Source of the DNA: a bacterium
GTDB lineage: Bacteria; Bacteroidota; Bacteroidia; Bacteroidales; UBA932
NCBI GenBank assembly: GCA_963596955.1
Contig: CAVBPI010000001.1
Coordinates: 1-44,426, forward strand
Length of the DNA: 44,426 nt
Reading direction: 5' to 3'
Shown: one piece after another, positions 1-44,426 of the stretch
Layout: the number at the start of each line of letters is the position of its first letter
Position numbering within the stretch: position 1 is the stretch's first letter
Translations under genes and position numbers: made by a program
The notes under the pieces: generated by a model
What the model was told of the DNA's origin: nothing
The model's database searches: none
What the model saw: the letters and a program-made list of their open reading frames with translations, nothing else

Positions 1-57
1 ACCGTTTGACTTGAATTTCAATAATTTCGTATATTTGGAGGACAATATTCAAAGATT
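1..57. repeat. 57-bp direct repeat, copy 1 (terminal overlap; also at 42541-42597 and 44370-44426)
   Basis: ACCGTTTGAC...CAAAGATT is identical at all three positions. Confidence 0.97.
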
Positions 58-78
58 GAGATATGGAAGAGAAAAAGT

Positions 79-462
79 ATGGTGATGTCGGGGTATGTGC
101 ATGAACTTGACCCGGATGATGTTAAGATGTTTGAAGAAATTGCTAAAACCTCGAAATCAGAGAATGAAAAGCATTTCTTCCGAATTATGGAATATCGTCA
201 GAAACATAATTGTTCTCCGGAGTTTGACTACCTTCTCAACAGTGAGACAAATCCTGATAAGGTCGGTTTCACGAGAGAATGGTATGATGAATATATGTTG
301 TGGGTTGATGGTTCTGAATCAATGGAGACCAATTCATTGTCGTTTTTCTTGACAATGGATTTAAGCGAGTATATTTATGATTTGACAGGTTGCCGCACAA
401 TGCTAGAATACCTGCGTTCCATCGATTATGCAAGGATAGATTACGAGGCTGATAGTGACTAA
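79..462 (+). CDS. Hypothetical protein, paralog of 42603..43016 (candidate orphan immunity/antitoxin)
   Basis: Shares SENEKHFFRxxEYRxKHN and DLSxYIYxxTGCRTMxEYLRSIDYxxIDYEADxD with 42603..43016. Confidence 0.8.
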   Translation: MVMSGYVHELDPDDVKMFEEIAKTSKSENEKHFFRIMEYRQKHNCSPEFDYLLNSETNPDKVGFTREWYDEYMLWVDGSESMETNSLSFFLTMDLSEYIYDLTGCRTMLEYLRSIDYARIDYEADSD

Positions 463-524
463 TTATGGGACTGGCTAAATATTACAAATAACAAAATCCG
501 CCGCTGAGGGGCGTGAGGGGCGCT

Positions 525-559
525 GTCCTTTTTCGGGACGGCGCTTTTGTTTTCCTTTG
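525..559 (+). promoter_or_regulatory. Putative late promoter (GTCCTTT-N20-TTCCTTTG) for the head operon
   Basis: Same motif and spacing at 7903, 14181, 20464 and 44271. Confidence 0.65.
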
Positions 560-592
560 TACCGTAAAATTGAACAGCTTTATACGGACACA

Positions 593-1450
593 ATGGGAAA
601 ACAGAGAAATACATCACATCTGGCGGCGGAGATAATCCGAGGGAAATGGCTTCTTGCTGATGCGGAGTCATATCTTCCTGCGGTGTTTGCCCTGCTTTCG
701 CGGATGCCGCTTGCCGACGTCGAGGAAACGGCGCGCCCGTCCTTCATGCTTTCGGACGGCTCCGAGATTGGCGACGGCGCACAGGCTACGGTCGAGAAAA
801 AGGTGGCGGTTCTGCCGCTTCATGGCACAATGACGAAATACGAGACCTGCACCTCCGACGGGGCAATGGCGCTCGCTTCGTTCATAAGGAACTGCGCCGA
901 CCGTCAGGATATCGTCGCGCTCGTGCTCGACATTGACAGCGGAGGTGGTGCGGCGAACGCCGTTCCGCCGCTCGTCGAGGCAATACAGTATGCCAAGGCG
1001 GCGCACAAGCCCGTCATCGCCCACTGTGACCTCTGTTGCTCGGCCGCTCTCTGGGTGGCATCGCAGTGTGACCTCATCTATCTCGACAACCCTATGTCAG
1101 AAATAGGTTCCGTCGGGGTTCTGTGCACACTGTCGCTGCCTCCGGAGAAAGACCCGCAGACCGGGGTGAAGATTGTTCCGGTCTATGCGCGTGAATCAGC
1201 GGACAAGAACCTCGACTACAGGAAGGCTCTCGAAGGCGACTACAGCCTCATTCAGGACAGCATGTCCCCGATTGTCTCACAGTTCCAGGAAGCAGTGCGT
1301 AAAGGCCGTCCGATGCTCGACACCGAAAGGGACGGCGTGCTGACCGGGGCGACCTTCCTCTGTGACGAGGCTCTGAAGCTCGGATTTGCCGATGCCCGCA
1401 AGACACTCAAGGAAAGCGTCGAGGCCGCGTTCGCGCTCGCTGAAATCTGA
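593..1450 (+). CDS. S49 (SppA/ClpP-like) prohead maturation protease
   Basis: LDIDSGGG, CCSAALWVAS and IGSVGV motifs of S49 peptidases; directly upstream of the capsid gene; ATG at 593. Confidence 0.88.
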   Translation: MGKQRNTSHLAAEIIRGKWLLADAESYLPAVFALLSRMPLADVEETARPSFMLSDGSEIGDGAQATVEKKVAVLPLHGTMTKYETCTSDGAMALASFIRNCADRQDIVALVLDIDSGGGAANAVPPLVEAIQYAKAAHKPVIAHCDLCCSAALWVASQCDLIYLDNPMSEIGSVGVLCTLSLPPEKDPQTGVKIVPVYARESADKNLDYRKALEGDYSLIQDSMSPIVSQFQEAVRKGRPMLDTERDGVLTGATFLCDEALKLGFADARKTLKESVEAAFALAEI

Positions 1451-1484
1451 CGAAAACACTTATAAACCTCTTATACCAAGTACA

Positions 1485-3083
1485 ATGAATAAAAAAGCAC
1501 TCTCAAACTCAAAGATGGGCAAAATCGTTGCCCGTCTTCTCGGAAGGCCGGAGCTCGCAGTCAAGGACGGAAAGGTTGAACTTTCCGCCGAGGAGCGCGC
1601 GAAGGTTCTTGAGAACTACGGACAGGCTTTCCTCGAAAAGCTGGAGTCCGTCACTCTCGAAGACGATGACGCATTCGACCTCTTCGACGCAGCCGTTGCC
1701 GCCAAGACAGCAGAGGCGACCGCGGCTCTCACGGCTCAGGTGAAACAGCTTCAGGGCGACGTCCTGGAACTTTCCCGTGAACCGGAACCGCAGCCTCAGG
1801 CACAGGCTCCGTCAAGGCCGCTTTCCGCCGGCGAGGCCACAAGGCAGTTCGTCCTGAACATGAACGCCGCACACAACAGGATTGTCGCGCAGGCGCTCGC
1901 ATCCACCAACCCGATGGCTTTCGCGGCTCTCGACAGCAGCACGCTTGACGTCGCGGACCTGAACACGGAGTTCAAGATTGTGATGCCTCCAAAGGCAAAG
2001 CTCGACCTCCTCGCAAAGAGGCTCTACATGGGCTTCAATGACTCCAAGCACATGACGCGCATCCAGTCCGACCGCGACTTCATCGCGTCCGCTGCCATCT
2101 TCACCGAGGTCTCTCAGCAGTTCACCCCTAAGTGGACTCCTAAGGGCACGGCCAAGTTCACTCCGATTCGCATCCCTTACCGCCGGCACAAGATCAACGT
2201 CCTGATTCGTCCGACGGACATCATCAAGTCATGGCTGCTCAATCTCTACGAGCAGGGCAAGACTCAGGCGGAGATGCCTATCACCAAGTACATCATCGAG
2301 GAGCACATCCTTCCGAAGACCCTCGATGACATCACCCTCTCGATGATCGGAAAGGGAAAGTTCCAGGAAGTCTCCCTCGCGGGGCTCACTGATGGCACTG
2401 CCGGTTCGGCTGCGAAGGACTCCATGGACGGCTACGAGACCATCCTCGTCGAGGGTCTCACGGACGAGAACTGCAAAATCAACTACCTCCGCGCGGCGAA
2501 GGACTACAGGACGCTCTCTGACGAGGAACTCCTGAAGTATGTTGACAGCTTCGTTGACAACATCTCCGGACTCTTCGCGAAGACCGCAATCGTCTTCTGC
2601 TCGGAGCAGTTCCGCACCCGCTACAAGAGGGCGGACTTCGCCGTGAACGGCAAATACACAGGCATCGAGAACGGTGACACCATCCGTTTCACCAACTTCC
2701 ATCTCGTCGCCCTTGAGTCCATGTACAACTCGCCGATTCTCTTCGCCACTCCTAAGGAGAACTTCGTGGAGTTGGTTGACTACTCCAAGGCGGAGAGCTG
2801 CATCAACCGCATCGAGGAGACCAACTACGACGTGAAGGTGTTCGGAGAATACTCTCTGTCAGTGGGCTTCAAGATTGCCGAGGCCGTGTTCGCGGCTGTT
2901 CCGACTGGCTACACTCCTTCAGAGAGCATCCTTTCCGAAGGAATCGACCTCTCAGAGGACGGTCCGTGGATGAACGGGACCAAGCCGACGACGTCGGATG
3001 ATTCGCAGAGTCAGGACGACAACAAGAATCAGAACACGGAGGAGAAGGGCACCGGTGACAACAACAGTCAGGAAGGCGCGTAA
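1485..3083 (+). CDS. Major capsid protein (N-terminal scaffold-like region, acidic C-terminal tail)
   Basis: 532 aa following the protease; strongly biased codons; coiled-coil/low-complexity N-terminus. Confidence 0.7.
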   Translation: MNKKALSNSKMGKIVARLLGRPELAVKDGKVELSAEERAKVLENYGQAFLEKLESVTLEDDDAFDLFDAAVAAKTAEATAALTAQVKQLQGDVLELSREPEPQPQAQAPSRPLSAGEATRQFVLNMNAAHNRIVAQALASTNPMAFAALDSSTLDVADLNTEFKIVMPPKAKLDLLAKRLYMGFNDSKHMTRIQSDRDFIASAAIFTEVSQQFTPKWTPKGTAKFTPIRIPYRRHKINVLIRPTDIIKSWLLNLYEQGKTQAEMPITKYIIEEHILPKTLDDITLSMIGKGKFQEVSLAGLTDGTAGSAAKDSMDGYETILVEGLTDENCKINYLRAAKDYRTLSDEELLKYVDSFVDNISGLFAKTAIVFCSEQFRTRYKRADFAVNGKYTGIENGDTIRFTNFHLVALESMYNSPILFATPKENFVELVDYSKAESCINRIEETNYDVKVFGEYSLSVGFKIAEAVFAAVPTGYTPSESILSEGIDLSEDGPWMNGTKPTTSDDSQSQDDNKNQNTEEKGTGDNNSQEGA

Positions 3084-3105
3084 TCACTGAAAAACAAGCA
3101 AGACT

Positions 3106-3663
3106 ATGGCTTATACAAAAGTAAGTATTCCAAAGAACGGAGACGGCGCGGGATGCCCGTCTCCAAAGTCTTCCGACATCATAATCATGGATGTCGAGGA
3201 CATCGAGACCGAGCCGACGAGAACGCTCGGTGACGTGACCGTTAAGGGCAACTACACCCTCAAGGACGGGGCGAAGGCAGTGTGCGTCTATGGAACTCCG
3301 AAGACCATCGCGGCGTCCGAGGAGTATTCCGGCGACGCCGACGCGCGTGGCGTGAAGCAGGGCGTCGAGTTCGAGCACCCGGGCAACGAGAAGGACATCA
3401 AGAACTTCGTCGAGGCCTTCATGAACAAAGGCGTCGTCATCCTCGTGAAGGAATGCGACGGCTCCGCTACAGGGCGAGTTCAGGCGTTCGGAAACAAGTG
3501 CAACCCTCTGTTCCTCACAGTGGAGAGAACCGACAGCAGCGAGGCCAACAAGCGCAAGCTTACCTGGAAGCAGGACATCGCCGGCAAGTTTCTCCCTGCC
3601 GACTATGAGGGCGAGCTTCCGACACTTGCGGACGCTGCAACAGCAGCAACCGAAACTGCCTAA
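3106..3663 (+). CDS. Virion structural protein, possibly major tail tube
   Basis: 185 aa, beta-rich, same codon bias as the capsid gene; position. Confidence 0.45.
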   Translation: MAYTKVSIPKNGDGAGCPSPKSSDIIIMDVEDIETEPTRTLGDVTVKGNYTLKDGAKAVCVYGTPKTIAASEEYSGDADARGVKQGVEFEHPGNEKDIKNFVEAFMNKGVVILVKECDGSATGRVQAFGNKCNPLFLTVERTDSSEANKRKLTWKQDIAGKFLPADYEGELPTLADAATAATETA

Positions 3664-3674
3664 TCATTTGAAGG

Positions 3675-4331
3675 ATGGCTAAGAAAGCATCAAAGACTAT
3701 GGGAACTGAGCCTCGGAAGACAGCCGAGGCTCAGTCTTCCGTTGTTGAAGCCGCTGCACAGGAAGCGCCGGCCGAGAAGAAGTACGATGTGGTCGTGTGT
3801 GCCTATCCGGGAACCGAGCCGCTGATGACGCGCCTCTGGGACAGATACCACAACGGACGTCATCTCGTCGTCACGGACACCGTGGCACCGCTTCAGGAAG
3901 TTCTGGCGGAATGCCTTGCCGACAACCGGATTGCCGACAGGTTCACGCTTCTTCCTGCCAATGTCATCCCGTGCACGGAAATCTCTGATGAACTCCTTAA
4001 AGGGGACTATGTCTATGTGAAACGCGACGGGGAAAGGCAGCCTGTGAGCCGTGTGCCGATGACTTTCGACAAAGAAAGGCTCGTGGCGTGGCTCGCGGCG
4101 GATGATTCCGAGACCGATACGGCCGAGAAATTCCTGAAGCGGTATAATGCCGGAAAGCGTCTGATGGAGGTGTCGTTCTCGTTCGGGAACTTCATCACTC
4201 CGGTGCTCAGGGCCAACCCTTGCGAAAATGTGGTCATCGAGGCTTTCCTGCGAAAGTTCTTCGTGGCGGCGTCGCCGGAAGGGTTCGCAGCAATCGCCGC
4301 GCTCGCTGAAAAATGCCTTCTCAAGGAATAA
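3675..4331 (+). CDS. Hypothetical phage protein
   Basis: Long ORF tightly packed in the operon. Confidence 0.75.
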   Translation: MAKKASKTMGTEPRKTAEAQSSVVEAAAQEAPAEKKYDVVVCAYPGTEPLMTRLWDRYHNGRHLVVTDTVAPLQEVLAECLADNRIADRFTLLPANVIPCTEISDELLKGDYVYVKRDGERQPVSRVPMTFDKERLVAWLAADDSETDTAEKFLKRYNAGKRLMEVSFSFGNFITPVLRANPCENVVIEAFLRKFFVAASPEGFAAIAALAEKCLLKE

Positions 4332-5026
4332 TGAACGAGATTGACAGATGGATTGATTCAGGAGCCGAGGTTCAGGAAGGACTTCGGCTTTTGAGTATAT
4401 ATGCCCCGAACCGCCACCTCGACGCCCTCGTCCGCAAAGCCCCTAAACGGTTCTTCCACCTGTTGAAGGCGGCGCTTCTGCCGTTCTCGACAAGACCGCG
4501 GGCCGTGGCCGCGCCTGCACAGGCGCCCCCGAAAGTACGGTTCCGCGAAAGCTGGCCGTTCCTCTCGGAGCCGGATTGCCCGCCGGAGCTGAAGATTCTG
4601 GCCGCCGACAAAATCACGGCATGGGAGGAGTCGATGAGTGCGCACGAGGAACTGTTCCAGTGCACCACTCCGGAGCAATGCTACGAAACCGCGAAAAAGG
4701 TGGTGGAAAATTATTCCAACAATCGGAAAATCTTCTCCGAATTTACTCATTACAAGGAACATCACTCCGTGCTCGGCGAACATCCGATTTTCAGAGAGTC
4801 TAAACAGACGGCGGAACTCCGGGCGATGCCGATTATGGAACTTGTCCGGAAACAGAAGAACCTTGAGGATGCCATCTGGAGAGCCGGCCACGAGATAGAG
4901 AGGGGAGACAAACCGCACCTGCGTCCGGAACGGGAAGAGCGTATCGCGGCAAAGCGCCGGATGCTTGAACAGGTGAAACGAATGATTGACGACTATGAAC
5001 AAAGAAGAGAAAGACGACAGCCTTGA
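4331..5026 (+). CDS. Hypothetical phage protein
   Basis: TAATG stop/start coupling at 4329-4333. Confidence 0.75.
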   Translation: MNEIDRWIDSGAEVQEGLRLLSIYAPNRHLDALVRKAPKRFFHLLKAALLPFSTRPRAVAAPAQAPPKVRFRESWPFLSEPDCPPELKILAADKITAWEESMSAHEELFQCTTPEQCYETAKKVVENYSNNRKIFSEFTHYKEHHSVLGEHPIFRESKQTAELRAMPIMELVRKQKNLEDAIWRAGHEIERGDKPHLRPEREERIAAKRRMLEQVKRMIDDYEQRRERRQP

Positions 5027-5891
5027 CAGGATTGCCAGCCTTGCCGCCCTCGGCTGGCCGGACAATGAAATCTTCATAAGTGAGGGTATAGACGAGAAGG
5101 ACGTGCCGGAAGAGGTGCGTGAAGCCATCGAGCACGGGCGGCTGAAAAAGCGCGCCGACATCGAGATTGCCGTTGCTCGTGCCGCGGCCACCGGTGCGCC
5201 GGAAGCCGTGAAGCAGTTCAACGAGGTCGTCCGGGACAAAAGCTTCAGCATCTCGAAGCTCGACCTGTTCGGCGGCCCTGAGGACCAGGGCGCGTTCGAG
5301 CGTATTCAGGACTACATCGCCGGCGGAAGCAGGGGAGACCTCTCGCAGAAGGAGCAGGTGTATATCGACCTTCTGACCATGATATATTCCCTCGACGGCC
5401 AGTGGGGAAAGCGGCGCACCGTCAAGTTCCTCACTTCAAAGCCGTTCTCCTTCTCATACGAGCAGGCCTCCAACATATACGCCGAGGCCATCGAGATGTT
5501 CTTTGCCAACCGCAAGGTGTCAAAAGAAGCGATGCGGGCGAAGATGGCGGACCAGTACGACACCCTCTATGCCCTCGCGATGCAGAATGCCAGGACAACA
5601 AAGGACTTCGAGATTGCGGCCGGAATCCTCTCCAGCAAGGCAAAGGTTCTGAGGCTCGATCAGGACGACCCGCAGCAGCTTCCTGCCGAGAACTACGGCA
5701 AGCAGTTCCGCGTGCTCTCGCTTTCTCCTGAAGTCATCGGGCTTCCGCGGGCGAACAGGGACGAGCTGGCCAGGCAGATTGACGGTATCGTGGCTCCGGA
5801 GGCCGTGAAGAAGCGCCTCAGGGTCGATGCCGGCATTGATGATCTTGACATAGTTAAATTCATGGACAATGTCGTACAGGAAGAAAGTTAA
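4995..5891 (+). CDS. Putative terminase small subunit
   Basis: N-terminal HTH-like segment (ASLAALGWPDNEI); overlaps the start of the large terminase. Confidence 0.5.
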   Translation: MNKEEKDDSLDRIASLAALGWPDNEIFISEGIDEKDVPEEVREAIEHGRLKKRADIEIAVARAAATGAPEAVKQFNEVVRDKSFSISKLDLFGGPEDQGAFERIQDYIAGGSRGDLSQKEQVYIDLLTMIYSLDGQWGKRRTVKFLTSKPFSFSYEQASNIYAEAIEMFFANRKVSKEAMRAKMADQYDTLYALAMQNARTTKDFEIAAGILSSKAKVLRLDQDDPQQLPAENYGKQFRVLSLSPEVIGLPRANRDELARQIDGIVAPEAVKKRLRVDAGIDDLDIVKFMDNVVQEES

Positions 5892-7644
5892 CGTCGAGCG
5901 GACCGAAAGCGCGTCCGTTCAGTACCAGAACAAGTTCGCCCAGCTCGTCGCCCTCGTCGGCGCACGCAAGACCTACTGCGAGCTGGGGCGAGGCTCCGCG
6001 AAGACCACCGACATTCAGGTGGAAAGGCTCATCGACATCATGTTCGATATGCCGGGCGCTCCCTGCTGCTGGGTGGCCGACACCTTCAGCAACCTCACGG
6101 CGAACGTCCTGCCTTCCGTCCTGGAGGGGCTTGAGCGCAAGGGATTCAGAGAGGGCGAGCACTATGTCATAGAGAAGCAGCCGCCGGAGTTCACCGACGC
6201 CGAGACAAAGAACCTTCCGGACTGGCTCAAGCCACATTTCTGGAAGCCGTTCAACAGGCTCGTCTCCTATAAGCGCACCATCATCTTCTTCACAGGGCTG
6301 AACATCCGCTTCGGTTCGCTCGACCGCCCCTCGACTCTCGCGGGCGCGTCATACGTCTTCGTGTTCGGGGACGAGGCGAAGTATTTCCGTGAGGACAAAA
6401 TCGCCAACCTCCTCAAGGCCGTGCGCGGCTATAGGCAGGAATACGGCAACAGCGTGTTTTACCGAGGCGTGTGCTTCACCTCCGACATGGCCGACGTCTC
6501 CCACATCGGGGAATATGACTGGATGCACAAGGAGGCGGACAATGTGGATAAGACTGCGATACTCACGGTGATAAAGGCGGGGCTCGTGTATAACGAGGCG
6601 CTTCATGAATATGTGGCCGCCAAGGACAAATGGCTCAGGACAAAGTCGCCCTCCGACCTCACGGACTGCCGGAACCGTCTCCGCACGGCCGAACTCTGGA
6701 AGGCGCGGTGGACTGAACTTCGCAGCCGTCCGGAGGCATCGACCTTCTACATCCGCGCATCGAGCTATGTGAACGCCGACATCCTCACTGAGGAATGGTT
6801 CTCGGACGCCATAGCCGCGAAGCTGCCTGACCTGAACACCGCGATACTTTCCCTCAAGCCGCGTCTGGAAAGCGGCGACCGCTTCTACACCGCGCTCTCG
6901 GCACGGCACTTCTACTACGACGGCATAGACGAGGACGCCTACGACCGCCTCGATATGCGCGATGTCGAGGACTGCCGCGTGCTCCGTCATCTGAACCGCA
7001 CCAGGCCATTGCAGGCGGGCGTGGATTTCGGCAATATGTGCTCGATGACAGTCGGGCAGGAGGGAACGGAACAGGGACATGAGATTATCAGAGTGCTCAA
7101 GTTCCTCTACACTCTGGCCCCGGAATACACCGAGGACCTCGGAGTGAAGTTCCGCACCTACTTCGCGGCCATGCAGAACCGCGTCCTCTATCTCTACTAC
7201 GACCGCTCCGGCAACGCCTACAAGTCCGTTGGCGAGGACCAGGTCTCCAAGTTCAAGCGTGCCGTGGAGTGGGACGGCAGCAGCAGGACGGGATGGACGG
7301 TGCACCTGATGTCCATACGTCAGGGCAACATCGGCCAGCCGGAGGAGTATGCCTTCATGCAGGAGCTGATGTCGGAGCGCAACCCGCGCCTGCCCTGGCT
7401 CCGCATAGACGCATACGCCGCCAAGAACCTGAAGATGTCGCTTGAGCTTGCACGCACCAAGGTGAAGTCCGGGGTGGTGTTCAAGGACAAATCCAGCGAG
7501 CGTCTGCCTGTGGCCGAGCTGCCTACGCGCTCCACCAACCCGTCGGATTCGTTCAAGTATCTGCTTATGACAAAGGAGCGGCGCAAGCTCGCCTCGATGC
7601 GCTCTTCGGCCGCGAAATCCAACCTCGACCCTCAATTCAAGTAG
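5869..7644 (+). CDS. terL: Terminase large subunit
   Basis: Walker A-like GRGSAKT, Walker B VFVFGDE, C-terminal RNase H-like GVDFGN...YYD...SDSFKY. Confidence 0.85.
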   Translation: MSYRKKVNVERTESASVQYQNKFAQLVALVGARKTYCELGRGSAKTTDIQVERLIDIMFDMPGAPCCWVADTFSNLTANVLPSVLEGLERKGFREGEHYVIEKQPPEFTDAETKNLPDWLKPHFWKPFNRLVSYKRTIIFFTGLNIRFGSLDRPSTLAGASYVFVFGDEAKYFREDKIANLLKAVRGYRQEYGNSVFYRGVCFTSDMADVSHIGEYDWMHKEADNVDKTAILTVIKAGLVYNEALHEYVAAKDKWLRTKSPSDLTDCRNRLRTAELWKARWTELRSRPEASTFYIRASSYVNADILTEEWFSDAIAAKLPDLNTAILSLKPRLESGDRFYTALSARHFYYDGIDEDAYDRLDMRDVEDCRVLRHLNRTRPLQAGVDFGNMCSMTVGQEGTEQGHEIIRVLKFLYTLAPEYTEDLGVKFRTYFAAMQNRVLYLYYDRSGNAYKSVGEDQVSKFKRAVEWDGSSRTGWTVHLMSIRQGNIGQPEEYAFMQELMSERNPRLPWLRIDAYAAKNLKMSLELARTKVKSGVVFKDKSSERLPVAELPTRSTNPSDSFKYLLMTKERRKLASMRSSAAKSNLDPQFK

Positions 7645-7727
7645 CCCGGCGCGGGGTCTGCGCGTCATATATCACCTTTTCATTCGTTTGCGACCGCAAA
7701 CGAAAATGAGCGCGGCCGGGCTTTTTT
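7644..7727 (+). terminator. Multi-stem structure with U-tract after terL
   Basis: Inner TTCGTTTGCG/CGCAAACGAA (7683-7704); outer GCCCGGCGCG/CGCGGCCGGGC followed by T6. Confidence 0.55.
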
Positions 7728-7902
7728 GTCCGCGAAGAATGCGTTTTTGCCGGAACGTGCGGGGCAAGGCATTGACATATACATATATCCCTTAAAAATA
7801 TTACCGAAATCATGTAATTTTTCGGGCGTTCGGAATATGGAACCGTCCGTTTCGACGTCGTATGCAGGCAATCCGCACATCGTCCTCGGCTCCCGTTTTC
7901 GT

Positions 7903-7937
7903 GTCCTTTGACGGACGGACGCAAGGGAGTAGCTTTG
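7903..7937 (+). promoter_or_regulatory. Putative late promoter GTCCTTT-N20-TAGCTTTG (near-leaderless mRNA)
   Basis: Bacteroidetes -7 box 4 nt before ATG 7942; conserved upstream heptamer. Confidence 0.7.
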
Positions 7938-7941
7938 CACC

Positions 7942-8214
7942 ATGGATGTTTATGAAGCGATAGACGAAATGAGACGGCTCTCTTCCGAGGGAAAGACCTT
8001 CAGCTTCTCGTTCATGTCCTGCAACCTTTCGGCGGGTACGAGCGAGGGCGTTGTCTATGTTCCGCACGCGCGGCTCCGCAAGAGGGAATGCAGGGAGCAT
8101 CACCTTCACGCGGATATGGTCGAGGCCTACATCAATCTCGACACCATGGAGAACCGCCGTTTCTACCAGCCGCTTCTGATGACCTTCAACGGAGAAAAAG
8201 TCACATTGAGATGA
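7942..8214 (+). CDS. Hypothetical protein upstream of portal
   Basis: ATGA overlap with the portal gene. Confidence 0.75.
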   Translation: MDVYEAIDEMRRLSSEGKTFSFSFMSCNLSAGTSEGVVYVPHARLRKRECREHHLHADMVEAYINLDTMENRRFYQPLLMTFNGEKVTLR

Positions 8215-9572
8215 AGAATACGGTTAAGAAGATTTCGGACCATTCCTATGCGCTGCACCTTGAGGACGGGCGGTGCTTCACCCTCTCCAACAGGAGGGAC
8301 AGCAGCCTCGACTCGCTTTTCTGGCAGGCGCAGGACCGCAACTGGGAGTATCTCCCGCACACGATTCAGGGCTATAGGGTGATTCCCTACGGCATCGACA
8401 ACCAGCTGCCGACGCGCCTGCGGGACATCCTCGACTCGAACAACCTCGGCCCTGGCATACTCGAACGCCAGATGGGACTCCTGTTCGGTCAGGGGCTCTA
8501 TCTTTCACAGCTTTCCTTCGAGGGCGGCAAGATTGAGCGGCAGTGGAAGGAGGACAGGGAAATCATGGACTGGCTCGAAAGCTGGGACTATGTCTCCTAC
8601 ATCAAGGGCTGCATGACCGACTATCTGCATCTGAAGGGGTTCTTCGACGCGAAGTATCTGGAGCGCGGCCACCGCATAGGACGGAAGCCGAGGATTTCCT
8701 GCCTTGAGCATATTCCGGCGAAGAACGCCCGTCTCGAATGGACGGACAGCCGTGACATCAGGGACGTGCGCCACATCATCGTCGGCGACTTCGAGAACGC
8801 CTGTGTGCGGACGGGCGTGAGGGTGTATCCGGTCTATGACAGGCGGAATCCGGGAAAATACGGGGCTTCGGCATCATATAACCACACATATTCCTTCGCC
8901 CGCGACTTCTATTCGGTGCCTCAGTACTGGGGAGCGCTCCGCTGGATAGTCCGGGGTTCGGAGATTCCGACAATCTTCAAGTATGTGACGGACAACGGGA
9001 TAAACCTCGCCTACCATATCCATGCCCCTAACGAGTACTGGGACACCAAGCGTGACACCCTGAAGAACATCCATCCCGACTGGGACGACGCGAGGGTGGA
9101 AAAGGAAATCAGCACTCTCACGTCGGAGCTTCTGACGCAGCTTACGGAGGTTCTTTCCGGCAAGGAGAACGCCGGTAAGTTCTTCTACACGGTGGATATT
9201 CCGTCGGAGAACGGCGGCGGGGCGGTTTCATGGAAAATTGAGGCGATTGACCAGAAAATCAAGGATTTCGTCGATTCCCAGCTCAAGATTTCAGAGGCTT
9301 CGGCATCCGCCATCACCTCCGGAATGGGGCTTCACCCGTCTCTGAGCAACGTGATGGTGAACGGGAAGCTGGCATCGGGCTCGGAGCTGCTGTATGCCTT
9401 CAAGCTCTATCTCCTTTCAGACACGGAGATTGCCTCGAACTGCATCCTTGAACCGATAAATCAGGCCATCGCCTTCAATTTCCCGGAACGCAACCTCAAG
9501 CTGGCGTTCTATCATCAGACGATTCAGGCGGAAGAGGCGGTTCCTACCGATGAACGAGTTAAAAATCAATAG
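8211..9572 (+). CDS. Portal protein
   Basis: 453 aa after terL; PYG..NxxP, YSVPQYWG and GMGLHPSL segments typical of portals. Confidence 0.7.
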   Translation: MKNTVKKISDHSYALHLEDGRCFTLSNRRDSSLDSLFWQAQDRNWEYLPHTIQGYRVIPYGIDNQLPTRLRDILDSNNLGPGILERQMGLLFGQGLYLSQLSFEGGKIERQWKEDREIMDWLESWDYVSYIKGCMTDYLHLKGFFDAKYLERGHRIGRKPRISCLEHIPAKNARLEWTDSRDIRDVRHIIVGDFENACVRTGVRVYPVYDRRNPGKYGASASYNHTYSFARDFYSVPQYWGALRWIVRGSEIPTIFKYVTDNGINLAYHIHAPNEYWDTKRDTLKNIHPDWDDARVEKEISTLTSELLTQLTEVLSGKENAGKFFYTVDIPSENGGGAVSWKIEAIDQKIKDFVDSQLKISEASASAITSGMGLHPSLSNVMVNGKLASGSELLYAFKLYLLSDTEIASNCILEPINQAIAFNFPERNLKLAFYHQTIQAEEAVPTDERVKNQ

Positions 9573-9574
9573 AT

Positions 9575-10501
9575 ATGCTATTTGACAAAGTACAGAACGG
9601 TTCCGAGGAACTGAACACCCTGACGGGGCAGTGGTTCGCGTCCACGCCGTACTACCTCATAAAGACGGAGATTGCCTTCGCCGCGCAGGAACTCGGCTCC
9701 ATTGTGGGGCAGGAGGTCGTCGAGGCGGCTGAAAAGGCCTATCTCGAAGGCTCTGACGCGGATTTCGTCGATGCCGTGCGGCTTCCGGTTGCGTTCCGGG
9801 CCATTGCTCGTTATGCACAGCTCTCAGGAGTGAGCCACGAGGGAACAGGCAGGAAGGTGAAGATGGACGACAACGAGAAGATGCCGTTCGAGTGGATGAT
9901 TGACCGCGATGACAGGGCGATGCTCGACCGCTACTACAGGGCTCTCGACGCGCTCTATCGCTATCTTGAGAAGAACGAGGTCCCGAGCTGGATGTCATCT
10001 CCCGTCCGTGAGCTCTCGGCTCGCTGCATCGTGAGGAGCATCAGCGAATTTGAGAGGTTCTATCCGGTCGATGGCAGTCAGTACGCATGGCATCTGTTCG
10101 TTCCGCTGATTGTCGATGCACAGGAGAATGTCGTGGAGCCGTTCGTCGGTGAGGAGGTGTGGGCGCGCATTCTCGCTGCTCCCGATTCAGGTGACGGCAC
10201 TGCTCTAAGGCTCCGTTCACGCGCTGCACTCCTTGCCGTGCTGACAGCTCTCGTGACGGCGGCGCGGCGCTGGTCACTCGATGTCCTGCCATTGTCAGTC
10301 GCGCGGCGTTTCAGCCCGTCCTATCAGGGCAATCGCGAAAGCCGTGCGGCTGAAACCAAGGAAATAGACTGGTTCATCGATAAGACGACTGCCCAGATTG
10401 CCGAGGCGAAGGACGAGCTGAAGAAGCTTGCCGGAGCGGCCGGTGAAGCCTGTCTGTTGCCGAAAAATGACCCTGCGAACAAATTTGCGACGGTGGTATG
10501 A
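9575..10501 (+). CDS. DUF6712-like putative head-tail adaptor
   Basis: Helical 308-aa protein after the portal; resemblance from memory. Confidence 0.5.
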   Translation: MLFDKVQNGSEELNTLTGQWFASTPYYLIKTEIAFAAQELGSIVGQEVVEAAEKAYLEGSDADFVDAVRLPVAFRAIARYAQLSGVSHEGTGRKVKMDDNEKMPFEWMIDRDDRAMLDRYYRALDALYRYLEKNEVPSWMSSPVRELSARCIVRSISEFERFYPVDGSQYAWHLFVPLIVDAQENVVEPFVGEEVWARILAAPDSGDGTALRLRSRAALLAVLTALVTAARRWSLDVLPLSVARRFSPSYQGNRESRAAETKEIDWFIDKTTAQIAEAKDELKKLAGAAGEACLLPKNDPANKFATVV

Positions 10502-11391
10502 CGGAGATTGAGATATATGAGACCGGGGAACGGCTTTCGTTGCCCTCGTCATGGGACGAGATGACTCCGGAGCAGGTTCGGTTCGTGTTCCGGACCTACG
10601 GGGAGTGCATCCTGCGCGGCGGGTCTCCGCTGGAGTTCAATGTCAGAGTGCTCTGTCACTTGCTCGGGCTGCGTTTTTCGCGTCGGACGATGCTTGCGGA
10701 GCGCCTTTCCGGCGACGAGGCGACGCGCCTTGACGAGAATCTTGCCATGCTCTGCGACCGCTGTCTCGGATTCCTTCTTGATGTGGAGCCTCAGACCCTG
10801 CAATGCCGGCTGACCTTCGACTCGGTGGCGAATCCCCTGCCGGTGGTGCGGAGCGGGCGTTTCCGGCTTTACGGCCCCGCGGACTTGCTTCAGGACCTCA
10901 CTTTCGGGGAGTTCCGGCACGCGGCCGTTGCCATGCAGGCCTTCCTGCGCTCCGGAAAGGAGGCGGAACTCGACGAGTGCATTGTCTTTCTCTACAGGAG
11001 GCGGTGCTCGAAGCCGAACAGGGCGGGACGGCGCGTGATTGCGGTGGATTCCTCGAACATCGAAAGGGAAACGAGGCTCGCGGCGCGGCTTGAGCCCTGG
11101 CAGAAGAACCTCGTGCTCCTCTGGTTCGCGTCCTGCCTGAAGTTTCTCCAGACGCAGGACATAGTCATCGACGGCGAAACGGTGGAGCTCGGCCGTCTCT
11201 TCTCGGGCGACGGGGACGAGCGCGGCGGCTACGGCTTCGGCTGGAACGACCTCACCGTGCAGATTGCCAAGGACCAGACCATAGGGAACATCGAGCGCGT
11301 GGATGAGGAACCGCTTTTCTCCATTCTCGGCATCATGTGGCACAATTTCAAGGAACAGAAACGATATGAAGCGATTTCAAAGGCTCATTAG
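10498..11391 (+). CDS. Hypothetical phage protein (LPSSWDE...LTFGEF type)
   Basis: ATGA-coupled ORF in the neck/tail module. Confidence 0.7.
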   Translation: MTEIEIYETGERLSLPSSWDEMTPEQVRFVFRTYGECILRGGSPLEFNVRVLCHLLGLRFSRRTMLAERLSGDEATRLDENLAMLCDRCLGFLLDVEPQTLQCRLTFDSVANPLPVVRSGRFRLYGPADLLQDLTFGEFRHAAVAMQAFLRSGKEAELDECIVFLYRRRCSKPNRAGRRVIAVDSSNIERETRLAARLEPWQKNLVLLWFASCLKFLQTQDIVIDGETVELGRLFSGDGDERGGYGFGWNDLTVQIAKDQTIGNIERVDEEPLFSILGIMWHNFKEQKRYEAISKAH

Positions 11392-11803
11392 CCTCACCGA
11401 GTACATCGAGGGCTTTTCCCTCCCCGGCATCAGTCCCATCGTGACGACTGCGCAGGCCGACGCGACCTCGAAGCTCCAGCACCTTTCGGGTGTTCAGGTT
11501 CTCGCGGCGCGTCCGGAATGCCGTCAGCGGGGCGACACGGATTCCTTCAGTTCCGTGATTTCTACGGCGTTCTTCGTCGTCTCCAAGGGACTCGGCTCGG
11601 CCAACACGCCGGAGCGCGAACGGAAGCAGTTCAGTGAGCTTCTTGACATTGCCTCGCAGATTGTTGAGCGCGTGGCCGGCGACTCCACCTCCGGCGCCTG
11701 CGGACTCCTTTCCGGACTTTCGCTCGCAGCCGTCGAGATTGTTCCCGAAGCCTCCATTTTCGGCGGCTGGCTCGGCTACAGCGTTGAACTTTCGTTCGAG
11801 TAG
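11366..11803 (+). CDS. Hypothetical neck/tail-terminator-like protein
   Basis: Size, position and C-terminal GWLGYSVELSF strand. Confidence 0.45.
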   Translation: MKRFQRLISLTEYIEGFSLPGISPIVTTAQADATSKLQHLSGVQVLAARPECRQRGDTDSFSSVISTAFFVVSKGLGSANTPERERKQFSELLDIASQIVERVAGDSTSGACGLLSGLSLAAVEIVPEASIFGGWLGYSVELSFE

Positions 11804-11811
11804 CGGCCGCC

Positions 11812-12183
11812 ATGTCAGTAAAGGCACGTTTCATACGCAATGTCCTGGAGGAGGAAGGCGCGTCGATGCTCCGCCGCCAGAGTTCCGCCATTCTCTCCAA
11901 GCTGGAGACGCGCGCCGGCACGCTTGAGAAGTCCCGCTTAGTTTCGGTGGTCTCCGCGTCCGACTCGTTTGACGGCAAGCTGACCTTTCAGCACGTCGCC
12001 TACGAGCGCTTCCTCGACCTCCGCCGTCTCCGCTACGGCTCCAAGGTCGTTTCCCGCCGCCGTCGCATCCACAACCGCTACGTCTTCGGAGCCTACTCCC
12101 GCATCGCCGAGCGCCTCATGTACGAGTTCACCGACGAGGTCGCCGCCTCCATCCGCCAACAGATTGAAAATGAATCGCTCTGA
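11812..12183 (+). CDS. Hypothetical basic neck/tail-completion-like protein
   Basis: Arg-rich ORF at the end of the neck module. Confidence 0.5.
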   Translation: MSVKARFIRNVLEEEGASMLRRQSSAILSKLETRAGTLEKSRLVSVVSASDSFDGKLTFQHVAYERFLDLRRLRYGSKVVSRRRRIHNRYVFGAYSRIAERLMYEFTDEVAASIRQQIENESL

Positions 12184-12262
12184 CGCAAAGTGTTAATAAA
12201 TATATAAATAAATCAATAAATAAATTTTTGTTGCTATCTTTGCGGGACATTAGGGAGCATAT

Positions 12263-12823
12263 ATGGACGCATTTGAGCAGAAATCTTTATTGGAGGCGGT
12301 TCTTTACATTCTCAAGAGAACCGGGGGCATCGGATACTATCAGGTGTTCAAGATTCTCTATTTCGCGGAAAAGAACCATCTCGCGAAGTGGGGAAGCAGC
12401 ATGATTCCCGACCGTTTCTGCGCATTGGAAAACGGTCCTGTGCCTACATTCCTGTACGATGCTCTGCGCGGCCACAGCCGTCGTGAATGTCCCGGACTTC
12501 AGGAACTTCTGAAGGAAGGAGTCCAGAACGGCAGCGAGGACGCCTCCTACATTCTCACTGCACGCCGCGACCCGGACATGAACTATCTCTCAAAATCGGA
12601 AATAGCCGAACTCGACCGCTCGATTGATGAGAATCTGCCGCTTTCCTTTGCCGAGCTGAAGGACAAATCCCATGACAGCGCATGGAGTGAAGCCTATTAC
12701 AGCAAGCATTCGGGGCGCAAGTATATGGATCCGGTTCTCATGGCCGAAGCCGCCGATGCCGACAAAAGCACTATCGCCTATCTGAAGGACAGTCTTGAAC
12801 TTCAAAGCGCCTGTGCCCGATGA
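12263..12823 (+). CDS. Panacea (SocA/DUF4065) domain antitoxin
   Basis: KILYFAE...ALENGPVP...LKDKSH..AW motifs; own promoter TATCTTTG at 12235-12242. Confidence 0.8.
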   Translation: MDAFEQKSLLEAVLYILKRTGGIGYYQVFKILYFAEKNHLAKWGSSMIPDRFCALENGPVPTFLYDALRGHSRRECPGLQELLKEGVQNGSEDASYILTARRDPDMNYLSKSEIAELDRSIDENLPLSFAELKDKSHDSAWSEAYYSKHSGRKYMDPVLMAEAADADKSTIAYLKDSLELQSACAR

Positions 12824-13269
12824 ACCTTTCGGATTTCCTTTCCTCTGATGTCATCAATTCTCTGACCCGCTCGACGGTTTCTGTCGGTGACGTGTGGAGA
12901 ATCAGGCTTTATCCGGAAAACGGGATAACTCCGAAAGCCGGCGACAATTCCAGAAACAAGTTTCTTGTCATATTGGGCTTTGACGATGAGGGAAACATAT
13001 ATGGCGGCGTGGTAATCAATTCGAGAATCAACGACCGCATTCCCGTTGCCCTTCAGGACTTGCAGATGCCGATAAGGAAATCCGCCTACCCGTTCCTTGA
13101 CCACGATTCTTTCGTGGATTGTTCAAAGCTTATGGTCGTCCGCGCCGAAACCTTTGCCAAATGGGAGTTCAAAGGCATCATTTCACAGGACGACATAGAA
13201 CTCATCGCCGGCACCCTCCGCGAAAGCCCGCTCGTGACAGCCGCCACCCTTGCCCGATTCTCAATTTGA
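12820..13269 (+). CDS. Putative PemK/MazF-like toxin paired with the Panacea antitoxin
   Basis: ATGA overlap; VGDVW...RNKFLVILG...INS...FLDHDSFVDCS pattern. Confidence 0.55.
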   Translation: MNLSDFLSSDVINSLTRSTVSVGDVWRIRLYPENGITPKAGDNSRNKFLVILGFDDEGNIYGGVVINSRINDRIPVALQDLQMPIRKSAYPFLDHDSFVDCSKLMVVRAETFAKWEFKGIISQDDIELIAGTLRESPLVTAATLARFSI

Positions 13270-13410
13270 GGTTGATTTTTCGGAAAAGGCTTGCTTTTTT
13301 CGGAAATAGTTGCCACCTTTGTGGTGCGATATAAATACTTCTGGCAATTCTATTTTGCGGCTGCGTTATTTCCCGTAAATATAGATTGCTGACATATTCA
13401 TAGAGATTTT

Positions 13411-13505
13411 GCCCCTCTGTATGGTCGTCATCGGCGAAAGCCTTGACTGATATTTGCCGCAAGGCTGAAGTATTGTATCGCAGACCTACAACGGAGGGGC
13501 TTTTT
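13411..13505 (+). ncRNA. C4/CI-like cloverleaf antisense RNA, copy 1
   Basis: 10-bp outer stem 13411-20/13491-500, GAAA and GCAA tetraloop hairpins; loop 13467-82 is complementary to 13325-41 and to the ATG at 13519. Confidence 0.7.
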
Positions 13506-13518
13506 AATTTGGTTGGTA

Positions 13519-13791
13519 ATGCGATATACTGACGGAAAGCAGCCACGGCTCGACACTGGCAATGAAATCAAGGCGGATGAACTTATACTGAATGCTCGCC
13601 TTCAGCTCTACAGGCTCTCAGAAGATCTCATCAAATGGCAGGTCGCTCTCTATGACCGTGACAGGAGCCTGCACGAGAAGCTTGGCAAGGACTTCAACCG
13701 CGCCACCCTCGGCTTCTACGAACTCGATGAGGCACTGTCCTCCATTCTTCACAAAGACCTCGAACACAAGATAATTTTCTGCGAGGAGTGA
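13519..13791 (+). CDS. 90-aa helical protein, copy 1 (near-identical to 30230..30502)
   Basis: Duplicated ORF in which many of the differences are synonymous. Confidence 0.85.
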   Translation: MRYTDGKQPRLDTGNEIKADELILNARLQLYRLSEDLIKWQVALYDRDRSLHEKLGKDFNRATLGFYELDEALSSILHKDLEHKIIFCEE

Positions 13792-13844
13792 TTTCGGGGT
13801 GGTGTTTGTAAAATAGTTTGTATCTTGCAAAAAAATTGACACAA

Positions 13845-14162
13845 ATGTTTTGGTTCATATTATTTCTGATAATATTTTTCGCAGCGGAGTTCCCGATGCT
13901 GTTTGCCGGCTCTCTGGGAGTACTATATTGGGCAATAATCTTCTTTGGCAGTGGTTTTGTCCCAATAATAATTGTTCTCGTCATCCTTCCTGAACTGTAC
14001 AAACTCTTTTTCCGCTGGGAAAAATACTATGGAAATGAAATCTATGACAGAGGAGGCAGGAATGCTCTGCGTACAGTACTTTTATTGGCATTGATGCTCG
14101 GGATTGCATTGACCATAGTTTTGTGGCGCAAATTCCCCGAAATGGCGGAACATCTATTCTGA
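13845..14162 (+). CDS. Small multi-pass membrane protein (moron; possibly superinfection exclusion)
   Basis: About 3 hydrophobic segments, low GC, upstream TATCTTG promoter-like box. Confidence 0.6.
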   Translation: MFWFILFLIIFFAAEFPMLFAGSLGVLYWAIIFFGSGFVPIIIVLVILPELYKLFFRWEKYYGNEIYDRGGRNALRTVLLLALMLGIALTIVLWRKFPEMAEHLF

Positions 14163-14180
14163 CAACCATTTCTTTTTACT

Positions 14181-14215
14181 GTCCTTTTATAGCTGCTCTC
14201 GGGCAGCTATTTTTG
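14181..14215 (+). promoter_or_regulatory. Putative late promoter GTCCTTT-N20-TATTTTTG for the tape measure operon
   Basis: Motif and spacing conserved. Confidence 0.7.
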
Positions 14216-14235
14216 TGTCATAAAGTTATGATACG

Positions 14236-17200
14236 ATGGCAAAAACAGTCAGAGACGAACAACTTATTCTCAATGTTCTGGTGAACGGAGATGAGGCAAA
14301 GAAGCATATCCTTGATTTGGAGAAGTCGATTACAAGCAGTAGGGAAACTCTCAAAAGTCTCAAGGAAGAACAGTCAAAGTTTGTGAAGGGGAGCGAGAAT
14401 TGGAAACGCCTGAAGGCAGAAATTGATAATGTCAAAGGAAGCATAAAGTCTCAGCAGGGCGAACTGGCAAAAGCCAGAATGGAGCAGTCACGAATGAATG
14501 CGTCTGTTGATGACCTGCGAAAAAGAATACGCCTTCTTCGCGACACTCTCAGCAAGACAAATCCGAATACCAAAGAATGGCGTGTTTATAACGATGAACT
14601 TCGGCTGTCAAGAAACAGATTGGCACAATTGGAGGCGCAGTCTAAAGCGATGCATGGGACAATCTGCGGTTTGGCCGAAGCCGCTCAGAAATCTTGGGGA
14701 CCAGTGCTTTCGGGATGGCGAATTATACAGCGTTTTCGCGGACAGATTGAACAGGCGAAACAGTCGTGGCTGCAATATGACGAGGCGCTCGTTGATGCGA
14801 TGAAGACAACCGGATTGAGCCGCGACGAAATCGAGGAACTGAGCGCGGAACTCAAGAAGTTCGACACGCGAACCGCCCAGAATGAGTTGCTGTCGCTGGC
14901 TCGTGTGGGTGGTAAGTTGGGCATCTCCGGGAAGGAAGACTTGTTGGAGTTCGTTTCCGCTGCTGACAAAATCAATGTCGCGTTGAAAGAAGACCTTGGA
15001 GGAGACGCTGAGGCTGCCATAGGCCAGATTGGAAAACTCGTTGATATATTCCAGCTGAAGGGACAGATGGGTCTTGAAAAGGCGATGTTGTCCGTAGGTT
15101 CTGCAATCAATGAGCTCGGTGCCGCATCGACCGCTAACGAGGGCTACATCGTGAACTTCACCAACCGCCTCGCAGGTATAGCTCCGAACGCCAAAATCTC
15201 CATTGACAAAATCCTCGGCCTTGCATCCACCCTCGACGCGAACGCACAGGCAGCAGAGACCGCCGCAACAGCCATCGGTCAGACAATCACGGCAATGTTC
15301 AAGAAAACCGAGACATTCGCTCAGATTGCGAAGATGCCGTTCGAGGAGTTCCGTGACCTCCTGACAAATGACGTGAACGGTGCCCTCGTCAAAGTGCTTG
15401 AGGGGATGAAGGGCGACCAGGGATTGTTCGACATCGTGGCCGCCATGGACGAGATGCACTTGAACGGCCAGAGGGCAACGACCGTGCTCGGAGCTCTGGC
15501 CAACAATGTCGATATGCTCAAGACTCAGCAGCAGCTCGCGAACGAGGCCTTTCAGGAGGGCACGTCGCTGACCAACGAGTTCAACACGAAGAATGAATCC
15601 GCCACGGCCGTGCTCGAAAAGACAAAGAAGGCTCTTGAAGAGCAATGGGTTGAATTGGGGCAGAAATTGACACCTGCGCTCAATACGGCGACATCGGCAA
15701 CAACAGGAATCGTTTCTGTCGTTAATCAGGCAATTACTTTCGGAATTAAATATAAGGCGGTAATCATAGCAATCACTGCTGCATACGCGGCAATGAATAT
15801 AGTATCGGCCGCAAAGATTGCTTATGACAAACTTCGACATTTCTACAGTGCCCAGAATCGCGCTGACCTTCTAATGGAGGCAAGTCTGTTACAGGGCTGC
15901 ACCAAGGCAACGATGCTCCAATGTGCAGCTCAGAATCTTCTTGCTGGAAATGTAAAAGGTGCGGCATTGGCATTCAAAGCTTTGGGGAAAGCGATGTGGG
16001 CAAATCCCATCGGTCTTATTGCGGGAGCCGTTGCTGCGCTTGCAGCCGGTATTGGAACGATGATTTCCAAATCCCGCGAAGCCACCAAGGAACTCCGCGA
16101 ACTGAACCAAAGAACTGTTGACACGACATCCTCTTTCGTCAAGGCGCAGGCTGAAATAGATAAGGAGCGCAAGTCTCTTGAAGAACTGAAGGATGCGGCG
16201 ACAAATGCGGCGGAGGGCAGCGACGAGCGCAAGAGGGCAATCGACAAAATCAATGAACTCTACGGCGACTATCTCCCGCAGCTCCTTACGGAGAAGACTT
16301 CCAACGAGGAACTGGAGACGGCGTTGTCAAATGTAAACACTCAACTGGAGCGGAAAATCAAACTTCAGGCGCAGGAAAATGCGATGATGGAGGTCGAGCA
16401 GCATAAAATTGATTCCGTAAAGGCTACAGTCAATGCTTTGGCTGCGGAATACGAGAAGAAATTCAATAAAAAGATGCCGGCATCTGCGATAAGCAGTCTC
16501 ACATCAAGCCTTTCGGAGGCGTATGATTCAGGCTCTACAGCCAGAATGGATAAACCAGTAGAAAGCGTTTTTGAACAGAAATATCGTTGGGGTCACTCAG
16601 GGCGTTCCACATTTGGAGAAGAAGGTCGTATTCTTGACATACGCGATGAATTTCAAAAAGCCATAGATTCTGCAAATACACTGCGCTCCGTCATCAAAGG
16701 TCTCTATGGCGACCTCTCGTCTGAACCCTCCGGCAACACCGCACCGCTCGGAAGCCTTGTCGGAGGCGGAACGCCCGAAAACTCCGGAGGCGGAACGGGC
16801 GGCAACAGCAATTCAGGCGGCGATGACGACAAATTGCGGCTCGATAAGGATGAGGCATATCTTAGGGGAAAGATTGACCTTCAGAAGAAATATGCGGCGA
16901 AGGAGATTGCCACAAAGGATGAGCTGGACGCGCAGATTCTCCAGCTGGAGATTGACACTCTCGACCGCCGCATCAAGTCCGGAAAGGCGGGCGGGGACGA
17001 ACTCCTGAAGCTTCAGGAACAGCTTGCGGGAAAACGGGCGCAGCAGACGGAAAAAGAGAGCCGCACGGCTGAACAGCAGGCCAAGGAGGAGGCACGCAAG
17101 AAGGAGGAACAGGCCAAGACCGCGACACAGCTTGCCATTGATGCCGAGAAGGACTTGAAAGAAAAGGCGATAAAGGAGGAAAAACGGAGGTATGAGGCCG

Positions 17201-18675
17201 AAAAGAAAAAGGCGGAGGGCAATGCCGAGTCTCTGGAACTTGTGGAGAAAATCCATCAGAACAATCTCGACAAAATAGAGCTTGACGCCTTCAACCGCGA
17301 GGTCAAGCGGCTGGAGGACGAGCACAAGCTGAAGCGCACCCAAAAGGAGAACGCGCAGGCTGAAGAACTTTTGGCGTTCAAGGGCACGGAGGAGGAAAAG
17401 GCGGCCTTGAAGAGGAAGCACACGCAGGAACTTGCGGAGCTTGATGTCGAGTATCTGAAAGACTTGGAAGAAATGCTTCAGAAGGTGGTTGATGACAAAA
17501 CGCTTGAGGGAATGTCCGTAAGCCTTGACGAGGCCGACCTTCTGAAGATTAAACAGCAGCTTGCCGACATCATCAAGCGCAAGAACGCGGCGGCTGGTAC
17601 TGCACAGGACGCTTCGCAGGATCCGTCTGACAGCCCGAAGAAAGAAAGCCACTCTCTGAGGGATGGCACGGGCAAAGGCAGCCTGTTCGGTGTGTCGCAG
17701 GACGACTGGGAGGCGTTCTTTGCCAATCTCAAGGAGGGAAAGTTCGGCGCGGAGGACTTGCAGACGGTTGTCGCCGGCATCGGAGGTGCCGCACAGGAAG
17801 CCTTCAGTCTCGCTTCAAAGTTCATGGACTTGACAAAGAAGAAGGAAGACGCTCAGCTCAAGGAGTACAAGAAGAATCAGGACAACCGCAAGAACTCCCT
17901 CGAAAAGCGCCTGAACGCAGGTCTCATCACAGAGTCTCAGTACAATGCGCAGGTTGAGCAGATGGATGCCGAATATGAGGCTTATCAGGAAGAACTTGCG
18001 CTCAAACAGGCGAAGCGCGAAAAGACTCTGAACCTCACGCAGGCTATAATCAACACGGCTTTGGGTGTGACATCGACGCTCGCTCAGTGGGGCGTTCCGT
18101 GGGGACTCATTCCGGCCGGAATAATGGCCGCTATGGGCGCAGCAGAAATTGCCATCATAGCCTCGCAGCCTGTAACGGTCGGAGCAGAGGAGGGCGGTTA
18201 CATCAATATGAAGCGCCAACAGGACGGTAAGTCATTCAATGCCAAGCTCAATCCGTCGGCGCGCGGTTTTGTCACGCAGCCGACCGTCATAGTGGGCGAA
18301 AACGGCTCCGAGTATGTAATCCCGCACGAGGCTCTTGAGAATCCGAGCCTCCTCCCGATTATCTCCACCATGGAGACCGCCCGCCGCAACGGCAAGCTCC
18401 GCAGCCTGAACTTCAACGCGGTCTATCCGGCTACGGCGATGCCCGGGCGTGTCTCCGGCGGATTCATCGAGGGCGGAAACTCACAGATTGTGACCGCATC
18501 CGCCGACGGCACAGAAAGCTCCGCCACCGACGCGGCTCTCACGAAGGCCATCGAGAAGCTGACAAAGAAACTCGACGAGCCGATTACCGCCCGCGTGTCG
18601 ATGCTCGGCAAGGGCGGAATCAAGGAAACCGAGGAAAAGTATAACAAGCTCAGAAGAAGAGGACAGTTAGGATGA
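14236..18675 (+). CDS. Tail tape measure protein (TP901-type core)
   Basis: 1479 aa, coiled-coil; KTTGLS...TRTAQNELLSLA...GKLGI core; C-terminal VGENGSEYVIP. Confidence 0.92.
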   Translation: MAKTVRDEQLILNVLVNGDEAKKHILDLEKSITSSRETLKSLKEEQSKFVKGSENWKRLKAEIDNVKGSIKSQQGELAKARMEQSRMNASVDDLRKRIRLLRDTLSKTNPNTKEWRVYNDELRLSRNRLAQLEAQSKAMHGTICGLAEAAQKSWGPVLSGWRIIQRFRGQIEQAKQSWLQYDEALVDAMKTTGLSRDEIEELSAELKKFDTRTAQNELLSLARVGGKLGISGKEDLLEFVSAADKINVALKEDLGGDAEAAIGQIGKLVDIFQLKGQMGLEKAMLSVGSAINELGAASTANEGYIVNFTNRLAGIAPNAKISIDKILGLASTLDANAQAAETAATAIGQTITAMFKKTETFAQIAKMPFEEFRDLLTNDVNGALVKVLEGMKGDQGLFDIVAAMDEMHLNGQRATTVLGALANNVDMLKTQQQLANEAFQEGTSLTNEFNTKNESATAVLEKTKKALEEQWVELGQKLTPALNTATSATTGIVSVVNQAITFGIKYKAVIIAITAAYAAMNIVSAAKIAYDKLRHFYSAQNRADLLMEASLLQGCTKATMLQCAAQNLLAGNVKGAALAFKALGKAMWANPIGLIAGAVAALAAGIGTMISKSREATKELRELNQRTVDTTSSFVKAQAEIDKERKSLEELKDAATNAAEGSDERKRAIDKINELYGDYLPQLLTEKTSNEELETALSNVNTQLERKIKLQAQENAMMEVEQHKIDSVKATVNALAAEYEKKFNKKMPASAISSLTSSLSEAYDSGSTARMDKPVESVFEQKYRWGHSGRSTFGEEGRILDIRDEFQKAIDSANTLRSVIKGLYGDLSSEPSGNTAPLGSLVGGGTPENSGGGTGGNSNSGGDDDKLRLDKDEAYLRGKIDLQKKYAAKEIATKDELDAQILQLEIDTLDRRIKSGKAGGDELLKLQEQLAGKRAQQTEKESRTAEQQAKEEARKKEEQAKTATQLAIDAEKDLKEKAIKEEKRRYEAEKKKAEGNAESLELVEKIHQNNLDKIELDAFNREVKRLEDEHKLKRTQKENAQAEELLAFKGTEEEKAALKRKHTQELAELDVEYLKDLEEMLQKVVDDKTLEGMSVSLDEADLLKIKQQLADIIKRKNAAAGTAQDASQDPSDSPKKESHSLRDGTGKGSLFGVSQDDWEAFFANLKEGKFGAEDLQTVVAGIGGAAQEAFSLASKFMDLTKKKEDAQLKEYKKNQDNRKNSLEKRLNAGLITESQYNAQVEQMDAEYEAYQEELALKQAKREKTLNLTQAIINTALGVTSTLAQWGVPWGLIPAGIMAAMGAAEIAIIASQPVTVGAEEGGYINMKRQQDGKSFNAKLNPSARGFVTQPTVIVGENGSEYVIPHEALENPSLLPIISTMETARRNGKLRSLNFNAVYPATAMPGRVSGGFIEGGNSQIVTASADGTESSATDAALTKAIEKLTKKLDEPITARVSMLGKGGIKETEEKYNKLRRRGQLG

Positions 18676-20462
18676 TAAAGATTATGACAAAGGACGGCAT
18701 CTCGCTCGACCTCGCGCCGGATGCCGAATTCGTGATTGAGTACAACAATCCGATGATGGAGGATGACCGCATCCCGGTCCCGTTCTCCACCTCCATCGCC
18801 CTTCTCCCCTCGGCGACCAACTGCAAGGTTCTCCAGTACCTCCCGGCACTGAAATTAGAGCCGGTCGTCAAGAAATTAGCCGCATCCTTAGTGTTCAACG
18901 GCATCCCGTTCCTCACCGGCACCCTCATCTACGACGGCATCGAGGACGGCAACCTGAACTACACCTTCTCCGGCCGGGACATCGAGAACGACTGGGGAAT
19001 GAAGATTTATGAATTTACCGGCGCTAAATATGTGGCTGGAGTTGATAAGGATGGAGTCGCATTTCCTCCTGTTGTGCTCAAGGACTATACGGGATATTTT
19101 GTGGAAGAACTTGATGACCTTTCTACGCTATTGGAAGACGACCGTAAATATCCGAAAGTTGAAGCCCGGATAAAATACGGGAATTTCCCATTAACCAAAG
19201 GTTTGGATGCGGAAACCTATAAAAGGACAGTACCGGCAATCAGTGCAGAAAAGATAATAGGTGAGCATTTGCTTTTCTCCACAGATATATTGCAGTTGTA
19301 TCCGTTCATATATATTCTGGCGCAATACTGTCTGGATGATACTATTTCTGACAATGAGGCGGATGCATTCAGAAACTTACCGGATATTACCTTGGTTGAA
19401 TTTGTACAAGAGTTGGCGAAAATGTTTTGTGCCGCAGTTTTTGATTGTGGCGACCGATTTGAGATGATGTCATTTGAATCTGTGTCGAAACGAAATGCAG
19501 AAATGGATTGGACTGGAAAGGTCTCAGACACATTCAGCGGAAGCTTCGATGTCGCAAGTGGCTATCTTTTTGCGTATGGAAATGCTGAAGAAGATGCCTT
19601 CGATAGTTCAGAGGTCGTTGATGTCCCAAATTTAGCTGCAGCCATATTCCCTTATGGAATGGAATATAACTATACGAATAAAGGGGTTTCGGACTGGGAG
19701 AGAACAGTCAGAATAAAATCGACAGGCGATTGCTTGAGTGTTTATTGTCGTGCTCCGCAAGGTTCGATGGTATATGGCGGTGTTTATAAGAATTTCTTGA
19801 CTGTGGTTTTATCTGGGGACATAGTATTTCATAATAATCTGAAAGTAGGGCAAGATGTTGATGCCGAAGAGGTTGAAGAAGTCTCATGTGGGTTCAATCT
19901 TGTTAAAAGCCTCCCAATGGTATTTACATCTCACTACGATGATGATAAGAGCCATAGCGGAAGCAGAATCGTATGTAACCTTGAACAGAAAGTGATAACT
20001 ACGCCAATTGTCGAAACTGTTGGAGGAACGGATTCTGCGCGGGGTACAGACATATATATAGGCCTGCTGAATAAAGGTGGGCTTTCCGGAGATGGACGGT
20101 ATGTGGATTTGCCAGTTCGTTGGTATCTTCCAGAAGTAGAACCATACCACTTGTTCCCAGACGATGCTACCATTGATACATTTGCAGATAAAACACTCAT
20201 CCCCGAAGGTTCGACCGAACCAATATCCCTCCGTCCGGGCTGGCTCTATGAGCATTTCCACAAGCGTTACGCGCAGTGGCTCTCCGCCGACCGGCAGGTC
20301 ATCAGCTGCGACGTAAACCTCAATGAATTCGACCTCGTGAACTTCCGAATGTACAAAAAGGTCAGGCTGCATGGACGCGATTTCTTCGTGAAGAAGCTTT
20401 CGGTGACGCTCCGTGCCGGCTCCGAAACCATGGAATGCAGCGCGGACTTCATCTCTGCATAG
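18672..20462 (+). CDS. Tail hub/baseplate-like protein
   Basis: Follows the tape measure gene; N-terminal LDL...IEYNNP...FS; C-terminal KKVRLHGRDFFVKKLSV. Confidence 0.6.
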   Translation: MIKIMTKDGISLDLAPDAEFVIEYNNPMMEDDRIPVPFSTSIALLPSATNCKVLQYLPALKLEPVVKKLAASLVFNGIPFLTGTLIYDGIEDGNLNYTFSGRDIENDWGMKIYEFTGAKYVAGVDKDGVAFPPVVLKDYTGYFVEELDDLSTLLEDDRKYPKVEARIKYGNFPLTKGLDAETYKRTVPAISAEKIIGEHLLFSTDILQLYPFIYILAQYCLDDTISDNEADAFRNLPDITLVEFVQELAKMFCAAVFDCGDRFEMMSFESVSKRNAEMDWTGKVSDTFSGSFDVASGYLFAYGNAEEDAFDSSEVVDVPNLAAAIFPYGMEYNYTNKGVSDWERTVRIKSTGDCLSVYCRAPQGSMVYGGVYKNFLTVVLSGDIVFHNNLKVGQDVDAEEVEEVSCGFNLVKSLPMVFTSHYDDDKSHSGSRIVCNLEQKVITTPIVETVGGTDSARGTDIYIGLLNKGGLSGDGRYVDLPVRWYLPEVEPYHLFPDDATIDTFADKTLIPEGSTEPISLRPGWLYEHFHKRYAQWLSADRQVISCDVNLNEFDLVNFRMYKKVRLHGRDFFVKKLSVTLRAGSETMECSADFISA

Positions 20463-20463
20463 T

Positions 20464-20498
20464 GTCCTTTTTTCCAAGGAGTCAAGTCAGTAGCTTTG
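20464..20498 (+). promoter_or_regulatory. Putative late promoter GTCCTTT-N20-TAGCTTTG (near-leaderless mRNA)
   Basis: Same arrangement as 7903; ATG 20503 lies 4 nt after the -7 box. Confidence 0.7.
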
Positions 20499-20502
20499 CA
20501 TC

Positions 20503-21624
20503 ATGACAATAGACACATCATATCAGGATCAGTTTCCGTTCCTCTTCGCGGGGAACGCGGGAACTATCAAAATCACGGTATCGGCGAATGAAGCGATACC
20601 GATAATTATCGAATCCCGTAAGTATTCAGGCACCAAGGTCACTGAATTTTTTCAAACATATTTTACTGTGAAGGCAAATGAACGGGGCATATATGAATTG
20701 GACCTTACTGATATACTCTCCTCTATGTCGTTCGCATTTAATGGGAAGCCAAATGTCGGATTTGGAGAATTTTTGAGATATGACCAGCGCTTCCTGCTTC
20801 GCCTCGGTGATGATGACGATATTACTTGGGACAAAACAGTTCTCTCGGGAAAATTAAGTGACTCGATGCTTAAGAATGTTTATGAACACCGTTGCTTTGT
20901 GACAGTAAGACCATTGGTCAGTTTCGCACGAGCTGACGGCAAGCCTGATTATATGATGTTTGTCCCGTCTCAGTCGGTCATCTCTGTAGTCGTCTATTCC
21001 GATATCATGCCGCCATTTATGCCTACAGTTGGCATTAAATGGATACGTCGTATCGGAACATTTGATGTCTCATTGGCCAATATCCAAAGACTCCTTGATA
21101 CCAAGGGGTATTCCGGACTTAAAATTACGGCATACGATATATTTCTTGAAAGTCAAGTGACTGATGGAGATGTGACATCCGTCGTGAAGTCCGAAGTCCT
21201 CAGATTCATAGTTCCGGACCGTAAGGTATCGGCGTTCGAGTTTCTGAGCAGCGTGGGGATGCTTGAGCCGATATATGCCGTAGGACGGAAGAAATCTGAG
21301 GTCGAGACTGAAACCAAGACATTCGTGAACGACGGAGTTGAGCGGGAACTGACCAATGACAGCCGTCTTGTGCATGAGACTTTCACGGGGTGGCTCGCAA
21401 GTGCGGACGATGTCAGGTTTTGGCAGGAGTTCTTCTCGTCGGCGGAGCGGTATGCCGTGATTGACGGCGTTTCGCGGAGAATCGTCGTCGATGAGATTGA
21501 TTCTGAATGTACGGACGGCGAACTCAGCGCCTTCTCGTTCAAGTGGCACTATGCCGACAAATATGCCGACCCGGCGAGAATGCCGATGCGGAAAGAACTG
21601 AAACAATACAAACCAACGATATGA
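20503..21624 (+). CDS. Tail structural protein (distal tail-like)
   Basis: Position; C-terminal FLSSVG...TGWL...FFSS...FSFKW. Confidence 0.5.
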   Translation: MTIDTSYQDQFPFLFAGNAGTIKITVSANEAIPIIIESRKYSGTKVTEFFQTYFTVKANERGIYELDLTDILSSMSFAFNGKPNVGFGEFLRYDQRFLLRLGDDDDITWDKTVLSGKLSDSMLKNVYEHRCFVTVRPLVSFARADGKPDYMMFVPSQSVISVVVYSDIMPPFMPTVGIKWIRRIGTFDVSLANIQRLLDTKGYSGLKITAYDIFLESQVTDGDVTSVVKSEVLRFIVPDRKVSAFEFLSSVGMLEPIYAVGRKKSEVETETKTFVNDGVERELTNDSRLVHETFTGWLASADDVRFWQEFFSSAERYAVIDGVSRRIVVDEIDSECTDGELSAFSFKWHYADKYADPARMPMRKELKQYKPTI

Positions 21625-24600
21625 AATATCAGAATTTCAAAAGCGACTTTGTCTCCGCACACGAATTCTACAGGCAGGACGGGGACACAAAGACTCAGGT
21701 AGCTGTTCCCTCTCATGTCCGGCTGACCTTTTTCACGGAGGAGAGGCGCGGCTGCATCACCGTCGAGCGCAACGGCGCGAAGATGACCGGCTGTTCCGTC
21801 TCCGGGGACGGGATGACGCTCACGGCTCATGTCCCGCTGTCAAGAAAATGCCTCGGCACCGGCGAACTCTTCTGCGAGATTGCGGAGATTTCGGCGGATG
21901 CCGCATTCCCGGAACAGGAGAAGATAGAGGTGACTCCGATAAAGACGGGCGTGACCCTCTGGCCGGGCAAGACTGACGACTCGGCCGAAGTCTCAGTCAG
22001 CACCGTCCTCGGCGTCATTTGCCCCGGCGCCGTCCGCTACGACACCGCCCAGAACCTCACTGTTACCCAGAAGGCGCAGGCACGGAAGAACATCGGCGCG
22101 TTGTCGGATGCCGCCGGCGCGGTGACAACCGACAACATTCAGGACGGGGCTATAACGAAGGCCAAGCTGGCCGCGAAGTCTGTAAACAGCACCCGGCTCA
22201 CAGCTGATTCCGTCACGACGACGAAGATTGTTGACGGCGCCGTGACGAAAGCGAAACTTTCAGAGGAGGTTGCAGGAATTGTCGAGAACAGCGTGCTGAC
22301 AACTCCACAGACACTCAATGACTTGAAGAAAGAGCAGGCGCGTAAAAATATAAATGCGAATGAAGATGTCGGGTTGTCAGAAGGAACCGTCGCCGACAGC
22401 ATTCAGCAGCGCCACAGTCAGGCCATAAGCGAGAACTCGACTGCGCTCGGCTCAGGCACCCTTGCCGGAACCAAGGGCTTCAGATGGACGGCGATAGACT
22501 TCACGACAAAGACCATCACCCTCGCCCAGCCGCTCACGGGCTCAATCGGTGCAGGGGCGCTGATTTCCATAATCAATGACAAGCACTACGACAAATGCTC
22601 GAAGGTGGCGGCCACGGCTGCCAAGGGCGCGACGACGCTCAAGGTGGAATCCCTTCCGTTCACATCAATAGCCGAGGATACGGGAGACGACGCTAAGACT
22701 CTCATGATTTATTCCAATCCAAATGCAGGTGACGTTGACTTGGGCGACGGCGCTCATGCGGAGGGTGTCAACACAAAGGCAACACAGAGGGCATCTCACG
22801 CGGAAGGAAGAGATACCTATGCCGCGGGGCAATACTCCCATGCAGAAGGTCGGGAAACCGAAGCGTTCTACGCCTCTCACGCAGAAGGCCGAGGCTCGAA
22901 AGCGACAGGTGATGTCTCTCACGCGGAAGGTCTGGGCACTTTTGCAATGGGTGACCACACTCATGCCGAGGGACAGAATACTCACGCCGTAGGCCTGAAT
23001 GCCCATGCGGAAGGTTTGAGAGGGTGGGCCAACGGGCAGCACTCTCATGTGGAAGGCGTTGATACCGTAGCGAGCAACACGGCGGAGCATGCCGAGGGCA
23101 AGTTCAACAAGTCATCAAAGGCGGACGGCTCATTTGGCAGCGCCGGCAACACTCTGCACTCCATAGGCATCGGCACGTCTGCATCAGACAGGAAGAACGC
23201 CTGGGAAATCATGCAGAACGGCGACGCCTACCTTCTCGGGCTCGGCAAGTACGACGGCACCAACCCCGTTGCGGCCGGGTCTGTGCAGAAGGTTTTCGGA
23301 GCGCTCCTCGCCTTGTTCAAGCCGGTTCAGGTCAACGACAACAAGTCCGGCGCGACCGACGCCACGCAGCTCGCGGAGATAAAGGCATACGCGGCAAAGC
23401 TCGCGTTGTGCGGAGTTGACACGACAAAGGGCTACGAGATTCCGATTCTCTACAACGGCGGCTCCAAGGGCTTCATCGGGTTCAACCCCAACGCGGCATC
23501 GTCCTTCAACGGCTATGCGGTCACTCCGGAGGGCAACCTCTACACCCTGACGATGAACGCCACCACCGGAGCGCTGACCAAGAAGATACTCGCGACAACG
23601 GCCGTCACCGACGCCCTGAGCACCAACAAGCAGCCGAAGACCGACACCGCCCTCAAGACGACGAGCAAGACCGTCACCGGCGCAATCAACGAGGTGAACG
23701 ACAAGACCGCATACGTGGCGTTTACCGACGTCACGAAGCTCTCGACGAACCTCGGCAAGCGCCTTATCTACAAGGGCGGGGACGTGACGCTCTCCTCGCA
23801 GATTTCAATCAACTCGAACATATATGAGATTGACTTCAACGGCGCGACCATAACCATCGGTGCGCTTGCGAAGACCGGAATCACTGCAATAAAGGGACAT
23901 GGCCACTGCGTTATCAGGAACCTTGTGATTGACGGTACCTGGGCAGTGAACGCGGATGCAGTGAGCAATGTCCTTGAAACGTTCGCCGGGGTGGAGAATG
24001 TGAGCGTTGAAGTTGTTTTTTCAGGCAGCAAGTACGGCCGTGGATTCTTCAGTTGTCAGAGACTCATCAACTGCAAGGCGGGGATTATGAGCAGTCAGTC
24101 AGAGGCGGTGACGCGCGGATTCAGTTACTGCGAGTACCTCTATATGTGCAGGATTGCGGAAAACAGTGACGGCGAGGGATTCTTCCACTGTACCAACATG
24201 ATTTCATGTGATGTTTTGGCGGTGTCCGGAACAAGTCATGGCAGTTTGTATGTTTTAGCCGGATGCAAGGGAAAGGAACTCGTCGAATGCTCCAACTACA
24301 TGAACTTCCGTCGTTGCACTAATGCGGACGAATCAAATGTAAACCCTATATATGGATTTTTCTCCGACACCGACAGTCTTTCGGTGAATGGTTATAGTCT
24401 GACTCCGTTCGCGAATATCATTGCCGCCAAGAACGAGGGCGGCTCAAAGGCTCTCGTGCATCCGGGCGGAGGAACGGGTGTGGCTGAAGTTCCTCTCGAC
24501 ATTTATACTTCCGGGAACTCCATCGCACGCAGGCTCAATGACGGACGGCTCAGGGCAGCGCCGGCCACGGTTGCGGACGACGTGGTGGTCAAGAGCCAGC

Positions 24601-24662
24601 TCGATGCTCTGGCCGCGAAGATTACCGAACTTCAGACCGAAATCAACGCGCTAAAGGGATGA
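21621..24662 (+). CDS. Tail fibre / receptor-binding protein
   Basis: 1013 aa; DGAVTxAKL repeats, two QKxQARKNI motifs, about 9 HAEG 14-aa repeats, beta-helix-like C-terminal region, terminal coiled coil. Confidence 0.8.
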   Translation: MKYQNFKSDFVSAHEFYRQDGDTKTQVAVPSHVRLTFFTEERRGCITVERNGAKMTGCSVSGDGMTLTAHVPLSRKCLGTGELFCEIAEISADAAFPEQEKIEVTPIKTGVTLWPGKTDDSAEVSVSTVLGVICPGAVRYDTAQNLTVTQKAQARKNIGALSDAAGAVTTDNIQDGAITKAKLAAKSVNSTRLTADSVTTTKIVDGAVTKAKLSEEVAGIVENSVLTTPQTLNDLKKEQARKNINANEDVGLSEGTVADSIQQRHSQAISENSTALGSGTLAGTKGFRWTAIDFTTKTITLAQPLTGSIGAGALISIINDKHYDKCSKVAATAAKGATTLKVESLPFTSIAEDTGDDAKTLMIYSNPNAGDVDLGDGAHAEGVNTKATQRASHAEGRDTYAAGQYSHAEGRETEAFYASHAEGRGSKATGDVSHAEGLGTFAMGDHTHAEGQNTHAVGLNAHAEGLRGWANGQHSHVEGVDTVASNTAEHAEGKFNKSSKADGSFGSAGNTLHSIGIGTSASDRKNAWEIMQNGDAYLLGLGKYDGTNPVAAGSVQKVFGALLALFKPVQVNDNKSGATDATQLAEIKAYAAKLALCGVDTTKGYEIPILYNGGSKGFIGFNPNAASSFNGYAVTPEGNLYTLTMNATTGALTKKILATTAVTDALSTNKQPKTDTALKTTSKTVTGAINEVNDKTAYVAFTDVTKLSTNLGKRLIYKGGDVTLSSQISINSNIYEIDFNGATITIGALAKTGITAIKGHGHCVIRNLVIDGTWAVNADAVSNVLETFAGVENVSVEVVFSGSKYGRGFFSCQRLINCKAGIMSSQSEAVTRGFSYCEYLYMCRIAENSDGEGFFHCTNMISCDVLAVSGTSHGSLYVLAGCKGKELVECSNYMNFRRCTNADESNVNPIYGFFSDTDSLSVNGYSLTPFANIIAAKNEGGSKALVHPGGGTGVAEVPLDIYTSGNSIARRLNDGRLRAAPATVADDVVVKSQLDALAAKITELQTEINALKG

Positions 24663-24666
24663 TGCC

Positions 24667-25083
24667 ATGGACTGGACGAACATCATAATTACCCTAATTA
24701 CCTCCGGGGCGTTCACGGCCATCTACCTCCTCGGCGACCGGAAGACGGCGGCCGTGCTCGACAATGTCAGCAAGACCATCGACCAATGGCAGGAACTCCT
24801 CGGGGAGGTGAAGTGCGAACTCGCCGACCAGCGGGAAGCGTCCAAGACTGCCAAGGATGACTACGAGGCTCACCTTGTGGTGAAGGACAACAAGATAGAT
24901 TCCCTCTACAAGGAGATAGCCGTCCTGCGCGACCGCAACGACCGCCTCAGCTCCAACGTCGCCCGCCTCACAATCGTCCGCTGCTGGAAGGTGGGCTGCG
25001 GCGACCGCCAGCCCCCGATGGGAACCAAGGTCTCAGTCACCGAGGACGTCACCAACATAATCGAACAGGTAAAGATTGAATAA
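24667..25083 (+). CDS. Putative holin (N-terminal TM plus coiled coil)
   Basis: MDWTNIIITLITSG TM segment; first gene of the lysis cassette. Confidence 0.45.
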   Translation: MDWTNIIITLITSGAFTAIYLLGDRKTAAVLDNVSKTIDQWQELLGEVKCELADQREASKTAKDDYEAHLVVKDNKIDSLYKEIAVLRDRNDRLSSNVARLTIVRCWKVGCGDRQPPMGTKVSVTEDVTNIIEQVKIE

Positions 25084-25106
25084 ACTCGGATTTATCCGTT
25101 TTCACA

Positions 25107-25131
25107 GCTCCTTGACATACTGGAATTGCCG
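25107..25131 (+). promoter_or_regulatory. boxA-like plus anti-terminator element 1
   Basis: GCTCCTTGACATACTGGAATTGCCG; 25117-31 is complementary to terminator arm 26058-72. Confidence 0.6.
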
Positions 25132-25169
25132 AATATTATTTACCTTTGCAAGGTCAAAATATAACGGCT

Positions 25170-26027
25170 ATGGAAAATCAATTAACAAAGGAAACGGCAG
25201 CTCTGTTCGAGCAGTTGAAGCATACAACCAAATCAGGCGTTGAATATTGGTCCGCGCGTGAGATATATCCCCATCTGGGATATACGCAGTGGAGGAACTT
25301 TCAGAATGCGATAGAAAAGGCCAAGGAAGCGTGCAAATCGGCAACTGGAAACGTTCGGGAACATTTTGCTGATGTCAGCAAAACGATAGCTATGCCCAAA
25401 GGGGCATCAAAAGAGATAGATGATGTTCTCCTTACACGATATGCCTGTTATCTCGTTGCCCAGAACGGAGATTCGCAAAAACCAGAAATAGCCCAGGCTC
25501 AGACATATTTCGCGATTCAGACCAGATATGCGGAGATTCAGCAGATGCGTGAATATGAGAACCTTACAACTGAGGAAGAACGCCGTCTGTTTCTGCGAAA
25601 TGAATTATACAAACACAACTCACAACTTGCAGATGCAGCGAGGGCAGCTGGTGTCATTGAGCCTCGCGACTATGCCATTTTTCAGAATTACGGCTATATG
25701 GGATTGTATGGCGGTATGACCGCACAGGACATTCACAAGAAAAAGGGTCTGAAAAAGAGTCAGAAGATACTTGACCACATGGGCAGCACGGAATTGGCCG
25801 CCAACCTTTTCCGTGCGACGCAGACGGAAGAGAAACTGAGGCGTGAGAATATTCGCGGGAAGTCAAGGGCAAATGAAACTCATTATAAGGTGGGCGCGAA
25901 GGTTAGACAGACCATAAGGGAACTCGGTGGTACTATGCCAGAAAACTTGCCTACGGCGGAAAGCATCAAGTCTGTGGAGAACAAACATAAGAAACTTACT
26001 GAGAAAGAAACGAAAGAAATTCCATAA
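25170..26027 (+). CDS. dinD: DNA damage-inducible protein D (Bro-N domain)
   Basis: [56 protein letters not shown]; own promoter TACCTTTG at 25141. Confidence 0.9.
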
Positions 26028-26056
26028 ACTTATATTTTGACACAAACTTTATGGAC

Positions 26057-26091
26057 ACGGCAATTCCGGTATTTCGGGGTTGCCGTTTTTT
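26057..26091 (+). terminator. Intrinsic terminator after dinD
   Basis: ACGGCAATTCCG/CGGGGTTGCCGT stem plus U-tract; near-identical copy at 27921. Confidence 0.85.
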
Positions 26092-26116
26092 ATGTGTAAC
26101 AAATTGAATAAATGAT

Positions 26117-26566
26117 ATGGGAACAGTCAGCAAAAACTTTGACTATCGGGAATTTGAAAAGACGGACGTTCCGGGAATGCAGGTGAAGAACACAATCACC
26201 TCGACGGAAGCTCGCGACAGCATCAAGGCGCTCGTCGATAATGTCCTCCAGCCTTTGAGGGACGCATGGGGTGAACCGCTCGCAATCAACAGCGGCTACA
26301 GGTGTCCGGAGGTGAACAGGGCGGTCGGTGGCGTTCCGACCTCGCAGCACACCAAGGGAGAGGCCGCCGACGTGTGCCCGTTCGGACGCAACGGCCATGG
26401 CGACATAGAGGTTGTCCGGAAGCTCGCGACCACCGCCCGCAACCTCGGTCTGCCTTTCGACCAGATGATTCTTTACCCGTCGTTCGTCCATTTCAGCCAC
26501 AGGCTCAAAGGCGAACAGCGCGGACAGATTCTCTACAACAGGAGATACACAGGAAAGAAACTCTAA
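26117..26566 (+). CDS. Endolysin, peptidase M15 family
   Basis: INSGYRC..VN.AVGG..TSQHTKGEAAD...FDQMI...FVH. Confidence 0.88.
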   Translation: MGTVSKNFDYREFEKTDVPGMQVKNTITSTEARDSIKALVDNVLQPLRDAWGEPLAINSGYRCPEVNRAVGGVPTSQHTKGEAADVCPFGRNGHGDIEVVRKLATTARNLGLPFDQMILYPSFVHFSHRLKGEQRGQILYNRRYTGKKL

Positions 26567-26577
26567 AAATCAAAGAT

Positions 26578-26973
26578 ATGAAAGTACTTGTAGCATTGCT
26601 TCTCTATTTCCACCAGCTGCCGCAGACACTGCTGGGGTTCGTGCTTGCCATCATCTACAAGGGTACTGAAAAACTTGAACAGAAGGGAAAGTGTCTGATT
26701 ATCGTGCGTCGTTCGGTGAAGATGCACGGCGGAATCTCGCTCGGTCAGTGGGTGTTCGTTAACCAGTTCGCCGGAGAAAAGACAGTGAAGCACGAACTCG
26801 GCCACTGCATTCAGTCGCAGTACCTCGGCTGGCTCTACCTCCTCGTCATCGGCTTGCCGTCAATCCTGTGGGCGATGCTCTACGACATCCCGACAATAAG
26901 GAAGAGGTGGTCGTATTACGACTTCTACACCGAGCGCTGGGCGGACAAACTCGGCGGAGTGGTCAGAAAATGA
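26578..26973 (+). CDS. Membrane protein with HExxH motif
   Basis: KHELGHCIQS...YTERWAD; hydrophobic segments. Confidence 0.7.
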   Translation: MKVLVALLLYFHQLPQTLLGFVLAIIYKGTEKLEQKGKCLIIVRRSVKMHGGISLGQWVFVNQFAGEKTVKHELGHCIQSQYLGWLYLLVIGLPSILWAMLYDIPTIRKRWSYYDFYTERWADKLGGVVRK

Positions 26974-27001
26974 TTGTACTACAACTTGTAGTATATTGAA
27001 A

Positions 27002-27025
27002 GCTCTTTGAAATATTGGAATTGCT
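27002..27025 (+). promoter_or_regulatory. boxA-like plus anti-terminator element 2
   Basis: GCTCTTTGAAATATTGGAATTGCT; 27009-25 is complementary to terminator arm 27923-39. Confidence 0.6.
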
Positions 27026-27106
27026 TGTTATTTACAGAATTATAACATAATGTTGTTTTTCTCACACCTATTTTATACTTTTGCGTCGAACAAATTTTAT
27101 GGTATC

Positions 27107-27349
27107 ATGGCAGATTTGAGTTCTTTATTTCAGTATTATCTTGATAATCAGGATGAACTGGTCAAGAAGTATGATGGGAAATATTTGATTATTTGCAACA
27201 ATGCTGTTGTCAATGCGTTCACTTCTGAGAACGAGGCGTATATGTATGCAAAAGACAAATATGGTTTAGGAAACTTTCTTTTGCAACTTTGCACGAAAGG
27301 TCCGGAAGCCTACTCTCAACACTTTAGGTCTCGCGTAGCATTCGTATAG
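27107..27349 (+). CDS. Small DUF5678-like protein
   Basis: YYLDNQDELVKKYDGKYLII...EAY..A pattern; own promoter TACTTTTG at 27076. Confidence 0.6.
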   Translation: MADLSSLFQYYLDNQDELVKKYDGKYLIICNNAVVNAFTSENEAYMYAKDKYGLGNFLLQLCTKGPEAYSQHFRSRVAFV

Positions 27350-27350
27350 T

Positions 27351-27851
27351 ATGGAAAATAAGGCTTTTACTTTACGAAATCCGAAGTCGCTTCTTCGCGA
27401 ATTAGTGACAGACTGCAAAGTCAGTGCAGGCTTTCTCGATGCATCAGCCAGTGAAGGAATCAAATTTCTTCCCTATAAGGCAATCTGGGACACCGGAGCT
27501 ACCAACAGCGTCATTGACAAGAAAATTGCGGAAGAACTTGGTCTGATACCAAACGGCATAAGACTGGTATATCATGCGAACGGCTCTGAACGAGTTAACA
27601 GCTATAAAGTGAATATAGTGTTGCCGAACAATATTATGGTACAGATGGTCAACGTCACGGAAGGCGATTTGAACGGGGCGCAGGTGTTGATAGGAATGGA
27701 CATTATTTCTCTCGGGGACTTCGCAATAACACACAGAAATAACGGGACGGTGTTTTCTTTTCAAGTCCCGTCAACGCATGAATATGATTTTGTGAAACAG
27801 ATACAGCATGAGCGTGAGGAGCAGGAGTCGAAAAAGAAGAAGCGGCGCTGA
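27351..27851 (+). CDS. Retropepsin-like (clan AA) aspartic protease
   Basis: AIWDTGATNSVI catalytic motif and LIGMD. Confidence 0.85.
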   Translation: MENKAFTLRNPKSLLRELVTDCKVSAGFLDASASEGIKFLPYKAIWDTGATNSVIDKKIAEELGLIPNGIRLVYHANGSERVNSYKVNIVLPNNIMVQMVNVTEGDLNGAQVLIGMDIISLGDFAITHRNNGTVFSFQVPSTHEYDFVKQIQHEREEQESKKKKRR

Positions 27852-27920
27852 TGTTTGATGCTAATTCCTCCGAAATCGGGGGAATTAAATTTATTATGGC
27901 GATTTCGTCATAATTGAAGA

Positions 27921-27953
27921 ACGGCAATTCCGGTATTTCGGGGTTGCTGTTTT
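27921..27953 (+). terminator. Intrinsic terminator after the protease moron
   Basis: ACGGCAATTCCG/CGGGGTTGCTGT plus U-tract. Confidence 0.8.
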
Positions 27954-27997
27954 GTGTAATTATAATTGTACTGCAACGTGTAGTATAATGGTGTTTT

Positions 27998-28042
27998 AAG
28001 ACCAATTGATATGGGACCAGTTGATATAAGACCAGTTGATAT
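27998..28042 (+). repeat. 3 x 15-bp tandem repeat (RRGACCARTTGATAT) overlapping the spanin start codon
   Basis: Copies at 27998, 28013 and 28028. Confidence 0.85.
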
Positions 28043-28496
28043 GAGAAAGGTTTATGGATATATGATTGCAGTTGTCGCCGCGCTCATGGCCGCATCGTGC
28101 AGCCCGCGCATCGTGACGGTCGCCGTCCACGACACGACGACCGTCACCCGCATCGAAACCGTCCGCGACACCATTATTTCCGCTCCTCTTCCGGTCGAGT
28201 CCATCATCATCTCCACACCCGACACGACATCCACCGTCGAGACCTCCCTTGCCAAATCCACGGCCACCGTCACCGCCGGTCATCTCCGCCACACCATCGA
28301 GAACAAGCGCACCGCTCTCTCAGTGCCCGCAAAGATTCCCGAAAGGCAGGAAATCATCCAAGCCACCAAGGAAATCCCAGTCCCCGTCGAAATCCCCAAA
28401 CCCTACATCCCGAAATGGACCTGGTACGTCCTCGCCTGGGCAATCCTCGTCAGCCTCCTCCTCGCCGCCTCCGTCTGGCTGCGGTTCAGAGTGTAA
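28041..28496 (+). CDS. Lipoprotein with C-terminal TM; putative unimolecular spanin
   Basis: Lipobox LMAAS-C, beta-rich Thr/Val body, C-terminal WYVLAWAILVSLLLAASVW; last gene of the lysis cassette. Confidence 0.6.
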   Translation: MRKVYGYMIAVVAALMAASCSPRIVTVAVHDTTTVTRIETVRDTIISAPLPVESIIISTPDTTSTVETSLAKSTATVTAGHLRHTIENKRTALSVPAKIPERQEIIQATKEIPVPVEIPKPYIPKWTWYVLAWAILVSLLLAASVWLRFRV

Positions 28497-28615
28497 TGTT
28501 TTAATGATTAGTTCCGCCTCGGAGAAATCCGGGGCATTTTTTGTAAGTAAGTGTGTCGGAATGTTGTTTGTCGGATAGAAATTTTGCTATCTTGCAGTAC
28601 TTAAACGGAACATAT

Positions 28616-29023
28616 ATGCGAAAGGTGAAAACAATAATCGAAAGGGCTTCAGATGGATGCTTTGGCATTTATATGGCAGATGCTGAAGATATGTCCTACC
28701 TGATAACCGCTTCGGGCAGGACTTTGAAGATTGCAATGAAAGACTTTCTGGACGGCTACGAGGGCATGAAAGGACACTATGCCGAAGTTGGGAAAGAGTT
28801 TGAGGAGGTTGAATTTGATTTCGTGTTTGAACTGCCTGCATTCCTTCAGCATTACTCTCAGTTCCTGTCTTTGGCCGGTCTTGAACGGATTACGGGCGTG
28901 AACCAGAAGCAGCTCGGTAACTACATCAGCGGTTACAGGCACGCCTCGCAGAAAACTGTCAAGAAGATTGAGGATGCCGTTCACAAATTCGGCCAAGAAT
29001 TGTTGGATGTCAAACTTGTATGA
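28616..29023 (+). CDS. HicB-like antitoxin with C-terminal HTH (no adjacent HicA)
   Basis: VKTIIERASDG...G.T...A..DF N-terminal fold; SLAGLERITGVNQKQLGNYISG HTH. Confidence 0.7.
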   Translation: MRKVKTIIERASDGCFGIYMADAEDMSYLITASGRTLKIAMKDFLDGYEGMKGHYAEVGKEFEEVEFDFVFELPAFLQHYSQFLSLAGLERITGVNQKQLGNYISGYRHASQKTVKKIEDAVHKFGQELLDVKLV

Positions 29024-29036
29024 TAAAATCGGTGAT

Positions 29037-29447
29037 ATGATTACGAAAGAACAGATGGATTCCTTGAAGAAAAGGTTTGTGAATGCACGCACGGAGGCTG
29101 AACGGCAGGCGGTTGATGACGAGATTCGTCGTCTTTGTGATGAGGATGCCAGTGCCGTTGCTGAAATCATGAAACAACAGCTTCAGGAAACTCACAAGGA
29201 AGTGGATGCAATTTTGCGGAAAGGGACAAAAATCAAGCAGGATAACATCGAGCTGTTGCTCGACATCAATGTCGGAAGCATTGCCCGCAAGTATTTCAAG
29301 AAATCCGGCTCGTGGCTTTACCATAAGTTCGACGGACGTGACGGCAACGGAAAGGAAACAGACTTTACTCCGGAAGAACTCCAGCAGCTGAAGGGCGCGT
29401 TTTATGACCTTGCTGACAGATTGCGCAAAGCCGCTGATAACCTATAA
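29037..29447 (+). CDS. DUF5053-family HTH protein, copy A
   Basis: IARKYFKKSGSWLYHKFDG.DGNG...FTPEEL. Confidence 0.8.
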   Translation: MITKEQMDSLKKRFVNARTEAERQAVDDEIRRLCDEDASAVAEIMKQQLQETHKEVDAILRKGTKIKQDNIELLLDINVGSIARKYFKKSGSWLYHKFDGRDGNGKETDFTPEELQQLKGAFYDLADRLRKAADNL

Positions 29448-29542
29448 ACCCACAGAACAATCAATTTCGTTGCTTGTTTTATTTAACACCGGTCACTTGT
29501 GGGTGTGGCGCGGACGGCATCCGGAAGGGTGCCGTCTTTTTT
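29447..29542 (+). ncRNA. Conserved 3' pseudoknot-like element plus terminator, copy A
   Basis: AACCCAC...CCGGTCAC-loop GTGGGT-GTGGC, then a terminator hairpin; repeated twice more. Confidence 0.55.
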
Positions 29543-29625
29543 GTGCAAAATTGAAAGATATTTGTCGGAAAATTTGCATATTACGATAAATCGTAGTATT
29601 TTGCATCGTATTAAACAAACATACT

Positions 29626-29895
29626 ATGAATATCGAGGAAAAAGTGGCGGCGTATGCTGAAATACTGAAAAATTCAAAGATGAGACAGGCAATCGACGAC
29701 ATCGACTTGTTCATCTCATGGGGCACACTTTCGCGTGAATATTTCGGGAAATCCGCGTCGTGGATGTATCACAAACTTGACGGCATTGACGGCAACGGAG
29801 GCAAAGGCGGTTTCACACCGGAAGAGCTGCAGCTGTTCAAAGGTTCCCTGTGCGACCTTGCAGACAGAATCAGAAGAGTGGCAGACAAACTATAA
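29626..29895 (+). CDS. DUF5053-family HTH protein, copy B
   Basis: ISWGTLSREYFGKSASWMYHKLDGIDGNGG.GGFTPEEL. Confidence 0.85.
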   Translation: MNIEEKVAAYAEILKNSKMRQAIDDIDLFISWGTLSREYFGKSASWMYHKLDGIDGNGGKGGFTPEELQLFKGSLCDLADRIRRVADKL

Positions 29896-29982
29896 CCCAC
29901 ACAACCATCGTATTGGTTTTTAATTGCGCCGGCCACTCGTGGGCTGTGGCCATGGACGGCATCCGAGAGGGTGCCGTCTTTT
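29894..29982 (+). ncRNA. Conserved 3' pseudoknot-like element plus terminator, copy B
   Basis: AACCCAC...GGCCAC-TCGTGGGCT-GTGGCC, then a terminator. Confidence 0.55.
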
Positions 29983-30123
29983 ATTTTTTATTTTTCTTGA
30001 AAGGCTTGCTTTTTTCAGAAATAGTTGTCACCTTTGCATCGTCCAGCACATACGAAGGCTTTCTATTTTGCGGCAACTCCTTTTTCTCGTAAACATAGAT
30101 TGCTAACATTTTATAGAGATTTT

Positions 30124-30215
30124 GCCCCTCTGTATGGTCGTCATTGGCGAAAGCCGTGACAGCATCTGCCGCAAGGCTTGTATGTGTTGGACAGACCTGC
30201 AACGGAGGGGCTTTT
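30124..30215 (+). ncRNA. C4/CI-like cloverleaf antisense RNA, copy 2
   Basis: Same scaffold as 13411; loop 30178-93 is complementary to 30041-55 and to the ATG region 30230-40. Confidence 0.7.
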
Positions 30216-30229
30216 ATTTTACATTAGCT

Positions 30230-30502
30230 ATGTCCAACACTAATGAACAGCAGCCACGGCTCGACACTGGCAATGAAATCAAGGCGGATGAACTCATACT
30301 TAATGCACGCCTTCAGCTCTACAAACTTTCAGAGGAACTCATCAAATGGCAGGTCGCCCTCTATGACCGGGACAGAAGCCTGCATGAGAAGCTTGGCAAG
30401 GACTTCAACCGCGCCACCCTCGGATTCTATGAACTCGATGAGGCGTTGTCCTCCATTCTTCACAAGGATCTCGAACACAAGATAATTTTCTGTCAAGACT
30501 GA
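30230..30502 (+). CDS. 90-aa helical protein, copy 2
   Basis: Near-identical to 13519..13791. Confidence 0.85.
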   Translation: MSNTNEQQPRLDTGNEIKADELILNARLQLYKLSEELIKWQVALYDRDRSLHEKLGKDFNRATLGFYELDEALSSILHKDLEHKIIFCQD

Positions 30503-30599
30503 ACTTTTTTTCAAAATATTGCAAAATAAGTATCTGATAATTTGCATAATATAAAATTTAATAGTATCTTTGTATTGTAATCAATAACAGTTAAGTTTT

Positions 30600-30734
30600 A
30601 TGTTTAAGTTAAATCAAAAAGAAATCGAGCTGATTGAAGCAATCAGAGATTTCAGAAATTCCAGACACAACTACTCAGAACAACTCGAACAGATTGCAAG
30701 AGTTCTCTTTGAAGAGATGATGGAAAGTTACTAA
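30600..30734 (+). CDS. 44-aa protein upstream of DUF5053 copy C (not in the ORF track)
   Basis: MFKLNQKEIELIEAIRDFRNSRHNYSEQLEQIARVLFEEMMESY; promoter TATCTTTG just upstream. Confidence 0.65.
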   Translation: MFKLNQKEIELIEAIRDFRNSRHNYSEQLEQIARVLFEEMMESY

Positions 30735-30779
30735 AAACACAACCTCCCCGAATGGGGAGGCTTAAAATACAATATCGTT

Positions 30780-31082
30780 ATGGAAGAGAATTTGACGGAG
30801 CGCGAGAAATTGGCATTAAAAAGGGCGCAGGAAAGAATCAGAGACACGGAAGTCAGAAGAAAAATCAATGACATTGAACTCGACATCGTTTGGGGAAAGA
30901 TTGCTAAAAGATACTTCTCGAAGTCAGTTTCGTGGCTTTACAACAAACTGAACGGCATTGATGGAAACGGCGGCGAAGGGGGCTTTACTCCGGAAGAACT
31001 CGAACAGCTGCGCGGTGCTCTTTATGACTTGTCTGCACGCATCCGAAAGGCAGCTGACAATCTCCAACCCACACAACAATAG
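30780..31082 (+). CDS. DUF5053-family HTH protein, copy C
   Basis: IVWGKIAKRYFSKSVSWLYNKLNGIDGNGGEGGFTPEEL. Confidence 0.85.
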   Translation: MEENLTEREKLALKRAQERIRDTEVRRKINDIELDIVWGKIAKRYFSKSVSWLYNKLNGIDGNGGEGGFTPEELEQLRGALYDLSARIRKAADNLQPTQQ

Positions 31083-31175
31083 GTTAAATTAAACATATCT
31101 TATTGTTTTTTGATTACACCGGCCACTCGTGGGTTGTGGTCACGGGCGACATCTCGTCAGAGGTGTCGCCTTTTT
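31066..31175 (+). ncRNA. Conserved 3' pseudoknot-like element plus terminator, copy C
   Basis: AACCCAC...GGCCAC-TCGTGGGTT-GTGGTC, then a terminator. Confidence 0.55.
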
Positions 31176-31197
31176 CGTTCCGTCAGGAAAATGGTGC

Positions 31198-32361
31198 CTA
31201 TTCCGCCACCTTGAGAATATCCACGCCCTTCAGCTCCGCCGTGGCCTTGGAGGAGCGCTGGCAATAAATCGAGGTCATCGCGAGGCTGCTGTGGTCGGCC
31301 TGCTGCTGGATGAACGAGACGGGGACTCCGGCGGCCGCGAGGTTCGTGATGCCTGTGTCCTTGAGGCTGTAGAATGCCACCTCCATCGGGAAGCCGCATT
31401 CCTCCCGGACGCATTTGTTCCAGAACGTCGCAATCCTGCGCTCAGGAACGGCCGTCTTTCCGGGGCTGAAGTCGAAGTGGCTGTGGTCGCCGAACAGGAA
31501 GAGCTTAGTGTCGCTCAGGTCGAGACGGCGGACGAAAGGCATCATCGAGTCCGGGATGGTTCTTGTGGATGTGTTGTCGTTCTTCGCGATTTCCCCGCGC
31601 ACGAGAACCGTCTGCGAGTCGAGGCGTATGTCCGAACACCTGAGCATGGCAATCTCCTTGGGGCGCATCAGGCAGCAGTAACAGAGCATGCAGAGCACGA
31701 GATATTCCGGATTTTCCCGCTCTAAATATTTCCAGAGCCTCGAAAGTTCCGCATCCGACAGAATCCTCCTCTTTTTCTTCATCAGCTTCTTCGACTTGCG
31801 GCGAATGGAAGTGAACGGATTTTCCGGGATGTACGCGCGCTCGACCATCCAGTCGAACAGGACGCGGCAGAAGAGGAGATAGTTGTTGTAGGTCCGCGGC
31901 GAAATCTTCGGGTTGCTCTCGATGGACTCCATGAAGTCGATGGCCATCGTTCCGGTGAATCCGCAGGCGTAGGTGTTCTCGTCGCAGCCGTGCGCCTGTA
32001 GCCACTCCTTTATGGTTCTGATGAACGAATTGTAACTCCTCAGTGAGTTGGCCTCAAGTTCGCGCCGTTTCGCGTCGAGGAAGGCGTCGAAAGCCTCGAA
32101 CAGCCGCTTGTATGCCTTCGGGGCGTACTTCTCCACGAGCGGGTTCCAGCCCATCGCCAGCTTTTCAGAGAGCCGTCCCATGATGGCCTTTGCCATGGCC
32201 TTGCGTTCCCGCGGCGTGTCGCCTCGGTTCACCTTGATTCTCATCCGCTTGAGCTTCATCGTTCCGGGGTCCTGGACATAATAGGTGATGTACCAGATTT
32301 TGCCCTGCGTCAGTTTAGGGGGCGTATATTCAATGTAGGGGGTCGGTTTGAAGAATGACAT
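31198..32361 (-). CDS. int: Tyrosine recombinase / integrase
   Basis: LMRPKEI (R), AKN (K), YSLKDTG (variant HxxR), QADHSSLAMTSIY (H, Y). Confidence 0.92.
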   Translation of the reverse strand: MSFFKPTPYIEYTPPKLTQGKIWYITYYVQDPGTMKLKRMRIKVNRGDTPRERKAMAKAIMGRLSEKLAMGWNPLVEKYAPKAYKRLFEAFDAFLDAKRRELEANSLRSYNSFIRTIKEWLQAHGCDENTYACGFTGTMAIDFMESIESNPKISPRTYNNYLLFCRVLFDWMVERAYIPENPFTSIRRKSKKLMKKKRRILSDAELSRLWKYLERENPEYLVLCMLCYCCLMRPKEIAMLRCSDIRLDSQTVLVRGEIAKNDNTSTRTIPDSMMPFVRRLDLSDTKLFLFGDHSHFDFSPGKTAVPERRIATFWNKCVREECGFPMEVAFYSLKDTGITNLAAAGVPVSFIQQQADHSSLAMTSIYCQRSSKATAELKGVDILKVAE

Positions 32362-32425
32362 TTTTTTTCTTTCGCACAGCTCCGACAGAACCCTGTAGAG
32401 GTTGTCGGACGACGGCGAAAGACTC

Positions 32426-32613
32426 TGTCCCGTGTTTGTCCCGTTTTTCTCTGAAAATTCGGTTAAAATTCTATCAATCAGAGAATTAGGGCGATTGGGC
32501 GGAGAGAAGGAGATTTTGCAGGGTCATCCGAATTGTGTAACTTACTCATAATCAATCACAAACTTTTGGTAATTATTGGCATTTTCGGCCATTTTTCGTT
32601 AATTTTGTCCCGT
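32426..32613. other. Putative attP: tRNA-Ser 3'-end-like core (32499-32515) flanked by TGTCCCGT arm repeats
   Basis: Minus strand reads AATCTCCTTCTCTCCGC; TGTCCCGT at 32426, 32437 and 32606; adjacent to int. Confidence 0.6.
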
Positions 32614-32724
32614 TACAGTTCCGGGACGGCGGAGAGTAACAATCTCTCCGCCAACTTTTTAAGGCATTTGTAACATCATTGTTTATGCTTAATTTTGCCA
32701 TAAATTCATAAAAATTGTTGCTTT

Positions 32725-33336
32725 ATGTGTCACGAAGAACCATACATTCCAATGTCTCCGCGGGGCGGAATGAAACAGCCGATCCGAAACTTTTTCTTCA
32801 CGAAATCATGTTTCTGGACGAAAGTCAATGAATCCGTGCTCGATATTGCCTATGACGAGGCTCGTCGAAAGCTTGAATCTCAGATGGCGGATTACAGGCA
32901 TATAACCAGAACGAGCAGTGTCTTTCTCGGTTGGATGGTCGGCGGCATCATATCTTTGTCGGCAGCTATAGTAGTGCTTTTCCCCAACGGTTGGAACCTG
33001 TCGCTGATAATGGCCGTTTATGCCCTTGCAATGCTCATAGTTCCTTCTGCAATCATCATCTTCGGTATCCAGTTCAACCAAAGGAATAGAGAACCTGGCG
33101 TAGAGCCAAGAATCGCACTCCGAGACGACGCTTGTTTCGACCTTCTTGATATTGATGAGGCTTGTCAGGCCAGGAACTACAAGGTGGCGTTGCTTATGGG
33201 CACACAGGAAGCCATAGATGACAACGAGTGGGAGAATGAACAACGCATTGCTTGTTATCATCTTGCTGTTTGGATATTCATTGCAGAAATCATCATCGGC
33301 ATACTAATCTTTTGTCTTTTGTCGGCGAAAGCTTAG
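32725..33336 (+). CDS. Membrane protein (about 3 TM), accessory
   Basis: Hydrophobic segments; lies between attP and the repressor. Confidence 0.7.
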   Translation: MCHEEPYIPMSPRGGMKQPIRNFFFTKSCFWTKVNESVLDIAYDEARRKLESQMADYRHITRTSSVFLGWMVGGIISLSAAIVVLFPNGWNLSLIMAVYALAMLIVPSAIIIFGIQFNQRNREPGVEPRIALRDDACFDLLDIDEACQARNYKVALLMGTQEAIDDNEWENEQRIACYHLAVWIFIAEIIIGILIFCLLSAKA

Positions 33337-33455
33337 TGCTTCCGTACCGGAGGATGCTCTGTCTGATGTGACCATCCCGGACCAATAGGTTCCGGTGTCG
33401 GGTACTCATTTTCATCTGATTTTGTCTTCATAACCTTTATAGTTTTTAGTTTCCA

Positions 33456-33923
33456 TTATCTTTTTGAGAGGATGTCCAGTAGTTGTTTTATCTGGGCGTC
33501 CTTCTCCTTTATCTGGGCGTCCTTCTCCTTTATCTGGGCGTCCTTCTCCTTTATGCGCTCGTCGAGGAGTTCGATTTGGGCTTTGAGGACATCCGGGGAG
33601 TCGGAGTAATAGTGACGGTTGTCGATGGGAGAATTGCTAATCTGATTCTGACCTTGAATGACAACTCCTGAAGTGTTGTCGCCGATTTTCTGATTACTTG
33701 TGCCTGCAATGCTGCCCTCCCCTGTAAGCAAATAGTTCATGCTGACATTTGGGAATTTTTCTTGAATTTTTGCTGCCATAGACTTTGATATTCCACATTT
33801 GCCGGCCTTGATGTCATAAAATATTTGTGGTCTATTCAAGTCCAGAGCCAATGATAATTGCCTGGCATTCATATCTAGAAATGTCAGTAATTCTTCAAGT
33901 CTTTGTTTATCAGTCTTTTCCAT
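33456..33923 (-). CDS. CI-like HTH repressor with C-terminal coiled coil and no S24 protease domain
   Basis: Xre HTH (ARQLSLALDL...IFYDIKAG), NVSMNYLLTGEG; divergent from the early genes. Confidence 0.8.
   Translation of the reverse strand: MEKTDKQRLEELLTFLDMNARQLSLALDLNRPQIFYDIKAGKCGISKSMAAKIQEKFPNVSMNYLLTGEGSIAGTSNQKIGDNTSGVVIQGQNQISNSPIDNRHYYSDSPDVLKAQIELLDERIKEKDAQIKEKDAQIKEKDAQIKQLLDILSKR
33487..33554. repeat. 3.2 x 21-bp perfect tandem repeat encoding KEKDAQI heptads
   Basis: TTTATCTGGGCGTCCTTCTCC x3. Confidence 0.95.
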
Positions 33924-33954
33924 AATTATTTGTTCATTTCGGTAAAAATATGTC

Positions 33955-33985
33955 GAATAATTCTTGTTTGATTAAAGAATTATTC
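33955..33985. promoter_or_regulatory. Candidate repressor operator (11-bp perfect inverted repeat) over the early promoter
   Basis: GAATAATTCTT-N9-AAGAATTATTC between the divergent genes. Confidence 0.5.
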
Positions 33986-34085
33986 TTTACTTTGCATCCG
34001 AAATGATAATAAATAAACAAACAAATAAATAAATATATAAATAAAGGTTGTAAAGGTAAGTAAAATTCTTAACACTCACAATATT

Positions 34086-34367
34086 ATGTTGATAGACCAA
34101 GACAACAGAGGACTGATGATTATCACGGACATCACTCGGAGTGACGCTCTCTTGCTCAAGAAGGCCGTGAAGCTGCTGCTTCCGGAGCTGGAGAAGGAGC
34201 GGGAAAAGGAAAGCCGCAACTGGGTTACTTCCAGAGCGCATTTTGACTTCCTGACCAAGCACAACATCGCCATAGACCGGTGCAATACACTTGTAAGGGC
34301 AGTGAACCTCTTTTTCCCGGCTGGCAACAAGAAGCCCGAAACGGTCGGCGAGGTCGATTGCGAATGA
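34086..34367 (+). CDS. Hypothetical early protein
   Basis: First ORF divergent from the repressor. Confidence 0.6.
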   Translation: MLIDQDNRGLMIITDITRSDALLLKKAVKLLLPELEKEREKESRNWVTSRAHFDFLTKHNIAIDRCNTLVRAVNLFFPAGNKKPETVGEVDCE

Positions 34368-34498
34368 CATTTTCGGGCGCCGACAGGGCGGGCTACCCTG
34401 AAATCGGCAATTGTGGGGCATAAATGCCCGCCCTGTCGGCGCTCTTTACTGAAGACATCTTATTAAAAACAACGGTAACATCTTAAAAACAAGTGATT

Positions 34499-34753
34499 AT
34501 GAAAATTGAAGACATCTTGAAATTTCTGAAAGAATGGGCGGACGAATGCGGCGGCGGTTTTGCCGTGGCGCTCGGGCAGATGGGAGAGGACGAAAGGGTG
34601 AGCGGAAATATGCTTGCCTATGGGGACGAAGAACTCCAGCTCTCGTGCCTTAACGTTCTGACAAAGGGAACGATGGGACGCTACAGGCGTCTCCTTCTGG
34701 ACAAATTCCCGTCCGAAAAAGATTACAGATACAACGTAGGCGTAAGGCCATAA
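34499..34753 (+). CDS. Hypothetical early protein
   Basis: A-rich initiation region; ATG at 34499. Confidence 0.6.
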   Translation: MKIEDILKFLKEWADECGGGFAVALGQMGEDERVSGNMLAYGDEELQLSCLNVLTKGTMGRYRRLLLDKFPSEKDYRYNVGVRP

Positions 34754-34872
34754 ATTCGTTGAAGATACCACACATACAACGACCCTGTGAGCCGCAGTGA
34801 TGCGCCGGTCAGGTTTTAAGAAGACATGACGCTCCGGAAAGACGGAGTGGCACCCCGGAAAGACGGGGAAAC

Positions 34873-35129
34873 GGGGATGCAGGCCGCACGGGCGGCAGAA
34901 GGTGCACAGTTCATCGAAATGTAGGCTTGAGTTAACAGCAATGGTGGTAGGATATAATGCGCGATTATTCCCCTAATGCGTTGAGCGTCGCGCAAAAAGC
35001 CCACGAACACCATAAGCCTCGCGGCTCAAGACTTCGCAAACGTGAAGAGGGCGAAAGCCCGATTGTCAAATCTGGTACGGTGAACCAGTCGGAATATCTG
35101 CACAGAGGGTTCGACTCCCTCCATCCCCA
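34873..35129 (+). ncRNA. ~257-nt structured RNA closed by a tRNA-like acceptor stem and T-arm (tmRNA-like architecture)
   Basis: GGGGATG/CATCCCC-A; GAGGG-TTCGACT-CCCTC; nested long-range helices and GNRA hairpins. Confidence 0.65.
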
Positions 35130-35150
35130 CAAATTTTAATTGTTCAAAAT

Positions 35151-35333
35151 ATGGCAAAGACGAACTATAGAGCAAGAATCACGGCGCTACAGCCGGGTGA
35201 GGCGGTCACGATACGCGGCTGCAAAATTTCAATCATCAGGGCGACCGCATCGAGCGTGTCAAGGGACCTCGACCGCATCTATTCCGTTTCGGCAGTCAAG
35301 GGGCAGCCGATTACAGTTTCACGAGTGAAGTAG
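35151..35333 (+). CDS. Small basic protein (possible DNA-binding/Xis-like)
   Basis: 60 aa, Arg/Lys-rich, LQPGE.V.I pattern. Confidence 0.6.
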   Translation: MAKTNYRARITALQPGEAVTIRGCKISIIRATASSVSRDLDRIYSVSAVKGQPITVSRVK

Positions 35334-35339
35334 GCGGCC

Positions 35340-35531
35340 ATGGGACTCAGATTCACAACTGTTGGGGCGCTGAAGCTCGCGACGATAGTATTTGCGGTTG
35401 CATTCATGGCGGCTCTCGTCTGCCTTATGTTCGAGAAATTTGTCGCAAGTGCCGCTTTGGCTCTTGTGGCGATGCTCGGATGTCTGGCGGCGGTACTGAT
35501 TATCAGAGATGAAGACAATAAAAAACTATAG
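35340..35531 (+). CDS. Small 2-TM membrane protein
   Basis: Two hydrophobic stretches. Confidence 0.6.
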   Translation: MGLRFTTVGALKLATIVFAVAFMAALVCLMFEKFVASAALALVAMLGCLAAVLIIRDEDNKKL

Positions 35532-35536
35532 AGATT

Positions 35537-35875
35537 ATGGAAAATTTTTCAATCAGACTCGATTTGCTGAAGTTTAAGGGCGCGAAGCTCGTCAATGCAA
35601 AGGGATGCAGGGGCGTGTTCATTCCAGTCGAGGAGAATCCTGCCATCTATGTCGGCAGCAAGGGCGTCTATCTCGGCCTTTCGGCCATCGAGCTTTCACA
35701 GGTCAGCCAGTTCGGCGACACGCACCTCGTGAAGGGACACATCGACAAGAAGAAGTTTGACGCGATGACTGAGGAGGAACGCCGCTCCTTTGCCATCCTC
35801 GGCAATATGCGTCCCTACAGGGCACCAGAAATGGCCGCCCAGGCAATGACTTTCGACGACGACCTTCCGGAATGA
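35537..35875 (+). CDS. Putative ssDNA-binding protein
   Basis: Beta-rich 112 aa with an SSB-like acidic tail (DDDLPE). Confidence 0.5.
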   Translation: MENFSIRLDLLKFKGAKLVNAKGCRGVFIPVEENPAIYVGSKGVYLGLSAIELSQVSQFGDTHLVKGHIDKKKFDAMTEEERRSFAILGNMRPYRAPEMAAQAMTFDDDLPE

Positions 35876-35923
35876 ATAAAGCCGCCCAAATCCGGACGGC
35901 TTGGTAACAAAAAGGAAAGGAGT

Positions 35924-36322
35924 TTAATGAATTGGAATGTTAATATCCGCGATTTTCTTGCTGATGTCCTTGAGGGCACTGGCAAGAACTCCGAGCTCTT
36001 CAGGGGTGAAACGGGCGGGTTTGCCGTTTACGGAGGCTCCGTTCAGCCGCTGGGAGAACCAGCTGCGGGACTTGTGGAAATAGTTCTCGGCGATGTATGC
36101 CAAGTTGAGCACCGGAATCACCGGCTCGATTGCTTCCTTGACACGAAAATCGCGTGCGTTTGCAAGAGCGTTTTCCGCTCCCTCAAGAAATGCCAGACGG
36201 AATTCTTCCGGTTCCTGTTCGGAAAGCTCGCGAATCTGCGCGTCGATTTCGGCTTTCCTGTTCTCGTCGGCGGTCGCAAGATACTCGCTTCGGAGTTCGT
36301 TGAATCTTTCTTTTACAGTCAT
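35924..36322 (-). CDS. DUF5053-family HTH protein, copy D
   Basis: LNLAYIAENYFHKSRSWFSQRLNG..VNGKPARFTPEEL; own minus-strand TACCTTTG promoter. Confidence 0.85.
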   Translation of the reverse strand: MTVKERFNELRSEYLATADENRKAEIDAQIRELSEQEPEEFRLAFLEGAENALANARDFRVKEAIEPVIPVLNLAYIAENYFHKSRSWFSQRLNGASVNGKPARFTPEELGVLASALKDISKKIADINIPIH

Positions 36323-36421
36323 ATATATCGGTCTTTTAAGTCCTCCCCTTTCGGGGAGGTGCATCAAAGGTAGATGTAATAAATCGGATAAACAATGGTT
36401 TATTAAAATATTTTTAACATT

Positions 36422-36718
36422 ATGTACCACATTAAATCATATTACTGCCAGTCTGACTTGAGGAGCATCGAGCGATATGCTGCGGATTCGCTCCGTGTTC
36501 TCGAAAACAAGGTTATAAGGGAGGACGACATTGAACCCGTCCGGAACTGGCTTGAGCGGCTTCGTGAACGTCTCGAAATGGAACACCCACGCTGCGGCCA
36601 CGTCGAGGTGGTAGTTCAGAAGCAGGAGGTGCTGAACAGATTAGACATTTGTTTCGGCCGCCTTTGCTACTACGGCGCGAAATGCGAGTTTTTGACAGTG
36701 GAGGACATTGCGGAATGA
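36422..36718 (+). CDS. Hypothetical early protein
   Basis: ORF with AT-rich start context. Confidence 0.65.
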   Translation: MYHIKSYYCQSDLRSIERYAADSLRVLENKVIREDDIEPVRNWLERLRERLEMEHPRCGHVEVVVQKQEVLNRLDICFGRLCYYGAKCEFLTVEDIAE

Positions 36719-36765
36719 TAAAGCCGCCCGGGGTGGACGGCTTTGAAAAATGCTGAAGGGATGAT

Positions 36766-36969
36766 TTAATGCTTTGAATGGAAGTAGTGCTCGATGGCTT
36801 CGTTGATGAACTGGGTCTTGTTGCCCTCGAATGAGGTGAGAATGGCATCGACGGCGGGATTTGAACGGAACGTGTAGTTCTTTCCGTGTTCGATGGGTTT
36901 GCGGCCCGCGCCCTCTCTTGCACCGCCCTTTCCTTTCTTGGAGGATGAAGATGAATTTTGTGTTTCCAT
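36766..36969 (-). CDS. Small DNA-binding protein (GGAREGAGRKP followed by RHH-like segment)
   Basis: AT-hook-like motif followed by a beta-alpha-alpha pattern. Confidence 0.65.
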   Translation of the reverse strand: METQNSSSSSKKGKGGAREGAGRKPIEHGKNYTFRSNPAVDAILTSFEGNKTQFINEAIEHYFHSKH

Positions 36970-37034
36970 ATAATTTTGTATTTTTGCGAAGCCTACCAAA
37001 GGGGAGGCCGTTTGGTCCGGCCTCCGTTGGGTCA

Positions 37035-37097
37035 TCAGATTGCAATTTCAAATGTAAATCTGACTTTCCAAATCTTAAAGGTGAATTTAGCACTCAT
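37035..37097 (-). CDS. 20-aa amphipathic peptide MSAKFTFKIWKVRFTFEIAI (not in the ORF track)
   Basis: Downstream of a minus-strand TACCTTTG promoter near 37186-37193; alternating hydrophobic/basic residues. Confidence 0.5.
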   Translation of the reverse strand: MSAKFTFKIWKVRFTFEIAI

Positions 37098-37282
37098 GAC
37101 TTAAAGACTTTGGTAGGTTTTTTCTTACTCCCTTTCAAGCGTTTCAGATTTCTCTTTCGCAGCAGGCCTTCTTCCTGACTGCATTACAAAGGTACGCATT
37201 ATCTCTGAATAATGCAAGTATATTTCAATGAATTTGCATATATTTTTTCAATATTTTTCTCTGCTTTTCAGCAATATATACA

Positions 37283-40228
37283 ATGATACGCAAGGAACAG
37301 ATTTTTGAGGCGACGGAGGGCGGAAAGGCAGTCATCGCCGGATACTATCCTCAGAGCGCGTCGTGCTTTTCGGGGCGCGGGCGCAACTTCAGGATTCGGG
37401 AGGACGACAAGAGCCCTTCCTGTACGGTGTTCCGGAAAGACGGGGTGTGGTTCATCCAGGATAAGGGCGGGAGCGACACCAAGGCCTACACCGCCATCCA
37501 GCTCGTGATGAGGGAGGAGGGGCTGGACTATCCGGCGGCGATAAACTGGATTGCCCGGAAATACGCGCCGCATCTCCTTGAGGGTGAAAACGCCGCCTCC
37601 GAGGTGAAGCCGATGCCGGAGATGAAGAAGGTCAGGGGGCAGGAGAAGATGTCCGTGAACCTCAGGAAAAGCGGAAAGTTCACCGACAGGGAGCTTTATC
37701 TTCTGGGCTACAAGATTGCGCCCGAAATCTGTGACGACCTCTGCCTGAAGCCGGTCGATTCATACGTCACGGCGAAGAACTCCAAGGGCGACAGCTGGCT
37801 CATCACGGCCACGGACAACTATCCCATTTACTACTACGACTACGGCTCCTGGGGCAAGCTCTACCAGCCGCTCGGTGACATCCGCTTCATGTATGTGGGC
37901 GAGAAGCCGGAAAACTTCTTCTTCGGGGAGCGTGACTTCATCAAGGCCTACGAGAACGCGAAGAACGGCGTGTATCCCGGCATTGTCGAGGCGGAGCCCA
38001 TAGACGGCGAGGAGGCGGGGCCTGCGGTCGATATGACATGGAAGGAGCTCATCATCTGTTCGGGTCCCTCCGACGCCTTGAACGTCCATTCGGCGGGGTA
38101 TCACGTGTGCTGGCTGAACTCGGAGACGGCGGAACTTACGGAATATGAGTTCTCGTTGCTCCAGAAAATCGCGAAGAAGATATATATCCTCTACGACATC
38201 GACGACACGGGGATTGCCAATATGTACCGGATTGCGCTGCGTTACCTCGACATCAACATCATCCGCCTGCCGGAGGAACTAAAGCGGTTCAAGGACCGCA
38301 AGGGAAAGCCCTGCAAGGACGCGAAGGACTTTTTCGTGCATTTCCGCCGTCCGGAAAACCAGAATCCGGTGTCCCTGTTCAAGGAACTCGTGAAGCTTTC
38401 CGGCGGGCTCAAGTTCTGGCAGGAGAAGAGGACAAAGACGGGCGGGTTCGGCGGCTACGACATCAACAACGAGCAGCTGTATTCGTTCCTTCAGGCGTCG
38501 GGATATTTCCGCATCGCCACGAATCCGGACTGCACGGACTTCGCGTTCTGTCAGGTGAAGGACAACGTGGTGACACTCATCGGCGACGACAGCATATCGG
38601 CGCACTGTTCTGCGTATCTCCTCGAATATCTCCGCACCCACGCCAACTACTACAATCAGGCGCTGGCCAACACCATCCACCGCTCCCCTCAGATAAGCAG
38701 GAGCTCGCTGGAGAAGCTTTCGGTCATCGTGCCGGACTTCAACGCATTTGACGAGCGCTCGGACACTTTCTTCTTCAACAACGGCCCGGTGAAGGTCACG
38801 GCCACGGGCGCGAAGCAGCTGAAGCCGTCCGATTGCCCGTACAATGTCTATCGGAGCAAGATTATCGAGCACGACTTCCGTCCGGAGCCGCCTTTCTTCG
38901 ACATCGAGTATTCCGAGGAATATGCCACGCTTCTGAACCGGCTTTCCGTCCTTTCCCCCGACACCCCCGACTACGTCTCAATCAGGAAGCAGATTGACGC
39001 TATGGATGAGCTTAGGCGCTATCGGCTCAAGATTTTCCGCGACGACTGCACTTTCATGAGGTTTGTCTATAACACCGGGCGCAACTACTGGAGAAAGGAG
39101 GAGCTCGGCATGGCTCTGACTCCGGAGGAACAGGCGGAGACCAACCTGCACTTCATCTCGAAGGTCATGGCGCTGGGCTACATCATGAGCAAGCACAAGG
39201 TCGCCGGGCAGCCTTACGCAATTTATGCGATGGAGACCGAGCAGTCGGAGGAGGGCACGCACCTCGGAGGAACGGGAAAGTCGCTGTTCATGACGAGCAC
39301 GGAGCAGCTCCGCAAGCAGCTTTTCATCAACGGTCAAGAAATCAACCCCTCGAAGACGGACTTCATGCTTGCGGGTGTGCGTCCCGGCATCACCGACACC
39401 GTCTATTTCGACGACCTGAACGACTCGATTGACCTGCACCGTTTCATGCCTATGATTACAGGCAAGATGGTGGTGAACCCCAAGAACAAGGACGCTTTCA
39501 TCCTTGAGTTCAGGGACAGCCCTAAGGTGGCGTTCACCTCCAACCACGCGATAAAGAAGTTCGACGCATCACTCCGTCGTCGAACTTGGTTCACCGCCTT
39601 CACCGACTACTACCATTCGGACGACCCGATGCGCGGCCTGAAGGAGCGTTCCCCTTACACGGAGTTTCACAAGAACCTCATCCAGGACTACACTCCGGAA
39701 GAGATGAACGCATTTTACAATTTCATGTTCAACTGCATCGCCATGTGGCATAAGCTCCGCATTCGCATTCAGCCGCCGATGAGACAGATCGAGCAGCGCA
39801 ATCTCCAGCGGGCAATCACCGACGAGTTCATCTGGTGGGCCGAGGACTGGCTTCCGGAAGGGCATCTGAATGCCGTGGTGGATTTGGACGAGGCATTCAT
39901 CGCCTACAGATCGACATTGAACAAGAAGATTCAGGACAGCATCAAGAAGGCCACGTTCAAGAAGAAGCTCATTATGTTCTGTGCCTACAAGGGCTGGATG
40001 TATAATCCGACCGAACTGTTACGCTCCGACACTGAGCGGCAGCGCAACGACATCCGCCGTAAGGTGAACGGCAACAATCTCTACTGTTTCTACATCGACA
40101 CGAGAGCGAACCGCGAAGAGGAGCTGGACGCGGTGTCAATTATAGGCACGCCTCCTGAGGCCGAGGAGTTGGGGCCGGGGGTAATCGGCACGTCCGCGGC
40201 TCTGGAAAACGGACAGCCTCCATTCTGA
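37283..40228 (+). CDS. DNA primase-helicase (TOPRIM plus P-loop NTPase)
   Basis: IICSGPSDAL...YDIDDTG TOPRIM; GGTGKS Walker A; YFDD Walker B; FTSN. Confidence 0.88.
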   Translation: MIRKEQIFEATEGGKAVIAGYYPQSASCFSGRGRNFRIREDDKSPSCTVFRKDGVWFIQDKGGSDTKAYTAIQLVMREEGLDYPAAINWIARKYAPHLLEGENAASEVKPMPEMKKVRGQEKMSVNLRKSGKFTDRELYLLGYKIAPEICDDLCLKPVDSYVTAKNSKGDSWLITATDNYPIYYYDYGSWGKLYQPLGDIRFMYVGEKPENFFFGERDFIKAYENAKNGVYPGIVEAEPIDGEEAGPAVDMTWKELIICSGPSDALNVHSAGYHVCWLNSETAELTEYEFSLLQKIAKKIYILYDIDDTGIANMYRIALRYLDINIIRLPEELKRFKDRKGKPCKDAKDFFVHFRRPENQNPVSLFKELVKLSGGLKFWQEKRTKTGGFGGYDINNEQLYSFLQASGYFRIATNPDCTDFAFCQVKDNVVTLIGDDSISAHCSAYLLEYLRTHANYYNQALANTIHRSPQISRSSLEKLSVIVPDFNAFDERSDTFFFNNGPVKVTATGAKQLKPSDCPYNVYRSKIIEHDFRPEPPFFDIEYSEEYATLLNRLSVLSPDTPDYVSIRKQIDAMDELRRYRLKIFRDDCTFMRFVYNTGRNYWRKEELGMALTPEEQAETNLHFISKVMALGYIMSKHKVAGQPYAIYAMETEQSEEGTHLGGTGKSLFMTSTEQLRKQLFINGQEINPSKTDFMLAGVRPGITDTVYFDDLNDSIDLHRFMPMITGKMVVNPKNKDAFILEFRDSPKVAFTSNHAIKKFDASLRRRTWFTAFTDYYHSDDPMRGLKERSPYTEFHKNLIQDYTPEEMNAFYNFMFNCIAMWHKLRIRIQPPMRQIEQRNLQRAITDEFIWWAEDWLPEGHLNAVVDLDEAFIAYRSTLNKKIQDSIKKATFKKKLIMFCAYKGWMYNPTELLRSDTERQRNDIRRKVNGNNLYCFYIDTRANREEELDAVSIIGTPPEAEELGPGVIGTSAALENGQPPF

Positions 40229-40336
40229 ATCCACCAGCCGGAGCATAAAACAGAACTTTGAATGAGGGTTCGCCTTTCGCGGACCCTTCTTTGGGGAGGA
40301 GTTGAAAATTTGTCGGCGTGTTTAAGGTTGTAAATA

Positions 40337-40650
40337 TTTGACCCTTTTGACCCCGATATATAATAAATAGATGTAAGTAAATGAAATATAATGAATTAGT
40401 CGGGGTCAAAATGCGGGGTCAAAATGGGTCAAAATGGTTTTGCCTGACACCGATTTCGCTCTGTTTTGAGGGATTGGGGATTGCTATGAAATCAATTTTG
40501 ACACCGCTGATACACAATGAGTTAAGCCCCAATGACCATTTTGAGGGTCAAATGGGACTAAAATAAATTTGACCCCGAAATGATAGGTGATTATCAATAA
40601 GTTACAGCATTTTTCTCGTTCGGGGTCAAAGGGTCAGAAAATTTGATACC
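40337..40650. repeat. Putative replication origin with GGGTCAAA/TTTGACCC iterons in both orientations
   Basis: About 10 copies in an AT-rich non-coding stretch right after the primase-helicase. Confidence 0.75.
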
Positions 40651-40704
40651 TCTAAACTCCCAGAAATTTTTTCAATGTAAAAAGCACGCAAAATTTAATG
40701 GATC

Positions 40705-40977
40705 ATGACAGAAGAAAGCACATCAACCGCCGCTCCGGAAAGGCTCGAATTTAACGCCGACGTCTATGGCCGCTCCATGCCGCTCTGGCATTACAGGGAG
40801 CTGCCGTCCGGGATGCGCCGCGCGGAGACAAAGGACCTCTATCGCGGGCGGTGCGTCCTCTACAGGGTGGAACTGGGACCGGACGAGGGCGACTGGTACA
40901 GCGACTATGTCCGGGAAAGCAACTATCTGATTCTTTGCATGATGATTCGCGAGGGAAAGGATGTGTGGATTAAGTGA
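40705..40977 (+). CDS. Hypothetical protein
   Basis: ORF with phage-like codon usage. Confidence 0.7.
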   Translation: MTEESTSTAAPERLEFNADVYGRSMPLWHYRELPSGMRRAETKDLYRGRCVLYRVELGPDEGDWYSDYVRESNYLILCMMIREGKDVWIK

Positions 40978-41066
40978 TTTTTCCGCGAAAACGGCCGGAG
41001 ATGCTGTTGAAAATGCGGATAAATTTTCGTAACTTTGTGAGTAGTAGCCGATTAAATGAGACGGAT

Positions 41067-41735
41067 ATGCTGATTAAGCTGAAATTCGACACTGAACTGA
41101 GACTGGATTACTTCGGGTTCCTCTTTCCGAGGATTCCCGGGGACGGCGCCTATAAGGTGAGCACCCGAGAGCCGATTGGCGAGCTCCTATGCGCCAGAGT
41201 CCGCGAGTCATGGCGGCCGGTCGATGAGCCGGAGGGAGAACTGGTGGCGACGCTCGACCTTCCCCTGAACCCGGCTACCAGGAATGTGGCCAACAAGTTC
41301 ATCTATTATTCGCAGGCGGACACGGCGGCTCTGATGATGGCTCTGTCGGCGACATTCGACCTCGACTTCGCGGGATATTACCGCAAGGGCGAAAACCTCG
41401 GCTACGGACGCAAGGAGATTGTCGAGGCGTTCATCATTTCCCGCAACCTCGTTGAAATCGACTGTACGGACACACTCTACAAGCGGGCCTACCGCACGAG
41501 CCAGCGGCGGATGAAGGCTCTGACACAGCGGCTGCTCCGGCGCTGCTACTATCTCGATGAAAGCATTAACCTCAAAGGACTGAAAGATGATAAGGATAAT
41601 CAAGGAAATTTTCGTGAGCCCGGCGACGGACGGGTTCGACCCTCTCAGGATGTCAAGGCTGCCGATGATTCCGGCGTCAGGAACCATGGAAAGCAAGGAG
41701 ACGAACGACGAGAACGGACGCTGTTTGACGATTAA
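41067..41735 (+). CDS. Hypothetical protein (candidate late-transcription regulator)
   Basis: Between the replication and late regions; basic C-terminal helix LYKRAYR. Confidence 0.55.
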   Translation: MLIKLKFDTELRLDYFGFLFPRIPGDGAYKVSTREPIGELLCARVRESWRPVDEPEGELVATLDLPLNPATRNVANKFIYYSQADTAALMMALSATFDLDFAGYYRKGENLGYGRKEIVEAFIISRNLVEIDCTDTLYKRAYRTSQRRMKALTQRLLRRCYYLDESINLKGLKDDKDNQGNFREPGDGRVRPSQDVKAADDSGVRNHGKQGDERRERTLFDD

Positions 41736-41946
41736 GCTCGCCCTGCGCAGCAAGCCGCTTTCCCCAGCTGTCAGGCGGACGCTCCGTGACGGCTGCATCG
41801 CCCGCGTGGTCTGCACCTCCGCCCGCTGTTGCCCCGCCGCCGACCTCTATCTCGGCTCCGAGGACATCCCCCTCCGCTTCGACCTCGAAGACAACCTCGA
41901 CGTCCTCCGCCTCTCCGCAACCCACAAGACCCTTTCCCGGCTGTAA
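41587..41946 (+). CDS. Hypothetical protein
   Basis: 119-aa ORF overlapping the upstream gene. Confidence 0.55.
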   Translation: MIRIIKEIFVSPATDGFDPLRMSRLPMIPASGTMESKETNDENGRCLTIKLALRSKPLSPAVRRTLRDGCIARVVCTSARCCPAADLYLGSEDIPLRFDLEDNLDVLRLSATHKTLSRL

Positions 41947-41956
41947 ACACCCCATC

Positions 41957-42631
41957 ATGCGCGAGGCTACACGGGACAACCGCTTGGAGGAACTGGTTCG
42001 GCAGCGGAGGCTTCTGAATATGCACTTGTGCGAATGTGTTCGCTGTTCCGGGGCGTATGGATTGCCTGTTGTCGATGCTTATGAGGGCGCGGTTCCTCGG
42101 AGGTTCATCGGATTCAATCACGCTTTGACCTCTCATGATTATGATGCAGGCGTTCATTTCTTCATAGATGATTACCAGTTCGAGCGGGTGTGGAACACTC
42201 CGGAGAAATATGTGCCTCTGCTTAGGCGGTTCCGCTGTGTCATTGCTCCTGATTTCAGCCTGTATGTCGATTTGCCTCCGGCGGTCAATTACTGGAACAT
42301 ATACAGGAACCGACTTCTTGCCGCATGGTGGCAAAGTCGGGGCATACGGGTCATTCCGAGTGCCAGCTGGGGAAATTCAGACACCTTTAGGTTCTGTTTC
42401 GAGGGTCTTCCGCACAATTCGCTCATAGCGGTCGGGCATACGGCGATTGGACGGAATCAGTCGGGCAAGAATGCCGTGGTTCTTGGAATGAGCGAATGTC
42501 TCCGGGTGCTCCAGCCGAGCAAAGTGCTTGTTTATGGGAAACCGTTTGACTTGAATTTCAATAATTTCGTATATTTGGAGGACAATATTCAAAGATTAAG
42601 ACATGGTGAAAAGAAAGCTCAGAAGCATTGA
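41957..42631 (+). CDS. DUF4417 domain protein
   Basis: GVHFFIDDYQFERVWN, APDFSLY.D.P, WNIYRNR, G..VIP..SW, FCFEGLP, VLVYG. Confidence 0.85.
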   Translation: MREATRDNRLEELVRQRRLLNMHLCECVRCSGAYGLPVVDAYEGAVPRRFIGFNHALTSHDYDAGVHFFIDDYQFERVWNTPEKYVPLLRRFRCVIAPDFSLYVDLPPAVNYWNIYRNRLLAAWWQSRGIRVIPSASWGNSDTFRFCFEGLPHNSLIAVGHTAIGRNQSGKNAVVLGMSECLRVLQPSKVLVYGKPFDLNFNNFVYLEDNIQRLRHGEKKAQKH

Positions 42632-43016
42632 TGCTGTATGGCAGATTTCGAATGAGGACAAAGAATTATTTGACCACATTGCAAAAGAATCTGTATCTGA
42701 AAATGAAAAACATTTTTTCAGAGTCGTCGAATATAGGGAGAAACATAATCAGTCGATGTCAGGTGATATGCTTTTGAATTATTCGAAGAATCCGGATGGA
42801 ATAGGAATTATGCGCTATGACTACGATATGTATAAATTCTTAATAGATGTTGGTGGCGGCATTGTCGAGGAACCTTGGACAGCCAGTACATTAGCTTGTT
42901 TTCTTGATATTGATTTAAGTAAATATATATACGAAAGAACCGGATGTAGGACAATGTTCGAGTATCTGCGTTCAATAGATTATAAGGGCATTGATTACGA
43001 AGCTGACAATGACTGA
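42603..43016 (+). CDS. Hypothetical acidic protein (candidate immunity), paralog of 79..462
   Basis: Overlaps the end of DUF4417; internal paralogy. Confidence 0.8.
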   Translation: MVKRKLRSIDAVWQISNEDKELFDHIAKESVSENEKHFFRVVEYREKHNQSMSGDMLLNYSKNPDGIGIMRYDYDMYKFLIDVGGGIVEEPWTASTLACFLDIDLSKYIYERTGCRTMFEYLRSIDYKGIDYEADND

Positions 43017-43017
43017 T

Positions 43018-43461
43018 ATGGGCGGAGCAAAAACATTTAATTCTTCCGGTGGTTTTTCAAGGTATGATTACCACCAAGTCGGAGCCCCCATCTATATTGA
43101 TGGTTTGAAGGGCAAGGCTATCGTCAAAAGAGATGCCAATGGCAATGATGATTTTCATGCAGGTTTGCCTGCTTATTCAAATACATCTGATTTTTATGCA
43201 CATACAGGCAGCAAATCAGGGGAATTTGTTCAGGTCAAGTTTTATGAAAAGCGTTCTCAAAGCGTTGACTTTGATTGGGGGCATAATCACATGGAAGGAA
43301 AAGGAAAGAATCGGGTCATTTTTCCGGAAGGTGTTGTTCATGTCCAGACATATAGTAACGGTAATCGTACAGGAATAACCCGTTATATGAGCAATGAGGA
43401 AATTGAGAAGTATGGTTCAATATTAAAGACGTTAAATCCCAACGTCAAGTTCCGTCCGTAA
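43018..43461 (+). CDS. MGG-leader protein with a His-rich putative nuclease-toxin domain
   Basis: VDFDWGHNH...FPEGVVHVQ motif; low GC. Confidence 0.5.
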   Translation: MGGAKTFNSSGGFSRYDYHQVGAPIYIDGLKGKAIVKRDANGNDDFHAGLPAYSNTSDFYAHTGSKSGEFVQVKFYEKRSQSVDFDWGHNHMEGKGKNRVIFPEGVVHVQTYSNGNRTGITRYMSNEEIEKYGSILKTLNPNVKFRP

Positions 43462-43549
43462 CCGACTGACGGCAAAGTTTTTGCGCAGCTCGAAATTTAT
43501 TTATTTGTTTGTTTATTTATTACTATCTTTGTGACAAAGAAAAAACATT

Positions 43550-44245
43550 ATGAGTATCGAAGCCATCATCTCTCTTGTCGTATCGGTCTTATTTGGAGGC
43601 GGTATTATGTTCAAAATGTTTGAAATGGGCAAAACCATTGGTGTGTTTGGCAGCAAATTGGAGGATTTAGACAAAAAGATAGACAAAGTAGAGGATTCAT
43701 TGAATAAAAAAATAGATTGTGTCGAAGATTTTTTGAATAAGAAAATAGACTTTGTTGATAGAAAGCTCGATAATCTGGAAAATAAAATCGACGTGAAAAT
43801 ATCCGGACTTCCTTGTGGAATTCATTCCGAGAAGATTTCTGAAGTGGATAAGGATGTCGCTTATGTGAAAGGAAAGACTGAGTTTCTTCTTTCCGCAAAA
43901 CAGAGTCCTCGTGTTCTTAACCAGTATGGTTTGGAGCTGTTCCGCGATATTGATGGCGACAAATTTCTTAAAGAAAACAAAGAGAGATTGTTCGCTTTCA
44001 TTGATAATGAGGCACCAAAGACCGCCTACGATGTAGAAGAGGATGCCAAGAAAGCCGTGTTTTCTTTGAGGGATGATGATTCATTCAATGGAATAAAGGT
44101 ATGGTTATACAATAGCCCAGCTAAAAAAATTGAGATAGAAGGTAAGGAAACCGACTATTGCTTCGCACTTGAAGATGCCTGCTTCGTCATCAGTTTGCCA
44201 TTGCGGGATATGTATCTTGAGGAGCATCCGGAAATCTTGAAATAA
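43550..44245 (+). CDS. Membrane-anchored coiled-coil protein with 11-aa repeats (moron)
   Basis: N-terminal TM; LxKKIDxVEDx repeats; own promoter TATCTTTG at 43524. Confidence 0.75.
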   Translation: MSIEAIISLVVSVLFGGGIMFKMFEMGKTIGVFGSKLEDLDKKIDKVEDSLNKKIDCVEDFLNKKIDFVDRKLDNLENKIDVKISGLPCGIHSEKISEVDKDVAYVKGKTEFLLSAKQSPRVLNQYGLELFRDIDGDKFLKENKERLFAFIDNEAPKTAYDVEEDAKKAVFSLRDDDSFNGIKVWLYNSPAKKIEIEGKETDYCFALEDACFVISLPLRDMYLEEHPEILK

Positions 44246-44270
44246 CATTGCTGCTTGATTGATAAGTGCC

Positions 44271-44305
44271 GTCCTTTTCCGGGACGGCGCTTTTGTTTTC
44301 CTTTG
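44271..44305 (+). promoter_or_regulatory. Late-promoter motif, near-identical duplicate of 525-559
   Basis: GTCCTTTTCCGGGACGGCGCTTTTGTTTTCCTTTG. Confidence 0.65.
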
Positions 44306-44339
44306 TCGAAAAGTTTGCGGAATGGGAAAACGGACATAT

Positions 44340-44426
44340 ATGCGTGAGGCTACACGGGACGGTCGCATGACCGTTTGACTTGAATTTCAATAATTTCGTA
44401 TATTTGGAGGACAATATTCAAAGATT
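44340..44426 (+). pseudogene. Internally deleted DUF4417 remnant (continues across the contig join into 1-84)
   Basis: ATGCGTGAGGCTACACGGGAC matches the DUF4417 start at 41957 and is joined, out of frame, to the 3' end (42541 repeat); about 555 bp missing. Confidence 0.85.

Follow-up and report, generated by a model that had tools for sequence, protein, structure and literature searches.

The closest described systems are the C4 RNAs of phages P1 and P7, the CI RNA of phage P4 and c4-2 RNA. C4 and CI are released from a precursor by RNase P as stable RNAs of ∼70–80 nt that act in trans, and the a1b1 and a2b2 targets and the heteroimmunity of P1 and P7 are familiar features of the C4 system. 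P1 c4 RNA represses Ant synthesis in trans (PMC8546580), and P4 CI RNA, which derives from the leader of the operon under its control, pairs with seqA upstream and seqC downstream to bring about termination (PMC4825925). The same paper describes Gifsy-1 IsrK as a dual small and messenger RNA, with a short terminated isoform and a read-through mRNA made from one promoter (PMC4825925). The c4 and c4-a1b1 motifs have been listed as motifs of Proteobacteria and phages (PMC2864571), and c4-2 RNA is described in Weinberg et al. 2017 (PMC5737381). For a c4-like immunity RNA in Bacteroides, literature searches yielded, apart from unrelated papers, only the Weinberg 2010 motif list and the 2017 c4-2 paper.

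Here we analysed two gene leaders (13285–13530 and 30000–30240) in a 44,426-nt stretch of DNA, hereafter the window. Each consists of a promoter-like element and a ∼95-nt cloverleaf with a variable segment complementary to an upstream box (seqA) and a downstream box (seqC). Each element is probably a divergent antisense RNA of the c4 clan, closest to c4-2, that is built into the leader of the gene it controls and works by the mechanism proposed below.

The recognizable genes of the window are those of a temperate siphophage or prophage of the Bacteroidales type and include an S49 head protease, an endolysin and three DUF5053 genes. The following features place the two units:

12263–13269: SocA/Panacea pair, upstream neighbour of copy 1
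13519..13791, plus strand: gene X copy 1, 90 aa, helical hairpin, no known family
13845..14162, plus strand: 105-aa hydrophobic protein encoded downstream of X copy 1; a hairpin with a T-run lies between it and the tape-measure gene
14236–18675: tape-measure gene
30230..30502, plus strand: gene X copy 2, 90 aa, 90% identical to copy 1
31198–32361, minus strand: integrase

Copy 1 lies between the SocA/Panacea pair and the tape-measure gene, and copy 2 is situated among the DUF5053 genes, close to the integrase. From ∼13285 and 30000 through the end of the 90-aa open reading frame the two units share 84% identity, and they are the only copies in the 2.77-Mb, 449-contig assembly, of which the window is one whole contig. 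The 90% identity of the two 90-aa proteins agrees with the near-identical downstream gene reported in a first-pass annotation of this DNA, and all strings that the annotation quoted were found in the window (13467–13482, 13325–13341 and 13519 for copy 1; 30178–30193, 30041–30055 and 30230 for copy 2). The 105-aa protein at 13845..14162 had no family match; its homologues come after X in the relatives L066–L068, and it is possibly the cargo of the copy 1 cassette. ARAGORN called no tRNA or tmRNA and no tRNA-like gene. A retron, a bridge RNA or a group II intron was rejected, as the neighbours of the unit include no reverse transcriptase or recombinase.

Relatives were collected with sequence patterns and with the protein. 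On viral contigs an exact 25-nt pattern gave 8 loci and a degenerate pattern 22; genome contigs gave 5 loci, metagenome contigs gave 28, and a protein-guided scan with X gave 58 viral loci. From 24 unique cloverleaves of the window's clade (clade A) we built a covariance model, R1. This model placed the RNA directly upstream of the X homologue in all 57 loci that have upstream DNA, the 58th locus beginning at the ATG. Many public gene calls extend 32 codons into the RNA, and the present assignment corrects them. R1 had exactly two matches in the window and only one further match, a weak one, in 150 genomes of the same family. The RNA matches in the genome collection fell in assemblies labelled Bacteroidaceae, Bacteroidales and Muribaculaceae, and in one bin labelled Gastranaerophilales. 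A blastn search of 50,697 phage records with the copy 1 unit returned no match. No RNA sequencing run was listed as containing the locus; two runs of doubtful type shared 8% of its sequence words. For comparison of the leaders we used 37 unique full leaders from phage and metagenome contigs. The parts of the two leaders in the window are as follows:

13291..13321, plus strand: promoter-like element of copy 1 (TTG 13291–13293, 20 nt, CACCTTTG 13314–13321)
13324..13341, plus strand: seqA of copy 1, the upstream target, predicted to form the 5′ end of the transcript and complementary to the variable segment over its full length
13349..13385, plus strand: P0 hairpin of copy 1, between seqA and the cloverleaf, assigned by folding
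13411..13505, plus strand: cloverleaf RNA of copy 1 (P1 13411–13420 with 13491–13500; U-tract 13501–13505; R1 score 104.7 bits)
13475..13482, plus strand: seed of copy 1, GUAUCGCA, the single-stranded 8 nt adjoining the 3′ strand of P2
13513..13532, plus strand: translation-initiation hairpin of copy 1, with the AUG and seqC (13519–13529) in its loop
30006..30036, plus strand: promoter-like element of copy 2 (TTG 30006–30008, 20 nt, CACCTTTG 30029–30036)
30040..30056, plus strand: seqA of copy 2, complementary to the copy 2 loop
30124..30215, plus strand: cloverleaf RNA of copy 2 (P1 30124–30133 with 30202–30211; U-tract 30212–30215; R1 score 106.9 bits)
30186..30193, plus strand: seed of copy 2, GUUGGACA, single-stranded 8 nt
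30230..30240, plus strand: seqC of copy 2, comprising the AUG and codons 2–3

The promoter that the first-pass annotation assigned to both leaders was recovered as a putative element by motif, TTG-N20-CACCTTTG in each copy. A TTG-N19–20-NAnnTTTG motif, which we take to fit the Bacteroides −33/−7 promoter consensus, is present in 36 of the 37 unique leaders and ends 2–5 nt 5′ of seqA; seqA would thus be the extreme 5′ end of the RNA. In front of P1, the spacing and −7 match of a possible internal promoter were inconsistent when judged by eye. An upstream open reading frame at seqA was rejected because the GTG/ATG is missing in w2, L079 and L121. The core CGG/CCG stem of P0 is kept in all 37 leaders. 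At the other end of the leader, the helix of the initiation hairpin (alignment columns 242–247 with 258–263) is kept in 32–37 of 37 leaders. Its 6 bp read ATTAGT/ACTAAT in most members, with a compensated variant in copy 1. This hairpin, which displays the AUG and seqC, accounts for the conserved Thr-Asn at codons 4–5, and the position of seqC on codons 2–3 accounts for the varied protein starts (MRY, MSN, MSY, MHY, MRT, MNY, MCK and others).

The cloverleaf is the minimum-free-energy fold of both ∼95-nt cores (−40.4 and −41.5 kcal/mol), with z-scores of −4.5 and −4.2 and none of 200 shuffles folding equally well. Within P1, copy 1 has P2 (GGUC/GACC), P3 with a GAAA hairpin and an extended P4 with a GCAA loop; every clade-A member has either GCAA or GUAA as its P4 loop. 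Among the 24 clade-A sequences 8 of the 23 pairs showed compensatory changes. Pooling both clades raised this to 16 of 23, with 98.5% of cells paired and 0/500 shuffles matching, in an alignment that was fitted to the model and therefore favours the structure. The folds and the covariation support the architecture given by the first-pass annotation, a 10-bp outer stem with a U-tract, a GGUC/GACC helix and GAAA and GCAA hairpins. The single-stranded segment of 16 nt that it described has to be divided: the 3′ 8 nt are indeed unpaired, but the 5′ half pairs with the P3–P4 linker and lengthens P4. In this P4 extension 96.5% of cells are paired and three pairs are compensatory; 0/500 shuffles reached this value and slid controls gave 25–60%. 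Exactly 8 nt adjoining the 3′ strand of P2 were left unpaired in 21 of 24 folds.

We then numbered the positions of the variable segment from its 3′ end and compared it with its two boxes. Nineteen distinct variable segments occur among the 37 unique leaders. In 24 of 24 unique triples, seed positions 3–7 form Watson–Crick pairs with seqA as well as with seqC, and each position shows two or three pair types, whereas segment positions 10–16 have seqA as their only partner. Cognate loop:seqA duplexes had a mean energy of −21.8 kcal/mol compared with −10.4 kcal/mol for non-cognate combinations, and the corresponding values for loop:seqC were −13.5 and −6.7 kcal/mol; for either duplex, 0/100,000 permutations reached the observed value. 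The first-pass annotation had suggested combining a covariance model with an analysis of loop/target covariation; here cognate duplexes proved about twice as stable as non-cognate ones, and the co-varying, orthogonal specificity that it saw in two copies extends as a three-way covariation across 19 types. The predicted specificity resides in seed positions 3–7.

In the window, copy 1 seqA forms 14–16 bp with its own loop (−19.0 kcal/mol) and reaches −9 kcal/mol with the copy 2 loop, and copy 2 seqA reaches −24.5 kcal/mol with its own loop and −9 kcal/mol with that of copy 1. Cross-energies for seqC were −4 and −6 kcal/mol compared with cognate values of −11 and −16.4 kcal/mol (copy 2 seqC: −16.4 kcal/mol with its own loop, −4 kcal/mol with the copy 1 loop). 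By predicted pairing the two copies are mutually orthogonal, and each should control only its own downstream gene.

Since seqA and seqC are direct repeats over ∼9 nt, and seqA often starts with GTG or ATG like a copied start, the boxes might be read as leftovers of duplication or insertion, that is, direct repeats or target-site duplications that flank an inserted RNA gene and have no pairing function. This is scarcely credible. The third, complementary segment changes along with the boxes in 24 of 24 triples, seqA reaches 7–8 nt beyond seqC, exactly as far as the complementary loop does, and the same logic recurs in the unrelated sequences of clade B and of c4-2 (see below).

Comparison with Rfam C4 families, which the first-pass annotation had proposed as a check, gave a divided result. 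At gathering thresholds nothing in the window matched Rfam. At permissive thresholds copy 2 matched c4-2 (RF02944, clan CL00128) with 32.8 bits, below the cut-off of 41 bits (E = 0.0041 in 52 kb and 0.00056 in 7 kb), while copy 1 had no c4-2 match even at E≤10. Infernal found no match to C4 proper (RF01695) at E≤10 for copy 1 or at E≤5 for the whole window plus seven relatives. Two clade-B RNAs also scored against c4-2 below threshold (L131, 31.0 bits; L169, 25.9 bits). These three matches were full-length, with alignments covering model positions 1–79 of 79 and the same helices.

In the reverse direction, the top R1 match fell exactly on the RNA in 7 of 7 genuine c4-2 loci (18.6–26.8 bits, E = 6e-5 to 8e-3). 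Genuine c4-2 RNAs, scoring 53.6–77.5 bits, occurred in 2 of 151 sampled Bacteroidota genomes, one of which has six copies, and in 0 of 14 control genomes. These loci, too, have matching boxes that vary from copy to copy, placed upstream of the RNA and immediately 5′ of the start codon of a 77-aa gene. The window family shares with c4-2 the 10-bp P1, UAUGG junction, 4-bp P2, P3 with GAAA, P4, single strand, P2′, UAA, P1′ and U tail, with UAUGG, GAAA and ACC..UAA as common landmarks, as well as its presence in Bacteroidia and the target boxes upstream and at the start of a small (77-aa in c4-2) downstream gene. It differs in recognition. The c4-2 RNA recognizes its targets through two separate elements, the UAGGA of the single strand and the loop of P4, whereas the window family uses one contiguous stretch made of the 8-nt seed and the 3′ strand of P4, and its P4 loop is an invariant GNRA-type tetraloop. 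The downstream box, which in c4-2 lies just 5′ of the ATG, here comprises the ATG and codons 2–3 inside a hairpin loop. On this sequence evidence we place the element in the c4 clan as a divergent sub-family whose nearest relative is c4-2, from which the Rfam cut-off excludes it. Its recognition design is different, and its specificity code is richly documented. The Bacteroidales analogue of C4 that the first-pass annotation envisaged is thus supported as a C4-like RNA and is less new than was assumed, because a Bacteroidia branch, c4-2, was already in Rfam.

A looser pattern uncovered seven divergent RNAs (L131, which is identical to L144, L133, L141, L153, L162, L169 and L125), which we call clade B; L125 comes from a genome belonging to the same family. 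In these RNAs P1 differs in sequence and P2 is GGUG/CACC, and R1 recognizes all seven with 26.8–42.4 bits. Clade B has the layout of clade A, a promoter, seqA, the seed and seqC in a hairpin loop, and each member has its own specificity. In all four loci that have downstream DNA the gene directly behind the RNA is an anti-repressor, the class of gene under C4 control in P1: one carries KilA-N (E = 1.4e-21), the second Bro-N (E = 1.7e-26, with a match to the PHROG 'anti-repressor Ant' at 2e-49), and the third and fourth ORF6N/Bro-N. The analogy to icd/kil-antirepressor control that had been drawn for the window would apply to clade B; the window gene itself is not icd, kil or a recognizable anti-repressor.

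The likeness to P1/P7 C4 covers an RNA that is co-transcribed with its target (a prediction here), complementary sites upstream and downstream of it, a downstream site overlapping the initiation region of the first open reading frame and, in clade B, a place in front of anti-repressor genes, C4 itself controlling an anti-repressor operon; in P1/P7 differences in specificity define immunity types. The differences are the lack of an RF01695 match, the other host phylum, the single seed and, in the window, a downstream gene that is neither icd nor ant. With P4 CI the element shares one antisense segment and one target on each side of it within the same transcript, and modelled nested folds suggest that seqA pairing decides whether the terminator forms, as in CI. 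It differs from CI in having no sequence or model match to it, in that termination is predicted from sequence, and in that the outer stem of the RNA would itself serve as the terminator. The Gifsy-1 IsrK locus is similar in lying upstream of an anti-repressor and in producing short and read-through forms (PMC4825925). It differs in that IsrK is reported there to activate translation of the long isoform in trans (PMC4825925), and no homology to it was detected. In the present case the seed covers the AUG, which makes repression the likelier direction. A C4/CI-like antisense RNA with an upstream and a downstream target, as the first-pass annotation proposed, is supported by the covariation, the sub-threshold c4-2 matches, the placement of R1 on genuine c4-2 RNAs, the clade-B anti-repressors and the occurrence of two specificities on every two-copy contig.

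The gene under control was characterized further. The predicted structure of X (pLDDT 76.9) is a hairpin of two helices preceded by a disordered N-terminus. Searches of Pfam, PHROG and PADLOC assigned X to no family, the protein atlas gave no match, 95 of its 96 relatives were without a Pfam domain, and the few relatives named in their sources are hypothetical or uncharacterized proteins. Foldseek searches of PDB and BFVD with X returned nothing at E≤0.001, only generic helical hairpins. Alignment of X with the 77-aa protein after genuine c4-2 gave an hhalign E of 0.035 and a probability of 1.5%. Homology between the two is not established, because only the C-terminal FY.L.E...IL motif aligns.

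The promoter–RNA–X unit is found before the tape-measure gene, directly after it, or beside DUF5053, HTH or integrase genes. A role of X as the tail assembly chaperone that precedes the tape-measure gene was rejected because elsewhere the unit comes after the tape-measure gene or beside the integrase. Where the unit follows the tape-measure gene, 0.8–3 kb of variable cargo comes next, which encodes lipoproteins, components A and C of PD-T4-9 (PADLOC E = 1e-46 to 1e-58), Panacea with a MazF-like protein, or HEPN with a SecB-like protein. A HicA/HicB-like pair is found ∼1 kb beyond X in L072, L079 and L081, all three of them integrase-proximal loci. These arrangements suggest that X in the clade of the window is frequently the first gene ahead of prophage defence or toxin–antitoxin cargo.

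With such neighbours, Panacea plus the MazF-like protein, HicA/HicB and PD-T4-9, the unit could itself be an addiction or abortive-infection module similar to type I toxin–antitoxin systems, with X as the toxin, the cloverleaf as the RNA antitoxin and diversification serving to avoid cross-neutralization. Diversification of specificity between co-resident copies is known from the Sib/Ibs families. X is small and always coupled to the RNA (57/57), the RNA pairs over the AUG, and the P1 c4 operon starts with the growth-inhibiting small protein Icd (PMC11897509). We nevertheless regard this reading as unlikely: X is predicted to be a soluble two-helix hairpin rather than a membrane peptide, it belongs to no PADLOC, Pfam or PHROG family, and in clade B the same RNA fronts anti-repressors, not toxins. 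The toxin–antitoxin reading bears on what X does and can hold alongside the RNA mechanism.

For the c4-type RNA we propose the following mechanism. A transcript would start at or just before seqA from the Bacteroides-type promoter and would carry, in order, seqA, P0, the ∼95-nt cloverleaf with its 8-nt seed, the U-tract and a weak hairpin displaying the AUG and seqC. As with C4 and CI, 5′ trimming together with termination at P1 and the U-tract would set the cloverleaf free. Its seed would then form a kissing interaction with the seqC loop and block initiation of X. Bacteroidetes have no Shine–Dalgarno sequence and need an open start region for initiation. On the upstream side, seqA would pair with the seed and the 3′ strand of P4 over 14–16 bp and in cis would compete with the cloverleaf and terminator, thus acting as an anti-terminator and a mask of the seed. 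Mature RNA bound to a nascent seqA would force the terminator to form, giving negative feedback like that of P4 CI. We infer the trans action, the processing and the biological role.

When 11 full leaders were folded with a pseudoknot-free model, the conformer with seqA paired to the loop was the minimum-free-energy structure in 10, the exception being copy 1; this conformer lies 5–14.5 kcal/mol below the best fold with a cloverleaf, and in it P1 and P2 are open. The result favours a mechanism resembling that of P4 CI and of plasmid attenuators. Because nested folding takes no account of pseudoknots, the model itself may have produced the apparent anti-terminator role of seqA. In clade A, P1 is followed by the U-tract and the two resemble a terminator, whereas the U-tract is weak in some clade-B members, with no good U-tract after P1, indicating that termination is not a universal feature. 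The pseudoknot-free folding and the clade-B members without a clear U-tract make the termination half of the mechanism weaker than the translational half.

The same conformers would be expected of a leader switch acting purely in cis, in which the seed toggles between seqA, with the start open and the terminator disrupted, and seqC, with the start blocked, and transcription speed, a protein or RNA decay sets the balance. All three segments lie on one predicted transcript, nested folding yields two alternative conformers, and compensatory evolution is expected for cis pairing too. As the three pairing partners share one transcript, the covariation fits a purely cis switch just as well. Such a switch gives no reason for specificity to diversify, and yet the three pairing segments are the most variable part of the leader (0.80–0.87 bits per column, compared with 0.35–0.39 for the scaffold; the P0 hairpin has 0.73). 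It is further at odds with the different seeds found within each pair on all three two-copy phage contigs (the window, L078/L079 and L075/L080). The c4-clan relatives, moreover, act in trans, as known experimentally only for P1/P7 C4 and P4 CI. Taking these points together we consider a purely cis switch unlikely, and the c4-type antisense RNA acting in trans remains our preferred reading.

A more far-reaching extension of the trans-acting RNA is an RNA 'identity code' that gates prophage defence. The cloverleaf would silence X and its cargo through seqA, where it forces termination, and through seqC, where it blocks initiation, and the seqA decoys of a superinfecting relative of the same specificity would titrate the RNA and switch the cassette on. 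This is a speculative reading that we think unlikely to hold as a whole. If it were true, the anti-repressor clade would induce the prophage instead, the rapid turnover of the 5-nt core would reflect an arms race between related Bacteroidales phages, and the two orthogonal channels of one phage would watch two rival classes.

The c4-type reading extends RNA-based phage immunity of the c4/CI type to the temperate siphophages of gut Bacteroidales, for which there are no genetic tools and lysogeny control is poorly known. The code that comes with it is readable: five seed positions vary, the targets match them, and at least 19 alleles occur in nature. Because the code is clean, heteroimmunity groups, cross-talk between co-resident elements and the connection of the RNA with anti-repressors and with defence cargo become directly testable. 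Tools for translation control in Bacteroides are scarce because there is no Shine–Dalgarno sequence, and the natural orthogonal sets found here could be parts for Bacteroides RNA regulators.

The leader of this RNA family recurs on other genes. At three related loci (L020, L028 and L035), an X-type leader and the first ∼14 codons (M-x-x-TNEQQPRLHTG) are joined to an unrelated protein body of ∼100-118 aa for which no Pfam family was found. Leader and N-terminal codons therefore act together as a portable module.

In the commonest subfamily of X, the small helical protein encoded directly after the cloverleaf RNA, the Ala-rich codons 8-12 form a perfect hairpin, exemplified by locus L073:

L073:7022-7036 (X ORF positions +22 to +36), GCGGC/GCCGC hairpin

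The loop of this hairpin differs among copies in L073-type loci, and the element may be a feature of the RNA rather than of the protein. Many entries for X in public protein records are 127 aa long, their start having been called 32 codons too far upstream, within the cloverleaf, which places the RNA inside an annotated coding sequence.

Copy 2 lies in a cassette consisting of the RNA, X, a 44-aa ORF and a DUF5053 gene, which is flanked on both sides by a direct repeat (two copies, 82% identical):

29907-29963, 57-nt direct repeat
30600-30734, 44-aa ORF
31097-31153, 57-nt direct repeat

Each repeat copy is located 3′ of a different one of two DUF5053 genes. The repeat looks like a duplicated gene end with its terminator, and may mark a point of cassette insertion.

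Copy 1 is immediately preceded by a two-gene unit:

12263-13269, SocA/Panacea-domain gene (E 1.6e-17) and overlapping 149-aa ORF

The 149-aa ORF matched no family; in relatives, the partner of the Panacea gene weakly matches PemK/MazF. Homologues of the pair are found there either 3′ of X or ahead of the tape-measure gene. The Panacea pair is a mobile toxin-antitoxin-like moron. Between a 123-aa gene at 11812-12183 and the tape-measure gene (stretch 11812-14236) there is no obvious tail-assembly-chaperone pair; the Panacea pair, the RNA, X and the gene for a hydrophobic protein of 105 aa take up this space.

Small ORFs also accompany the divergent clade-B RNAs, where in three of four loci the final part of the anti-repressor gene overlaps with a 70-72-aa ORF:

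L195:1055-1267, minus strand
L196:3719-3937, minus strand
L198:4236-4454, minus strand

These three ORFs belong to no known family and resemble one another by eye. At the fourth locus, L197, a 77-aa ORF without a family lies ∼200 nt further on.

Genome G206 carries six copies of c4-2, the nearest known RNA family, with target boxes that are not alike. At one locus of this genome (L203:1501-2748), an NgoBV-type restriction endonuclease gene (Pfam E 7.8e-63) comes after a genuine c4-2 RNA and the 77-aa gene that belongs to it. As in the RNA family of the window, c4-2 modules may stand at the head of defence genes.

Follow-up and report, generated by a model that had tools for sequence, protein, structure and literature searches.

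The window, by which we mean the whole 44,426-nt stretch of DNA analysed, carries a lysis operon with two cassettes. Each cassette is framed by a left element (LE) and a terminator-like hairpin (T): cassette 1 by LE1 and T1, cassette 2 by LE2 and T2. The features, all on the + strand, are as follows.

24667..25083, +, holin-like gene (phrog_2658), the last backbone gene 5′ of cassette 1
25087..25102, +, small hairpin CGGATTTATCCG then TTTT, just 5′ of LE1, read from the sequence
25107..25131, +, LE1: boxA-like 5′ part (GCTCCTTGACATA) and T1-complementary strand
25141..25148, +, TACCTTTG, −7-type promoter motif of cassette 1, 3′ of LE1
25170..26027, +, cargo 1: dinD/Bro-N, DNA damage-inducible protein D (NF008573, 395 bits; PF02498; phrog_8036)
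26057..26091, +, T1: 13-pair hairpin and U-tract; 5′ arm, loop and part of the 3′ arm pair with LE1
26117..26566, +, M15 endolysin gene, 25 nt 3′ of the T1 U-tract
26578..26973, +, ORF4 of the lysis cassette, membrane-like, without a match in family searches
26970..26998, +, left copy of a 29-nt direct repeat (D5) flanking cassette 2, with palindrome TACTACAAcTTGTAGTA
27002..27026, +, LE2: boxA-like GCTCTTTGAAATA and T2-complementary strand
27076..27083, +, TACTTTTG, −7-type promoter motif of cassette 2, 3′ of LE2
27107..27349, +, cargo 2a: DUF5678-like protein (PF18929)
27351..27851, +, cargo 2b: aspartyl protease (PF13975, PF13650)
27921..27953, +, T2: hairpin of the T1 type (32 of 33 nt shared) and U-tract
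27962..27990, +, right copy of direct repeat D5, 86% identical to the left
28011..28496, +, spanin-like lipoprotein gene, the last lysis gene; start at 28011 or 28041
28516..28541, +, terminator-like hairpin 3′ of the lysis operon, unrelated to T

Are the cassettes foreign to the operon? In two relatives (L074 and L076) holin, endolysin and spanin genes abut with no cassette between them. The holin-like stop lies 2 nt 5′ of the endolysin start in L074, and in a further relative, L072, the stop of ORF4 overlaps the spanin start. Because the lysis genes abut in L074 and L076, both cassettes are insertions. A prior sequence-only reading of this DNA had described two morons interrupting the lysis cassette; the gene calls made here (dinD, DUF5678, aspartyl protease, endolysin, holin-like) agree with it. 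The G+C content of the cassettes is 0.35–0.49, lower than the 0.56–0.62 of the flanking lysis genes.

With up to three mismatches allowed, the LE sequence GCTCYTTGAMATAYTGGAATTGC matches the window only at 25107–25129 and 27002–27024, and the 26-nt core of T only at 26058–26083 and 27922–27947, while neither matched in any of 100 shuffles of the window at the same tolerance. The claim that each element is present twice is borne out by this match and its control. A repeat search of the window returned the two copies of T as direct repeat D3 (33 nt, 97%), the two copies of LE as direct repeat D8 (29 nt, 83%), and the LE/T relation as inverted repeats I3 (18 nt, 89%) and I9 (16 nt, 88%). LE1 pairs with T1 over 15 bp with one G·U (25117–25131 with 26058–26072), and LE2 with T2 over 17 bp with three G·U (27009–27025 with 27923–27939), exactly the pairings first proposed. 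The complementarity is in fact longer, some 22 pairs in slot 1 and 20 in slot 2, spanning the whole hairpin. With 13 pairs, seven of them G–C, followed by TTTTT, T1 has the sequence of a putative intrinsic terminator. A search of Rfam with the window and seven loci matched no family. LE1 can also be read as a sigma-70 promoter, TTGACA-N16-TATTAT fitting at 11 of 12 positions; this reading was rejected as general because other LE types do not have the −10 part.

Where might transcription of the cargo begin? In 19 of 22 distinct frames the interval from LE to the first cargo gene contains TAnnTTTG, which we take to be the −7 motif of Bacteroidota; its background rate is 0.00043 per nt. The earlier placement of a cassette promoter 3′ of LE holds, as far as a motif can indicate, both in the window and in these frames. 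The next start codon lies 0–30 nt past the U-tract of T in the two window slots and eight type representatives, and TAnnTTTG is absent from these same intervals; between T2 and the spanin-like gene no promoter motif precedes either possible start (28011 or 28041). A late promoter after each terminator had been named as evidence that would count against bypass; no such motif separates T from the next lysis gene.

Is the frame peculiar to this phage? It recurs in about 50 viral contigs of at least nine sequence types, enclosing cargo of 0.2–4.4 kb that includes TA systems, Bro-N and others, and across those types the cargo is always on the LE-to-T strand. The search that the sequence-only reading had asked for, for the same frame around different cargo in other phages, was thereby answered in its favour. 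Among 46 true LE loci a complementary T lies within 3 kb in 44 and at about 4.4 kb in one, the remaining locus being truncated; conversely, loci found through T have LE upstream in 28 of 32 cases. The distance from LE to T is 202–2793 nt, save for the one contig at about 4.4 kb. Frames occupy only the lysis cassette or the genome end, mostly between the endolysin gene and the phrog_26448 gene. Types A, B and D–I have U-tracts after T. Type C is without a clean one, and its flank resembles the 3′ end of a tRNA or tmRNA; neither ARAGORN nor Rfam (gathering thresholds) reported a tRNA or tmRNA adjoining it. In type B a second hairpin with a U-tract follows directly 3′ of T and has no complement in LE.

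No frame turned up among the INPHARED isolated phages; ten records match partially (65–74% identity) over query bases 959–1595, within dinD. A relaxed LE pattern with the GCTC prefix gave 19 loci, comprising the same eight true contigs and 11 chance matches, and was rejected. A scan that looked upstream of 195 terminator-like hairpins, from 82 sequences, for a complementary strand singled out the LE/T family alone; no second sequence family with the same logic appeared among those hairpins.

What is LE? It has two parts: an rrn-type boxA, G(C/T)TCTTTGA(A/C)ATAYTGGA, followed by a short strand, ATTRCCG. Its first 19–20 nt match the boxA region that, in genomes belonging to the same order as the MAG, lies about 50 nt 5′ of 23S rRNA, and the earlier description of LE as boxA-like is confirmed by this identity. 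A relative's rrn leader reads AGTTCTTTGAACTATTGGA and its 16S–23S spacer AGTTCTTTGACATGTTGGAAGAAG. The LE types follow G(C/T/A)TC(T/A/C)TTGA(A/C)ATAYTGGA, and the rrn spacers and leaders of same-order genomes AGTTCTTTGA(A/C)(A/C/G)T(A/G)TTG(G/A/T)A, so that LE matches boxA in sequence; the fifth boxA position of LE1 is C in the window and T in relatives. One rrn locus (L219, AGTTCTTTGACATATTGGAA) is the same as the type B LE over 19–20 nt. With up to one mismatch allowed, the motif AGTTCTTTGAMNTNTTGGA has 60 occurrences, spread over 31 of the order's 101 scanned genomes, compared with about 24 for the reversed control, and it sits between the spacer tRNAs and 23S in four of 14 retrieved loci.

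The resemblance extends to the architecture around boxA. In two rrn loci (L222 and L223) a strand beginning inside boxA pairs with sequence just 3′ of 23S; this long-range helix around 23S starts in the same register as LE:T, for the 5′ arm and loop of T are complementary to LE from inside boxA onwards, as in the host 23S leader–trailer helix. The 3′ arm of T is a weaker local copy of LE. Judged by its layout, LE:T would itself be a leader–trailer helix, with complementary strands flanking the enclosed RNA and the 5′ strand adjoining boxA. LE has the same orientation as the lysis genes upstream of it, and in seven of nine type representatives it begins 20–150 nt past an upstream gene. The same boxA stands 10–25 nt 5′ of tRNA arrays in large phage contigs, which argues that phages use boxA as an RNA-level signal; in one of these (L312) the boxA-adjacent strand pairs with a trailer 3′ of the array.

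The MAG encodes a NusB-family protein (61.9 bits). The E. coli rrn complex is documented mainly against Rho-dependent termination. PMC13753749 states that boxA alone suffices for the rrn antitermination complex, and that this complex interferes with intrinsic termination as well as blocking Rho.

If LE and T act as partners in RNA, do they change together? In cognate LE/T combinations 203 of 210 positions form pairs, against a permuted mean of 198.1 (P = 0.0024, an optimistic value because the type representatives are not phylogenetically independent). Three columns switch between Watson–Crick pairs, and in type I both LE changes yield G·U. The sequence-only reading had taken its G·U wobbles to favour RNA pairing. 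The wobbles are present, but the argument is weaker than claimed: because LE resembles the 3′ arm of T, a 5′-arm substitution compatible with the hairpin automatically makes a G·U with LE, and selection on the T hairpin alone can explain the excess of G·U over A·C. Type F (L197) has an internal A·C mismatch in LE:T. In a cross-type matrix the LE of type G and that of type D find better partners among foreign T copies than in their own T.

The energetics were computed for both slots and across types. In 1-kb RNAs of the two window slots the predicted minimum-energy fold pairs LE with T, at a probability of about 0.9; the duplexes are predicted at −36.5 and −32.5 kcal/mol, compared with about −21.5 kcal/mol for the T hairpins. 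Duplexes of −23 to −44 kcal/mol face hairpins of −19 to −33 kcal/mol across the types, and in all 12 type representatives the duplex is predicted to be the more stable, which fits a terminator/antiterminator switch. The sense duplex is also stronger than the antisense duplex in 12 of 12.

How might these elements work together? We consider it about an even chance that transcripts from upstream carry boxA and an anti-terminator strand and so bypass T, while cassette transcripts terminate. The case is similarly balanced, to judge from the sequences, for each cassette being a portable frame that copies host rRNA-operon architecture. The steps would be these. Transcripts begun upstream, in the late or lysis operon, would contain LE, whose boxA would bring NusB, S10 and other Nus factors to RNA polymerase. 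The Nus-modified polymerase would resist termination and LE would be held near the RNA exit, where the emerging 5′ arm of T could take LE as its partner in preference to the 3′ arm of T. No terminator would then form, and the endolysin or spanin gene directly 3′ would be transcribed by read-through. Transcripts from the cassette promoter, which lies 3′ of LE, would be without LE and should end at T. In a lysogen the cargo might in this way be expressed without the lysis genes, depending on which promoters are active when. The original interpretation along these lines gains from the boxA likeness, the recurrence, the promoter positions, the covariation and the duplex stability; it needs amending to admit processing by RNase III.

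That amendment is also the strongest of the rival readings, though we think it unlikely as the main function. LE:T would be mainly a processing stem, a leader–trailer helix cut by RNase III or a similar enzyme in long transcripts, which would excise or destabilize the cargo RNA or mature the lysis mRNA, with read-through of T arising from boxA alone or from leakiness. It has to be taken seriously, as an alternative or as a further function, because the design copies the rrn boxA and leader–trailer helix: the host helix begins inside boxA in the same register, the duplex is 20–22 bp, and the boxA-adjacent strand of L312 pairs with a trailer past its tRNA array. PMC10250234 reports leader–trailer helices as RNase III substrates, with boxC in their 5′ strand. 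This reading leaves unexplained why the trailer strand is built as a hairpin with a U-tract and an LE-copy 3′ arm, the layout of a terminator and antiterminator. Processing and antitermination are not mutually exclusive.

Less probable again is that boxA alone matters, protecting long transcripts from Rho or intrinsic termination over foreign, poorly translated cargo, and that LE is complementary to T as a by-product of history, one of the two having arisen as a degenerate direct copy of the other. In type B, LE and T can indeed be aligned as degenerate direct repeats (AGCGGT...TTACCG), each preceded by GATGTAGA, and boxA stands by itself 5′ of the phage tRNA arrays. The second type B terminator also lies beyond the reach of LE; since it has no complement there, pairing alone cannot give read-through in that type. 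Against this reading, the part of LE that is not of rrn origin (ATTRCCG) covaries with T, LE accompanies T in 28 of the 32 loci found through T, and LE beats the 3′ arm of T as partner of the 5′ arm in 12 of 12 types.

Could the elements act as DNA instead? We think it doubtful, a little more so than the boxA-only reading, that LE and T have no role in RNA and serve a mobile cassette as its ends or as arms of homology, whether through terminal inverted repeats, site-specific recombination or exchange over short homologies. The cargo, which varies, does lie between inverted repeats; type B contigs that are close relatives are distinguished solely by what separates LE from T, a distance of 202–2793 nt; some cargo families are shared by frames of different types; and beyond LE and T cassette 2 has the 29-nt direct repeat on either side. 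Such a reading does not explain the identity of LE to rrn boxA, nor why the sense-strand duplex should be consistently the stronger. There is no target duplication at cassette 1, and no transposase domain or extra recombinase among 28 cargo proteins. The frames keep one orientation and mostly one site, next to the phrog_26448 gene, and LE (up to three mismatches) has no match besides the window in 400 genomes of the order. The frame does not show the combination of target-site duplication, dispersed sites and transposase that marks a MITE or transposon. That the imperfect inverted repeats of 16–22 nt flanking each cassette mediate its inversion is most improbable, for no invertase lies nearby and opposite-strand cargo (ORFs of at least 59 aa) was found in none of 43 frames with a located T, the minus-strand ORFs in frames being three of under 60 aa (45, 42 and 52 aa) and one of 75 aa (L167).

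How does the bypass reading compare with known systems? The literature searches turned up no account of boxA-framed morons. The nearest relative is rrn antitermination (boxA with NusB, S10, NusA, NusG and SuhB) together with the leader–trailer helices: the frame shares the same-order boxA sequence, the long-range helix that closes from boxA around the intervening RNA, and a hairpin 5′ of boxA. It differs in being phage-carried inside a lysis operon, in enclosing protein-coding accessory genes with their own promoter, and in having its trailer strand built into a terminator hairpin. With lambda nut (boxA and boxB, with N) and Q late antitermination the frame would share the boxA/Nus route, by analogy, and also the need for late transcription to cross cassettes bounded by promoters and terminators. 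Unlike nut, LE is without a conserved boxB; what follows LE varies from type to type and forms no common hairpin, and no homologue of N or Q was identified. The lambda signal occurs once near the operon promoter, whereas that of the frame is repeated for each cassette and matches its terminator.

Attenuators (trp leader, T-box, riboswitch expression platforms) share with the frame two exclusive pairings of the terminator 5′ arm, the antiterminator being the stabler. In classical attenuators the partners are far closer. The frame's competing strands are not closely spaced, standing 0.2–4.4 kb apart instead of tens of nucleotides, and the choice between them would depend on where transcription started, not on ligand, ribosome or tRNA. 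This separation, across translated genes, counts against bypass, as does the fact that local hairpins normally fold before distant partners meet. So do the C at the fifth boxA position of LE1, the A·C of type F, the better foreign partners of LE in types G and D, the second type B terminator, the unclean U-tracts of type C, and the documentation of the E. coli rrn complex mainly against Rho-dependent termination.

boxA is reused outside rRNA operons elsewhere: PMC5725501 and PMC13753749 place it upstream of CRISPR arrays and of suhB, in termination control. As described there, those boxAs are chromosomal, come from gammaproteobacteria and are without a matching downstream terminator strand. 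Integron cassettes (attC), like the frame, are promoter-independent slots with variable cargo, and the first arm of their 3′ hairpin is complementary to the 5′ boundary; the frame differs in that no IntI-type integrase adjoins the slot, multi-gene cargo shares one T, and the 5′ boundary is boxA.

Morons are defined by their own promoter and terminator. To our knowledge, how phages tolerate terminators inside essential late operons has seldom been addressed outside lambda Q. Should the frame act in the way set out above, the solution would be self-contained, moving with the slot instead of with the phage's regulatory circuit. It would extend boxA/Nus antitermination to phages of a phylum for which it is not known to have been described, supply a small insulating module of about 25 nt plus about 35 nt to those who engineer gut Bacteroidota and their phages, and give a sequence signature for spotting accessory genes (TA, defence) in phage metagenomes. 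More tentatively, and at somewhat short of even chances, temperate phages, probably of Bacteroidota, may possess a portable polarity-free slot that mimics an rRNA operon, with a host-identical boxA and a leader strand 5′ of the cargo promoter and a trailer strand in the terminator. Late-operon polymerases would then be Nus-modified and made to bypass the terminator at every cassette, cassette-initiated ones would terminate, and the same boxA would drive phage tRNA arrays. Were this so, hijacking of host rRNA antitermination would be a general strategy of these phages and not a peculiarity of lambda.

The small hairpin just 5′ of LE1 has counterparts 5′ of LE in other frame types, and 5′ of boxA in the rrn spacer.

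The window is the complete 44.4-kb contig C1 of a MAG that is 70% complete, and it is a temperate tailed phage. Its lysis operon holds two cassettes, each running from a left element (LE), with a boxA-like 5′ part, to a terminator-like hairpin with a U-tract (T), to which the + strand of LE is complementary.

Phage genes and cassette boundaries in the window
+ strand: head protease, tape-measure protein and lysis genes
24667-25083, + strand: holin-like gene, first in the lysis order, followed by cassette 1
25107-25131 and 26057-26091: LE1 and T1, bounding cassette 1
26117-26566, + strand: M15 endolysin, between cassette 1 and ORF4
26578-26973, + strand: ORF4, between the endolysin and cassette 2
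27002-27026 and 27921-27953: LE2 and T2, bounding cassette 2
28011 or 28041 to 28496, + strand: spanin-like lipoprotein, after cassette 2, last in the order
31201-32361, - strand: integrase

Do the cassettes belong to the operon? In the close relatives L074, L076 and L072 holin, endolysin and spanin genes lie end to end or overlap, and so both cassettes of the window are insertions. Cassette 1 carries dinD (NF008573, 395 bits) and cassette 2 a DUF5678-like gene plus an aspartyl protease. The G+C of the cassettes is 0.35-0.49, that of the flanking lysis genes 0.56-0.62.

The proposal is that transcripts from upstream, which contain LE, would bypass T, while those begun at a cassette promoter, without LE, would end there. 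The window contains exactly two copies each of LE and T, and none of 100 shuffles contains either; no further copy of T was found in the rest of the MAG. The two LE/T pairings described in the sequence-only reading were right base for base. Folding of the ~1-kb + strand RNA of each slot (ViennaRNA) lengthens them, the minimum-energy structure pairing LE with the whole of T at a probability of ~0.9 in both slots. The LE:T duplexes score -36.5 and -32.5 kcal/mol, compared with ~-21.5 kcal/mol for the T hairpins alone (for T1, 13 pairs and then the U-tract).

Does the same frame surround different cargo in related phages? It does, in at least nine LE/T sequence types (A-I) with varied cargo, which confirms and considerably widens the observation made in the window. 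The exact T recurs in three IMG/VR contigs, where the slot is unchanged and the Bro-N allele differs; LE recurs in eight contigs, among them unrelated backbones that carry a HicA/HicB or Panacea-domain pair as cargo. The broader pattern TTGAMATAYTGGAATTRCC returned 55 loci, 46 true LEs and nine chance matches; a complementary T lies within 3 kb of 44 of the 46; of the other two, one has it at ~4.4 kb (L160 with L225) and the other is truncated. A search anchored on T gave 32 loci, with LE upstream in 28, the remainder being the 4.4-kb case, two cut by contig ends and one doubtful. Near-identical type B contigs differ solely between LE and T, where the spacing is 202-2793 nt and the ORFs number 0 to 7. 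Among 28 distinct cargo proteins, Pfam recognized Bro-N, HicA, SocA/Panacea, DUF4325, aspartyl protease, M78/HTH, DUF5053, P63C and tRNA_anti-like domains. The frame stands 3′ of the endolysin in types D, E, F and G (three unrelated endolysin families) and 5′ of a phrog_26448 membrane protein in types B, D and F.

If LE and T pair, do they change together? Over the 5′ arm and first loop bases of 14 type representatives, 203 of 210 positions are paired in cognate combinations, versus a mean of 198.1 in permuted ones (P=0.0024, an optimistic value since the representatives are related). Three columns change between Watson-Crick pairs: the first has seven G-C, five A-T, one G.T and one A.C; the second five C-G, seven T-A and two T.G; the third six A-T, four C-G, three C-T and one A-C. 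In 12/12 types the sense strand gives a stronger duplex than the antisense strand. We do not accept the excess of G.U pairs as proof of RNA pairing: LE resembles the 3′ arm of T itself, so 5′-arm changes that the hairpin tolerates necessarily give G.U with LE. Type I has two LE-side changes, both yielding G.U, and type F an A.C mismatch.

Where might transcription start? In 19 of 22 distinct frames the stretch separating LE from the first cargo gene contains TAnnTTTG, which we take to be the -7 promoter motif of Bacteroidota; its background rate is 0.00043 per nt, and the window slots have it at 25141 and 27076. From T to the following start codon, the two window slots and eight type representatives showed no such motif, so the lysis gene behind T depends on transcription that passes T. 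That codon lies 0-30 nt behind the U-tract, which in type D directly abuts the ATG. LE1 includes a near-perfect sigma-70-type promoter at 25112-25139, TTGACA-N16-TATTAT (11/12), not found in the other LE types.

Judged by its sequence, LE is a rrn-type boxA of the host lineage. One relative of 13 had an assembled 16S gene: AGTTCTTTGAACTATTGGA lies ~100 nt 5′ of its 16S, and AGTTCTTTGACATGTTGGAAGAAG stands in the spacer before 23S, directly behind a hairpin with a U-tract. The motif AGTTCTTTGAMNTNTTGGA (at most one mismatch) matched 31 of 101 genomes of the MAG's order, at 60 places, many at contig ends, versus ~24 for the reversed control. In four of 14 fetched loci it follows the spacer tRNAs and precedes the start of 23S; in the other ten no rRNA was found within 1.5 kb. 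LE of the commonest type, GGTTCTTTGACATATTGGAATTACCG, and the spacer motif of the rrn locus L219 match exactly over 19-20 nt. PMC13753749 gives boxA as UGCUCUUUAACA in E. coli and AUGAUCUUUGAAA in B. subtilis, and the LE variants GCUC-, GUUC- and GAUC-UUUGA fall within that range. In two full 23S loci a strand starting inside boxA pairs with sequence just 3′ of 23S (GACGTATTGGAAGAAAAATAATTACCGT with ACGGTAGTTATATTCTTCCATACGTC in L222; TTTGACATGTTGGAAGAA with TTCTTCCTTTTACATGTCGAA in L223). Such pairing is the leader-trailer helix that PMC10250234 describes for rRNA operons, and relative to boxA the start of LE:T is the same. The L222 strands look like longer forms of LE and the 5′ arm of T.

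The anatomy of LE:T fully fits a role in RNase III processing, which may coexist with antitermination. A transposon-like origin of the cassettes lacks its usual traces: cassette 1 has no target duplication, no transposase was found among the 28 cargo proteins, and the sites are not dispersed. Inversion of the cassettes as DNA has no support, inverted cargo being found in no frame. In each of the 43 frames whose T was located, cargo ORFs of at least 59 aa share the LE-to-T strand; L167 has one 75-aa ORF on the opposite strand.

The antitermination reading is coherent and passed all the sequence-level tests run; at the RNA level it is a hypothesis. Three findings count against pairing as the sole mechanism. 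Type B (e.g. L170, L168) has a second hairpin and U-tract, GCCCGGGCGGATAGGTTCGGGC ATTTTTATTTT, directly 3′ of T and before the phrog_26448 gene, without a complement in LE; type C has no clean U-tract; and some LEs pair better with foreign copies of T. The type B hairpin would be accounted for if boxA led to a processive modification of the polymerase. Our literature search, with supplements outside it, turned up boxA work on rrn, lambda, suhB and CRISPR arrays, and none that deals with boxA-framed morons or with phages of Bacteroides.

Do phages use boxA elsewhere? At least 117 viral loci contain GTTCTTTGAMATAYTGG; of eight checked, six have tRNAs downstream. In four large viral contigs it stands 10-25 nt 5′ of the first gene of an array of 10-19 tRNA genes, on the same strand.

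The rrn-type boxA GTTCTTTGACATATTGG 5′ of tRNA arrays
L312: 3201-3217
L284: 3201-3217
L263: 1551-1567
L290: 3201-3217

In L312 the strand behind boxA pairs with a trailer 3′ of the array, 2.4 kb off. Phage tRNA operons seem to use host rRNA-type antitermination, of which we found no description in the literature; as side evidence, these boxes suggest that phages use rrn-type boxA as an RNA signal. Locus L279 (3120-3860) has, in order, the promoter-like TATCTTTG, boxA with GGGTGAGTGTTGGGGTT, a 175-aa ORF and the complement AACCCCGCACTCCCCATTATGTCA: the same layout of boxA and flanking helix with a second helix sequence, enclosing the ORF without a terminator hairpin. In L260 (1982-1998, 2605-2621) a perfect ~28-nt inverted repeat carries the boxA motif on both arms, which face each other over ~600 bp; either an invertible segment or a leader-trailer helix would fit.

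Several minor features were seen near the frames. In type C (L153, L154, L155 and similar) a tRNA/tmRNA 3′-end-like sequence, GGTTCGATTCCG..., possibly a phage attachment site, lies 30-60 nt 5′ of LE; ARAGORN and Rfam at gathering thresholds found no tRNA or tmRNA there. Outside LE2 and T2, a 29-nt direct repeat (86% identical; 26970-26998 and 27962-27990) surrounds cassette 2; it may have arisen as a target duplication or serve as an operator or recombination site. Its palindrome TACTACAAnTTGTAGTA recurs, perfect, within the Bro-N allele coding sequence of relatives (L003:3698-3714). At the spanin-like gene start (27992-28051) three tandem 15-nt units, TTGATATRRGACCAG, leave two in-frame starts, 28011 and 28041; they look like scars of an insertion event, and the first is similar to the region around the endolysin start, AAWTGATATGGGAMCAGT (26110-26127). 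One viral contig (L005/L073) joins the start of the spanin gene to mid-gene sequence of the holin-like gene, with cassette 1 and a second copy of the endolysin coming next; this is either a rearrangement or an assembly artefact. An HTH_3 protein 3′ of the lysis operon (28616-29023 region) resembles the larger member of a gene pair found in L074 (61 aa + 134 aa); the small member is absent from the window. Two near-identical hairpin terminators, GGACGGCATCCG..GGGTGCCGTC (29512-29537 and 29954-29979), each stand behind a small gene.
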